From: a virus
Lineage: Duplodnaviria > Caudoviricetes
IMG/VR virus record: IMGVR_UViG_3300037463_000009
Span: 1-51,985 of that record
Strand: one strand, 5' to 3'
DNA: 51,985 nucleotides
Every line of letters starts with the position of its first letter. The first letter of the stretch is position 1. The position numbers were made by a program, and so were the translations under genes. Of this stretch, positions 1 to 51,985 are shown piece after piece. The notes under the pieces are model-generated. The model saw only the letters and a program-made list of their open reading frames with translations. It was not told where the DNA came from and did no database searches.

Positions 1-127
1 TAAATGCTTACGATCCTCCGTATATCACGAAAGAAACGCAGATCGCACGATCGATCCGGGAGACAGAAGCGGGGAAAGCTGCCTGGATCGAGTGGAAAAA
101 ACAACGCTCAGCCGATGCTGAGCGAAA
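1..127. repeat. Terminal direct repeat, copy 1 (127 bp; probable circular assembly overlap)
   Basis: 1-127 is identical to 51859-51985; 127 is a common assembler k-mer. Confidence 0.95.
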
Positions 128-143
128 GGAAGACGTTAGTTAA
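3..143 (+). pseudogene. 3' half of a LexA-like wHTH regulator gene split by IS5
   Basis: Removing the IS and one TAA joins 50833-50983 to this segment in frame: ...VGRLL-NAYDPPYITKETQIARSIRETEAGK...EDVS* (96 aa total). Confidence 0.85.
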
Positions 144-148
144 ATCAC

Positions 149-204
149 TGCGGCTTAGCGTTGCTCACCGGGGCCAACCGGGTCATTGCGCAGCTAAGCC
201 GTAG
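149..204 (+). other. Long intergenic stem-loop upstream of rep
   Basis: CTGCGGCTTAGC ... GCTAAGCCGTAG inverted repeat. Confidence 0.55.
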
Positions 205-222
205 AGAAAGGAATTAGAACAC

Positions 223-306
223 ATGCATCGTACCACATCGCGTGGGGCCTACGCAAGCCCCCAGCCAAGTCGTCTCACTATCTGCGTAGGAGGTGGGTCA
301 TGCTAG
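223..306 (+). CDS. Putative 27-aa leader peptide overlapping the rep start
   Basis: AAGGA SD, ATG at 223, MHRTTSRGAYASPQPSRLTICVGGGSC*; stop overlaps the first rep codons. Confidence 0.45.
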   Translation: MHRTTSRGAYASPQPSRLTICVGGGSC

Positions 307-1238
307 CCAGCTTACCCGCCGATCCTGAGACGCGCACACAGATAATCACCGCCGCGTATCGCGCTGGGGATGCCGCGCGCGACGCCGGGCGGATTAGCCC
401 CAAAGCCCACATGCTCTATGAGTGGTGCCTGCGCCTGACACACGAGCACACGTACATTTTTGCCGGACTGTCGAAGCTCGCCGAGCTGATCGGCTGCTGC
501 GCCAAAAGCATCCAGCGCCGTTTCGACGAGCTGGTTACCGCTGGCCTGGTGTGGCGCAAGCGCCGGATCAATCGCTCCTGGCTGACGTATATTACGGCCC
601 TCGCTGGACCGCCGCCCCAACAGGTCGTTTTTTTTGACGACGCGGGAGTCCTCACCGAGAGGACAGAAGAGTCCTCACCACCTATTAACCAGAATCAGGA
701 TCTAGGTGGTGGTAGCGCTACTCCTGCGGAATTGGATTCCGAAACGGGGGAACAGGACGATCCAGAACCAAGAACTCAGAACAAAGAACCAAGAATCGAA
801 GATCGCGAGATCTTGCATCCTTCCGCCGCCGCGCCCGCTGCCGAGCAGCCCGAAAAAAATATTGTTGATCCCGTCGCCGTTGCCGAGCTGCGCAGCGCTG
901 GACTCGGTCATGAGCGGACGATTCTTGACCTGGCCGCGCGTCCGCTCAGGACGATCCGTAGCGCTATTGCCGTGCAGAAGCGCGAAGGCAAAGGCGCTGG
1001 CTACACCGTGTTCCTACTGACCAACCCGGCTATTCTTGCCCAGAAGGAGGCGCTCTATGTCAACCAGCAGCAGCGGACTACAACCAATCGGCGACCTGAT
1101 CAGCGACCTGGCGACACGCGCAAACCGTGGGCAGATGTCGGGCCTAGCCGCGATCTCGACGGAACTATCCCCGAGCAACCCGCCGAGCGCGTCAAGCCCT
1201 GGGCACATGTCGGACCCAGTCGTGACCTTGACCTCTAG
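300..1238 (+). CDS. Replication initiator protein (N-terminal HTH)
   Basis: LSKLAELIGCCAKSIQRRFDELVTAGLV HTH; AGGAGG SD; directly upstream of a DnaC-like ATPase. Confidence 0.75.
   Translation: MLASLPADPETRTQIITAAYRAGDAARDAGRISPKAHMLYEWCLRLTHEHTYIFAGLSKLAELIGCCAKSIQRRFDELVTAGLVWRKRRINRSWLTYITALAGPPPQQVVFFDDAGVLTERTEESSPPINQNQDLGGGSATPAELDSETGEQDDPEPRTQNKEPRIEDREILHPSAAAPAAEQPEKNIVDPVAVAELRSAGLGHERTILDLAARPLRTIRSAIAVQKREGKGAGYTVFLLTNPAILAQKEALYVNQQQRTTTNRRPDQRPGDTRKPWADVGPSRDLDGTIPEQPAERVKPWAHVGPSRDLDL
763..804 (+). repeat. Six degenerate heptamer tandem repeats (a/c)AGAAC(c) inside rep
   Basis: cagaacc aagaact cagaaca aagaacc aagaatc gaagatc. Confidence 0.75.
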
Positions 1239-2025
1239 CGCGTCCCACCTTGCGCCCCTGTGCCCGCTGTGCAGCCAGCCGAAGCAGCGGATCGTGAGCA
1301 GCGACGGTCGGCGTGCCCTCTGGTCGTGTCCCTGCCAGGATGCGCAGATCGCGGCGGAAGATCAGGCACGCATTGCGCAGGATGCCGCGTACCGCCAGGC
1401 ACAGGCCGAGCGGGTGCTGGGCGATACCGGCCTGCGCTTGATCGAGGACCTGACCTGGGAAACGTTGGACGTGACCAAAAATCAGATCGCCCGCCCGCTG
1501 GAGCAGATTCAGCGCTGGTTTGCCCAGGCGCTGGCCTACGGATCGCAGGCCAGCTACCGCGACCCGGAGAGTCCACCTGCGGCGATCTGGGTGTACTCCG
1601 ATGGGAAAGGTCGGGGCAAGACTCATCTCGCAGCCGGCGCGTTCCATGCGGCACGGCAGGCGCAGAAGCTGGCCTGTTTTATCGAGGAAAACAGCTATCT
1701 CCGGCGGCGCTGGGGCTGTGACTTCGAGGAGGTCGAGCAGGTGGTGAATCTTCCCGCCGATCGGGCGTGGCTGACGGTGATCGACGATCTGGGGCGGCGG
1801 CAGGGCATGAAGAACATGCAGGCGGTTGCCAATGTCTGGTTTGAGGTGTTCAACCAGCGCTGGCTGAAGCGCGGCTGGACGGTGGTGACGAGCAACTACA
1901 CCCCTGAGCAGCTGTTTGATCTGGGCACGCTCGACGACGCGACCTATAGCCGCGTTCGGCAGATGACCAGGGGGTATCTGGTGCGGTGTACGGGCGACGA
2001 TTACCGGCTGGAGGTATCACCATGA
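1057..2025 (+). CDS. DnaC/IstB-like helicase loader ATPase
   Basis: CPLC...CPC Zn motif, Walker A GKGRGKT, Walker B VIDDLG, VVTSN, YSR; AAGGAGG SD. Confidence 0.85.
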   Translation: MSTSSSGLQPIGDLISDLATRANRGQMSGLAAISTELSPSNPPSASSPGHMSDPVVTLTSSASHLAPLCPLCSQPKQRIVSSDGRRALWSCPCQDAQIAAEDQARIAQDAAYRQAQAERVLGDTGLRLIEDLTWETLDVTKNQIARPLEQIQRWFAQALAYGSQASYRDPESPPAAIWVYSDGKGRGKTHLAAGAFHAARQAQKLACFIEENSYLRRRWGCDFEEVEQVVNLPADRAWLTVIDDLGRRQGMKNMQAVANVWFEVFNQRWLKRGWTVVTSNYTPEQLFDLGTLDDATYSRVRQMTRGYLVRCTGDDYRLEVSP

Positions 2026-2558
2026 TCACTGCAATCTATGCCGACGGCGGCGTAATCGGTGCCAGCCGCAGCGAGATCGGCGGCATGTACGCCTGGTGTC
2101 ATGTGGACGCTGCCGACCGTCGCATCGCGCACGACTCGGGCCTGGTACTGCCGCACGAGGTGGACCTGCCGACCGTAACCAATAACCTGACCGAGTTTAT
2201 CGCGCTGCTCCAGGCCATGGAAGCGCTGCCCGCTGGCTGGCGTGGCACGGTACATAGCGATTCGTGGATCACGCTTCAGCGCTTCTTCCGGGGCGCGAAG
2301 CTCAACGGAATTCCGCAGCCGCTGATCACGCGACTGCGTGCGCTTCACCAGCGCTTTGCTATGGCCCAGATGCCCTATGTCCTACTCGACGGCCACCCGA
2401 CTCGTGAGCAGCTCGCGACGGGGATCGGCAAGCGTGGCAATCCGGTATCGCAGCATAACGTCTGGTGCGACCGGGCCTGTGGCAAGGTGGGCCGGGAGTA
2501 TGCGGACGCGCAGCGGCTGGCGCAGCTCACGAGTCAGTATCAGGGTGGTGCGACATGA
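2022..2558 (+). CDS. Ribonuclease HI-like protein
   Basis: YADGG, TNNLTE, HSDS, GH, N..CD acidic catalytic motifs. Confidence 0.85.
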   Translation: MITAIYADGGVIGASRSEIGGMYAWCHVDAADRRIAHDSGLVLPHEVDLPTVTNNLTEFIALLQAMEALPAGWRGTVHSDSWITLQRFFRGAKLNGIPQPLITRLRALHQRFAMAQMPYVLLDGHPTREQLATGIGKRGNPVSQHNVWCDRACGKVGREYADAQRLAQLTSQYQGGAT

Positions 2559-3055
2559 GCCTGACCACGATCGCGCAGCAGATGCGCGCCAAAGCCGAGG
2601 TCGAGGGCACGGCATACCGAGGCCTGCGCAATGGACTTTGTTTGCTGCTCAGCCACCAGGGCGGCGAGTGGACGCTGGCGCTGTGGCGCGTTGATACGCT
2701 GCCATCGGACAACGAGGTCGCGGTTATTCGTCGCGATTTTGACATTCCAGCACACGCCACAGAGAGCGCCCCTGACCAGATTGCCTGGCTCGATGAGCGC
2801 CGTCGCGGCGTAGATGCGCCGATCGTGCTGACGTGGACCGAGCGGCTAGGCCGCGCAACACCGCCGTCGCCACACCAACGGGCGCATCTCGGCAGCTTGA
2901 TTGCCCGTGGCGATCTCGATGGGGCGCGCACCTACGCCACGAACCAGACCGCCCAGGGCGGTACGAATTGGACGCTCTGTCCAGAGTGGCAGCGTTGGGC
3001 GGCGCTTCTCAGCGACGAGCCGCAACTCAGCGTCGTGCAAGCAGCATTGTTGTAA
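2555..3055 (+). CDS. Hypothetical protein
   Basis: ATGA overlap with the upstream gene; in operon. Confidence 0.65.
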   Translation: MSLTTIAQQMRAKAEVEGTAYRGLRNGLCLLLSHQGGEWTLALWRVDTLPSDNEVAVIRRDFDIPAHATESAPDQIAWLDERRRGVDAPIVLTWTERLGRATPPSPHQRAHLGSLIARGDLDGARTYATNQTAQGGTNWTLCPEWQRWAALLSDEPQLSVVQAALL

Positions 3056-3069
3056 TTTTGGAGGACCAT

Positions 3070-5055
3070 ATGACCCAAATGCAAACGCTCCAACTGCCCG
3101 ACGGCTGGGAACTGAAAAGCGGACGTGCGGGCTACCTGGCTCGTCGCATCGCCGACGGCGCGCATACGATCGCTTTTCCGGCCAAGGCCGACGCGATCCA
3201 GGCCGCGCATAACCTGGAGGCAGCCGCAGCAGACCCGAAGGTCGCTGGCATGAGCCAGACAACGGCGAAGATGGCCGCGACGAACAGCATGCCACCGAGT
3301 AGCAGCCCGGTCCTGCCCGATGAACTGCGCCTGGCCGGATGGACGATCGAGAAGGCAGGTCGTGAGCATCGCGATGACTCGACGGTGGAGGCCTGGAAAA
3401 TTGAGAATCGTTCGCTCGGTATTCCCTGGACGGTCCTCTATGCCGGAGTTGATACGGCGATCGAAACTGCACGCAAGCAGCAGGCTGAGAAGATCGGCTA
3501 CATGCGCCCGCTGGAGATGGACGCAAAGCAGACTGTACGCATCGATGAGATCGTGCCCAGCCGCTGGCAGCCGCGCCGCACCTTCGACGAGTCGAGCCTG
3601 GCGGAACTGGCCGAGTCGATCCGTGAGCATGGCATCCTGAATCCGCTCCAAGTGATCTACAACGAGCGCTGTGAGTATGAGCTGATCGCCGGTGAGCGGC
3701 GGCTGCGCGCGGCCACCATGCTTGGCCTTGAAACTGTGCCGGTCGAAGTGAAAGAGTACACGCCGCGCCAGTGCCAGGAGATCGCGATCATTGACAATTT
3801 GCAGAGAGAGCAGTTGTCGGACATCGACGAGGGCTATGCCTATGAGCGCTTGATCGTCGAGCTGGGCATCAGCGAAAACGAGCTGGCGAAGCGCCTGGGT
3901 AAAAATAGGTCGTACATTCAGCAGCGCCGGGCACTCGCCAGGTCCGCGCCGGAGGTGCAGCAGGCGCTGGCCGAGGGCAAGCTCACGCTCAGCCAGGCGC
4001 GGGCGATTGCACAGGCTGCGCCGGGCGACCACAAGAGCCAGCAGAAAGCGCTGAAGGAGATCCAGCAAAAAATCGGGTACGGTCAGACGATCACCGAAGC
4101 GCGAGCGCGCGAGATGACCGAGGCCGAGGTGCGCAAGCGCGTCAAAAAGGATCTTGAAGCGCTCGGCTGGAAGGTCGAGGGCCAGCTCGTTTGGTCTGCC
4201 GGGGAGCGGCCACAAACTTGGACCGGCGGCGAGATGTTGGCGGCTGTCCAGGAGCAGCGACGGCCCGCTGGTCAGGCAGTCCAGGCAGTCCAGTTAACCA
4301 GCGAACAGCGGACGGCCATCAAGCTACGCTACAACATCGTCAGCGGGAATGACTACGATCCCTGGATCAAAATCAATGAAGAATGGACGACTCAGAGCGT
4401 GTGCTATCTCGCACCGGCGGAACTGGTCGAGCTAGCCGCTGAGATGGAGCAGGCCTGGACAGCGCTGCAAGCGCGGTATCAGGCGGCAGGTTGGACGGTC
4501 GAGCACCAGAACAATGATTACTTTGTTGCCGTCTCTCCGAAGGGTCGCCGGGAGTCCTGCCATAGCTGGGCGAAGGCGGTCGCGACTATCGAGGAGATCG
4601 AGGCGGGGAAACTTTCGCCGGAAAAGCCGAAGGAACCGGAGTACAAGCCCTCGAAGCAAAAGTGCTGCCGGTGCAACAAGATGGTCAGCCAGTGGCGCTA
4701 CCGCAGTTCTGGCACCTACTGCCTGCCGTGTAACGATGCACGCGAGGCCGAGATTGCTGCCGAGCGCGCAGCGGTGCGTGAGCGGGTTGTGCAGCTCGTC
4801 GGGACGAGTCTCGACGCCGTGCCGGTTGATGTGCTGCGGCTCCTGACGTTCATCGCCGGTCCGAACTATCTGGATCGACTCATCGGTACGGGCTACATCG
4901 AGCCAGAGGAGAAGGGGCGGCGCTTCCAGGCGGCAGACGAGGCGCTGCTGCGCGAGACGCTGATCGACGCGATGGCCGCAAAGGTGTATCGCTCGGAGGT
5001 GGTCGTTGTGCCGCAGCTCGTCGAGGCTGAGCAGCCCCAGGAGTCAACAGCGTGA
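3070..5055 (+). CDS. parB: ParB/Spo0J family protein with long N- and C-terminal extensions
   Basis: QPRRTF, LAESIREHGILNPL, IAGERRLRA, IIDNLQREQL, HTH ELAKRLGKNRSYI; C-terminal CxxC...CxxC. Confidence 0.9.
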   Translation: MTQMQTLQLPDGWELKSGRAGYLARRIADGAHTIAFPAKADAIQAAHNLEAAAADPKVAGMSQTTAKMAATNSMPPSSSPVLPDELRLAGWTIEKAGREHRDDSTVEAWKIENRSLGIPWTVLYAGVDTAIETARKQQAEKIGYMRPLEMDAKQTVRIDEIVPSRWQPRRTFDESSLAELAESIREHGILNPLQVIYNERCEYELIAGERRLRAATMLGLETVPVEVKEYTPRQCQEIAIIDNLQREQLSDIDEGYAYERLIVELGISENELAKRLGKNRSYIQQRRALARSAPEVQQALAEGKLTLSQARAIAQAAPGDHKSQQKALKEIQQKIGYGQTITEARAREMTEAEVRKRVKKDLEALGWKVEGQLVWSAGERPQTWTGGEMLAAVQEQRRPAGQAVQAVQLTSEQRTAIKLRYNIVSGNDYDPWIKINEEWTTQSVCYLAPAELVELAAEMEQAWTALQARYQAAGWTVEHQNNDYFVAVSPKGRRESCHSWAKAVATIEEIEAGKLSPEKPKEPEYKPSKQKCCRCNKMVSQWRYRSSGTYCLPCNDAREAEIAAERAAVRERVVQLVGTSLDAVPVDVLRLLTFIAGPNYLDRLIGTGYIEPEEKGRRFQAADEALLRETLIDAMAAKVYRSEVVVVPQLVEAEQPQESTA

Positions 5056-5195
5056 ATACCTTTCTCGCCTATGCCGCAGTAGGCCGTTGCCGCCTGGCGC
5101 AGCTCGGCCTCGACACCAGGACGCTCGATTGGTATGACCTGGCGGTTATTCGGCTCGCCGAGGTGCTGAGCTGAAGTTGAGAGGAGGCACCCCCC

Positions 5196-5462
5196 ATGGA
5201 CTGGGAACAACTCGCCCGACAGTACCGCGAACGAGTCGTCATGCTCCAAAACATCAACCAGAATGGCTGGGAGACAATCCAGCGTCTCCTGGTGATCATC
5301 CAAAACGTTGACCGCTACCGCGCGCTCCTGGAGTCACGGGTCGCGCTCCTGGAGTCACAGATGGCACTGCTCCGCGCGGCCATGGTGTGGCATAGCGGGA
5401 CCGATCCGGATGACCTGCTGCGCGACTACGAGTCGGTGAAAGGAGGTCGTAGCGATGCGTGA
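5196..5462 (+). CDS. Hypothetical coiled-coil protein
   Basis: AGGAGG SD; 21-bp-period internal duplication encoding ALLES twice. Confidence 0.7.
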   Translation: MDWEQLARQYRERVVMLQNINQNGWETIQRLLVIIQNVDRYRALLESRVALLESQMALLRAAMVWHSGTDPDDLLRDYESVKGGRSDA

Positions 5463-5644
5463 GTTGTTGTACTGGATTGGCGACCGGATTGGCCGTCGTC
5501 GCTGGCGGCGCTATACGAGGTTTTTGCTGTGGTAGTGTCTATTTTGTTGGCCCGTGCGGCAATCGTGCGGGAGTTGGGGCGGCGGGTGTATCTGCCGCCC
5601 GTCATGGTTTGTCGGGTGCGGTAGGTTGATAGACAGGAGAACAT

Positions 5645-5924
5645 ATGGCGCTTGTCGAGTATCAGGTTTTTTGGATGTTTACTCTGTCCAGAGGATAAGG
5701 ACGGGTATGTCGGCTTTGAGACCGATGATCCAAAGGTCATGTCGGCTCACCTGAAGGACCAGCATGAGATCACCGGCCCGTATCGCCGCACGCTCACCAT
5801 GGCGCTGGATATGGCGCGTGGTGCGTACCAGAACAATTATCAGTGGTTTCAAAAAGACGGCGAAACGGCCATCCTGGCGCAGCAATGCGGGAAGGTTTGG
5901 CAGAAGGACGCAAAGCGGGCTTGA
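5645..5924 (+). CDS. Hypothetical CxxC/HxxxH protein, possibly frameshifted at a T6 tract
   Basis: SD-backed ATG at 5645 is out of frame with the ORF body (5652-5924). Confidence 0.5.
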
Positions 5925-5949
5925 GCTGTATCGCAGAAAGGATACACCT

Positions 5950-6282
5950 ATGACCAAAGGACGCGATGTACCACCACGACAGGAAACTGCCGAGCAGGCG
6001 CAGCAGCGCTAGATGCACCACGCGCACCGAGTTCAGGCCGGTGTGGCAATGATTCAGCAACTCGATCCGAGTAATGGATCTCCCAAACACCTACGGGTCG
6101 GCGTTAACACCGGCAAAGTCGAACATGGGGCACTCGTCGATCTGCTGGTGCGCAAGGGAATCATTACCAGTGAGGAGTATCTGACCGAACTCGCGGATGC
6201 CATGGAGCGCGAGGCAGATCGGTATGAAGCGGAGCTGTCGCAGAAACTCGGTGGAGACATAAAACTCGGGTCACTGTATTGA
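5950..6282 (+). CDS. Hypothetical protein with an in-frame TAG at 6010-6012
   Basis: AAAGGA SD before ATG 5950; frame continues after the TAG into ORF 6013-6282. Confidence 0.55.
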
Positions 6283-6291
6283 CGGCTCTGC

Positions 6292-6365
6292 TATACTGCA
6301 AGCAGTCGTATGGTAGGTCGCGGCCCGGCTGTTGGAGCAGCCAGGCCAGGACAGTCGACCTACCA
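6292..6365 (+). promoter_or_regulatory. Extended -10 promoter followed by a leader hairpin
   Basis: TGcTATACT, then TGGTAGGTCG...CGACCTACCA stem. Confidence 0.45.
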
Positions 6366-6401
6366 GCAAAAGCATAGCACACATGATGGAAGGACAGCAT
6401 C

Positions 6402-7055
6402 ATGCAAAATCCTCGCTTTGAAGACGTGTTGGTCGTCGATGGATCGGCGGCGGCGTCTGTCCCAGTCCTCTCCCCACCTGTGACACCAGAAACGATCACG
6501 CGGCCAGTACCGACCGAGCGCACGCCTCGAAAGCGGCAAAAGCGCATCACCCTTCCTACTTGGCTGAGCCAATTCATCGAGCAAGTGATCACCACTATCG
6601 CCTTGCTTGCGGTCGTGGGCATCATTGCCTTCGCCTGGTATCTCGGCGCGTTCTTTACCATTCAGTTTTTTGACCGTCTGACGTTTCTCGCGTCGCTCGG
6701 GCTGAATGTTGCGGCCCTCGGAATCTGGCGCTGGTGCATTCCCGTGGCGATCACGGCGATCGAGGTGGCGTTCTGGCCGCGTCGTCAGCGTGCGTGGCGA
6801 CATGTGGCGTTTGTTGGTACGCTCCTCTTTGACGTTGGCACCACATGCACCGGGCTGATCTTACTTGGTCTTGCGGGTGCCACCATTCCACTCTTTGGAG
6901 GCTTTGAGCTACCGACAGCACGTGAGCCGTTGATCGTCGTGGGTATTGTCTTCGGCTTAATCTTCGCGCTCGGGCCGGAGAAGGGTTTGCGCTGGGTCTG
7001 GGCTGAGTTTTGTCAGACCTGGAAGATCGGCGTGAAGGTAGGGAGTGCAGCATGA
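6402..7055 (+). CDS. Multi-pass membrane protein
   Basis: About 4-5 hydrophobic segments; ATGA overlap with the FtsK-like gene. Confidence 0.8.
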   Translation: MQNPRFEDVLVVDGSAAASVPVLSPPVTPETITRPVPTERTPRKRQKRITLPTWLSQFIEQVITTIALLAVVGIIAFAWYLGAFFTIQFFDRLTFLASLGLNVAALGIWRWCIPVAITAIEVAFWPRRQRAWRHVAFVGTLLFDVGTTCTGLILLGLAGATIPLFGGFELPTAREPLIVVGIVFGLIFALGPEKGLRWVWAEFCQTWKIGVKVGSAA

Positions 7056-8455
7056 ACGAACTGTGGCTCGTGACTGCGCTGATCGGCGTCATGCTACTGG
7101 TAGGCTTGGTGTACCTCGTGAAACTGCCGCGCCGGGCGCTGGCGTTGTGGGGAGATTGGCAAGCGTTTCAAGCATGGCGTGCTATGCAGCCTGCACCACA
7201 ACCGAAGGCAGTCGAACAGCCTCGACCAATGGCCGATCTCTCGCATGTGTCACTTGCCACGGTTTCTGGTGCTGGCGATGCACTGGAGCAGCCGCCCAGT
7301 CTCGCATTGACCATCAGCCATATGCGTCAGCGTGAGCGCGCACGTGGCCGTACCACCAAGGCGCTAATCCCGTTTGGCTGGAATACGTATCAGGGTAAGC
7401 CAGCGCTGACCTACACCGACCTGTACACCGAAAACTACACGCTCGGGATCGCTGGGCCGACGCGCCACGGCAAGAGTCGTCTGGTGTTCCAGATCCTGCG
7501 CTCACTGGCCGACGAGCTGACGCCCAAGCAGCTCCAGTGGTGCCTGTTTGACCTAAAAGAAGTAGACTTCGCGGATCTTGCGGGCAAGGCCCACACCTGG
7601 CGACTCGTGCAGAAGGCTGACCAGATTCCGGCAGCGATTGAGGCGATCAACGCTGAGATCGAGCGCCGAGCTGAGAAGCTGAAGGCTGCGCGGGTCACGG
7701 ACTGGACTGACTATCCCGGCGACGATCTGCCGCTCTTTGTGGTGTATGTCTCCGAGCTGGCCGTGATGCGTCTGGTGATGACGCCGAATAAGCTCGACTT
7801 GTGGCTGAATGATCTGCTTGGTCGAGCGGCTGGCTATGGCATTCGGACGATCGTCGACACCCAGAACTTCGGCACCTATGGCACCCACTGGCGGGAACAG
7901 ATTAAGACGATGATCGTCGGGCCCATGACGAGCGGCACCCAAGACCGGCCAAACACGGGCCTAACCACCGACGAGATCATCAAAGCCGGCGCGATCCCAC
8001 CGTCGCAGCTTCCTCCAGCAAAAGGTGTGTTTACGGCGATTTCCGGCACACATGCGATCACCATTCGCACCGTCTCGATGTCGAATGCCGAGCGCTTGCA
8101 GTGGATCGACTCGCTGCCGGATGCGGTGAAACAGCCTGAAATCCGTGAAATCTTTGAAACACGTTTCATCGCATCTGAAAAGCCTGAAACGAGTTTCAAC
8201 GGTTTCAGCGCAGCGGCCCAGGAGGCCCAAAAGCAGCCGGAACTGGTCACTCCTGAAACGATCGCGCTCGTGAAAAAACTGCGCAATGAGGGCAAGGGCA
8301 AGACGGCGATCATTGAGCAGGTGTGGGACGCGCGGCCAGGCGGCACCGACAAGTATAAGCAGGCGAGTGCTGCCTATGACGCGATTATCAAAAGGCTGGA
8401 CAGCCCACCCGAAACGTCACACGGGTCACTCGCTGGGGTTGCCCAAGCCGCCTAA
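7052..8455 (+). CDS. Membrane-anchored FtsK/SpoIIIE/TraB-like ATPase
   Basis: N-terminal TM; IAGPTRHGKS Walker A; LFDLK; EIERR; VVYVSELA (atypical Walker B); GIRTIVDTQ; C-terminal HTH-like segment. Confidence 0.8.
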   Translation: MNELWLVTALIGVMLLVGLVYLVKLPRRALALWGDWQAFQAWRAMQPAPQPKAVEQPRPMADLSHVSLATVSGAGDALEQPPSLALTISHMRQRERARGRTTKALIPFGWNTYQGKPALTYTDLYTENYTLGIAGPTRHGKSRLVFQILRSLADELTPKQLQWCLFDLKEVDFADLAGKAHTWRLVQKADQIPAAIEAINAEIERRAEKLKAARVTDWTDYPGDDLPLFVVYVSELAVMRLVMTPNKLDLWLNDLLGRAAGYGIRTIVDTQNFGTYGTHWREQIKTMIVGPMTSGTQDRPNTGLTTDEIIKAGAIPPSQLPPAKGVFTAISGTHAITIRTVSMSNAERLQWIDSLPDAVKQPEIREIFETRFIASEKPETSFNGFSAAAQEAQKQPELVTPETIALVKKLRNEGKGKTAIIEQVWDARPGGTDKYKQASAAYDAIIKRLDSPPETSHGSLAGVAQAA

Positions 8456-8474
8456 CTGGCTACCTGGTAGCAAC

Positions 8475-8509
8475 ACAAACGCCGCGATCATCTCGATCGC
8501 GGCGTTTGT
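8475..8509. terminator. Bidirectional terminator between the convergent early and late operons
   Basis: 15-bp perfect stem ACAAACGCCGCGATC / GATCGCGGCGTTTGT. Confidence 0.85.
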
Positions 8510-8524
8510 TGATTCTTGGCTGAC

Positions 8525-10939
8525 CTAGCCAGCAGTCAGCGCGGCAACCGACCACGAGTCGACCACGCAGCCATCGTCAACGCTCGGTCGATGGATGCCA
8601 AACGTCGTCGAGCGTGGAAGCTCGGCGGATATGCGGCGCGTGATGACCAGATCGTTATTCCACCAGACCTGGAGGAGATCCGTCTCCGGCGCGTTCGGGT
8701 CCGGGCCAACCTGCACGCGCAGGTCGTGCGCACTGTTGGCGGTGTACTCCGGGATGGCTGACTGGAATTTACCAACCACCACTTCCGAGCCGTTGATCCT
8801 CCGCATGACCTCGATCTCCGGGTTGAGCGGCTGCCCAACGATGTCCTGTGCCATACGCACAGCACACCAGTTGTTTGCATCGGTGTACCACAGGATCGGC
8901 CCGGCGAAGATATAGCCCGCGACGACCGGCGGACAGATCACGCGCATGTTAATCTCGACGTTGCGCTGGCCCACGTCGCGGACGGCCAGGAGCTGGCCGC
9001 TGCCGCTGAGCTGCGCCCGGTTGCTCTGCACGGTCGCCGTCGTGCCGCTGCCGAGCGTCCAACCCAGATCGGCGAGCGATGTACCGTCGGCTGCTGTGAA
9101 ATCGGTCTGGTAGAGCGTTGCGCCAGCCGTCCGAATCACCGGCGTCGCACCCTCTCCAATGGCATCGGGCAGCGTGATCACGTGCGGATAGCACGCCACA
9201 TCGTGATAGTTCGCCTGGTGGCCGTTGTCCAGCACATATGGGCCGTAGCCGGTGCCGTTGACACACCAGTTGTTCACGTCCGTCACCCAACCGCCGCCGG
9301 TGAAGCGTTCGCCGTTGATGAAGATCTGGTATTTATTCCCCTGGGTCAGCACGGTGATCTCGTAGGTCTCGCCCAGCTCCCAGGTATAGGCCCCGCCCAG
9401 GATCTGGCCGACGAGGTTGCCGCCGATGAACGCATGGAGCTTGATGGTGTTCGTGCCGTCATTGAACAGGCGCAGATAATTGTTGGCATCCACCTCGCGG
9501 ATCATGCAGCCAAAGAACGGCAGGCCCGACGATGGAATCTCCACCGTGAAGACAAAGCGTCCGTCGGCAAGGCCGGGGCGCGAAACGCGATTGAATCCAG
9601 CGTTGCCGGTCAGCGTCAGCGCGCCGCCGCTCTGGCTCCATGTGCCCGCGCGCACGGTCCACGGGACCTGGAGCGCGCCGGAGCCACTAAACAGGTCATA
9701 GCTCTGCGCCAGGCCATAGTCGTTGGTCCACGCGTCCTCTAAATCGACGACACGCACATCCTGGATGACGTGGCCGAGCGGGTAGCTCATCTCGTCGGAA
9801 AACTGGATGTTGGGGTAGAGCGTTGCGTCGTTGCCGCTGCGCGACACGTCGAGCACCAGCGCGTCCGGGTACTGCGGCACGCCGCGCGGATCGGTGACGC
9901 CGTGGCCGGTCTTCGAGCCTGCGCTGGAGAGCAGCACGGTCGCGCCGGAGCTGTGGAGCAACGCGACGATCAGGTATTGGTCGGGGCCGATCTGGCTCAT
10001 CGTCACATCGATGATTTGCCGCATGCCCGGCCTGCTGGCGTAGAGCCCACCGTCCTCGTGCGACCAGTGGTAGCCCTCGGCGCGCTTATCCGCAGCTCCG
10101 GCGCTTGCGCTCCAGCCAAAGGTGATGCGGTCATGCCGATCGGACAGCGTTACCAGGCCGACGAGCGCGCGGCCAGCCTGACGCTCCTGACCGGCCCAGC
10201 GCATGCCGACGTTGCCGTACGGGTAGGTCGTTAGCACGCCGGTGCCGCCAATGCCTTGATAGCGCAGCGCGCCATCGACGGTGCGCAGCACGCCGCGCGT
10301 ATCCGTGACGACGCGCTGGCCGGGGCCAGGCTCGGCAACGCCGGTCATCAGCGGCGTGGCGTCAGTGGTAAACAGATCGCGGAGCGCATAGCTGAGCGGC
10401 GGCTCAGGCGGGTTCTCCAGCAGGTCCACACGCGCCGTGAGCGTTGCCAGCTCGGTCTGAAGCGACTCGATCAGGGTCAGAATCGACGGGTGTGCTGTCT
10501 CGTCGGCGTTGTGCGTGGCGATATCTGCGCCACCGCTCAGCGCCTCGATTGCCGCGCGAATGTCAGGATGTGCCTCGGGATCTTCGTTGTGTGCATCAAC
10601 CAGGCTGATGAGTAGATCCTGTTCGACTGGTGTGCCTGGGTGTCCGGCGATGATGAGATCGGTCAGGCGGACGCGACCACCAGGTGGAACTGAAAACTTA
10701 TAGGATCGGTGACCCGGTAGGATACAGCGGTACCTGGTACCCTCCAAGCCCTCCGTGTTCGGCCACAACTCCGTCTCGAAGGTGCCATCCGATGCAATCG
10801 GCACGTCGAGGCCATCGGGCGGAAAGAAACCCTCAGTGCTGATCGAGCCGTCTTCTAGCTGAATAGTGATTGTTCCGTTAGCCCAGGGGGCGGTCGTGAG
10901 GTGGTAGACCGTGTCCCAGACACTTCGTGGTGTTGTCAT
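8525..10939 (-). CDS. Tail fibre / receptor-binding protein
   Basis: Last gene of the tail module; HNxDxxAHxxI repeats, coiled coil, beta-rich lectin-like C-terminal domains. Confidence 0.7.
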   Translation of the reverse strand: MTTPRSVWDTVYHLTTAPWANGTITIQLEDGSISTEGFFPPDGLDVPIASDGTFETELWPNTEGLEGTRYRCILPGHRSYKFSVPPGGRVRLTDLIIAGHPGTPVEQDLLISLVDAHNEDPEAHPDIRAAIEALSGGADIATHNADETAHPSILTLIESLQTELATLTARVDLLENPPEPPLSYALRDLFTTDATPLMTGVAEPGPGQRVVTDTRGVLRTVDGALRYQGIGGTGVLTTYPYGNVGMRWAGQERQAGRALVGLVTLSDRHDRITFGWSASAGAADKRAEGYHWSHEDGGLYASRPGMRQIIDVTMSQIGPDQYLIVALLHSSGATVLLSSAGSKTGHGVTDPRGVPQYPDALVLDVSRSGNDATLYPNIQFSDEMSYPLGHVIQDVRVVDLEDAWTNDYGLAQSYDLFSGSGALQVPWTVRAGTWSQSGGALTLTGNAGFNRVSRPGLADGRFVFTVEIPSSGLPFFGCMIREVDANNYLRLFNDGTNTIKLHAFIGGNLVGQILGGAYTWELGETYEITVLTQGNKYQIFINGERFTGGGWVTDVNNWCVNGTGYGPYVLDNGHQANYHDVACYPHVITLPDAIGEGATPVIRTAGATLYQTDFTAADGTSLADLGWTLGSGTTATVQSNRAQLSGSGQLLAVRDVGQRNVEINMRVICPPVVAGYIFAGPILWYTDANNWCAVRMAQDIVGQPLNPEIEVMRRINGSEVVVGKFQSAIPEYTANSAHDLRVQVGPDPNAPETDLLQVWWNNDLVITRRISAELPRSTTFGIHRPSVDDGCVVDSWSVAALTAG

Positions 10940-10993
10940 GTGTTTCTACCTGATGGATACCGTTGCTGCCTGAGAAACTATTATGAGCCACGC

Positions 10994-11704
10994 TCAGGGC
11001 ACGACGACCGCTTGTGTACTCGTGCCGATGGCATTCCACTGGCCGGTGTACTGATAGGTGAAGGTGTACGTCGATCGGGGTGGCACGGTCACGCCGGTGA
11101 GATCCGGGGTATCGACGAGCTGCACCACAGCCATATGCTGGAGATTGACGACCAGATGAATGTCGGTAATCGCCTGGGTCTGGTGATGATTCTCCACGCG
11201 CAGCCAAAACGTCCATTCGTCGGTACCGGGCGTTTGCTTGTAATCCTTAATCATCGTTGCCACCCAGATGTACTCGACAGGCGTTTCGGTTTCGTAGGCC
11301 ACATCGAGGACGTAGGAGCTGACGTTGGTTGGCGGGGTGAAATCAAGTTGGAAGCTGTTGGTCTTCCCAGCGTCGGTCTGTGGCAGCGCGGCGTTCGCCT
11401 CAACCGTCCCGATCTGGGATGCGGTCCCCATTCCATCATGGCCGTAGAACGTGCCCGAAACGGTCACGCCGTACACATGATGCGGCAGGGTGTTCACCAC
11501 TTCGCCAATAACCCGATAGGTGCCGTTCGCGGTCGTCGTGCCGTTGCTGCCGGTCACGTACACATGATGTGTGCTGATCTTCGGTGAGCGAATGGTCGGA
11601 AGATACGTGGTATAGGCTGCTGTCGTGCTCGGCCTGGGCGCGGCGACGGTGGTAGACGACAGGCTGATCAGGATGACCAGCCCAAGTAAGATGAGTGGGC
11701 GCAT
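10994..11704 (-). CDS. Secreted protein with a YLPTI motif (Ig-like/FxLYD-like)
   Basis: Signal peptide MRPLILLGLVILISL; YTTYLPTI; VIGEVVN...TFY. Confidence 0.7.
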   Translation of the reverse strand: MRPLILLGLVILISLSSTTVAAPRPSTTAAYTTYLPTIRSPKISTHHVYVTGSNGTTTANGTYRVIGEVVNTLPHHVYGVTVSGTFYGHDGMGTASQIGTVEANAALPQTDAGKTNSFQLDFTPPTNVSSYVLDVAYETETPVEYIWVATMIKDYKQTPGTDEWTFWLRVENHHQTQAITDIHLVVNLQHMAVVQLVDTPDLTGVTVPPRSTYTFTYQYTGQWNAIGTSTQAVVVP

Positions 11705-11767
11705 GGGTCCTCCAAGGAAGCGCGAGGGGTGAACGTAGTATACCAGCCAGAATCGATTCAATGACGA

Positions 11768-11953
11768 CTACTTCAGGAGATCGAGCGCGGCAACCAGATC
11801 TACGCGCAGGCAGATGAAAAGTTGCGTCTCGCCGATGAGCACTTCAACTTTTCCATCCCCTAATTCGACGAGCGTGAGCGTGTCGACCGTGCCATTGTGG
11901 GAGATCTCCGGCAGCGTGACAATGCGCTGCGTGCGTACGGTAGGTTTTGCCAT
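11768..11953 (-). CDS. Small hypothetical protein
   Basis: Abuts the upstream tail gene; GAAGG SD. Confidence 0.65.
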   Translation of the reverse strand: MAKPTVRTQRIVTLPEISHNGTVDTLTLVELGDGKVEVLIGETQLFICLRVDLVAALDLLK

Positions 11954-13504
11954 TTAGTAACCTTCTTCCTGTCGTGTGAGCAGCACGTCCAGCGCTGGCA
12001 TAGGTACCTCGGGCCGGACGGCCAGGTGATTGGTGTCGACGTGGTACTCGGTGTTCAAAACGCGAAACTTACGGACCTGGGCAAACGACTCGCCGAGGAG
12101 CGGACTCAGTTCAGGGATAACAACCAGGTCGTTCCCACGCACCACATATGGCGGATAGAGATTGCCCCATTGGTCGCGCACTCGCGCGATCGGCAAGTTG
12201 GCCCGAGGCCGGATCTCCTTATGATCGGCGAGATAGGCATCCCGCTGCGTGTTGGCTTGTCCTGTGGAGTTGGTATCTGTCGTCTGTGCTCGGACAGCGG
12301 CCTGGCGGGTCAGGCGATAGCGCGCCTGGCTAATGAGATCGGTGGTGCTGAGCGTCCGTAACGCGCGGCCATTCATGGCCTGCTGCAGCGTGTAGACCTC
12401 ATTGCGTAGCTCGGTCAACGCGCGCTGCACCTCCAGGGTATCAGCCAGCTCCAGGTGCCAGGTACGGGCGCGGCTGCCCTGAACCTGAAACTGAAGCAGC
12501 CTGCCCTCCCAGACCGCTGCCTCCCAGCGCTGGTTTGAGGTGTCGCCGATGCGTGCCAGCTTCGCGAGGATCGCCGCCGGTGGTTGCTCCTGGTACACCT
12601 CGTCATACAGATCAAGCAGTGGTGACTGGATGAGCGCGGTGGACTGATTGAGCTGCGGCGCGAGCTGGAGCAAGTAACTGACAATCTGATCGGCGTAGCA
12701 GGAGGTTGTCCCACTTCCCAGCGCCCGCGCTGTACTAAACTCGACGTAGTAGGTTCCTGAGTCAATGCTTGTCGTGCTGAGTGTCCCATTATCGTAGAAG
12801 ACTTCGACGACCACACCCAGCCCACTACCAGGAAGCGAGATATTTGCAATATTGTTTGTGCGCGTTCCGGCCACCGAGAAATAATCGCTCCATACTGAGC
12901 TGATGACGCTTGGGTTGCCGGTGATGGAGTCATAGGCAAATGAGCTGATCTGGATGCGCGCACCGGCGGGGAGGTTCGCACTGTACCGGATCTGGAGATT
13001 GGTCACGCGCTTAGCCGCTCGATGCGGCGGGTGGAGGACGAATCCGCCGCGCTTGTCTTCGGTAAAGGTTTCGTTTTTCTTCCAGCCCATGTAGAGCGTT
13101 ACATCCTGGCGCAGCTCATACCGATCTGGCGCGTACTTCGAGCCAAGATTCCTGTCGGCAATCTTCCAGGAGCTAAAATCGTTGACACTCCACAGGCCCG
13201 TGTGGAGCTTGTCGGCGAGCGCGCTCCAGTAGCCGAGCGCGGTCAGGGTCAGGCCTGCACGCACAACGCTGGGATCTTCCCAGCGTCCCTCCCACGCGCG
13301 ACGCCCTGCCCGATCGGTCCACTCGACGTGGAGGTTTGAGCGACCATACCAGCGCGCCGCCTCGCGAAATCCCATCGGCACGCCCCACGTGGCGCTTAGA
13401 AAGCCGTGCTCATTGGTTCTGAGCACAGCGCCATGCGCCCGCTCGGTCCAATCGTCGAGCTGCTGGCCGCCTGGTTGATCGTAAATACCGAGTGAAAGGC
13501 TCAT
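11954..13504 (-). CDS. Tail tip / baseplate hub protein
   Basis: Position two genes after the tape measure; size and composition. Confidence 0.65.
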   Translation of the reverse strand: MSLSLGIYDQPGGQQLDDWTERAHGAVLRTNEHGFLSATWGVPMGFREAARWYGRSNLHVEWTDRAGRRAWEGRWEDPSVVRAGLTLTALGYWSALADKLHTGLWSVNDFSSWKIADRNLGSKYAPDRYELRQDVTLYMGWKKNETFTEDKRGGFVLHPPHRAAKRVTNLQIRYSANLPAGARIQISSFAYDSITGNPSVISSVWSDYFSVAGTRTNNIANISLPGSGLGVVVEVFYDNGTLSTTSIDSGTYYVEFSTARALGSGTTSCYADQIVSYLLQLAPQLNQSTALIQSPLLDLYDEVYQEQPPAAILAKLARIGDTSNQRWEAAVWEGRLLQFQVQGSRARTWHLELADTLEVQRALTELRNEVYTLQQAMNGRALRTLSTTDLISQARYRLTRQAAVRAQTTDTNSTGQANTQRDAYLADHKEIRPRANLPIARVRDQWGNLYPPYVVRGNDLVVIPELSPLLGESFAQVRKFRVLNTEYHVDTNHLAVRPEVPMPALDVLLTRQEEGY

Positions 13505-13513
13505 AGCAGCTTC

Positions 13514-15376
13514 CTATTGAGGCGTGAGATAGGCCGGGTGGCGCTTCGCGGTCAGGGTCAGACGGGTCGTCGGATCGCCACTGGTGCCGTCGTCCACATG
13601 CGGCCAGAAGCTGCTGTACGGCGCAAGCCAGAGCACCGCGATCTGATTGCCGGTGCTGAGAAGGAGCGTGTTGCCGTGCGCGGTAGCAACTGCCACATCG
13701 GCGCTGTTGGTGGTATTCACTGCGCCTGGGAACGGTCGCAAGTGGGTAAGTGCGCGGCTCTGGATCTCCAGCTTGGCAGACGCGCTGGTTGCGAGGCCAT
13801 TCGCTACATCGATCGCGTCGAGCTGAAGCACGGTCGTCGCTGGCGTGATCCGCACGAAAATAATCCGGTCGATGTCGAGCGACCCGGATGCGGCCGTCGC
13901 CTGGACAAACAACTCGAAGGATTCATGGCCGTAGTCATTGACCAGGCCCGGCAGTGGAACAACTTTCGGCGCGGCGCTCGATGTGTACGGCCCGACCACA
14001 CCGATCTCCGTTTCCTGCGTAATGCCGCTGCCCTTAAGTTTCATGGAGAGAATAAAGGATGTCGTGCTGGAGTTATTGCGCGCCAGAATCAGCACGGCCA
14101 GCTCGCCGATCATCGTTGTTGGGAGTGATCCTGCTCCAGCGCTCACTTTACTTGTACCAGTCGGTGTGTAGCGCTGCACCGCGCTGCCGAGCGCGCGGTT
14201 CGCACTGTCTGCAACAACGCTAAAGGGAGCGCTCACCTGGCCGATGCTGCCCGGCCAGTCGACGATCCTGATGTTGGTTGGGCTGTCGGTCGTGACGAGC
14301 CAGCTTGCGGCGATGGTCGGGGTAGCCACCTGGCCGAAGCCAGCCAATGCAATCGAGGCTGGCGATCGCGTGGAAATGCTCTGCGCAAACGTGGCCGTCA
14401 GGATCGCCGTGTTATCGCCGATATGCGAGGCATTCCAGGCGCTGGCCACCGCAGCGCGCTCCAGTTGCATGGCACCGATGGACAGCCACCAGCCCGCCGT
14501 CGACTGCACGCCCCACCGAACACCAACCGCCGTCGCGCCGACGGGCACGGTTACGGTCAGCGATCGGCGTTGCCAGAGGTTACTCAGGGTGCCAAATGGG
14601 ATCAGGACGTATTGCACAAAGCTGGATGGCCCCGTGAATTTGAGATAGCTGCTGGAACCAGTCGCGCCACCAGCCACCGCAAAATCAAAGGAGAAGGTGA
14701 GTTGCTCGCCTGCCGTAACGGCAACAGTTTGATCGCTCTCGCGGTAGTTGTCGCCGTAAACGCCTGTGAAGTTTTGGAAATACTTCACGCCCAAGCCGCT
14801 GGGCGGCGCAATTCCGTCCGGCGTGGCTGTTAACTCCTGCACAGTGACACTACCTGCACCCGTTGAAAAGGTCCAGTAGCCATGGCGAAAGTCGCTGTCG
14901 AGCAGGAGATTAGCAGACAAGCTCGATACCTCACTATCGAGCAGCCAGCCAGTTCGACGGAATGCGATCGAGACGTTCGGGATGATGTAGCGGCCAGCAT
15001 CCGAGAGCAGCGACGAGGGTAGCTGAAACCCTTGTTTGTCGGCCCAGCCCAGGCAGATTGTCTGGAGCGACTGCGCCAGCGCGCTCCCCTGGACGCGCAC
15101 GCGAAACACCACCGGCGCGACGCCCCGCTCTCCATCTGCCCAGCGTGTCGCCTGGTCGAGAAACTGCCAGAGCTTGGTCTTGTTGGCAACGGCCTGGGCC
15201 ACGGTCGCGCCCCGGATGACGAGGCCGATCCGCTCGATCGCATCCTCGTACCGATCCTGGCTCCCGAGCGGCGGAATATTTGGCGTGTAGCTCTCGGTGA
15301 GGTAGTTGGTATCGTCGATTAAGTCGATCGTCTCGCTGCCGTTATACAGCTCTAGCACCATTGTCATTTTTGCCAC
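13514..15376 (-). CDS. Distal tail protein with a carbohydrate-binding insert
   Basis: Follows the tape measure; NLLLDSDF...WQRRSLTVTVP...MQLE CBM-like insert. Confidence 0.7.
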   Translation of the reverse strand: MAKMTMVLELYNGSETIDLIDDTNYLTESYTPNIPPLGSQDRYEDAIERIGLVIRGATVAQAVANKTKLWQFLDQATRWADGERGVAPVVFRVRVQGSALAQSLQTICLGWADKQGFQLPSSLLSDAGRYIIPNVSIAFRRTGWLLDSEVSSLSANLLLDSDFRHGYWTFSTGAGSVTVQELTATPDGIAPPSGLGVKYFQNFTGVYGDNYRESDQTVAVTAGEQLTFSFDFAVAGGATGSSSYLKFTGPSSFVQYVLIPFGTLSNLWQRRSLTVTVPVGATAVGVRWGVQSTAGWWLSIGAMQLERAAVASAWNASHIGDNTAILTATFAQSISTRSPASIALAGFGQVATPTIAASWLVTTDSPTNIRIVDWPGSIGQVSAPFSVVADSANRALGSAVQRYTPTGTSKVSAGAGSLPTTMIGELAVLILARNNSSTTSFILSMKLKGSGITQETEIGVVGPYTSSAAPKVVPLPGLVNDYGHESFELFVQATAASGSLDIDRIIFVRITPATTVLQLDAIDVANGLATSASAKLEIQSRALTHLRPFPGAVNTTNSADVAVATAHGNTLLLSTGNQIAVLWLAPYSSFWPHVDDGTSGDPTTRLTLTAKRHPAYLTPQ

Positions 15377-18258
15377 ACCATTCGTTTATTGACATCTGTT
15401 TTGCCAAGCATCTCATCGATCGCCCGCTTCGCGCCGCGATACCCCGCCTCCTCAGTAGCGCGCTCGTCGTTTGAGCCACGTGCGTCGACGTTGATATAGG
15501 CCACCATGCCGCCCCCGCCGCTCCCGTCCAGGAGATTACGCGTCTGTCCATTCGGGATGATCGTGCCCGGCTCATCGGGCACAAAAATTTCCTCCCCTTC
15601 TTCGCCGACCAGGTAGGCTTTCCCGGCACCCACAGGACCACCGCGAGCGCGCTTGCCGTCGATCTCGTCCATCTTCCGGTCGACGTAGCGGTCGCGGCTG
15701 GCCTGGATGCTTTCTTCGATCTCCAACCGTGTCCGCACAACTGTCGGCACTTTCGCGAGTGCCAGCGCGTACTGCTCGGCGTCAATCTTGCCGTCGCGAA
15801 AGTTTTGGACGAGCGTGGCCGTGTACTCTTTTGCCAGCTCATCCATGCGCCGCTGCGTCTCAACTGTGTCGAAGCGCAGATCCGTCAGGCTATCGATGAC
15901 ATGGTTGACGTTGGTATCGGTGCTGGTGGCCCAGGCGTCAATCTTGGCGATCGCGCTGTCGTAGGTTTGCTCGAAAATACTCCGTTGAATACCATACTCG
16001 CGCTGGATCGCCTCGGTCAGTTCGCCAGCTTTCTCGCCCGAGATCCGGCCCATCTCCGCCTGCGCCTGCACATAGGTGATGAGCTGCTGACCGAGATGCT
16101 GGAGCTGCGCAGCCTGCTGCTGGGCGTAGGCCAGCGCTGCGTTTTGCTCCTCAGTGGCAAAGCCGCGCTGCTGCTCAGCGATCTTCTCGTCGATCGCCTG
16201 CCGCTCGGCTGCGGTCTTGGCTGCGGCCTTCTCCTTGATGAGTCCGAGCATCGTCTCTTCGTGAGTTGCCCGGCGCGTTTCCAGGCCTGTCAAGAACTCC
16301 ACATCGCTGCCGGTGATGTCGGCGAACGCCTTGATCGACTCGTCGCGCACCTCCTGGAGCGTCTTGATAAGTTTTTCCATCTCTTTGGCACTGAGTGCCA
16401 CCATCTCGGCCTGCTCGGCGTGCGCAGCGGTGCTGGCCTGGACGCCGCTGATAAGCCCTTCGGCCTGTGCCTGGCGCTGCATCTCCAGCGCCAGCATGTT
16501 GCTCAGCGCGTCGGTCGATCCACGAATGGCTGCTGCTCGATTGTTGAGCGTTGCCATTTCCTGCTCGTATTGCGCCTGGCTCACCATGCCAGCGGTCATA
16601 CGTCGGCCTAAGCTCTCCAGCTCCTGCTGCTGCTGTTCGCGCAGCGCCTGGAGGCTGTCGGCCTGTGCCTTGAATTTCTCTTTGACGGCATCCGAGGACG
16701 CGCCATAGGTATCGAGCGCAGCGGCGCTATCGGTCCACCATTGTTTGCTTTCCAGTACGCCCTGGGCTGCGGTCTTGACCTTCTCATCGAAGCCCTGCCA
16801 GGCTTTGACTACGCCGTAGATGGCAGCGGCCATGAGCGCGTAAGGTGCAACCGCAGCCGCCGTTGCCAGTGCCTGGGCTGCGTGAGCCGCGATGAGCTGA
16901 CCAATAACCGGCAGCGCGTGGGTTGTCGCGACGGTGGCATACGCTGCGGTGGCCGTCGCCAGGCCGTAGAGGATCGGCACACCATCGGTCTGTAAAAAGC
17001 CGATGATCGTCTCCAGCACTGCTGCTGTGTCCGCTGCGGCTGGTCCCAGTCCTTCGACCAGTTCACCCACCCAGGCAGCAGTCCCAGAGATAACCGACTC
17101 CAGGAGTGGCAAGAACGGCTCGATCCCGACGAGTGCGGCAGTTTCGAGCGTCGAACCTAAGCCTTGCACCGCGCCGGAGAGTCCTTTCATCCGGGCTGCT
17201 GCAACGTCGCCAGCGGCACCTTGCTTGGTGACAGCCGCCCGCATGCTCTCGAAATCTTTGCCGGTTTCCTTGGCCTGGTCGCCGACGGAGCGCATCATGA
17301 TCATCGCCGCCCGGCTGGCATCCGCGCCAAAGAGTTGCACGATCGCGGCGTTGCGCTGCTCCTCGGTCATGTCGGCGGTGGCCTTCGCCGTCAGTTCGAT
17401 AATTTCCTGGAATGGCCGCATCTTGCCATTGGCATCGTAGGCAATATCGCCCGACACGCCGATGTTTTCGGCCAGTTCCTTCATGAGACCCTTGGCTTTG
17501 TCGGACGGTCCCGCAAGCATGAGCAACATTTGCTTCAGGCTCGTGCCCGAGTCGCTGCCTTTCACACCGGCGTTTGCCATCACGGCCATCGCCGTGGAGA
17601 GGTCAATCAGTGCGTTCTCAGCACCAACCGCTGGGCCCTGCATCTGAGCGAAGACGGCGGAGGCCATCGAGAGGCCGTCCGCCATGTCGGTGATTTCCAT
17701 CGACGAGGCATTTGCGCCAGCGGCCAGCAGGTCGGCCACCATCGTCGCGCGATCGCCGCTCAGCGCAAAGGAGTTGAGCGCGTTGGCGTTGATTTCAGCG
17801 GCTTTGGCATTGTCGATGTTAGCCGCTGCGGAAAGCTGGAGCGTGCCTTTTGCAGCAGCGAATGTCTCGTCAATGGTGAGGCCGGCTTTGTTCAACTCCA
17901 GCATCGCCAGGCCAGCGTCACCCGCCGACGTGCCTGGTAGCGTCAGATCCGAACCCAGCGCCTTGGCCGTCTTCGAGAACGCAGCCATCTGCGCTTCGGT
18001 TGCGCTCGATGATGCCTCGAAAAGATTCATGGCATCCTGGTAATCGGTCGCAACGCCGATCGCCGCGCCACCGGCATTCAGAACCGTGCTTGCCACGTCG
18101 GTGAGCGGGATCGTGAAATGGTCCACGAACCCCTTGCCCACCTTCGCGGCATTGCTACCCAGGCGTGTGATTAAGTTATCCGTCGCCTTCAGGCCACGCT
18201 CGGCCTTGTCGGTATCCGCACCGACCTCGACGACTAGTTGGGAAGCTCGAACGGCCAT
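15364..18258 (-). CDS. Tail tape measure protein (TP901 type)
   Basis: 964 aa, Ala-rich helical; GVKGSDSGTSLK motif; RARGGPV...YLVGEEGEEIFVP C-terminus. Confidence 0.95.
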   Translation of the reverse strand: MAVRASQLVVEVGADTDKAERGLKATDNLITRLGSNAAKVGKGFVDHFTIPLTDVASTVLNAGGAAIGVATDYQDAMNLFEASSSATEAQMAAFSKTAKALGSDLTLPGTSAGDAGLAMLELNKAGLTIDETFAAAKGTLQLSAAANIDNAKAAEINANALNSFALSGDRATMVADLLAAGANASSMEITDMADGLSMASAVFAQMQGPAVGAENALIDLSTAMAVMANAGVKGSDSGTSLKQMLLMLAGPSDKAKGLMKELAENIGVSGDIAYDANGKMRPFQEIIELTAKATADMTEEQRNAAIVQLFGADASRAAMIMMRSVGDQAKETGKDFESMRAAVTKQGAAGDVAAARMKGLSGAVQGLGSTLETAALVGIEPFLPLLESVISGTAAWVGELVEGLGPAAADTAAVLETIIGFLQTDGVPILYGLATATAAYATVATTHALPVIGQLIAAHAAQALATAAAVAPYALMAAAIYGVVKAWQGFDEKVKTAAQGVLESKQWWTDSAAALDTYGASSDAVKEKFKAQADSLQALREQQQQELESLGRRMTAGMVSQAQYEQEMATLNNRAAAIRGSTDALSNMLALEMQRQAQAEGLISGVQASTAAHAEQAEMVALSAKEMEKLIKTLQEVRDESIKAFADITGSDVEFLTGLETRRATHEETMLGLIKEKAAAKTAAERQAIDEKIAEQQRGFATEEQNAALAYAQQQAAQLQHLGQQLITYVQAQAEMGRISGEKAGELTEAIQREYGIQRSIFEQTYDSAIAKIDAWATSTDTNVNHVIDSLTDLRFDTVETQRRMDELAKEYTATLVQNFRDGKIDAEQYALALAKVPTVVRTRLEIEESIQASRDRYVDRKMDEIDGKRARGGPVGAGKAYLVGEEGEEIFVPDEPGTIIPNGQTRNLLDGSGGGGMVAYINVDARGSNDERATEEAGYRGAKRAIDEMLGKTDVNKRMVWQK

Positions 18259-18516
18259 TTAGGTCTTCTTTTCAGGAGTGGGAGCGCCACGGATCATCGC
18301 CTGAGCCTCATATTCGGCACGCTCAGCAACGAGTGCCCAGGACAGCCAGCAGGACTCGCCGCGCTCGTGTACGCGGTCATACAGCTCGAAGATGGAGACA
18401 TTGAGGTATCTCGCGGCGCGTTGAAGTTCTTTGAGCCACGGATACCACTGTGGGCACGCGCCTACCTCTTGCTTCGTGCCGAGCCAGCGTTGGAGGTCGA
18501 CGCGCTCAGTTTTCCC
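18259..18516 (-). CDS. Tail assembly chaperone -1 frameshift extension (gpGT-like)
   Basis: Frame open from the slippery site to TAA abutting the tape measure start. Confidence 0.75.
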   Translation of the reverse strand, partial: GKTERVDLQRWLGTKQEVGACPQWYPWLKELQRAARYLNVSIFELYDRVHERGESCWLSWALVAERAEYEAQAMIRGAPTPEKKT

Positions 18517-18821
18517 GGCTGGCTGTCCTCCTGGACCGCTGTGTACACGCAGCGGAGGAAGGGCGTTGGAATGCGGTGCTCCCGGATCGCTGCTGCGGTT
18601 GGGGGGATCGGCTGATCCTTGTCGTCGAGCACATCCCAATGGACCACGACGCGCTCGATTGCCTCCAGCAGCGATTCGGGCTGGAATTGGTTCGCTGCGA
18701 ACCAGGTAGAGAAATCCGTGTTGAATGCGCCCAGACGATAGGTAATCTGGACGGTTTCGCCATTAAAGGGCATGTCGAACGTGCGCGTTGATTCGACCAG
18801 GGTAGAGTTTCTGAGTGCCAT
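18462..18821 (-). CDS. Tail assembly chaperone (gpG-like)
   Basis: Between major tail and tape measure genes; slippery G GGA AAA at 18516-18510. Confidence 0.8.
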   Translation of the reverse strand: MALRNSTLVESTRTFDMPFNGETVQITYRLGAFNTDFSTWFAANQFQPESLLEAIERVVVHWDVLDDKDQPIPPTAAAIREHRIPTPFLRCVYTAVQEDSQPGKLSASTSNAGSARSKR

Positions 18822-18875
18822 GATGTGTCCAGGGAGTAGGGGTGCCACTTGGTGGCACCCGCGCGACAGCTTCGA

Positions 18876-19871
18876 TTAGAGACTTGCCAGATCCGTCTGG
18901 ATAACGATCTCGGTGGCTTTGCCCCAGGTGGGATCATGCGCCAGCTCAGCCGTGTAGGTGACAGCAACCAAGCCCTCATCGTCGCTGAGGGGCGAGATCT
19001 TGGTGAGCTTGAGCGCCATGTCTTTGACGAACTCGTAGTTAAAGCCAGTCTCGATCTCCGGGCCAATGGCCTCCACCCGCATAAACAGCGTATCGCCTTC
19101 GCGCAGAGTGGTGAGATAGGCCAGGCCTGCCGAGTCTGCGCCCACCATAAAGGTGACTTCGCCACTCGGATCAAGCTCAATATGCGCTGCCCAGCTATTG
19201 TTCGTGCGCTTGAGCGTCCAGATTGGACCGAACCGGCTGCCCAGCTTCCAGGATGCGGACAGTGCCCGATCGAGCGCGCTCGCAGCGTCTAGGCCTGCGT
19301 GTGAGGAGGCCGTGTAGACGTTGATGTCCGTCGGCTCGATCGGGATAAGATCCAGCTCCGAGGCACCTCCACTTAGCGTTGCGCCGTAGGTGGTACGCCG
19401 TCCGATCATGGCCCCGCTGACGCTGACGCCATTCTTGCGTGACCATTCCAGACCGAACTCAACGAACAGGCCGTAATCGAACTTCTGAGCATTCCCGGCC
19501 CCGCTCGATCCCGTTTCCACGGAGTAGGTCTGCGGGATGTCCGGGCCACTGGAGTCAGGACTCAGCGTGTAGAGCCGCGCGTTCGTTGCGCCGACAGGTG
19601 TAGTTGGCACGACCTTCTTGATGATCGACATATAGGGATAGACGATCTCATTGAAGGTGGCCTGGCCGTCGACTTTCGCCGTCGTCCATTCTTTGTTGAC
19701 GCTGGCGACGGTGCCGAATTTCTTACCTTTCGGCTTATAGACCTTCACATCCAGCTCAGTTGTGGGCGTGATGCTGAGAGCGCCGAGGCGGCGCGTCGCG
19801 GCCACAGCAGTCCCCGCTGTAACCTCAACGCCGACCTGGGCGATCTCATTTACTGATGCGCGATCAGCCAT
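18876..19871 (-). CDS. Major tail tube protein
   Basis: Position and beta-rich 331-aa sequence. Confidence 0.8.
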   Translation of the reverse strand: MADRASVNEIAQVGVEVTAGTAVAATRRLGALSITPTTELDVKVYKPKGKKFGTVASVNKEWTTAKVDGQATFNEIVYPYMSIIKKVVPTTPVGATNARLYTLSPDSSGPDIPQTYSVETGSSGAGNAQKFDYGLFVEFGLEWSRKNGVSVSGAMIGRRTTYGATLSGGASELDLIPIEPTDINVYTASSHAGLDAASALDRALSASWKLGSRFGPIWTLKRTNNSWAAHIELDPSGEVTFMVGADSAGLAYLTTLREGDTLFMRVEAIGPEIETGFNYEFVKDMALKLTKISPLSDDEGLVAVTYTAELAHDPTWGKATEIVIQTDLASL

Positions 19872-19874
19872 TGC

Positions 19875-20285
19875 TTATATCTCCTGCACCTGGATGCGGT
19901 AGATCCCGCCCAGGTGCCTGTAGTGTTGACCGTTCGTTGCTTCGGGGTAGTGAATTTCCTGCTCGCGCACGCAGCTCAGCACGCGACCACGCGACGTCGT
20001 ACCGGATGTGTTATGCAGGAGCTGGTCGATCCGGTTGGCCGCATCTTCGATCGCCGCGTAGCTCTGGCCTGCTCCAATGACCTTGACGGCGTAGAGCGTC
20101 CCGCTCTTGATGCGCGTGCCGCCCAGGCCATTCATGTCACGGGGAGCGTTGAGGCACTGAAAGACGACGTACGGTGGTTGTTCGCCCTGCGGAGCCAGGT
20201 CACTATGAATACCCAGCGCGGCCAGCACCAGATCGGCACTGAGCTGCGTGGTGATCCACTCGTCGGCGATGAGTGCAGCGCTCAC
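19875..20285 (-). CDS. Tail terminator (DUF3168-like)
   Basis: APQGEQPPYVVF motif; position. Confidence 0.75.
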   Translation of the reverse strand: MSAALIADEWITTQLSADLVLAALGIHSDLAPQGEQPPYVVFQCLNAPRDMNGLGGTRIKSGTLYAVKVIGAGQSYAAIEDAANRIDQLLHNTSGTTSRGRVLSCVREQEIHYPEATNGQHYRHLGGIYRIQVQEI

Positions 20286-20287
20286 GG

Positions 20288-20701
20288 CTAATCCTCCAGG
20301 AGCTTCGCCATTGCAGCCTCGTAGCCGGGCTGCGCGTCTTCCGCAGCGGGGACCATCATCGGCTGTGCAGGCATCGAGGCGGTGCCTAATTCGTTGTGGA
20401 TCGTGTGCGCAGCAGCAGCGGCGACGAGCGCATGCAGGTCGTCGGGCCGCTCCACCGAGGGCAGAACCTCTGCATCGGGATTTGCCGCGCGCACCTCGGC
20501 AGCCGCCTGGTCATAGGTGCTATCGCCATGCGTGACGACATAGAAGCCACTTTTCATGGCTCCCGTGTCCACACGCGACCGCTCCTCGGCTCCACCGGCG
20601 ATGTCGAAGGCGGTCTTGCGTACAATGCGGCCAGCACGAGGTCGCAACTCTTTTGCAAGTTTGGGAAGGTCGTTTTTGATGACTTTGACCTTGATGCTCA
20701 T
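20288..20701 (-). CDS. HK97 gp10-like tail component
   Basis: RVDTGAMKSG; ELGTASMPAQPMMVPA. Confidence 0.85.
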   Translation of the reverse strand: MSIKVKVIKNDLPKLAKELRPRAGRIVRKTAFDIAGGAEERSRVDTGAMKSGFYVVTHGDSTYDQAAAEVRAANPDAEVLPSVERPDDLHALVAAAAAHTIHNELGTASMPAQPMMVPAAEDAQPGYEAAMAKLLED

Positions 20702-20706
20702 GAAAG

Positions 20707-21075
20707 CTAAAGCTCCACACAGGCCACGCGCAGGCGCGGGTCATAGGCATTTGAATCGAATGGCTCAAGAACCCGGTATTCCGTGGTGCCGACGGTCACC
20801 ACATCTCCCGACTGCACATCCGTGTCGATCGAAAAGGTGATCACCCACATGGAGATGACCTGGTGACGCTCGGCAATCACCTTCTCTTCTGGTCGTCCAT
20901 CCGATGAGCGTATCCGGCACGGATGTGGACCCGTGGTGGCTGGTATGGTGGTTGATCCACCCAAGCCGTCTGGTGTGCGAACATCGCGCGCGATGTTCGC
21001 CTGTTGCGGTCGATTCGCATCGCTTAAGGCCTGCAAGCCTCGCTGTGTTGATGGATCGATGATGATCATCACCAC
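20707..21075 (-). CDS. Head closure / head-tail adaptor
   Basis: TPDGLGG; DVQSGDVVTVG; position. Confidence 0.75.
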   Translation of the reverse strand: MVMIIIDPSTQRGLQALSDANRPQQANIARDVRTPDGLGGSTTIPATTGPHPCRIRSSDGRPEEKVIAERHQVISMWVITFSIDTDVQSGDVVTVGTTEYRVLEPFDSNAYDPRLRVACVEL

Positions 21076-21461
21076 ACCGCCTCGGTTGCGATCGAGGCCG
21101 AGCCACGTGGACGACTCTTCGTCGGCTGCGCTGCCGCTGTCGGGATGTAGCTGTCGAACTCAGCTTTGAACCGATCAGCCAGCGCTTGGAAGGTGCTGGC
21201 TTGCTTGACGTTGTAGGTGCGCGCCAGATCATCGACCTCGGCGCGCTCTGGCTCGACGGCGAGTCGTCGAGCCACGGCGGTATAGATGCGATAGTGGACG
21301 TAGGCTGCCACCGCAGCGTCCTGGTTTTCGGTCAGGTCAGCCGCTTTCTCATATCCTTCCAGGATGCAGACGGATACTCGCTCCATCAGATCGCCTGCTG
21401 GGAAGAGTGCTGGTTCAAGCTCACCACGAGGTGCGACGAGTTGTTGTACTGTGACAGCCAT
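21069..21461 (-). CDS. Head-tail connector protein
   Basis: Immediately after the capsid gene. Confidence 0.6.
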   Translation of the reverse strand: MAVTVQQLVAPRGELEPALFPAGDLMERVSVCILEGYEKAADLTENQDAAVAAYVHYRIYTAVARRLAVEPERAEVDDLARTYNVKQASTFQALADRFKAEFDSYIPTAAAQPTKSRPRGSASIATEAVW

Positions 21462-21474
21462 ATATCCCTCGCCG

Positions 21475-22572
21475 TTAGACGATATCGCTCTGGGCGATGG
21501 CGATCTTGTCGTTTGCCTCGATCACCGGCAGACCGTTTGTGACGCCACGGGCAGCGATGGTCCACGGGCGATCCTGGGGCACGAAGACATCGGCCCAGCG
21601 ACCCTGGCGACCACCCGACTCAACGGTGGGGCTAATGTGGGTGTAGCCCAGGACGTTCTCCGGCGGCGGCGTCGAGCCAGCGCCGACGACATAACGGGTG
21701 CCGGTGTTGTTGGCGACAGCGACCAGCCGGTTCTTGACGTGGAACGGCACCTTGATGGTCTTCTTCGGATTGCTCGGATCGACCACCTCGCCTTCCAGGC
21801 CGTAGCTGATCAGCGTGATGGTATCGCCAGCGTCCTGGGTGAAGTTGCCCTGCGCATTCACCTTGCGGAACGTGATCGACCCGTCACCTTCCGAAACCGT
21901 GATCATGCTATTGGCCGAGTTATACCGGGCCGAGTCGATGAGATCGGGATGGGCCAGGAAGGCACGCACGTTGCCCTTAAGCGCCCGCTTGAGGCCACGG
22001 ACGTCGGTCCAGAACTTCGAGGCACTGCCACCGTAGGCATCATTGCCGGTGCGCGGGGTGAGCTTGTTCGCGGCGGGAATGCCGTAATCGACGAGGAGAC
22101 GCTTGTCGTTGAAGGTCCAGTCGATCTTGCCGGTGCAGAGCGCCTGGCCGCGCAGGTACTCCATGGTGTCCAGGTGGCCCTGCACAATAACTTTATCGGC
22201 GAAGTTCAGCGCTTCCTGATGAATAGCTTCCACGGTCGGCTGCTGCATCAACCGCAAGCGCATCAGCATATCCTGCAGGTGGCGTAGCGCAGCTTCGGAC
22301 AATTCAGCGGTGTTTGCCATCTTGGCCGTCTCAGCGCTGAAGTCCGAAACCTCGGCAAAGCCCGTCTGCGGAAATGGCGAGTCTAGACCCACCAAACCAG
22401 CCATGATCGCGCGGACGGTCATCGAGCCGCTCTTCGCCTGATAGTCGAACTTCAGGAGTTCAGGCAGCAGGGAGGCATAGATATAGCTGGCTGCCGGACG
22501 TGCGCCGTTCGCGATGAGGAAAGCGGCCAGCGCGCCTAACGTGCGGATCGCTTCCGAGAAATTGAATTCCAT
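21475..22572 (-). CDS. Major capsid protein
   Basis: MEYLRGQALCTGKI...VDYGIP pattern of E-type major capsids; 365 aa. Confidence 0.85.
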   Translation of the reverse strand: MEFNFSEAIRTLGALAAFLIANGARPAASYIYASLLPELLKFDYQAKSGSMTVRAIMAGLVGLDSPFPQTGFAEVSDFSAETAKMANTAELSEAALRHLQDMLMRLRLMQQPTVEAIHQEALNFADKVIVQGHLDTMEYLRGQALCTGKIDWTFNDKRLLVDYGIPAANKLTPRTGNDAYGGSASKFWTDVRGLKRALKGNVRAFLAHPDLIDSARYNSANSMITVSEGDGSITFRKVNAQGNFTQDAGDTITLISYGLEGEVVDPSNPKKTIKVPFHVKNRLVAVANNTGTRYVVGAGSTPPPENVLGYTHISPTVESGGRQGRWADVFVPQDRPWTIAARGVTNGLPVIEANDKIAIAQSDIV

Positions 22573-22654
22573 TGTGATGATCGTCCTTCGTGAGAGGTAG
22601 AGGAAAGTCGAAATACCGTGAGGGTTCGCTGATGATCAGGAGTGATTGTGAGGT

Positions 22655-23293
22655 TTAGACGGCGCGGCTGTCGCCGAACTGCTCGAAGGCATAGCCTGTG
22701 CCGGAGGCCTGCAACTCGGTCTTGATCGCGGCGGGCAATTCCTTCGGCGTGCCGGTGGCATCCGGCAGCATGTTTTCATAGAAAACACCACCCTTGACCA
22801 CGCCATAGCCGCTCATGCCAGCGCTCGGATCGTCCTCGATGGCATTGGTGGCCAGCAGGCCGATCGCCGGATTCGTCGTCGCGACACGGGGCGCGAGCTT
22901 GCCGTTGCCCAGCTCGTCGCCGACGGCGCAATGCTGGGGCAGTACCTTCTTGCCGGTGCCGCCATAGACAGCGGTGTCCGCGGCTTCGAGCGCATTGATC
23001 AGCGCCTCAACGCTGATGCTCGTCGCGCCTTCCGCTGCTGCCGCCGAGAGCTTCACGAACTCATCCGTGCCGAACTGGAGGATCAAGCCCTTGGGCAGCG
23101 CGACGGGCAGGGCCACGACGGGTACGGTCGTCGCGCCTTGCGCTGCACCACCCACGCCGACAGTAATTGTTTGGGCGGTCGTGCGATACGATTCAGGAAC
23201 CAACGACCAGTCGATCTGGCGACCGCTGCCAAGCACGACACTGCGGGAATCAACGACGGCGCTGACACTGGAAACTGTGTACGTTGTGCGCAT
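22655..23293 (-). CDS. Head decoration protein
   Basis: Between scaffold and capsid; GVVKGGVFYENMLP. Confidence 0.6.
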   Translation of the reverse strand: MRTTYTVSSVSAVVDSRSVVLGSGRQIDWSLVPESYRTTAQTITVGVGGAAQGATTVPVVALPVALPKGLILQFGTDEFVKLSAAAAEGATSISVEALINALEAADTAVYGGTGKKVLPQHCAVGDELGNGKLAPRVATTNPAIGLLATNAIEDDPSAGMSGYGVVKGGVFYENMLPDATGTPKELPAAIKTELQASGTGYAFEQFGDSRAV

Positions 23294-23342
23294 GATGGAC
23301 TGCTTCTCCTTCTAGGAGCTAAGTGAGGGAATGGATCGCCCC

Positions 23343-24086
23343 TTAAGACTTGGGCGCTAAGGGGTTCTTTTGGCTGTCGCGTGCTTTCTGGAAGGATTCC
23401 AGCGACGCGGATACCACATCGGTCTTGGCGGGCGTGCCGCCGGCGGTTTGCCGGGGAAACTGCGTCCCGGTCTGCTGTTGCTGCACCTGGAGCGAGGGTA
23501 GGAAGTCCGCCCAGTGCTTTGCGGCATAGTCAGCTAGGGATAATTCCTCATCACCGACCTTGACGAAGGCCTGCTCGACCTGGGTGCCGTTCTGATCCAC
23601 GGCGCGGATCGAAATGTTGCCCAGGATGTCGCCGCCGAGCTTGCGGATGCCCGACTCTTTGAGGCCAGCAAGGCTAGCAGCCTTGGCAACGCGCAGATCT
23701 GTCACCTCAGTGCGCAGGCCAGTGCGCTCCTGCTCGATCGCTTCCACTGTGCCAATCTGCTGATAGCGTTGCCAGAGTGTGGCCTGGGTTGCATCAAGCA
23801 CCACCGTGCCTTCGCCGGGAATGCGCCGTTCGAGATCGCGAATCTGCTGCTGATAGGTAGTAATCAGCGCTTGGACATCCGTCCCGTTGTTCGCCTGCTG
23901 CCCACCGCCCGTGGGAGCAGCACCGGCGGTCCCGCCACCAGCAGCACCACCACCAGGTGAGGCACCGCCAGTATTGTTCTCGTCATACAACGGAACCATG
24001 CGGGCCAGGTGGCCGCTCATGCGGCCATGCATAGTCGCGAATGATGGAATGCTGGAGCGTCGTGATGTCGTCGTACGATCGGTCAT
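23343..24086 (-). CDS. Capsid scaffolding protein
   Basis: Gly-rich N-terminus, coiled coil; position. Confidence 0.6.
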   Translation of the reverse strand: MTDRTTTSRRSSIPSFATMHGRMSGHLARMVPLYDENNTGGASPGGGAAGGGTAGAAPTGGGQQANNGTDVQALITTYQQQIRDLERRIPGEGTVVLDATQATLWQRYQQIGTVEAIEQERTGLRTEVTDLRVAKAASLAGLKESGIRKLGGDILGNISIRAVDQNGTQVEQAFVKVGDEELSLADYAAKHWADFLPSLQVQQQQTGTQFPRQTAGGTPAKTDVVSASLESFQKARDSQKNPLAPKS

Positions 24087-24110
24087 GGTGTGCGTATCCT
24101 CCTCGGATGA

Positions 24111-25142
24111 TTAGGCTGTGAGGTGGGCCAAGCTGCGCTCGTAGCGACTGCGGCCCCATTTTTCATCGGTCTTGATGCCGACCAAATCTGGGAGTGTGAA
24201 TTTCCCGGCATGGTAGGCTTTGAGCTTGTTGGGTCCGAGAATGGCGTGTTGTTCAGCGGCGGTGAGGCGATCAAAGGCGCTGGTGCCAAGCTCGATGTTC
24301 TGTCGGGTATCTGGGATGCCTGGGAAGCCCAGTTCAGCCCAGCTCAACGTTTCCGGGATCATGGCGCAGCGGCAAACGATGTGACTGGCGAAGCGCTCGT
24401 CGATGCTATGTCGCGTGCCATGCATCGCCCAGCAGATGGCGCATGTGCGTGTGGAGAGCTGTGCATGCCAGATCCAACCCTTCACCACATCTCGGTTTGC
24501 CTGATATGAGAGGTAGGTGGCTTCCCTATGTGGCCGGAGACTTTCATTCCGGCAAATGCGGAGGGCGCGCACCAGGTTGCCGCTCAGTGCCTCACGTGCC
24601 CGACGGGCGATTTGCCTCGGGCCGTCGCCGAGTGTTACGCCTTCGATCAATGCGTCCTCAACGCGCTGGCCAGCATCCGCGCCAAGCTCATCGAGCAGAT
24701 CCCGAAGCGGAGATCCATTCTGGAGATAGCCCACCAGGTTGGTAACAGCGCTCGTCGGCAGACGATTCCATGCAACCGTGGCTCCAGCTGGACCTTCGCC
24801 CATCGTTGCGCGAACAAGCTGCTCAGCCTCCTCGATCGCACGCTCGATGTTCGCAGCCTGCTCGTCCAGGATGCGCTGCTCAGCAATCCGGGCAAACGCT
24901 GTAATCTCCTCGGCGACCTGGCGTTTGAGTGTTTCGAGCCGGTCTTGCTCATTGAGCCAGCTCTTGGTGATGTGCTTGTCCCGTGATCGGGCCTGCTCGA
25001 TCTTGGTCGTCAGTACATCCAGGCGCTGCTCGATGCGGTTCCAGGCGACGCCGTAGGCTCGTGTGAGCGCTGCGGCCGCAGCACGATCCCGCTTGAGCAG
25101 ATCGGCGCGAAAGCGCTCGGCTATGGCGAAAATGTCTGCCAT
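24111..25142 (-). CDS. Minor head protein (MuF/SPP1 gp7-like)
   Basis: RALRICRNE, RTCAICWAMHG, HIVCRC. Confidence 0.9.
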   Translation of the reverse strand: MADIFAIAERFRADLLKRDRAAAAALTRAYGVAWNRIEQRLDVLTTKIEQARSRDKHITKSWLNEQDRLETLKRQVAEEITAFARIAEQRILDEQAANIERAIEEAEQLVRATMGEGPAGATVAWNRLPTSAVTNLVGYLQNGSPLRDLLDELGADAGQRVEDALIEGVTLGDGPRQIARRAREALSGNLVRALRICRNESLRPHREATYLSYQANRDVVKGWIWHAQLSTRTCAICWAMHGTRHSIDERFASHIVCRCAMIPETLSWAELGFPGIPDTRQNIELGTSAFDRLTAAEQHAILGPNKLKAYHAGKFTLPDLVGIKTDEKWGRSRYERSLAHLTA

Positions 25143-25471
25143 TAGCTTTTGCTTGAGTTCCGAACCATCGCACCAGGAAACGGTGCCGATTCAAAACCGA
25201 AGCGCTGATACCAAGCAATGAGCGCCTGATCGTCCAAAGGTTGATCCGTGTGAGCTGCAACATGCAGGTAGATAGACTCAGCACCAAACTGATCAAGAGC
25301 CGCACGAATGAGCTTGGATGCCAATCCTTTTCGTCGATGATCAGGACTCGTCCATACATCCGTCATCCACAACACGCCATGTCGGCGATAGATAGCGACA
25401 GTTGCGATTGATTCATCCTTCTCATCTGTTATGTAGAAGTAGTGTTTGCATTTTGGAGCTGAGGTCTTCAC
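25142..25471 (-). CDS. GNAT acetyltransferase
   Basis: VWTSPDHRRKGLASKL acetyl-CoA motif A; WYQRFGF. Confidence 0.85.
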   Translation of the reverse strand: MKTSAPKCKHYFYITDEKDESIATVAIYRRHGVLWMTDVWTSPDHRRKGLASKLIRAALDQFGAESIYLHVAAHTDQPLDDQALIAWYQRFGFESAPFPGAMVRNSSKS

Positions 25472-26964
25472 TACCGCCCCTTATCGAAGGCGCTCAGGAG
25501 CTGCTCTCCGAGGCCCTCACTATCGATCTCGATCTTTGCCAGTTCTTCCTCAACATCCTCAATGTCGACGCGATGCATGGCCGTCTCGCGGCTCATGAGC
25601 CGCGCTTTGACCAGTTCGATAATGAGGCGCATCTCATCCGCGCTGAGTGGGCCAGGATTGAGGCGGCACTTGAACGTCGCGCGAAGACTGGCATAGCGGT
25701 CTGGCTGCCCGGAGAAGATGGCCGCCAATGCCAACACCGTCTCTATGAGCCAGCGGCCAGCCCGGTCAATGACCGACTTGCTCAGGAAGAGATCGACGAT
25801 AAAATCGGCCATTGCCTGGCGGCGCGCTTCGCCGCTCGGCGTTGCATCGCCGCTGATGAGTGCATGCATCTGGTGCAGCTCCTCCAGCACGGAGCGGTAA
25901 GCGTTGCGCTCGGTGCCTTCAAACGTCGTGATCGGAACAGGATCGCGGAACACGACGCTGGGCGTTGCGATCTTCTCGTTGCCGTCCTCATCCTCCACGA
26001 CCACACCATTGATCCAGTTGGTCGTGCCAGCGCCTAAGCGCATCTTGGCGGGCTTGAAGATCTTCTCGCCGGTGGCTGGATCGGTAATCCACTCACCTGG
26101 CCGCTCACCATTGAGAATGAAGCGTTCCAGGAAGCCACCTTGCACAACGTTGCGGCCGAGCATGGTCTTTGCCAGGTTCAGCAGCTTTTGGTTCTGTCGG
26201 ACCTGTTCGCTGATAATGGCCGGGCGCTTCATTTCGTGCAGCGTAAGCAGGCCGCCGAGATCCAGCACCGCGCCGTCATCCGCGTTGTCGCCGGAGGTTG
26301 TGACCCGGATGACGGTTTGCGTCCTATCGCGATACACGATCTCGGCGTAGGTCTGATGATCCTCGGTATAGACATACACGCCGTAGGGCTGCATCGTCGA
26401 ACCATCAACATCCACGGTGGCCTGCTCGGGCTTGGGATGTTGGGGGTGGATGCGAAACATGGAAGTCCGCAGATCCGCAATCGGGATCTCGCCATTGACC
26501 CGTTCGCCGTCAGGCACAAACACGCGCAGCGGGGCACGACCAGCACAGACCAACGTATCAGCAGCGCGCTGAAAGAGTTCGTGCCCGCCGCGCTCATCCC
26601 ACCATTCGGTGAAGACGGCCTCGGCCTCGTCGATCAGCGCTTGCTCTTCAGTCGTCGGCTTCTCCCCCTTCTTGAGTGGACGGCGCACCGTGATGCCGAT
26701 TTCCATTTCGCGCCCAGCGACACCGCCGACGTGTCGGCCAGCGCCCTCGCCGATTGCGTTTTTGGACACGAACGCACGCTCGATCTCGACAAGCATCGCC
26801 AGGGCGTTGGGATCACCCATCGGCAGTATCGGACCAATCCAGCCCTCACCGCCCTGCCAATGGTTTCCAGAGCGGAAGGCCATATTGGCGGCTACCCACG
26901 CTGGCGTGTGCGTTTTCAGGAGCTGCTGCGCGTCGCGCAATGTCATGTCGTGTGGTGCTGGCAT
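25471..26964 (-). CDS. Portal protein (SPP1 gp6-like)
   Basis: After terL; SGEARR; MSRETAM...DVEEELAKI. Confidence 0.85.
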   Translation of the reverse strand: MPAPHDMTLRDAQQLLKTHTPAWVAANMAFRSGNHWQGGEGWIGPILPMGDPNALAMLVEIERAFVSKNAIGEGAGRHVGGVAGREMEIGITVRRPLKKGEKPTTEEQALIDEAEAVFTEWWDERGGHELFQRAADTLVCAGRAPLRVFVPDGERVNGEIPIADLRTSMFRIHPQHPKPEQATVDVDGSTMQPYGVYVYTEDHQTYAEIVYRDRTQTVIRVTTSGDNADDGAVLDLGGLLTLHEMKRPAIISEQVRQNQKLLNLAKTMLGRNVVQGGFLERFILNGERPGEWITDPATGEKIFKPAKMRLGAGTTNWINGVVVEDEDGNEKIATPSVVFRDPVPITTFEGTERNAYRSVLEELHQMHALISGDATPSGEARRQAMADFIVDLFLSKSVIDRAGRWLIETVLALAAIFSGQPDRYASLRATFKCRLNPGPLSADEMRLIIELVKARLMSRETAMHRVDIEDVEEELAKIEIDSEGLGEQLLSAFDKGR

Positions 26965-26967
26965 AAC

Positions 26968-28464
26968 TTAGTAGGTTGACTCGCTGTGAGAACCGCGATT
27001 ACGATTCTTGTCTGTTCGCTTCTGTCGGGCGGCGTAGTTGTAACCGCCGCCGCTGGTATCCACCTGGTCGTCATACTTCCCGCTGGGGAAGGCCAAATGC
27101 TCGTCGATAAAGGCTTTGTTCCACGGCGCGCGTACGAGCTGCACGTTGCCGGCGTTCCACTGCGAGGCGAAGGGATCAGCACGAGTAGCTTTGTCTCCGC
27201 TCTCAAGTTCGGTCTTGACACTGAACCCTGCCAGGAGTCGGATAAACGCACGGCCCACGTCCTTGCCAGCGCTGCCGGGATCTTGCGGGAAGACATGCGT
27301 TACGGCACCGCGCTGTAGGTCCAGTTCTGCCGTCTCTTTGATGATGCGGTCGCGCTGAGCTGAATCCCACTGGCCGCGTACCACGTCCTCGATCGTCGTG
27401 ATGCCCTCGTCGACCTGATAGGCGATCAACGTCCCAACGGTGTAGTCGCCGCCGTTGGCCGTCGCTGCTAGATCCCACCGACGCACTCGGATCACGTTGC
27501 GCGGCACTTCCTGCGCATCAATGAAGCCTACACAGCCAGCTTTGAACTGACCGCCTTCACGTGGCCGAGGCCGCTGCTGGAAGAGCGCTCCGAAGAAGTA
27601 ATCGCCGATGCGTTTCGCCAGCTTGCGCAGCTTCTCCAGGCTGTACCGCTCGGGACAGAGCGCCTCTCCGTCTTCGCGCCAGTCCTGATGAACCGTGCAG
27701 GAGTCGGGAAACTTCTCAACGTCCGACGATTCGCGGATGGCCTGCATGTTGACGATGTACCAACTCTCGGGCTCGTCGGCTTCGAGGCTGAGCAGGTAGC
27801 CGCTCAGATCGTCTTCATGCCAGCGCGTTTGGAGAACCACCACCGCGCCGCCGGGCTCTTCGCGGGTGCTAAAGACCGAGTCGAACCAGTCTTTATTGCG
27901 CATCCGGATCGCGTCGCTCGCGGCCTCCTGCGCGTCCTTCACCGGGTCGTCGATGACACCGAGATGAAAGCCCTTGCCCGTCGCTGGCCCACCGACACCC
28001 GTCGCCCAGAACCCGCCGCCCTGCGTGGTCATCCATTGCTTGACCGCTTTGGCCGCTTTGCTGAGCTTGCCGCCGATCTTCGTGAAGTTGTCACGCGCGG
28101 CGCGGCTCAGTGTGTAGGCCAGGTCCGCACCGTATGAGGCGAGCCCCACAAAGCGATCTGGATGCCGATACAGGTAGTAGGCGGTAAACAGCCGGCTGAC
28201 CGTCTCGCTCTTGGAGTGGCGCGGCGGCATGAACACCAGTACCCGGTGCAGCTCGTCGTCGGCCACGCGCTGGAGAATGTCGATCAGCTCATCGCAATGC
28301 CGATAGAACTGATAACGGGGCGAGACACGCTTGATAAACTCACGAAAGGAGAGTGGCTGCTCGTCGTTGTTAGCTCCTGGTAGGTTGGAAAAGAGCGAGT
28401 CCCAAAGCTCGTCGCTCTTTGAGGATGGCGATAGCGCGTTGTCGAAGGGCAGGATCGGCTTCAC
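26968..28464 (-). CDS. terL: Terminase large subunit
   Basis: MPPRHSKS, IDDPVK, QTRWHEDDL, WDLA, DDQVD. Confidence 0.95.
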   Translation of the reverse strand: MKPILPFDNALSPSSKSDELWDSLFSNLPGANNDEQPLSFREFIKRVSPRYQFYRHCDELIDILQRVADDELHRVLVFMPPRHSKSETVSRLFTAYYLYRHPDRFVGLASYGADLAYTLSRAARDNFTKIGGKLSKAAKAVKQWMTTQGGGFWATGVGGPATGKGFHLGVIDDPVKDAQEAASDAIRMRNKDWFDSVFSTREEPGGAVVVLQTRWHEDDLSGYLLSLEADEPESWYIVNMQAIRESSDVEKFPDSCTVHQDWREDGEALCPERYSLEKLRKLAKRIGDYFFGALFQQRPRPREGGQFKAGCVGFIDAQEVPRNVIRVRRWDLAATANGGDYTVGTLIAYQVDEGITTIEDVVRGQWDSAQRDRIIKETAELDLQRGAVTHVFPQDPGSAGKDVGRAFIRLLAGFSVKTELESGDKATRADPFASQWNAGNVQLVRAPWNKAFIDEHLAFPSGKYDDQVDTSGGGYNYAARQKRTDKNRNRGSHSESTY

Positions 28465-28915
28465 CTAATGCCTCAAGAACCGACTGTTGAAAGGCCTGGA
28501 TGGCCTGGATATTCGTCAATGCCTCCAGCAGCTTCAGGCTTGTTTCGGCCTGGCTGTTCATGGCGCGGATTGCCCCAACATAGGCCGTGATTTGCTTGGG
28601 CGAGAGCGTTTCCAACGCTGCCACGCCGTGGATTTCAATGCCCTTCTCCAGATGGGCAATCAACTGCTCTAACCGCTTATAGTTTTGCTCCAGCACCGTC
28701 TTGGTATCCCAAAGCGATGCGCCGACGGATTCCGCGATATGTTGCTGTTGGGCAACTACGGGAGCGGTTGATTCCGCGAATTTCGCGATATAGCGACCGG
28801 CTGCGTCCTCGCTAACACCAAGCTCCAAGGCGGCGGCTCTGACGCTATTCAATCGCTTATATGCTTCGAGGAGCGCCTCCCCTTGCTCCGGTGTGATGCT
28901 GGATTTGCGTCCCAT
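28370..28915 (-). CDS. terS: Terminase small subunit (N-terminal HTH)
   Basis: SVRAAALELGVSEDAA HTH; directly upstream of terL. Confidence 0.7.
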   Translation of the reverse strand: MGRKSSITPEQGEALLEAYKRLNSVRAAALELGVSEDAAGRYIAKFAESTAPVVAQQQHIAESVGASLWDTKTVLEQNYKRLEQLIAHLEKGIEIHGVAALETLSPKQITAYVGAIRAMNSQAETSLKLLEALTNIQAIQAFQQSVLEALGEADPALRQRAIAILKERRALGLALFQPTRS

Positions 28916-28924
28916 GATTCCGCG

Positions 28925-29314
28925 TTATTCCGCACTATTTGGCAGTTTGACCGTGATGTGGAGCTGTCGCGCCGCTGCCTGCAATCGCTCACTCGGAGCG
29001 GGTGGCTCGACCAGATCGTTGATAAACTGCTGGCTTTCGCGTGGCGTCAGCTTCAGTACCTGCTCCGATTCGTCCAGTTCCGCGCAGGCCTGTGCTGCGG
29101 GTAACTGCGCGGATTGAAGCGCGGTGTAGAGCGCACAACCGGCGCGGGTCGTGCTGCTGGCCGTCACATCGACGATCGTCTCGATGCGCTTACCGATCTG
29201 CTCAACCGTCTCGCCGCGCTCGATGCAGCGCTGGAGATGATTCAGATCCGCGACAACACCGCGCATGACCTGCATGGCCTGGCTGTAGGCTGCCTGGTGT
29301 TCGGGCTGCATCAT
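28925..29314 (-). CDS. Protein with a DUF1778/TacA-antitoxin-like C-terminal segment
   Basis: EQVLKLTPRESQQFINDLVEPPAPSERLQAAARQL; GGAGG SD. Confidence 0.6.
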   Translation of the reverse strand: MMQPEHQAAYSQAMQVMRGVVADLNHLQRCIERGETVEQIGKRIETIVDVTASSTTRAGCALYTALQSAQLPAAQACAELDESEQVLKLTPRESQQFINDLVEPPAPSERLQAAARQLHITVKLPNSAE

Positions 29315-29484
29315 CGTCGTCGCCTCCGAGGTCGTCGCGCCGCTGGATCAATGACCAACGGCGGGTTGTTGAAACGAGCCCGCCATGGCTGCTCGCCACA
29401 GGATGGACACAGGATGTACACCACACGATGACACCGTTGCACGCTGGTATCGCGGTAGGCTCCGCCGCAGCTCGGGCAGCACAT
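29311..29484 (-). CDS. 57-aa zinc-ribbon protein (below the ORF-track cutoff)
   Basis: MCCPSCGG...LCPSCGEQ...RRRRR*; start/stop overlaps on both sides. Confidence 0.7.
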   Translation of the reverse strand: MCCPSCGGAYRDTSVQRCHRVVYILCPSCGEQPWRARFNNPPLVIDPAARRPRRRRR

Positions 29485-29660
29485 CAGCGCGATCTCCGTT
29501 GGCGAAAGACTGCCAGGGTTAGTACCCCGCCAACCGCCATTGCCATAAGATCGGTCGCGTCGAGCGGACCAACGATGGCAGAGGCTACCGGCACGGCGAT
29601 ATTGAGCGCGACGAGTACGATAGCTAGGATGGTGGCGATTGGTTGGATGCGCTGCTTCAT
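29484..29660 (-). CDS. Small two-TM protein (holin-like candidate)
   Basis: MKQRIQPIATILAIVLVALNIAV...VGGVLTLAVFRQRRSR. Confidence 0.65.
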   Translation of the reverse strand: MKQRIQPIATILAIVLVALNIAVPVASAIVGPLDATDLMAMAVGGVLTLAVFRQRRSR

Positions 29661-29691
29661 ACCACCTTCTCCAGGCAACTCGGGCAGCACA

Positions 29692-30741
29692 TTAGGCAAC
29701 CTCTAGACAATGCGGTGAGAACCAGACAACCTCACGGCTGCTATTTGCTACCGCTTGCTTGGTTCGGGCATAGCCGCCCTGGGCCTTCCAGTTGAGACAG
29801 ATCCAGCCTTCCGGCATGGTGTAGTCACCCTCATAGCCACACAGGGCAATCCGAAAGAGTGGGTTATTGCCATGCTCAACTGCCCAAGTATGGACAGTGT
29901 GGGCTACGCGATTCGCTTCGCTGTACCAATCTTCATATTGGATATAGGGTGGATCAAGAAATACCGCCGTCGGCCCGTGATAGGTTGTCACTGTCGGCGT
30001 AAGAACACGACTCCAGTCGCCACTACACACCCGTACCCGACGCAACCGAGCAGCAAGTGCTGCGAAGTAGTCGAGGAGTGCTGACGTTGTACCCAGGACT
30101 TCGCGGTGGACACCGCGAAGTCCTGCCACATGCGGCAGTTGACGTACAACCCGTGCGAGGGAATCGCGGTGTCCACCGCGATTCCCTCCAGCGATGTGGG
30201 GCAGCTTGCGGTTGACACCCTGTGCTCCGCTCATGCGGGGCAGTTGCCTCGCAACTGCCCCGGCACGACCTACTCGCCGGAGTTCACGATCAACAACCTG
30301 CCAGGGACCACGGCCCGAGCACCAACCGCTCCCAATCCAACTACTGACACCCCAAACCCACCAACCGGCGATTTTTGGATCGTAATAGTCGGGATCGCCT
30401 TCGAGTCGTGCTGTCAGTGATTCACGTTGACCAACCAGCCAGGCATGGCGAGCATGGAGATCGTTTTCATTCACCGGCCAGTCAGCATAGCGTGCAACCG
30501 TTTCCGGCTCAGCCTGGAGCGCCCGCCAGAAGTTGCTAATCATGCCATCTTTGTCGTTGACGGTTTCGGTTTGCGGCGTATGTGGTCGAGCCAGAAGTGC
30601 GGCCAGTGAGCCAGCGAATGGCTCGACGTAATTCGGTGGATTCCCGAATCGCTTCCATACCTCGGCAGCAATACGAGATTTCCCGCCGAAGTAGGGAAAG
30701 GGAGCCTTAAGACTCTGAGATGGTTGTGGTACAGAAAGCAT
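29692..30741 (-). CDS. D12-class N6-adenine DNA methyltransferase
   Basis: FPYFGGKS, YVEPFAGS, VND, FLDPPY. Confidence 0.9.
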   Translation of the reverse strand: MLSVPQPSQSLKAPFPYFGGKSRIAAEVWKRFGNPPNYVEPFAGSLAALLARPHTPQTETVNDKDGMISNFWRALQAEPETVARYADWPVNENDLHARHAWLVGQRESLTARLEGDPDYYDPKIAGWWVWGVSSWIGSGWCSGRGPWQVVDRELRRVGRAGAVARQLPRMSGAQGVNRKLPHIAGGNRGGHRDSLARVVRQLPHVAGLRGVHREVLGTTSALLDYFAALAARLRRVRVCSGDWSRVLTPTVTTYHGPTAVFLDPPYIQYEDWYSEANRVAHTVHTWAVEHGNNPLFRIALCGYEGDYTMPEGWICLNWKAQGGYARTKQAVANSSREVVWFSPHCLEVA

Positions 30742-31445
30742 TAGACCGTCTCTGCCAGGTTGGCCCACATGTAGCCGCGTGCCAGTTTGATCCAGCGGTT
30801 GCTGCCGCCATGCAGCTCGCCAGTGACCGCCGTACCGCGTATCAGCGCACCCGCGTTTTTCTGCTCCAGCACCGCGCTGGCGGTTGATGCCTCGGCGCGC
30901 ACACGTGAGCCGTCGGCGCGTACGCGGTAGAGCGTCGTCGCCAGTCGCCATCTCAGCTCGTGCCGAACAGCGTCCAGATCAATCGCATGGCCTGGGCAAT
31001 GTTTCGTCGTCTGGGGATCGTTCCGGTGGCCGTTGAGCTTTGAAGCTAACAAACCACGTCGGCGCAGCAGCAGCTCCAGTACGTCGTAGGTATAGGAGCG
31101 AATCGGCTCCAGCCAGCCATGCGCGTCGTAGTTGCCGACGACTTCAACCCCGACATGTGTCGCGTTGAATGAAACCGCATGAATGCCACGCTGGGTTAGC
31201 GGTGTGCCGGTCCAGATCCCGTCGGGGCCGACAAAGATATGTGGGCCAGCGCTCCATTTATTGGTCACGCGGTAGTGGCGTCCGATGGCAACCATGCTCT
31301 GCTCACCACGCCACTGGGCAACCGTCGGGATTGCCGTGTGATGCACGGTCACGCCGGTGTACCAGGTGATCGGACCGAGTTGATCCATGTGAGCAGCCAG
31401 CGCTGCGGCGTCAGTAAAGTGATGAATGTCCCAGGCGAATGACAT
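30741..31445 (-). CDS. Endolysin: N-acetylmuramoyl-L-alanine amidase with an SH3-like C-terminal domain
   Basis: VHHTA, GPH, GVEVVG, GH...KHCPG Zn-amidase motifs. Confidence 0.9.
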   Translation of the reverse strand: MSFAWDIHHFTDAAALAAHMDQLGPITWYTGVTVHHTAIPTVAQWRGEQSMVAIGRHYRVTNKWSAGPHIFVGPDGIWTGTPLTQRGIHAVSFNATHVGVEVVGNYDAHGWLEPIRSYTYDVLELLLRRRGLLASKLNGHRNDPQTTKHCPGHAIDLDAVRHELRWRLATTLYRVRADGSRVRAEASTASAVLEQKNAGALIRGTAVTGELHGGSNRWIKLARGYMWANLAETV

Positions 31446-31458
31446 GTAAAAAAACCTT

Positions 31459-31554
31459 TGGAGCGGGGCCTGAGAACGAACTCAGAGACTCGGTGCGTCC
31501 GTTTCGCTTCGCTTCGAGGCGTCGGGCCGGTGCAGCGCCGTGGCTGCGCCCCGC
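31459..31554 (-). ncRNA. tRNA-like RNA with a Gly-type acceptor stem and encoded CCA
   Basis: GCGGGGC...GCCCCGC-T-CCA acceptor; CTGAG-TTCGTT-CTCAG T-arm; GCAGC-CACGGC-GCTGC D-like arm; no canonical anticodon arm. Confidence 0.55.
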
Positions 31555-31565
31555 ATGATGACAAC

Positions 31566-31670
31566 TTACCTACGCCGCCGCGATCGCGTCGTCCGAATGG
31601 TGTGCCGGACGTGCAAGCCGATCGGACAGGTGAACAAGCAAATGATCAGGACTGCCAGCGCTATCTCCAT
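31566..31670 (-). CDS. 34-aa single-TM peptide with a basic tail
   Basis: MEIALAVLIICLFTCPIGLHVRHTIRTTRSRRRR*; TGATG overlap. Confidence 0.55.
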   Translation of the reverse strand: MEIALAVLIICLFTCPIGLHVRHTIRTTRSRRRR

Positions 31671-31849
31671 CACCAGCGCTCGATTCGGTTCGGCACGGCG
31701 TTGGCCCATGGATCGGGCGTTGCCTCGATGCGCTCCAGCACCTGCTGGCGATACTCCAGCGCGTCGGCGAGCTGGTTGCTCCAGACCACCAGCCAGGAGA
31801 TGAGCCAGGCGACAATGCGCAGGAGGTCAACAAGGGCCCTAGTGAGCAT
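31670..31849 (-). CDS. 59-aa membrane protein in the lysis cassette
   Basis: MLTRALVDLLRIVAWLISWLVVW...; coupled to both neighbours. Confidence 0.6.
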   Translation of the reverse strand: MLTRALVDLLRIVAWLISWLVVWSNQLADALEYRQQVLERIEATPDPWANAVPNRIERW

Positions 31850-32132
31850 GTTCAGCTTCTACCAGCTCGTCGACTTTTTTCTCGACCCGGCCTAGCCGTT
31901 CGCCGAATCCCTCCAGCGCCTTCGTGATGAGCTTGAGCTGCTCGATCTGCTGATCGAGGTACATCTTCAGCACTGGGCGCAGCAGGTACGCCGCGAAAAT
32001 CAACGCACCGGCGAGCGGCGATTCAGCCAACATCTTGACGGCGATGCTTCCTATGACATCCTCGCTGACTGCAACATCAGGGGCAAAACCCCGCGCCAGA
32101 AGGATGATGGAAAGAACAATAAGAACCTTCAT
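31839..32132 (-). CDS. Holin-like membrane protein
   Basis: Two hydrophobic segments plus a coiled-coil C-terminus, upstream of the endolysin. Confidence 0.6.
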   Translation of the reverse strand: MKVLIVLSIILLARGFAPDVAVSEDVIGSIAVKMLAESPLAGALIFAAYLLRPVLKMYLDQQIEQLKLITKALEGFGERLGRVEKKVDELVEAEHAH

Positions 32133-33661
32133 GGAGTTTTGACCTCGATATAACCGCGCCGGTTGATCTGGTCGACCCGGACGCGCCCGCCCTCGAAGTT
32201 CCTCGCCCAGCCACCTGCTACCGCGTAGCGGCTGCTCAGCGGTTCGCCGAGGCGTGCTTGATAGTTGTCGTAACGCCACAGCTCACCATATGCGCGGCCA
32301 TCGGCGTATCTGAATGTAACCTGATCGGTGTTGCCAGCAGGGACAATGAGCAGCCAGTTCGCCAGCGCAAACTGCTGAGTCTGCGTGTCGGCCTGGACGC
32401 CCTGCGTCGTGGCCTGTAGCCCGTAGCCCCGGCTGATCAGCCACTCGGCCTGGCTGAGATCGCCGTTCTGTCGCTGCACATTCCACGGCGCGTTGTATTG
32501 CGTCCAGCCGGTCCACATCTGCTCGAAGTGCGCGCCACTCAGGCCGCCGCGCTCGAAGTAGATATTGACATCGCTGCCGGTGCTCTTGCCTTCGATCAGG
32601 TTCCCCCAGATCGGCAGCTCGGGACCAACAGCGGCGCGGAGTCCCTTGACCAGATCCACGGCGCAAGCGACATACTTGTCGCTGGTAAGCTGCTGCTTCG
32701 AGCCGGTATAGAGCGTGCTCGTGCCAGCTTTGCGCGTTTCTAGGTCCCAGGAGAGCGGCGTATTGTCGAGGAAGATTCCGTCGGGGAACATGCCGCGCGC
32801 AAACACCTTGGCCTCGTTCACACCCGTCTGTGGATTGTCGGCCTGCGGCTGCTGCATCTGCTGGATGCGTGCGTAGAACCAGGCGCGATAGCCGGTCGAG
32901 CAGGGGTCCATGGCGTACATGCCGCTGCTGCTGCCGTGGCTGATGCGCGAGAAGCTGCCGTCGGCATTCTTTTTGAGCAAGAACCAGGTCGGCTGATTGT
33001 TCAGGTAGGACCAATCGCCCGCGCGGTAGGCTGGATTGTTGGGCCATGGCGCATAGGGGACGCCTGCGGGGTTCTGGACCTCCAGCGGCAGAATATACGT
33101 GTAGTGCTTGCCCGTGTAGCCCGCTGTTTTCAGTGCTTCTCGGAATGCAAAGCGATCTGCACCAAAGTTCCCGGCGTGCCAGGACAAGGCCGATCCGATG
33201 CTGGCCGTTGTGCCGTTCTTGGGGAGATCCAGGAATGCGCCGAGCGTGACAGGGGTGCTGAGCTGCTGCTCCGGCACGGCGGTCGGCTGGATCGTCGCGG
33301 TAGGGGTGGGGGGAACCGTCGCCGTCGGCGTGGCGCTGGGGATGGCCGTGGGGATGCCGGTCGGCGACGGTGAAGGGGTGAGGGTAGGGGCGACGGTCGC
33401 GGTAGGGGATGGCAGAGCGGTGGCCGTCGGGGGGACGGCAGTGGGAGTCGGGTCGAAGGAACAGGCGAGAATACCACGATTGGCCGCGCTCGGCAGGATC
33501 GCTGCCTGCTGGCCTGCGCACACGTACGCAACCTGCTCACCCTGGGACAGCTCGATCACGGCGGGGGTGGCCTGGACGCGGGCTTGGGCGACCAGGCTGA
33601 TGGCCGGGCCAAACAGCAGGGTCAGGAGACAGGCGAGATACAGAAAGCGCGTGCGGGTCAT
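32129..33661 (-). CDS. Secreted putative glycoside hydrolase (GHL15-like TIM barrel) with a Pro/Thr linker
   Basis: Signal peptide, PT repeats, DGIFLDN, C-terminal LGEP...WARNFEGGRVRVD. Confidence 0.65.
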   Translation of the reverse strand: MTRTRFLYLACLLTLLFGPAISLVAQARVQATPAVIELSQGEQVAYVCAGQQAAILPSAANRGILACSFDPTPTAVPPTATALPSPTATVAPTLTPSPSPTGIPTAIPSATPTATVPPTPTATIQPTAVPEQQLSTPVTLGAFLDLPKNGTTASIGSALSWHAGNFGADRFAFREALKTAGYTGKHYTYILPLEVQNPAGVPYAPWPNNPAYRAGDWSYLNNQPTWFLLKKNADGSFSRISHGSSSGMYAMDPCSTGYRAWFYARIQQMQQPQADNPQTGVNEAKVFARGMFPDGIFLDNTPLSWDLETRKAGTSTLYTGSKQQLTSDKYVACAVDLVKGLRAAVGPELPIWGNLIEGKSTGSDVNIYFERGGLSGAHFEQMWTGWTQYNAPWNVQRQNGDLSQAEWLISRGYGLQATTQGVQADTQTQQFALANWLLIVPAGNTDQVTFRYADGRAYGELWRYDNYQARLGEPLSSRYAVAGGWARNFEGGRVRVDQINRRGYIEVKTP

Positions 33662-33669
33662 AAATCCTC

Positions 33670-33742
33670 AAAACAAAAAGCGCGCAACATCTCCGAAGAG
33701 AGGTCACGCGCTCAAAGCATCTGCTGAGCAGCGGGGTAGGTT
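33670..33742 (-). promoter_or_regulatory. Late-leader attenuator motif, copy 2 (with intrinsic terminator)
   Basis: AACCTACCCCGCTGCTCAGCAG..TGAGCGCGTGACC, cUUCGg-capped stem, T-tract. Confidence 0.7.
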
Positions 33743-33961
33743 GTCAACGACTAGGCGGTTATCACAGCCTGGCGCTCGATCCAGATCCGGCGATCGTGTT
33801 GCCGGTCAGGATTGCCAGCACGTTTACTCCGTCGCGTGCGTCGCCGTTTCGCTGTTGGTTCGCGCTGTGTGTCAGCCTGGACACACGCGCGATCAGCACA
33901 CGGACGTGGTGAGCTGGTTACAGAGGTAGAAGGCGACAACACAGACATACTCCATGAACAC

Positions 33962-34036
33962 AAAAAAACACGTGACCGAAGGGGGCTTCGGTGGTCACGC
34001 GCTCAAGCAAAAGCCGCTAAGCAGCGGAGGTAAGTT
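33962..34036 (-). promoter_or_regulatory. Late-leader attenuator motif, copy 1 (with intrinsic terminator)
   Basis: AACTTACCTCCGCTGCTTAGCGG..TGAGCGCGTGACC, stem, T7. Confidence 0.7.
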
Positions 34037-34042
34037 AAAGAC

Positions 34043-34052
34043 ATCTTACCAC
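34043..34052 (-). promoter_or_regulatory. Putative late promoter (extended -10 TGgTAAGAT)
   Basis: Lies 6 nt upstream of motif copy 1; no consensus -35. Confidence 0.45.
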
Positions 34053-34259
34053 ATGCTCATCTGAGCACGCATGTGCGTTTCATATGAATATGCACAGCAT
34101 TTGGTACTGGCATACTCAGGGACTTTCGAGGGGGTTGTTTTTGGCGACGTGTAGTACTTAAGTCGCACAGGCGTTTCGCTGGAACTGTCTATTTGTGCTA
34201 CAGACAACACGTCTAAATATCATTAAACTAGACCTATATTCCCACCGAGCGAGACGACC

Positions 34260-34514
34260 ATGATGATGATCACATTCTGCGCCGCCTGCCCTCCTGCGGT
34301 TACACCGCCAAGAACCATCACCCGAACCGACGCCACCGCCCTAGCCGTCAACGCGACGCTGACTCATTACCCCTTTCTGCTTGACATGATCAAGCCGGCC
34401 ACTAGCATCAGACGACGCGGCCACGGCTGGATTGTGACCGTCTGGTTCTGCTCGGCAATGTACAAGCGCGTGAAAGTGCATCGGGATGGCCGGACACGGC
34501 TCCTGTCCTCGTAG
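34260..34514 (+). CDS. Hypothetical protein
   Basis: ORF in a small rightward island. Confidence 0.5.
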   Translation: MMMITFCAACPPAVTPPRTITRTDATALAVNATLTHYPFLLDMIKPATSIRRRGHGWIVTVWFCSAMYKRVKVHRDGRTRLLSS

Positions 34515-34574
34515 ATGACAATCAAGTAAAAAATGGAACTGAGAGTCTAGACGTGCATCCCCCTTTGTGATAGC

Positions 34575-34826
34575 ATGACACAAATTGCTAGGGAAGGGTG
34601 TATGTCTATGCCTGAACCCGCTTCCGCCGAGGGGCCGAAAAATGTACAGAACGTGTACACGGCCATCCTAAACGAGATCGACCGCCACATCAGTCCGCTC
34701 GACGTTGTTACCCGCCAGCGAGTCTATCGCTTGCTCAACACCACACTCACCGAGCGCATCACAGCGGCGGATCGAACGCGCCATGAGCTGCTCCATAAAA
34801 CCGAGGCCACGGCCCAGCCGCCGTAG
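34575..34826 (+). CDS. Hypothetical protein
   Basis: ORF followed by a terminator; start may be a downstream ATG. Confidence 0.55.
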   Translation: MTQIAREGCMSMPEPASAEGPKNVQNVYTAILNEIDRHISPLDVVTRQRVYRLLNTTLTERITAADRTRHELLHKTEATAQPP

Positions 34827-34852
34827 CCCACATCTAGCCAGCCTGAGAAACG

Positions 34853-34888
34853 AAACACCCGCCACGATCATGTGGCGGGTGTTTGGTT
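34853..34888. terminator. Bidirectional terminator
   Basis: AAACACCCGCCAC-gatcat-GTGGCGGGTGTTT. Confidence 0.8.
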
Positions 34889-35067
34889 GGTAGACGAACA
34901 CCACCCCTCTGGCGCTAGGCTCATCGAGTGAGCACACGGCATGCAAAGCCGGCTTTCGCGTTCGGAGGAATGGTGTTTCAAACTGGAGATGCTATCTCCA
35001 GCGGTGCATGCAGTATAGCATGTCTACAAAATTGCAGGCCAGTGGATCGGACTCTCGCCGCGCCTTA

Positions 35068-35433
35068 TTACCAACCCAACGATCGCCGCAGCTCGTGTGC
35101 CCGTCGCGTAGCTTCGCGCGCATCTGCTAGTGATACCTGAATGTTTGTATCCGACATATAGAGCGAGAGCAGGAAGAGATAGGGAGGTAGTTCTAGCCAC
35201 GTCTCAAAAGCAAGGGTTGCCGCCATCTCGACCATGTGCCATTCAGCATGACACACAGCACAAAGGGTGATCAAGTTCTCCGGCTCATTGCTCCCGTAAT
35301 CCATGCGCGCATGGATATGGTGAACTTCAAGCGATTCTACCCGGCCACACTTGCGGCAGCGGTGCTGATCGCGCTCAAGAATCTCGCGGCGGCGTTGTGG
35401 TAGTACAGGTGGACTCTTTGGTTGCTCTGTCAT
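35068..35433 (-). CDS. HNH endonuclease
   Basis: RDQHRCRKCG...EVHHI...NLITLCAVCH. Confidence 0.9.
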   Translation of the reverse strand: MTEQPKSPPVLPQRRREILERDQHRCRKCGRVESLEVHHIHARMDYGSNEPENLITLCAVCHAEWHMVEMAATLAFETWLELPPYLFLLSLYMSDTNIQVSLADAREATRRAHELRRSLGW

Positions 35434-35440
35434 AAACGGC

Positions 35441-36415
35441 TCACTTCTTCCGGCGATATGGTACATGCAGCCGTCGCACGGCGTCTCGTTTCGCCCGTTC
35501 ACCGCGCCGGTCATACCCGGCAGTCGTCGCCGGGTTGCTATGGCCCATGAGCTTTTGCACCGTTACCAGGTCCGTACCCTCGTCGAGCAGATCCCCGGCG
35601 AACGTTCGCCGCAGATCGTGAGGGCTAAACTTCTTTATGCCTGCTGCGTTGCCGCGCTGGGAGTAGATATAGTACACAGTCTGGGGAGTCAGGCGATCGA
35701 ACTTGATCGCGTTATTCTTGAGCACGCGCAGGAAGAGCGGACCGGGCACGCTACCGCGCTTCTCGATCCAGTCCATCAGCGCGTCCCATGCTCCACCATC
35801 CCGATCGATCGGCACAACCCGCGTTTTGTTCCCCTTACCCAGAATCGTGAGCGCGGCCTGCTCCCGGTCGACATGACTCAGATCCAGGCCGACAATCTCA
35901 GCTCGGCGCAGGCCACAGGCATACGCGATCGAGATAATCGCCGCGTCTCGAATACCTGCTGGTCCTTCATCCTGGAGACAAAGCTGGAGCAACGACCGCA
36001 GCTCACCACCATGGAGCGCTCGACCCGTGGCCGCGTCCGGCTTGCTGCCCTTGATCGTCTTGATGTCCACTGCTGCCGCGTAGTCGTCGGCGGTGATCTG
36101 CTTGAGTCGCCAGGCTTCTTTCAGCACACGCCGAAGTGCGGCCAGCATCTTGTTTGCGGTTGCGGCGGCGTACCGCTCGGCCAGCAACGCGCGGATCGCC
36201 TGGGTGTGTTCGTAGCGGAGTTGCGCCCAGGGAAAGGACACAAGATCCTGCTGGTCGTTCGTGACGAGCGCGGCGATCTTGTTCAGCGCGTCGACCATCG
36301 TCGGCTTACTGCCGGGAGCCAGGGAGGCGAGATAGACCAGCGCGGGGTGCTGGTCCGGTCGTCGAGCGGCGATGGTGAGCGGGCGCTCGGTGGGCGTGGG
36401 AAGGTTGAGGGTCAT
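35441..36415 (-). CDS. Tyrosine recombinase (resolvase-like; no long arm-binding domain)
   Basis: GLRRAE, GKGNK, HDLRRT, MGH, catalytic Y in TTAGYDRR. Confidence 0.95.
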   Translation of the reverse strand: MTLNLPTPTERPLTIAARRPDQHPALVYLASLAPGSKPTMVDALNKIAALVTNDQQDLVSFPWAQLRYEHTQAIRALLAERYAAATANKMLAALRRVLKEAWRLKQITADDYAAAVDIKTIKGSKPDAATGRALHGGELRSLLQLCLQDEGPAGIRDAAIISIAYACGLRRAEIVGLDLSHVDREQAALTILGKGNKTRVVPIDRDGGAWDALMDWIEKRGSVPGPLFLRVLKNNAIKFDRLTPQTVYYIYSQRGNAAGIKKFSPHDLRRTFAGDLLDEGTDLVTVQKLMGHSNPATTAGYDRRGERAKRDAVRRLHVPYRRKK

Positions 36416-36645
36416 GGGGTTGTTGGTCTCTTTGGTTGCCAATCGCGCAAATGAACAAAGCGATGATCCGGTAGTCGCCCCCGTAAGGCAGCAAGATCGT
36501 CAGGATGACAAACAATAAACGGAGGCGTTAGATCGTCGCCCTGAAATCTAAGAATTTTTCCAGGTGTTGCTTCCTCGCGATCGGTATAGTAGATCGTCGG
36601 CCTTGCTATTTCTAAAGCCATGCGAAGATCGTCCAGAATCGACAT
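36412..36645 (-). CDS. Hypothetical protein
   Basis: AAGGAGG SD; ATGA overlap with the recombinase. Confidence 0.7.
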   Translation of the reverse strand: MSILDDLRMALEIARPTIYYTDREEATPGKILRFQGDDLTPPFIVCHPDDLAALRGRLPDHRFVHLRDWQPKRPTTP

Positions 36646-36668
36646 TAACTATCCTCCTTGCGTATCTG

Positions 36669-36896
36669 TTACGCCGCTGGTGAGAACGACGGCCAAGGTC
36701 GCGCTTCCCACTCCTGAGCCGGATGTTGATCTAAAAATCTTCGACCTGCCTCGGTCAGCGCTGGCCGTCCGTCGCGCATGACCATCAGACGACGTGCATC
36801 AATGTAGGCAACCTCGCGCGGGAAATAATCTATACCAAGGCCATCCATCCGCAGAAAAAAGCGCATCCGTGCCGCTACTCGTTCTTCTTCTGTCAT
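36669..36896 (-). CDS. Hypothetical protein
   Basis: AAGGA SD; LTEAGRRFL. Confidence 0.65.
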   Translation of the reverse strand: MTEEERVAARMRFFLRMDGLGIDYFPREVAYIDARRLMVMRDGRPALTEAGRRFLDQHPAQEWEARPWPSFSPAA

Positions 36897-36916
36897 ATCG
36901 CACCGTCCTTTTATGA

Positions 36917-37038
36917 ATTACTTTCTAGAACTGTGCTTCTGATAAGTAATCTGCCAATTTTTCGCCCCGCATTCCACTTCTCAAAAGCAGACTTCGTAGA
37001 ACTGGTGCGGGGAAACCGCCAAAGATTACTTATCAGAA
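36917..37038. other. loxP/dif-like recombination site (14-6-14) plus an extra half-site
   Basis: ATTACTTTCTAGAA-ctgtgc-TTCTGATAAGTAAT (36917-36950); ATTACTTATCAGAA at 37025-37038. Confidence 0.65.
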
Positions 37039-37166
37039 CTGATCAGCGCCGTGCTCAGCGTAGCATGATCGTCAAACGTGCCCGATAGTTCAGAAGCCCG
37101 GATCGTAATAGCCCGATACGCCTATGCAACAGTTATATGGACCGAGCTGGCGGGCGACAAGGACCG

Positions 37167-37379
37167 TTATCGGAACTCAGGATCGGCATGCTGCTGTGCC
37201 GCCTGTCGTTGCTGGGGGGTGACATTCAGAAGAACATCAAGAACACTGTACCCATCCCAATAGCTACCATCAGGCCGCTGCACATGAGGATTGATCTGGA
37301 TCGCTGAATCGTAAATGCTTACCACGTCGCTCAGCCCCACAATCTCAATAAGTGCGTTGATATACGCGTTACGATGCAT
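37167..37379 (-). CDS. Hypothetical protein
   Basis: GGAGG SD. Confidence 0.6.
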   Translation of the reverse strand: MHRNAYINALIEIVGLSDVVSIYDSAIQINPHVQRPDGSYWDGYSVLDVLLNVTPQQRQAAQQHADPEFR

Positions 37380-37425
37380 GACTCCCTCCATGTGATCGAT
37401 TCACATTCGTTTTAATAATCAGTAG

Positions 37426-37740
37426 CTATTCTGAACGGGCCGCGCGGTGTGCGGACAAACCAAGGCAGCGATACGTTTGTGCCTCAGCTTCATCTGGCGT
37501 CGCCTCACGAAGATCGTCAATCGTCCAGATATCCCAGGTGCAAAGGCCGGTTGCTCCGAGGTTGCCATCAGCCTCAACGTACAAGTCGAATGTGTTCGTA
37601 TAGGCTATGGGATCGGTACTTGCCACATCAACGCCAAATGCCTGCAAGATGGGGCCGAGCGGATCATCGACGCAAATCGCCTTAGCCCACTGCCCTGAAG
37701 GCAGTTGATACCACTGACCGTCTTTGAGGTTTCTGGTCAT
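37426..37740 (-). CDS. Hypothetical protein
   Basis: GGAGG SD; ATGA overlap. Confidence 0.7.
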   Translation of the reverse strand: MTRNLKDGQWYQLPSGQWAKAICVDDPLGPILQAFGVDVASTDPIAYTNTFDLYVEADGNLGATGLCTWDIWTIDDLREATPDEAEAQTYRCLGLSAHRAARSE

Positions 37741-38012
37741 ATATCCTCCGAGCCACGCGGCGTGCGAATTTCACCAGTCTGACCATCCATATCGGGTATC
37801 AGTTTATCGAGTTGCGGTCGCAGCTCATGCGCATATTTACTGAAGAGCGGATCGTGATCCAGTAAGATCGGAAACATCTCCGATGCCCGATCGCCATAGA
37901 GCAGTAAAATCTCATTCATGGCGTCCATATCCTGGAGTCGCTCACAGATACATACTGCATCCGGGTTCTCAGCGGCTGGACAGCGCCTGAAATGTTCTGG
38001 CGAAGTAAACAT
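37737..38012 (-). CDS. Hypothetical protein
   Basis: AAGGGG SD. Confidence 0.65.
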   Translation of the reverse strand: MFTSPEHFRRCPAAENPDAVCICERLQDMDAMNEILLLYGDRASEMFPILLDHDPLFSKYAHELRPQLDKLIPDMDGQTGEIRTPRGSEDI

Positions 38013-38114
38013 GGAAACCCCTTCTACACGTACCACGCCCCGCCGTTCCCCAGCGTAGCCCTGCTGGCCTGGCTCATGCCGCGCTGGTGGGGCGGGGCAT
38101 GGGGGACTGATGGG

Positions 38115-38192
38115 CTACCGTCGACGCCGGAGCCATTGATTGATAACCAGGGCCACAGCCAGGAAGATGGTGAACCAAACAGGAAACGTCAT
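38115..38192 (-). CDS. 25-aa hydrophobic peptide (type I toxin-like)
   Basis: GGAGG SD; MTFPVWFTIFLAVALVINQWLRRRR*. Confidence 0.55.
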   Translation of the reverse strand: MTFPVWFTIFLAVALVINQWLRRRR

Positions 38193-38230
38193 AGATCCTC
38201 CATTGCAACAAGTGTCGGGTTATGGTGCAT

Positions 38231-38422
38231 TCAGTCATCCAGGCCGAGGAGCGCCCATTCCTCAGCGCATGACTCACAATCACACTCGTGATTGTGATGT
38301 CCCCATTCGCACTCCTCGCCCTCAGCCAGTTCGCCGACAGCGAACTGGCAGTTAACGCGGCAGTCGGCATAGTGGTCGCGCGACTCTGCACCGCTATTGT
38401 CGCCGGGCATCATATTACTCAT
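38231..38422 (-). CDS. Cys/His-rich acidic small protein
   Basis: GAGGAG SD. Confidence 0.6.
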   Translation of the reverse strand: MSNMMPGDNSGAESRDHYADCRVNCQFAVGELAEGEECEWGHHNHECDCESCAEEWALLGLDD

Positions 38423-38438
38423 GTGCAGCTCCTCGACT

Positions 38439-38942
38439 CTAGACGGGAGGGCCTAACAGCGATCCGCCAGCATCCATACTCGCATCCAGCTCATCCATCA
38501 GCTGCTGTTCGAGGCGTTGCTGAGCAGCAGCATCGGCTGGCTGCATGGATATTGCCAAGACAGCGGAGCGCAACCATCGATCGCTGCCGTCTGCCAGGAG
38601 CACGCCCGGATGCCCTTCACCCTCGTAGATGAGGGCATATCGTCGAGCAGTCGGCTGATCGGCCAGCAGTGTAGCAACGTCGGAGTATGGCTCTTCCCTG
38701 TCCAACAACTCCTCATAGTGATTCTCCAGAAACCATGCAGCATCGACGCCAGTCAAATCATAGACGTTGATGTGCTGGACGTCCGCTTGGAGCCGGATCT
38801 CGCTGGTCACAGCGTAGGTATATGGCCCCCAGGTTTCAACAGGATAGAGCCGATACTCGTGCTTCCGCGCGAAGGCGTGAAGCGCTTTGCGGTCATAACC
38901 CCAGCGACCATTCCGAACATTGGACAAATCATTCTCACGCAT
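38439..38942 (-). CDS. Hypothetical protein
   Basis: GGAGG SD. Confidence 0.7.
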   Translation of the reverse strand: MRENDLSNVRNGRWGYDRKALHAFARKHEYRLYPVETWGPYTYAVTSEIRLQADVQHINVYDLTGVDAAWFLENHYEELLDREEPYSDVATLLADQPTARRYALIYEGEGHPGVLLADGSDRWLRSAVLAISMQPADAAAQQRLEQQLMDELDASMDAGGSLLGPPV

Positions 38943-38987
38943 ACGAACCTCCGATATGGAGTATGAGTCATGGAACAACGTAGAATT

Positions 38988-39227
38988 TCATGCATCGGGC
39001 GAACGTGGAGGCCAGCGACGACCGCGCCGCGGGCGGTTGCTGGCATAGCGCTCCACCTCATGACGCTCGATCAAGTTATCTCGCCCACGCTTGACGGCGA
39101 TCAGCGTACCGCGCCCGATCGCCTGAAGCACACCCTGGCGACTCATGGGTCGCCCGCTGCGCTCGGCAATGAGCGCAGCGGCTTCGTCTGTCGTCAGGAG
39201 AGAGGACGCTCGATTAGCCATGTCCAT
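38988..39227 (-). CDS. Excisionase-like HTH DNA-binding protein
   Basis: LLTTDEAAALI...SRQGVLQAIGRGTLIAVKRGRDNLI. Confidence 0.8.
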   Translation of the reverse strand: MDMANRASSLLTTDEAAALIAERSGRPMSRQGVLQAIGRGTLIAVKRGRDNLIERHEVERYASNRPRRGRRWPPRSPDA

Positions 39228-39492
39228 AGTGATCCTCATCGAGCCCGTCCTGGCGGACTGGTGCCGGTGATGGCGTGCCGCTCGGCAGCGCGACAATCAT
39301 GGCATCGTCGCGACAGTTGCGGCAGTAATCGCTATAGAGCAGCGCGCCACACTCCTCGCAGCGGTGCGTTGGCTCAGCCGTCTCTCCGTCGCACCAGGAG
39401 TTGTCATCACGCTTTGTCGGGCAGTACCAGCCACTTCCATGGCGACTGGGTCGCATCGGCTTGTTGTGGATCGGGCAGGTCTGTGCTGACAT
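39214..39492 (-). CDS. Zn-binding hypothetical protein
   Basis: CPIH...C...C; CEEC...CRNC. Confidence 0.7.
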   Translation of the reverse strand: MSAQTCPIHNKPMRPSRHGSGWYCPTKRDDNSWCDGETAEPTHRCEECGALLYSDYCRNCRDDAMIVALPSGTPSPAPVRQDGLDEDHYGHG

Positions 39493-39833
39493 TATTTGCC
39501 TCGATGTTTGTTGATAATGTTCTTCGCCGTCTCTTCGCCGTACTTCGATTTGAGCGCCCGCGCACCGGCACTGCGCTGGTGCTGCGCGACGCGCGCGTTC
39601 AGGGTCTCTGCCATCCGCGCGTCATTCATTCCGCCAAGCTGCTGCCAGTTGATGTTCAGGTGGTACATCGCGCCGATGCGGTAGGCGATCATATAGCAAC
39701 GCAGGGCTTCGTCGCGGCGCGCCTCTGGGACGAAGCGCAGGGCGCTTTCGCGGTTCTCGATGTCGCGGCGGCTCATATTGGTGTCCGTCAGGTCGATGGT
39801 CGTCAGTGTCTCGGTGGTGATATAGGTGGTCAT
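39492..39833 (-). CDS. Hypothetical protein
   Basis: GGAGG SD; first gene after a promoter. Confidence 0.7.
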   Translation of the reverse strand: MTTYITTETLTTIDLTDTNMSRRDIENRESALRFVPEARRDEALRCYMIAYRIGAMYHLNINWQQLGGMNDARMAETLNARVAQHQRSAGARALKSKYGEETAKNIINKHRGK

Positions 39834-39865
39834 GATTGGTGCCTCCATCGTTGTTTGCTCTATCA

Positions 39866-39896
39866 TAATTGTATTACATGTAATACAATTAGTCAA
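39866..39896 (-). promoter_or_regulatory. Sigma70-type promoter overlaid by a 26-bp perfect palindrome
   Basis: TTGACT-17-TACAAT; TAATTGTATTACATGTAATACAATTA. Confidence 0.8.
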
Positions 39897-40025
39897 GTAC
39901 TTTCAAGACCAATCTCCAAAATCCGAAGATATCGGAATTTGCGTATCTATGTCGCCAGCCTGGACACGCTGAGCAGCGCATCCCAATGCCACAAATCGCA
40001 TGTCGAGAACCCCATTCCTTCCAAC

Positions 40026-40068
40026 CCCTGCGCATGCCCTTGCGCATGCCCTTGCGGTAGCCTTGCGG
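40026..40068. repeat. Degenerate ~12-bp tandem repeat
   Basis: ccctgcgcatg cccttgcgcatg cccttgcggtag ccttgcgg. Confidence 0.7.
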
Positions 40069-40293
40069 GTCTGCTCAGGCATGCTCAGGACCGTGATCAG
40101 GCCGTGCCCAGGATCATGTTCAGAACCCATGTCTCGACGTGCTCAGGCTCAACTATGTTCGACAAAAATCAGAGTCTTACCATGAAGTTACTATGCTTTT
40201 AGTATTAGGTAAGTGTTATCTAAGTGCAGAGACCGTCTAGGGCATTACAAAGCAGAATGCCGGGCGTTTTTGGCACCCGACATCTTTATACTG

Positions 40294-40569
40294 CTACTCG
40301 CTCTGTTGCTTCAACGTGCAACTGCGGCAACGTCCCGGCGCATCCGGCAAGATGAGCGGCTGCTCACAGCCTGCACAGACCCGCCCGATTGCTTTTGCTC
40401 GGCTCCGGCAGCGAGCGCAGTCATTGTGCCTGAACGCCAGGCCGTAAGCCGGGTCGCGGCCCAGTGGCTGGCCGCACAGCGTTACTGCCGTCCCTTCGTC
40501 CGGCAGCGTCAGATGTACCTTTGTGCCGATCCACACGGGGCGCACAGTCCCACGCGACTCTTCTTCCAT
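40294..40569 (-). CDS. Zn-finger hypothetical protein
   Basis: H...C...CARC; CAGC...CRSC. Confidence 0.65.
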   Translation of the reverse strand: MEEESRGTVRPVWIGTKVHLTLPDEGTAVTLCGQPLGRDPAYGLAFRHNDCARCRSRAKAIGRVCAGCEQPLILPDAPGRCRSCTLKQQSE

Positions 40570-40571
40570 CG

Positions 40572-41057
40572 CTATGCTCCATCCGGATCGGGCAACAGCG
40601 GACGCGCCTCGTACTCCTTGAGCCAGGCGTCATCAACCTCGTGGCGCTGACCAACATCAAAAAGTTGTTTCAACTCATTCCAGGCGACACACTCGCCGAT
40701 CAGCAAGCCATGCCGCATGATGTACTTCCGCATCTGTATCAGCAACGCCTTCACGCGATTGAACTGCTTATCACCCCGCGCACTACCCAGGCTCCGATCG
40801 CGAATCTTCCACACGCCTCGCACCAGGATATTAGCCGCGAAGTGGCCGTACCCAGCAGCCGTCGGTACCGCTCGGATCGCTTCCGGGTCGCGCTCGATCT
40901 CCTGAGCATACGCCAACAACACCTGGGCGCACGCCTCGCGCTCGGCAGCGATAGTAGCGGCAATGGCCTCAATAAGACCTTCACGCTCCCAGTCCTCTAG
41001 CGTCGCGCAGTGTTCTTGAGTAACCAACATCCGGGCTGTTTCTCGATCATTTTGCAT
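40572..41057 (-). CDS. Hypothetical protein
   Basis: AAGGGAG SD; AAEREACA motif common in phage early proteins. Confidence 0.65.
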   Translation of the reverse strand: MQNDRETARMLVTQEHCATLEDWEREGLIEAIAATIAAEREACAQVLLAYAQEIERDPEAIRAVPTAAGYGHFAANILVRGVWKIRDRSLGSARGDKQFNRVKALLIQMRKYIMRHGLLIGECVAWNELKQLFDVGQRHEVDDAWLKEYEARPLLPDPDGA

Positions 41058-41139
41058 GCTCAGGGTCTCCCTTTCTTCATGTCGTTTTGGGGTCGCCATG
41101 GATGTCGTTTTGGCGTCGTTAGCGAGTCCTACAGGCGGT

Positions 41140-41417
41140 ATTTTGGCCGTAACTTTGGTGAAATTTTGGCCGTAACTTTGGCAAACTGGAGCCACCATTC
41201 CACCGCATTGCAATGACCTAAACCAAACGACATATATATGTATTCGCACCGATTTGCGACATCGGACGCGATCTCGGACGCGATCTCGGTGCGACAACCG
41301 TGCGACAACCGTGCGACAACCGTGCGACAGAGCGGCAGGTTTAGAGCCTTCCCATGCTCTAAACCTGCTGACAATATATCAAACTCCCCGTATATACGGG
41401 TATATACAGGTATATAC
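41140..41417. repeat. Non-coding cluster of four different tandem/direct repeats
   Basis: 19 bp x2, 12 bp x2, 11 bp x3.7, GTATATAC x3. Confidence 0.85.
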
Positions 41418-41921
41418 TCAGAACGGCAGATCATCTTCATCATAGACTGGTTTGACAGGCCGTCTCGGCGTCGCTCCTCGTGGTGCTGGTGCAGGCTGCG
41501 CAGGCTGAACGGGAGCGCTCTTCGACGTCTGCCGCGCGCTGCTCGGCATCGGCGGCTCTGGCGGCAGCGACTCCTCCTGGCGCGGCTTCGTGTCGAGCAT
41601 GATCATATCACTGGCGATCACCTCGGTCTTGAAGCGCTTCTGCCCGCTTTCCTGATCTTCCCAGGAGCGGGTTTGTAACCGGCCCTCGACGTACACCCGC
41701 GAACCTTTGCGCAGGTACTCGCCGCAGATCTCGCCCAGCTTGTTCCAGGCCACCACCGAGAACCATTCAGTGTCGTCGCGGGCCTCGCCATCGCCGGTCT
41801 TGTAGCTGCGGTTCGAGGCGACGCTGAAGGTCGTCACGGTGCTGCCCTGCGGCGTGATGCGGATCTCCGGGTCTTGCCCGAGACGGCCCGTGAGCTGCAC
41901 TTTGTTCAGGTCTTTGGACAT
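41418..41921 (-). CDS. ssb: Single-stranded DNA-binding protein
   Basis: LNKVQLTGRLGQDPE...VYVEGRLQTRSW...DDLPF. Confidence 0.97.
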   Translation of the reverse strand: MSKDLNKVQLTGRLGQDPEIRITPQGSTVTTFSVASNRSYKTGDGEARDDTEWFSVVAWNKLGEICGEYLRKGSRVYVEGRLQTRSWEDQESGQKRFKTEVIASDMIMLDTKPRQEESLPPEPPMPSSARQTSKSAPVQPAQPAPAPRGATPRRPVKPVYDEDDLPF

Positions 41922-41933
41922 AAATACCTCTTT

Positions 41934-42269
41934 TTACCCGTAAACCTGCGAGAGATCGACGGTAATAAATGACTTGACCGACTCGGGAAGTTCTGAAACA
42001 ACGTGATCGAAGCTATTGAGCTGCATACATTCCGATGCCTCGCGTAGCTCAGTCAATGCAGCATTGAGCGCGTCCACGATCTGCGGTGCTGCCGCGAAGA
42101 GTTGTGCGTACGCGACCAACTCCTTGTCGGCATCCGAGTAGTCTCGATCCTCATCCGCGCGCAATACAGCGATCTCGGTAAATGGACGATCAGCCTTGGC
42201 AACGATTAAGGTGTTGTCATCGTTCGCGCGTGAGCGTGCAACCAGCGGTTGGAAGGTGATCTTGGACAT
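41934..42269 (-). CDS. Hypothetical phage protein
   Basis: AQLFAAAPQI motif. Confidence 0.7.
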   Translation of the reverse strand: MSKITFQPLVARSRANDDNTLIVAKADRPFTEIAVLRADEDRDYSDADKELVAYAQLFAAAPQIVDALNAALTELREASECMQLNSFDHVVSELPESVKSFITVDLSQVYG

Positions 42270-42363
42270 GATCTACTCACTTTCGTAATGTAAGATTTTG
42301 TACCGGATATTACATTAGCTGTGTTTGTGGCCTTGGAATGCCATCATCCGAATGTACATGCAT

Positions 42364-42708
42364 CTATTCCTGCATCGCAAAGCCGAACGGTGCGATCCAT
42401 CCGGTAGTAAGATAGTGCTGAAGCGCTTCAGCAAAGCTGTACTGCTTCCCTGACTCGCCAAAGATGCCGTCGCTATCCAAAAAGACCGTCTCCTGCATCT
42501 GCTGGTCAGTCAGTTCAACTGGGAACACGCCTTCCATCTGGCGCTCGGCTTCTTCTTCGCCGACACACGAGACCAATTCGGCGATCGCCTGCTCTCGTGA
42601 CGTGGCCGCATACCATTCGTACTCGTTGACCTGATAGACGCGCACCGGCTGCCGCACATCGAACGCCCCGACATCATCGAACAGCGAGTGTTGTGTGGTC
42701 ACGTTCAT
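42364..42708 (-). CDS. Hypothetical protein
   Basis: AAGGAG SD. Confidence 0.7.
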   Translation of the reverse strand: MNVTTQHSLFDDVGAFDVRQPVRVYQVNEYEWYAATSREQAIAELVSCVGEEEAERQMEGVFPVELTDQQMQETVFLDSDGIFGESGKQYSFAEALQHYLTTGWIAPFGFAMQE

Positions 42709-42812
42709 CTCCTTAGTCTTGACACTTTTTCGCGCTCATGCGCTATGTTGTCATTGATGGGTGGTTTCGCGTGTCTGGAAGCCGTATTTTTGGCACATCC
42801 CACAACATAGCG

Positions 42813-43109
42813 CTATGAGCAATAATTGTGTAAATCCTTTTCGGACAGGTTCACAACCAGGATCTCGATGTGGCCGCACTGCTCCTGGACACGCACATGA
42901 TCGGCGATCCAGGCGTACCAGATGCGCTCCACCGGCAGCCAGTCGACATACGGCATGCGGTAGTGGCCGTCGTCCTCATTGGCGCAGCGATAGGTACAGC
43001 CCGCTGACGTGGGAATACCCGTCACGGTTTCCCACTCGTCGATCTCCAGCAGGACATCGCCGTCGCATTCCGGGCACTGGGCGATCGAGGGTGGTAGTTT
43101 GATCTTCAT
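42813..43109 (-). CDS. Zn-ribbon hypothetical protein
   Basis: AGGAGG SD; CPEC. Confidence 0.65.
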   Translation of the reverse strand: MKIKLPPSIAQCPECDGDVLLEIDEWETVTGIPTSAGCTYRCANEDDGHYRMPYVDWLPVERIWYAWIADHVRVQEQCGHIEILVVNLSEKDLHNYCS

Positions 43110-43117
43110 CACTCCTC

Positions 43118-44020
43118 CTACGCTACCAGCAGACGATCTGCACGTCCTGGATACCTCAGCCACATCAGGGCATCTCGCTCGATCTGGCGAGCGCGTTCGC
43201 GGGTAATACCAAACTCTTTGCCCACCTCTTCGAGCGTCCGTGGCCCGCCGCCATCGAGTCCGAACCGTAATTCAAGAACCCGGCGCTCACGATCGCCCAA
43301 CTCGGCCAGCAGTACGCGAAGCTGCTCAGCCTGGAGCTGCTGCTCGACGGCAAGCTCAGTCACTTCAGGTCCGGGGATGTAGTCAGCCAGCGACCGCTCG
43401 TCGCCGTCCTTGCTGGATATGATCGGCGCGTCCAGCGATACCATCGGCTTCAGCGCGCTGAGCAGCGCCTGCGTCTTCTTTGGCGTCAGATCTAGCACCG
43501 CAGCCAGCTCATCGATGGTTGGCTCACGTTGCAGCGCATCGACAAGCCGATCGCGGACCTGGCGCATGCGGCTGAGCGACTCGCCGATGTGGACCGGCAA
43601 GCGTACCAGGCGACTCTGATCGGCCAGTGCGCGGGTGACCGCCTGACGAATCCACCAGGTTGCGTACGTCGAAAACTTAAACCCTTTGCGGTAGTCGAAC
43701 TTCTCGACGGCGCGCATCAGCCCGATGTTGCCTTCTTGGATCAGGTCTTCGAGCGGCATGTCATGGCCTCGGTACTTTTTGGCAATCGACATGACCAGGC
43801 GCAGGTTATGGCAGATCAACTCCTCGCGCGCCGCCTGATCACCTGCCTCCATACGCTGACAGAGCGCAACCTCCTCGGCAGCACTGAGCAGCTCATGCCG
43901 AATATCGCGCACATACTGCGCCAGGCCGTTGATCAACTCGGCCCGCTCTTCCCCGTCGTCGAAGAGATCGAACGGATCGACCTCCAGCTCAGGCGACGGG
44001 GCTAGGAAGGGTCCGAACAT
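43118..44020 (-). CDS. RpoD/sigma70-family RNA polymerase sigma factor
   Basis: NLRLVMSIAKKY, DLIQEGNIGLMRAVEKFD, KFSTYATWWIRQA, RTLEEVGKEFGITRERARQIE. Confidence 0.97.
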   Translation of the reverse strand: MFGPFLAPSPELEVDPFDLFDDGEERAELINGLAQYVRDIRHELLSAAEEVALCQRMEAGDQAAREELICHNLRLVMSIAKKYRGHDMPLEDLIQEGNIGLMRAVEKFDYRKGFKFSTYATWWIRQAVTRALADQSRLVRLPVHIGESLSRMRQVRDRLVDALQREPTIDELAAVLDLTPKKTQALLSALKPMVSLDAPIISSKDGDERSLADYIPGPEVTELAVEQQLQAEQLRVLLAELGDRERRVLELRFGLDGGGPRTLEEVGKEFGITRERARQIERDALMWLRYPGRADRLLVA

Positions 44021-44436
44021 GGCTCCTCCTGCGCGGCCTGGGGTTGCTCCTGGGTAGCAGGCTCCTGCGGCTTGTTTGGGCAACTGTAATAGTGCTTGTT
44101 GCCCTTCTTTGGTACGAGCAGCTTCCCGCAGCCGTATCGGCACGGCTTGCGCTGCTCGGCCTCCTGATGGCCGTTCGCGCCGGTGAGCTGCGGCGGTTCG
44201 ATGGTCGTAATCTCGATCGCTGGCATCGGCAGTTGCTGTGACGGCAACGCACCGGCGTGGTACGCCGAGCGCAGCGCCTCTTCCAGCGGGACACATGCGC
44301 CGAGCGGTACACGCTCGATCGTGGCCTGATTCGGATTGGCGTGCGTGACGACGAGCAGCGCCACCTGGCCGTGGTCAGATACCAGGTGCGCGCCAGCCGG
44401 GACGGTCAATGCTGCGTATAAAGCTGAGAGATCCAT
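44002..44436 (-). CDS. Hypothetical protein with a C-terminal Zn-finger
   Basis: CRYGCG...H...C. Confidence 0.65.
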   Translation of the reverse strand: MDLSALYAALTVPAGAHLVSDHGQVALLVVTHANPNQATIERVPLGACVPLEEALRSAYHAGALPSQQLPMPAIEITTIEPPQLTGANGHQEAEQRKPCRYGCGKLLVPKKGNKHYYSCPNKPQEPATQEQPQAAQEEPCSDPS

Positions 44437-44493
44437 GGTGGTACCTCACGTGTGGCGCAAACCCGAAATAATTTCGGGTTTGCCGATCTGTCA

Positions 44494-45444
44494 TTACGAA
44501 CGATAGGCTCCGACCAGGCGCTCCGGCACCTGCTCCAGCGCTTCCTTCTTGGCTTTGACCTGGTTGGCGAGCTGCACCCACTCCTCGACCGTCTTCGGCT
44601 TGGATAAGCGTCGACCGAGAAACGACTCAACGTGCCGCCAGTGCATCCCGCCGATCGTTTCGGCATAGCGACCATAGAACCGGCGCTCGGCCTCTGTGGT
44701 GCTCATGGCACGCGCTGAAGCTTCTTCTTGCGGCCAGTGTTCAGGCGCTACCTCAACTCCCTCCGCAGCCTGCTCCGGGTAGAGCGTGGCCAGCTCGGCA
44801 GGATACTCCTGGTTGAGCTGCAAGTGACGCGGGCGCGGCAGCTTGATGATCGGCTTGATCGAGCGCCTGTCGCCGGTGCGCTCGACCAACAGCACGGCAT
44901 CGGCCTCGTAGGTGATGTGCTCGTCGGCCAGCACGCGCAGGCCGTCGTCGGCGAGTGCGTTGCCATTGGTTTTGTACTTCTTTGCCAGGTGGCCGATGAT
45001 CACGACGTGAAACCCGGCATGCTTCAGCTCGGTCAGGCCGGTGTAAATGGCCTGGAGGTTGCGATTCACGGACGCATGCTCATCGTACGACAGCGAGGCT
45101 TTGCGGTCGGTCTCGGCTCCAGCACGCTGCTGTGCATAGGAGCGCATCGCCTGCAAGACTTTCGAGATCGAGTCCAGGATTACCACGTCGCCAGCCTGGC
45201 CGCTGCGCTTCACTTCGCGCATCGCATCGAGGAGCTTCTTGAGCGACAACGTTTGAATGGCTTGAATGTCGCGGTGGATGCCGTCCTTGCCGACCAGGTT
45301 CTGCGCCGCCCCTTCGGTGTCGAGGATATAAATTGTTGAGTTGTTCGACCGCGCCGACGCTGCCAAGTGAGACTTCCCGACTCCACTCGCACCTGTCACA
45401 ATGTAGAGTGATCCAGTTCGCAAATCTTTGAGGGATTTAAACAT
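44494..45444 (-). CDS. AAA_24 / Sak4-like recombination ATPase
   Basis: GASGVGKS, LDTEG, VILDSIS, VVIIGH. Confidence 0.85.
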   Translation of the reverse strand: MFKSLKDLRTGSLYIVTGASGVGKSHLAASARSNNSTIYILDTEGAAQNLVGKDGIHRDIQAIQTLSLKKLLDAMREVKRSGQAGDVVILDSISKVLQAMRSYAQQRAGAETDRKASLSYDEHASVNRNLQAIYTGLTELKHAGFHVVIIGHLAKKYKTNGNALADDGLRVLADEHITYEADAVLLVERTGDRRSIKPIIKLPRPRHLQLNQEYPAELATLYPEQAAEGVEVAPEHWPQEEASARAMSTTEAERRFYGRYAETIGGMHWRHVESFLGRRLSKPKTVEEWVQLANQVKAKKEALEQVPERLVGAYRS

Positions 45445-46099
45445 CTTTGTACACCTCGCGCGCGATAATTTTGCGGATCGTCGCTCGGCTTACGCCAAAC
45501 CGCTGACCAAGATCGTTCTTGGTAAAACCACCTTTCGCAAACAAGGTGCGCACCTCGACCGCCTGTTCATAGGTCAACTTGCGCTGCTTTGCGTGCGCAT
45601 GACGTGGGGCTTTTCGGCCTCGTGAGGCGGCACCGATTCGCGCCAATGCTTCAGGGGAGAAGGTGAGTTTTGGGCGATTGCTATGCGCCCGCTTGAGTGC
45701 AGCACTTCGTTTCGCAAGGGTCTCCTGAGATGGCTTGATACCCCGGTGCGCCATACTTAATCGCTGACGGTGCAGGGCAGAGAACTGCCGGGTGTTACCA
45801 GGACAGCCCTTTCCGCCATCTGTCTGATTCGTCAGGTTGTTACGCCCGTAGTGCGCAATCCATGCCTTTTCGTGTTCATACGCGACATCGCGATCATCGC
45901 TGCTAAATAGGACGGTGCGGACAATCTCTTGACCCGCAGCCCAGATCTCGCGGATCGTGTGGCACTTCGGACAGTGATGACCAGAACGTGCCTCGCGATC
46001 GTGGCGAAACATTCGATCCCCTGATCCCATGCCGACGTAAAACGGTGTTCCATCGGCTCGTGACAGGACGTACACGTAATATTTATGCTCCACGTTCAT
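45437..46099 (-). CDS. GIY-YIG homing endonuclease with NUMOD3 and HTH
   Basis: YVY...FYVGMG..R; E; NLTNQTDGG; HRQRLSMAHRG; C-terminal HTH. Confidence 0.9.
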   Translation of the reverse strand: MNVEHKYYVYVLSRADGTPFYVGMGSGDRMFRHDREARSGHHCPKCHTIREIWAAGQEIVRTVLFSSDDRDVAYEHEKAWIAHYGRNNLTNQTDGGKGCPGNTRQFSALHRQRLSMAHRGIKPSQETLAKRSAALKRAHSNRPKLTFSPEALARIGAASRGRKAPRHAHAKQRKLTYEQAVEVRTLFAKGGFTKNDLGQRFGVSRATIRKIIAREVYKDV

Positions 46100-46126
46100 G
46101 CGTTGCCTCCTGCCTCAAAGCTTCAT

Positions 46127-46252
46127 CTATTCCAAGATCCAGACGGTGCCGCTGCGCCGGGTGCTGGCTGCGAGGTGCGACTTACCAGCACCAGCCTGGC
46201 CGGTGATGATGAACATGGACCCCGTACGGAACTGGTCGAGACGTTGAAACAT
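46127..46252 (-). pseudogene. Orphaned original 5' end of the Sak4-like ATPase gene
   Basis: MFQRLDQFRTGSMFIITGQAGAGKSHLAASTRRSGTVWILE* aligns with the first ~41 aa of 45444-44494. Confidence 0.85.
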
Positions 46253-46257
46253 CACCG

Positions 46258-46413
46258 TTACCTCACTTCCCGAAAGATAATTCGTGCGACGCAATAGCCA
46301 TAACGACCAACGCGCTGATAAACATGCAGTGATCGGCCAACCCATTTAGACCAGCGGCCTCGCTGGCGTACCTGCCATGCGTAACGCGGCTTTCTAAACG
46401 TATGTTCAGCCAT
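46258..46413 (-). CDS. 51-aa basic protein
   Basis: AGGAGG SD; MAEHTFRKPRYAWQVRQRGRW... Confidence 0.55.
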   Translation of the reverse strand: MAEHTFRKPRYAWQVRQRGRWSKWVGRSLHVYQRVGRYGYCVARIIFREVR

Positions 46414-46470
46414 AACTACCTCCTGTATCTGATCTTATGGTAACTCATACATGAGTCAGGTACGGTCACA

Positions 46471-46776
46471 TCAGTAGGGCATATCTCCCCCTGCTGGGCC
46501 GTCCAGAACCATCGGCGCGGCCACTTCACCCCGGCAGATCGGGCAGAGACGTGGACCGCCGTGGCGCTTCTTGAGCTGTCGCTCAAGCTGGCGACCGCCG
46601 CGCCACACCCGCGCAACCTTGAAATCAATGCCGGCGCGGTTGATCGCGGCCATCAGCTTCGCGCCATCGCCGCGCCGGTGCTGGGCCAGGCGACGACCCA
46701 GGTCATCCGTACTGCCGAGATAGTGCCGGGCGTGTGAGAAGTTGCGATCGAAGTGCAGCAAGTACACCACAGGCAT
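46471..46776 (-). CDS. Small stand-alone GIY-YIG nuclease
   Basis: VYLLHF...HYLGSTDDLGRRLAQH...LERQLK...CPIC. Confidence 0.85.
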   Translation of the reverse strand: MPVVYLLHFDRNFSHARHYLGSTDDLGRRLAQHRRGDGAKLMAAINRAGIDFKVARVWRGGRQLERQLKKRHGGPRLCPICRGEVAAPMVLDGPAGGDMPY

Positions 46777-47105
46777 TACGCACCCCGCTCACGCTCACGC
46801 TCAAGCGCCTTGATGCGGCGATTCGCTGCGTGGAGCAGCTGACAGGCGACGAGCAGAGCGGCCTGGGCGTTGTCGCGCTCCTGGCGGGTTTTGAGCAGCA
46901 GACGCAGCAGCTTGACGCAGCGGTCGCCGACCTGGTAGATGATGTGCGATTGCCAGGTCATCTGCGCCGCCTGCTCCTGGATCTTGGCAGCGTCGAGCTG
47001 GAGGAGCGCGTGCGCGGCCAGCCATCGCGCCGAATCACCATACTCGTCTTGGAGCGAGGCGGTGAGGGCGGCCAGTTCCTCAGCAGCGGGAGTAGAGATC
47101 GTCAT
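46776..47105 (-). CDS. Hypothetical coiled-coil protein
   Basis: AGGAGG SD; TAATG overlap. Confidence 0.7.
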   Translation of the reverse strand: MTISTPAAEELAALTASLQDEYGDSARWLAAHALLQLDAAKIQEQAAQMTWQSHIIYQVGDRCVKLLRLLLKTRQERDNAQAALLVACQLLHAANRRIKALERERERGA

Positions 47106-47157
47106 ATCGTCCTCCTGGGAGGCCGGGGAACACGATCCCCGGCCTGCTACTGGCTGG

Positions 47158-47811
47158 CTACTGGTTCGCCATGCGGTGGTAGTTGCGTCCAGCTATGGCG
47201 CGCGGCCCGGCACTGTTCAGCGCGTCCATGATGCCGCTGTCGTCGAGCAACTCGAAGATACTCCCGACCGCGCCGCTGTCGACTTGATCCCAGAGCGGAT
47301 CGGTTTCGTGCGGCTCGTCGGCCTGCTCGGCAGGCTGCTCCGTCGGCGTGGTCTTGATCTTCGTCAGCGTGGCATCGGCGAGCCAACCCTGTTCCCTGAT
47401 GTTTTTTGCCCACATATTCGCGAAGCTCGCGGCCTCGCGCTGGGCTTTCGGGCGCAGTGTGCGAATGGCGTCGCCGGCATCGTTCAGCAGCGCAACCTTG
47501 TGCCAGCCGCTGAGCTTAAGGCCGATAGCGATCGGTACCCAGTGCTCGCCGCTGGTCAGGAAGACCAGCTCGGGATCGGCAACCAGGTCGCCATGCTCAT
47601 CCTCGAAATAGTGCGCGACCGAGATTTGATGCGGCGCGATGCGCTCGATCGACAGGCGGTCGAACCCCAGCATGTCGAGCCGCAGATATGCCTCGGCGTA
47701 ACCGAGGTCGCAGCCGTGCTTTGCAGCAAGCTGCTCGATGATCTGCTGCATCTGGCGGGATGACTGGGCCGTGTGTGGTACAGTACTGGTTGTCGATGGG
47801 GGTGTCGTCAT
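47158..47811 (-). CDS. DUF6908-like protein
   Basis: ISVAHYFEDEHGDLVADPELVF...WAKNIREQGW. Confidence 0.65.
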   Translation of the reverse strand: MTTPPSTTSTVPHTAQSSRQMQQIIEQLAAKHGCDLGYAEAYLRLDMLGFDRLSIERIAPHQISVAHYFEDEHGDLVADPELVFLTSGEHWVPIAIGLKLSGWHKVALLNDAGDAIRTLRPKAQREAASFANMWAKNIREQGWLADATLTKIKTTPTEQPAEQADEPHETDPLWDQVDSGAVGSIFELLDDSGIMDALNSAGPRAIAGRNYHRMANQ

Positions 47812-47873
47812 GGCTGTTCTCCCTGTCGCGTGGCCTGCTGCGATGTTGTGGATCGCGGTGGGCCTTGTTTTTT

Positions 47874-48016
47874 GTCAAATTACTTGACTTGTGTCTATTA
47901 TATCGGATACTAGACTGTTGTCAAGTAACTTGAGGGAGCAGTTTTAGGGAATTACTAGACTCTTGACAATTAAAAAGATAGGGTATATGATTTGACTTGC
48001 GTCTAGTAACTAAGAC
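47874..48016. promoter_or_regulatory. Divergent sigma70 promoters with repeated GTC(A/T)AGTAA-type operators
   Basis: Left: TTGACA-16-TATAAT (47924-47897). Right: TTGACA-17-TATGAT (47963-47991). Palindromes at 47874, 47920, 48001. Confidence 0.8.
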
Positions 48017-48030
48017 GAAGGGAGGCAGTA

Positions 48031-48252
48031 ATGCTCGATCCATCCGATCTGATGGACATTCAAGAGGCTGTCAGATATTCACAGCTAACGCGACAACGCC
48101 TCTATCAACTGAAAGAGACAGTTGGGATTCAGTTCAAAGGGAACTGGTACTTTTCAAAACGAAAGCTTGATGAGTATCTGGCAGGCGAACGCAAACCTGG
48201 CCCACGCCCAAAAGAGGACGGCGCGGTGATGACTCCGGTCAGCGCAGCATAG
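48031..48252 (+). CDS. HTH_17/excisionase-like DNA-binding protein
   Basis: MDIQEAVRYSQLTRQRLYQL...WYFSKRKLDEYL; GGAGG SD. Confidence 0.8.
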   Translation: MLDPSDLMDIQEAVRYSQLTRQRLYQLKETVGIQFKGNWYFSKRKLDEYLAGERKPGPRPKEDGAVMTPVSAA

Positions 48253-48544
48253 GTGGGGAAACTACTAAGGAGTAGCAGGAGTTGGGCGCACCTGGAAAGC
48301 ACTACCCAACCCCTTACTGGAACCCTTGCGGGCCCGCAGCCATTCTAGCATTCGCTAACCAATGGTTGCAATAGAACACACAGTACAGGACGCGAAAAAT
48401 GCACGAAATACGCAAAGGCAAGAGCAGTACGCTTAAAAAATTGGTGGCCCACCCAGGCCGGTCAAGCAGAGTGAGCCACAGTTCTACATAGTGCCCAAGC
48501 GAGAGCACCTTACAAAGTGAATTATACCAAATGACACAAGGCCA

Positions 48545-49222
48545 TTATGGCAGAATTGGTTCCATGAGTTTTTCCGCCTCCTGCTGTTTTGTATGGCAGG
48601 ATTGAATTAAGGCGGTCGCCTCCTGGAACTCCGAGGCATCAGCATTATCCAGACCTTTCGCTACCTTCTGCGCACCTTCGTCACAATCGCTGGTTGCGTC
48701 GAGGAGCTTATCGTGACCTAACTGAGCTGCGGGTGGTACGTTCTGGATTTTTGTCATCGCCTCGTGGCCGTTACGAATTTTGGCGATCTGGGCGGCAACT
48801 TGAAGCTGCCAGGAGGTATCACCGAACTGTGGCTTATCGAAGAGTCGGCCAAATCCGCTCAGGCCATCGCCAATCTCTGAGAGTGCCGGTCCAGCCTGCC
48901 GGAAATACGCCACAACCGCAGGATCGGGTCCGGTCGTCGGCGTCTGTGGAACGGTCGTCGGCTCCGGCGTCAACGTTGGGAACGGTGTCCGGGTTGGTAC
49001 TGCGGTGGCCGTCGGTGCGACGGTTGGCTCGATCGTTGGGGTCGTGGGCCGATCGGTTGGTCGCTCGGCGACAGGCGTGGCCGCTGGAGGCGTAGCAGCC
49101 CGAAACGGCATACCGCAGATCCCGAGCAAGACAAAGAGCGCGAAAATCACGGCACCTTTGCCGAGGCAGCCGGAGCGCCACAGGCGGCCAGTCGCGGACA
49201 GGACGGAGCGAAGGGTGTTCAC
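48545..49222 (-). CDS. Membrane-anchored surface protein with a PT linker and helical domain
   Basis: TM AVIFALFVLLGICG; PT-rich linker; Cys pair. Confidence 0.7.
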   Translation of the reverse strand: MNTLRSVLSATGRLWRSGCLGKGAVIFALFVLLGICGMPFRAATPPAATPVAERPTDRPTTPTIEPTVAPTATAVPTRTPFPTLTPEPTTVPQTPTTGPDPAVVAYFRQAGPALSEIGDGLSGFGRLFDKPQFGDTSWQLQVAAQIAKIRNGHEAMTKIQNVPPAAQLGHDKLLDATSDCDEGAQKVAKGLDNADASEFQEATALIQSCHTKQQEAEKLMEPILP

Positions 49223-49425
49223 AGATTATCTTCCTTCTGGGAGGTGTGAGCGGGTTCGCCGCCGATTATACCGAGCCAGGAGGAGCAGCAGTAGACCGAT
49301 CGTGGCTAGTACGATCGGCGGGGTGGGATTACACGCGAATTACAGTCGAGATTTTGACAGTTTATGAATGGATCGGGTAGACCCTGATCCTGTACAATCG
49401 GACTCCAGGCGAGGAGGTAGAACAC

Positions 49426-50217
49426 ATGAGCCAACCATTTCAAGGGCCAGATCCAGAGAAAATCGCAGGGTTTACATCGGCGGGCGTCCATGATTACAAC
49501 CTGGGCGGACACGACTACACCGAGTCCGATAAGGCGATGGGCGATTGGATGACCGAGTACCTTCCCTGGGTTCCTCAGGGGATGCGCATTGGGCGCTGGT
49601 CGTTACAATATTTTGTCCAACAATTCGCTGAGGCGGGGATTACCCACTATATCGATCTGGCAACCGGCTACCCGTCGGACACCTATCCGCACACACACCT
49701 CCCACCAGAGTCGAAGATCATCTACAACGACATTGACCCGCGCGTGGTCGACAAAGCACGCAAGATGCTCGGTGATCAACCAAACATGCGCTATGTGCAA
49801 TCGAATATGCGGGATATTCGGAATATCCTAACGGTTGCGGAGGAGTTGTTCGGCGACGAGCGGCGCGTCGGGATCTCGATGGTCGGCGTAATCTTCTTCC
49901 TCAACGATGACGAGGTACGCGAGGTTTTCGACATTCTCTACGACTGGTGCGCGCCTGGATCGATGCTGGCGACCTCGACGTTCACCGCCGATCCGAATGA
50001 TCAGGGCTGGCAGATTACAAAGAGCCTATATGACGCTGCTGGCTTCACAGTCCACACCCGATCACCAGATGAAGTACTCCAGCTCGTCGGGCGGTGGCAG
50101 CTCAGTCCAGATGGATTTCCGCGTGCCGAGGTTCTCGCCGAGCGTGCGCTGGGCGCGTCAGTCGCGTTACTCAACGAGGGTGGGCAATTTGGGTACAGTG
50201 GCCTACTAATCCGCTAA
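49426..50217 (+). CDS. SAM-dependent methyltransferase (actinobacterial Methyltransf_19-like)
   Basis: HDYNLGGHD, YIDLATGYP, YNDIDPRV; GAGGAGG SD. Confidence 0.85.
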   Translation: MSQPFQGPDPEKIAGFTSAGVHDYNLGGHDYTESDKAMGDWMTEYLPWVPQGMRIGRWSLQYFVQQFAEAGITHYIDLATGYPSDTYPHTHLPPESKIIYNDIDPRVVDKARKMLGDQPNMRYVQSNMRDIRNILTVAEELFGDERRVGISMVGVIFFLNDDEVREVFDILYDWCAPGSMLATSTFTADPNDQGWQITKSLYDAAGFTVHTRSPDEVLQLVGRWQLSPDGFPRAEVLAERALGASVALLNEGGQFGYSGLLIR

Positions 50218-50508
50218 ATCGTCCGGCGCTGGCGGAAGGGGTTTATGGCTCTTACCCTGGAGAGCGGGGAAGAAATATTCTGGGGACACATCAAAGAAAA
50301 TACAGAGTCCCTGGATAATTTTCCACCCAGGATTCTTGATGCGGCCTGTGCGGAGTTGGGAGATATGCTGAGGTGATACGTCGCCTGGCATCGCCGTCAC
50401 CACCTCATCGTACATGTAGCGTCGTCCTGATGGATGGCGACGGCGATCAAAGAGGTCGTCAAGAAGTTTTGCAAAGGTGTGCTCGGTGGATTTGGTCGTC
50501 ATGGGCAT
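50206..50508 (-). CDS. EspR-like XRE/HTH regulator (candidate repressor)
   Basis: FAKLLDDLF...HISQLRTGRIKNP...LCIFFDVSPEYF resembles EspR (YLSQLRSG..TNP..LANFF...YF). Confidence 0.8.
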   Translation of the reverse strand: MPMTTKSTEHTFAKLLDDLFDRRRHPSGRRYMYDEVVTAMPGDVSPQHISQLRTGRIKNPGWKIIQGLCIFFDVSPEYFFPALQGKSHKPLPPAPDDLAD

Positions 50509-50743
50509 CTCACAAAAAAAAGGAGTTGTCTTAAAGAATGCAATAAATTATACTTTATTTGTGACGCCTTGTTGCGCTCACAACGGGTCTGGTCCCACCC
50601 CCACACGAAAACCCGATTAAACACGCGACCTGCGCACCGATCGCTTTGGCCGGCAGAAGTGCGCAGGGGCGTGGGGTTTGGCGCATGAATTAACATGCGC
50701 TGAGCATCCCGTTGCCGGGATGCCTTTGTTGTACCGACAGAAC

Positions 50744-50759
50744 TGGGACACGTGTCCCA
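50744..50759. promoter_or_regulatory. 16-bp perfect palindrome, parS-like or operator
   Basis: TGGGACACGTGTCCCA. Confidence 0.55.
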
Positions 50760-50832
50760 ATTCGTCAAGGTTATTTTACAACACTGTTGACGAGACAACA
50801 ACCGTCGATTCAGCAGTTCGGTAGGGAACGGT

Positions 50833-50983
50833 ATGGCTACGTTAGACAATGACATGCGCGTGCTCGGCTATATCGTTCAATACCGAGCCGAACATGACGG
50901 ACACTCACCCTCGATCCGGGAGATCGCGCAGGAGACGGGGATTAAGCGATCAACGGTGCAAAACGCCGTAGGTCGACTATTAA
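50833..50983 (+). pseudogene. 5' half of the LexA-like wHTH (cro-position) gene, fused in frame to IS5 orfA
   Basis: YIVQYRAEHDGHSPSIREIAQETGIKRSTV, LexA N-domain pattern. Confidence 0.85.
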
Positions 50984-51858
50984 GTAACTATCTCAAAACG
51001 TGGTACGCTACCGGCATGAATAATCAACCCAACCCATTACCGACGATCTGGCGGATACCCGATGACCTGTGGGTCATGATCCAGCCGATCCTTGCGGAGC
51101 TTGACCCGCCCAAAAAGACGGGCCGCAAACGGATTGACAGTCAGGCGGCGCTCGATGCAATGATTTTCCGTCTGCGCTCGGGCTGCCAGTGGAACCAATT
51201 GCCGAAGGAGTTCCCGGATGATAGCTCGGTCCATCGCACGTTCCAGCGCTGGGTCGAACGCGGTGTCTTTGACCGCATCTGGGCCGTGCTCGTCGAAGCG
51301 TGCAACGAGCTTGGTGGTGTAGACTGGAGGTGGCAGGCGGCGGATGGCGCGCTGAGCAAAGCGCGTTTTGGGGGGATCAGATCGGCAGAAACCCGACGGA
51401 TCGCGGCAAACATGGAACCAAGCGCAGCCTGTTGACCGAAGCGACGGGCGGACCGCTGGCCGTGACGATTGCCGGCGCGAATCGGCACGATACGAAGCTG
51501 CTGCAAGCGACCTTGGATGCGATCATTGTGGCGCGCCCGCAACCAACGCCAGCCGCACCGCAGCATTTGTGCTTGGACAAAGGCTATGATAATCCAACAG
51601 GTCATACGACTGTTGCCGCAACTGGCTATGTGGCGCACATCCGCCGTATCGGTGAAGAAAAGGTGGATGCGACCGGCGCAAAGAGCTATCCGGCGCGGCG
51701 CTGGGTGGTCGAGCGCACCCATGCCTGGTTGAGCAAATGCCGCGCGATTTTGGTCCGCTACGACAAGCACAGCCACAACTACCTGGGCTTGCTCAAGTTG
51801 GCGTGTGTGCTCATCTGGTATCGGCGACATCATCAACTCACTGTTTTGAGATAGTTAC
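50984..51858 (+). mobile_element. IS5-family insertion sequence (875 bp, two-ORF type)
   Basis: Perfect 16-bp TIR GTAACTATCTCAAAAC; TAA target duplication at 50981-50983 and 51859-51861. Confidence 0.95.
51016..51854 (+). CDS. IS5 transposase (orfA/orfB joined by a -1 frameshift at TTTTGGGGGG, 51366-51375)
   Basis: LRSGCQWNQLP, RTFQRW; GRNPTDRGKHGTK, DKGYD, RWVVER. Confidence 0.9.
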
Positions 51859-51985
51859 TAAATGCTTACGATCCTCCGTATATCACGAAAGAAACGCAGA
51901 TCGCACGATCGATCCGGGAGACAGAAGCGGGGAAAGCTGCCTGGATCGAGTGGAAAAAACAACGCTCAGCCGATGCTGAGCGAAA
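51859..51985. repeat. Terminal direct repeat, copy 2
   Basis: Identical to 1-127. Confidence 0.95.

What the first reader, a model, noticed from the sequence alone, without database searches (positions are those of the whole stretch)
31459..31554. tRNA(Gly)-like RNA without an anticodon arm, embedded in the lysis cassette
Seen: a 96-nt minus-strand element with a perfect 7-bp acceptor stem, T discriminator, encoded CCA, a 5-bp T-arm (loop TTCGTT, one nt short) and a D-like hairpin. The anticodon arm is replaced by an irregular ~40-nt insert, and the element ends 14 nt before the endolysin start. Established: G1-C72, C2-G71, G3-C70 and U73 are bacterial tRNA-Gly acceptor identity elements. Inference: a tRNA mimic acting as a decoy for tRNA-targeting toxins/nucleases, or an RNase P/RNase Z processing site that tunes endolysin expression.
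Basis: partly seen in the sequence, partly recalled or inferred. Interest (0 to 1): 0.72.

Follow-up and report, generated by a model that had tools for sequence, protein, structure and literature searches.

The report
Anticodon-less glycine-tRNA mimic in phage
A soil phage carries, just before its cell-wall-breaking enzyme gene, a 96-base non-coding element shaped like the charging end of a glycine tRNA but without an anticodon; a second, otherwise diverged phage keeps it almost unchanged, so it is likely a working RNA, most likely a decoy for host toxins that attack glycine tRNA, though neither its expression nor its job has been tested.

Summary
In detail: a 7-bp acceptor stem with tRNA-Gly identity bases, U73, encoded CCA, a 5-bp T-arm with a 6-nt loop, a D-like hairpin and a weakly folded 46-nt middle. 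A strict scan finds only this site in the genome and none in 150 simulated genomes. One homolog was found, in a second phage: 88 of 91 bases identical, while four-fold sites in flanking genes are 43% identical. Conservation starts at G1, ends just past CCA, and survives replacement of the endolysin by an unrelated amidase. A 5-nt indel excludes coding. It is not a tRNA, Y RNA, tmRNA or C4 RNA by the tests run. It resembles, in build but not sequence, the unexplained stable RNAs of T5 and T4; the scan noted RNAs of that kind on other DNA before. More distant Chloroflexota prophages lack it, so it is accessory. Best reading (0.38): cut out of the late transcript and acting as a decoy for toxins that read the tRNA-Gly acceptor end. 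Main rival (0.28): a processing site that tunes endolysin. With two copies there is no covariation within the family, and no expression data.

The parts
31459..31554 (-). Whole tRNA-like element, 96 nt (91 nt in homolog L001:1435-1525)
31548..31554 (-). Acceptor stem, 5' strand (G1 C2 G3 G4 G5 G6 C7); preceded by A(-2) U(-1), predicted RNase P site
   Evidence: sequence; pair probability 0.99-1.0; RNase P preferences from PMC10731613 passages
31532..31547 (-). D-like hairpin, 5 bp, 6-nt loop containing GG; no U8 connector; one substitution in the loop in the homolog
31486..31531 (-). 46-nt middle replacing anticodon arm and variable loop; several near-equal weak folds; holds the 5-nt indel and 2 of the 3 substitutions
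31470..31485 (-). T-arm, 5 bp, 6-nt loop TTCGTT lacking A58
31459..31469 (-). Acceptor stem 3' strand, discriminator U73 and encoded CCA
31446..31458 (-). 13-nt spacer with AAGG (likely ribosome-binding site of the endolysin) and a U-run; AAGG-TTTT also in the homolog (11-nt spacer)
   Evidence: role inferred
30741..31445 (-). Endolysin, Amidase_2 (replaced by an unrelated Amidase_3 in the second phage)
31566..32132 (-). Three small upstream ORFs; the 97-aa one (31839-32132) is a holin-like membrane protein by inference and is shared with the second phage (56 of 95 aa); the two nearest the element are not shared

Best explanation
The element is a non-coding, anticodon-less copy of the tRNA-Gly top half that is conserved in two phages, is predicted to be cut out of the late transcript by host RNase P and 3' nucleases, and most likely acts as a decoy for host toxins that recognise the tRNA-Gly acceptor end. 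Shown: the structure-forming sequence, its conservation with exact ends, its non-coding nature, and its place near the head of the same-strand run of lysis, packaging and virion genes. Inferred: derivation from a tRNA-Gly(UCC); transcription late in infection; release as a CCA-ended RNA; exclusion from decoding; competition with host tRNA-Gly for acceptor-end enzymes such as toxSAS pyrophosphokinases (no charging needed) or, if it can be glycylated, GNAT acetyltransferases.
For: Conservation: 88 of 91 aligned bases identical against 114 of 267 four-fold sites in five shared genes; 8 of 30 in the 5' flank; the longest near-identical stretch between the 11.9-kb contig and the window. The neighbours on both sides differ. 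The four best global matches among the tRNAs ARAGORN called in 60 loci from the likely host order (43 from genome G227) are all tRNA-Gly; against the best one, 8 of 12 acceptor and T pairs are identical, 4 differ on both sides, none is broken. It carries all four FaRel2 determinants (G1-C72, C2-G71, G4-C69, G5-C68), and a tRNA-Gly minihelix is a FaRel2 substrate (PMC11559606 section 10); it carries U73 and G71, the TacT determinants (PMC9976931 passage); 8 of 14 GNAT toxins tested acetylated only Gly-tRNA-Gly (PMC9177977 passage). It is accessory: six distant prophages in the likely host order show no such element in the stretches fetched (gene layout read for four). TacA-type antitoxins occur in that order (9 of 167 genomes, 6 with full-length matches; one inspected lies next to a GNAT gene), and this phage carries a TacA-like C-terminal insert 2.4 kb downstream.
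Against: No expression, processing or binding data. Only two copies are known, with no compensatory change between them. The toxin determinants follow from tRNA-Gly ancestry and are not independent evidence. A pure acceptor-end decoy does not explain why the weakly folded middle is as conserved as the ends (39 of 41). GNAT toxins need a charged substrate and C35/C36 are not in place; a U73 irregular tRNA was not charged by E. coli GlyRS (PMC5389517 section 16). Known phage escape from tRNA-targeting defence uses resistant working tRNAs, not decoys (PMC11559606 passage). The TacA-like insert is absent from the second phage's homologous protein. The loss of A58 and U8 would disturb the elbow that RNase P reads. 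I did not look for toxSAS genes in the host order.
Confidence: 0.38

Rival explanations
1. Cis-acting processing site: RNase P and a 3' nuclease cut the late mRNA at the element, separating the membrane-protein genes from the endolysin and trimming the endolysin's ribosome-binding site, which would lower or delay endolysin output while the stable fold keeps the site free before cutting.
For: In both phages CCA sits 11-13 nt before an amidase start with AAGG in between, although the amidases are unrelated. The 12-bp acceptor/T stack, CCA and U(-1) fit RNase P preferences, and RNase P cuts mRNAs and phage RNAs with non-standard T-loops (PMC10731613 passages). No promoter-like site was found in 30600-34300, so it is likely co-transcribed.
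Against: RNase P needs shape, not sequence, yet stems and middle are unchanged in sequence. Distant prophages run holin-like and endolysin genes overlapping with no element. The homolog has C(-1), and U73 is not the preferred purine of RCCA.
Confidence: 0.28
2. A recently exchanged or slowly decaying relic of a phage tRNA-Gly (or an attachment-site remnant) with no present function; high identity reflects recent recombination between mosaic phages.
For: The two phages are mosaic (different amidase, large terminase and portal). The element aligns colinearly with tRNA-Gly(UCC), with a shrunken 3-bp/5-nt hairpin where the anticodon arm was. Only two copies exist in all searches.
Against: Identity starts exactly at G1 and ends a few bases past CCA. 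All 17 pairs of the three stems are Watson-Crick although the sequence is far from any tRNA found. All 3 substitutions and the indel fall in predicted unpaired places, a weak sign with so few changes. No exact match to a host tRNA 3' end was found; the integrase is 3.9 kb away.
Confidence: 0.14
3. A scaffold RNA that uses the tRNA shape for maturation and stability and presents the conserved middle to a specific protein, as Y RNAs do for Ro60; or a non-ribosomal glycine carrier for a phage or host transferase.
For: The middle is conserved in sequence. In genome G227 two RNAs of the same build (intact acceptor, D and T arms, anticodon arm replaced) lie directly before a Ro60 gene. Phage Mu Mom uses Gly-tRNA-Gly as a donor (PMC13219725 passages). 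An alternative hairpin next to the T-arm has a 7-nt loop with ACC in the anticodon position.
Against: No Ro60, RtcB, synthetase, CCA enzyme or Mom-like Pfam match among 116 ORFs scanned (many ORFs have no match at all). No GNCGAAN0-1G motif. The ACC hairpin has probability 0.12-0.24 and two of the three substitutions fall in its loop, removing U33 in this copy.
Confidence: 0.2

Closest known systems
Phage T5 RNA1 and RNA2 ('tRNA-like stable RNA with unknown functions', AY543070) and T4 RNA C (rnaC, species 1 RNA, NC_000866)
   Same: Phage non-coding RNAs that keep an acceptor-like end helix and T-arm (T5 RNA1/RNA2 also a D-like arm) with the anticodon arm replaced by irregular sequence; function unknown (PMC9697503, PMC12685909 passages); T4 RNA C is a late RNA.
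   Different: No sequence similarity (local score p 0.20-0.88 for 9 stable RNAs). Those lie in tRNA clusters of large lytic phages; this one stands alone in a 52-kb integrase-bearing phage with no tRNA genes, has a full tRNA-Gly acceptor, a 6-nt T-loop, and is shorter (91-96 nt).
Bacterial tRNA-Gly (RF00005), including phage tRNA-Gly with long variable arms (L002, L014, L060, L101)
   Same: G1-C72, C2-G71, G3-C70, U73, CCA; colinear alignment; best matches among host-order tRNAs.
   Different: No anticodon arm, no C35/C36 in place, no U8, no A58; not called by ARAGORN or Rfam.
Bacterial Y RNAs (YrlA, RF02553; PMC4201824)
   Same: tRNA mimics without a decoding arm, found in bacteria and phages; one is cut by RNase P and gets CCA.
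   Different: YrlA is permuted with a closed acceptor-like hairpin, has a GNCGAAN0-1G motif and lies within 4 kb of Ro60; none of these holds here.
Irregular tRNAs and allo-tRNAs of soil bacteria (Mukai et al., PMC5389517)
   Same: Odd cloverleaves, some with U73, some not used in translation, often near toxin-antitoxin genes (section 16).
   Different: Those have 8/4 or 9/3 acceptor/T stems and an anticodon arm; this is 7/5 without one. I saw only four rows of their supplementary table.
RNase P-processed phage RNAs C4 and M3; tmRNA
   Same: Phage or bacterial non-tRNA substrates with a CCA end (PMC10731613 passages).
   Different: No Rfam match; no complementary targets above chance; no G3-U70 pair and no tag frame.

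Membership tests
canonical tRNA-Gly | 7-bp acceptor with G1-C72, C2-G71, U73 and CCA | tested here: met
   identity set from PMC9976931
canonical tRNA-Gly | 5-bp anticodon stem with 7-nt loop, U33, C35, C36 | tested here: not met
   no such arm after the D hairpin; ACC hairpin misplaced, probability 0.12-0.24, U33 not conserved
canonical tRNA-Gly | 7-nt T-loop with A58; U8 connector; detection by tRNA models | tested here: not met
   6-nt loop, no A58, no U8; ARAGORN 0; Rfam 0
canonical tRNA-Gly | charged by GlyRS | not testable with these tools
   needs an assay
T4/T5 tRNA-like stable RNAs | tRNA top half kept, anticodon arm replaced | tested here: met
   folds compared
T4/T5 tRNA-like stable RNAs | sequence homology to rnaC, rnaD or T5 RNA1/2/3/I/III/IV/2H | tested here: not met
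   0 of 9 above shuffles
T4/T5 tRNA-like stable RNAs | located in a tRNA gene cluster | tested here: not met
   no tRNA gene in the complete genome
T4/T5 tRNA-like stable RNAs | accumulates as a stable discrete RNA | not testable with these tools
   no RNA data could be laid
Y RNA (YrlA) | Ro60/TROVE gene within 4 kb | tested here: not met
   no TROVE match in 116 ORFs
Y RNA (YrlA) | GNCGAAN0-1G motif and permuted topology | tested here: not met
   motif absent, nearest is C-T-CGAAG; open acceptor end; no RF02553 match
tmRNA | G3-U70 alanine identity and tag reading frame | tested here: not met
   G3-C70, U73; ARAGORN 0
C4/CI antisense RNAs | loops complementary to phage target sites; Rfam C4 match | tested here: not met
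   60 matches of 9+ nt vs 61 +/- 13 in 60 shuffles, longest 11; Rfam none
tRNA-type attP | exact copy of a host tRNA 3' end beside the integrase | tested here: inconclusive
   no match in genomes searched and 3.9 kb from the integrase, but the true host may not be held
allo-tRNA / E-loop tRNA | 8/4 or 9/3 acceptor/T-stem with anticodon arm | tested here: not met
   7/5 and no anticodon arm

The most novel reading that the evidence does not exclude
A phage RNA sponge: a purpose-built, ribosome-inert tRNA-Gly acceptor end made with the virion genes that soaks up tRNA-Gly-specific defence toxins, paired in this phage with a stolen GNAT-antitoxin peptide. It would be an RNA counter-defence that absorbs rather than replaces, and would give a testable function for the long-unexplained T4/T5 tRNA-like RNAs.
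Probability: 0.25. Interest if true: 0.8.

Novelty: new variant of a known kind. Interest (0 to 1): 0.47.

Why it matters
Anticodon-less tRNA-like RNAs have been annotated in T4 and T5 for decades without a function, buried in clusters of real tRNAs. This one stands alone, has a clean tRNA-Gly acceptor end and is under visible constraint, so it is a small, cheap test case: tRNA-Gly is the preferred target of several acceptor-end toxins, and a 96-base RNA can be assayed directly against them and against RNase P. If it is a decoy it adds an RNA sponge to phage counter-defence; if it is a processing site it shows tRNA punctuation of a phage lysis mRNA. The limits are a two-member family, an uncultured phage and no expression data.

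Tried and rejected
Homolog searches that found nothing beyond the one contig: endolysin in viral contigs (0 of 4 candidates); exact 20-mer (1 stretch, the homolog); ends pattern (120 loci from 21 of 64 parts, 67 pass a stem filter, only the homolog contig aligns); 16-mer (70 loci); T-loop pattern in viral, metagenome and genome contigs (2, 111 and 63 stretches; 177 matches screened, the rest chance, coding or tRNA-Gly with a T-loop deletion); D-hairpin pattern (120 loci from 44 of 64 parts); holin-like alignment (1 locus; two weak hits in 1 of 167 genomes, not followed); GenBank phages and plasmids (short chance hits); covariance model R1 in 150 Chloroflexota genomes (0) and 5 close ones (two hits at E 2.6 and 6.2, not inspected); pattern in 151 genomes of the likely host order (17 matches in 14 genomes, none resembling the element). 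Three holin-like relatives on contigs of 1.3-29 kb could not be fetched. Sequencing runs: no RNA holder listed; contigs of four DNA runs showed only the probable source, no variants. Kinship with the expanded-anticodon-loop family (L385-L387) looked plausible by eye but is not significant (p 0.16-0.23; best of 43 comparisons p 0.019 uncorrected). The sigma-factor search gave no host signal. Low-score ARAGORN calls in the distant prophages are coding sequence. A complex prediction for the TacA-like insert was not obtained, so its binding is open. Not in print as far as searched: ten full-text searches listed no paper on this element or on a phage tRNA-like decoy for acceptor-end toxins; subscription papers, including the original T4/T5 RNA papers, are outside the library.

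Full report
Observation. These three helices are predicted at 0.94-1.0 alone and in context; the 46-nt middle has several weak folds within 1 kcal/mol. A strict top-half scan finds this one site in the genome and none in 150 simulated genomes. Folding energy alone is not exceptional (z -1.11). ARAGORN and Rfam give nothing. The element departs from tRNA in more than the anticodon arm: no U8 connector and no A58, so a standard elbow is unlikely (established tRNA structure, recalled).

Setting. The window is a complete circular phage of 52 kb held in soil and biocrust runs that may be its source. The element lies in a same-strand run: glycosyl-hydrolase-like gene, three small ORFs, the element, Amidase_2 endolysin, DNA methylase, small ORFs, terminases, head and tail genes. 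No promoter-like site was found in 30600-34300, so co-transcription with the late genes is inferred. The host is likely Chloroflexota: the integrase matches 5 of 301 sampled genomes of that phylum at about 50%, the small terminase 6 of 167 genomes of one order, five of them with the integrase in the same layout, and the one homolog with an organism name is from that phylum. I searched no other phylum, so this is not a comparative assignment.

Conservation. One homolog was found, on an 11.9-kb viral contig (L001, L193). It differs by three substitutions and a 5-nt indel: 88 of 91 bases are identical, against 114 of 267 four-fold sites in five shared genes and 8 of 30 bases in the 5' flank. Identity begins at G1 and ends a few bases past CCA, in an AAGG-TTTT spacer before the amidase start (11 and 13 nt). 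The downstream gene is an unrelated Amidase_3 and the two nearest upstream ORFs differ. The indel excludes a shared reading frame. All changes fall in predicted loops, which is weak evidence with so few events, and there is no compensatory change between the copies.

Origin. Among the tRNAs called in 60 loci from the likely host order the four best global matches are tRNA-Gly; the D region alone is locally closest to a tRNA-Pro. Against the best tRNA-Gly, 8 of the 12 acceptor and T pairs are the same, 4 differ on both sides and none is broken. In the alignment a 3-bp, 5-nt-loop hairpin sits where the anticodon arm was, and this fold is within 0.2 kcal/mol of the best. Descent from a tRNA-Gly(UCC), perhaps a phage form with a long variable arm, is inferred; the middle alone is not significantly like any of 43 tRNA-like sequences after allowing for the number of comparisons.

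What it is not. Not a decoding tRNA: the only 7-nt loop with a Gly triplet lies next to the T-arm, has probability 0.12-0.24, and carries two of the three substitutions. Not a YrlA Y RNA: no Ro60 among 116 ORFs, no GNCGAAN0-1G motif, wrong topology (PMC4201824 passages). Not tmRNA. Not a C4-type antisense RNA: complementary matches are at chance level. An attachment site is unlikely but not excluded. It is also not a core lysis control of this phage group: the stretches fetched from six distant prophages have no such element, and in the four whose genes I read the holin-like and endolysin genes overlap directly.

Mechanism. Step 1, inferred: host RNase P cuts at G1 and 3' nucleases trim to CCA. 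The 12-bp stack, CCA and U(-1) fit its preferences and it accepts substrates without a standard T-loop (PMC10731613 passages). Step 2, inferred: the product is a CCA-ended RNA that cannot decode. Step 3, inferred and least certain: it competes with host tRNA-Gly for toxins that read the acceptor end. FaRel2 selects G1-C72, C2-G71, G4-C69 and Pu5-Py68 and modifies a minihelix (PMC11559606 section 10); TacT reads U73 and G71 (PMC9976931 passage); 8 of 14 GNAT toxins were Gly-specific (PMC9177977 passage). The element has all these bases, but any tRNA-Gly descendant would. Circumstantial support: TacA-type antitoxins occur in 9 of 167 genomes of the likely host order, one inspected beside a GNAT gene, and this phage, though not the second, carries a TacA-like peptide insert. 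Against: GNAT toxins need charging, which lacks C35/C36 here, and a U73 irregular tRNA was not charged by E. coli GlyRS (PMC5389517 section 16); the conserved middle is unexplained. I put this at 0.38, a cis processing role at 0.28, a scaffold or glycine-carrier role at 0.20 and a relic at 0.14. The first two are not exclusive, since excision would also trim the endolysin leader.

Comparison. Earlier notes of this scan (unchecked) pointed me to T4 RNA C and T5 RNA1/RNA2. I confirmed their annotation as stable RNAs of unknown function (PMC9697503 and PMC12685909 passages) and their similar build, and found no sequence similarity. What differs is the solitary position without a tRNA cluster, the place before the endolysin, the full Gly acceptor and the altered T-loop. 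Papers seen: sections of PMC5389517 (with supplement search hits) and PMC11559606; passages of PMC4201824, PMC9976931, PMC9177977, PMC13219725, PMC10731613, PMC9697503, PMC12685909; abstract of PMC13692257 (not used); others as listings only.

Verdict. A real, constrained, non-coding tRNA-Gly mimic; a new variant of a known but unexplained kind of phage RNA; function untested. Interest 0.47.

Noticed in passing
window 28964-29071 (-), residues 82-117 of ORF 28925-29314: A roughly 40-aa insert matching the C-terminal part of TacA/DUF1778 antitoxins (Pfam 24.7 bits, cut-off 21; top solved matches DUF1778 and KacA at E 0.02-0.04; 24 of 46 identical to a host-order TacA). The second phage's homolog lacks it. 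Possibly a captured anti-GNAT-toxin peptide.
   Followed up: partly
L385:960-1056 (+), L386:958-1056 (+), L387:982-1081 (-); also L389, L392, L394, L395, L396: A separate family of phage tRNA-like RNAs: three distinct sequences in 8 of 13 pattern hits, U73 and CCA, normal D and T arms, but the anticodon loop is a 29-31-nt insert with a covarying 5-bp hairpin and fixed flanking motifs. Could be intron-bearing tRNAs or mimics.
   Followed up: partly
L436:1469-1576 and 1730-1861 (-) (G227): Two tRNA-shaped RNAs with open acceptor ends and a long stem in place of the anticodon arm directly upstream of a Ro60/TROVE gene; Rfam calls them tRNA, not YrlA. Likely unpermuted Y RNAs.
   Followed up: partly
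L002, L003, L007, L014, L023, L025, L028, L031, L044, L047, L048, L050, L057, L058, L060, L089, L101, L105, L111, L115: Many phage tRNA-Gly genes carry a long, class II-like variable arm (81-87 nt).
   Followed up: no
L024:1501-1594, L042:1501-1593, L045:1501-1597, L075:1501-1583: Further single phage tRNA-like RNAs with G1C2G3, U73, CCA and enlarged or missing anticodon loops.
   Followed up: no
window 1-127 and 51859-51985; 43118-44296; 2833-5055; 50833-51854: The window is a complete circular phage (terminal repeat) with its own sigma-70 factor, a ParB protein, a tyrosine recombinase and an IS-type transposase.
   Followed up: no
L634-L639: Prophages in six Chloroflexota genomes share this phage's small terminase (38-39%), five also its integrase (about 50%) in the same order; between integrase and lysis genes the four inspected carry different cargo genes.
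   Followed up: partly
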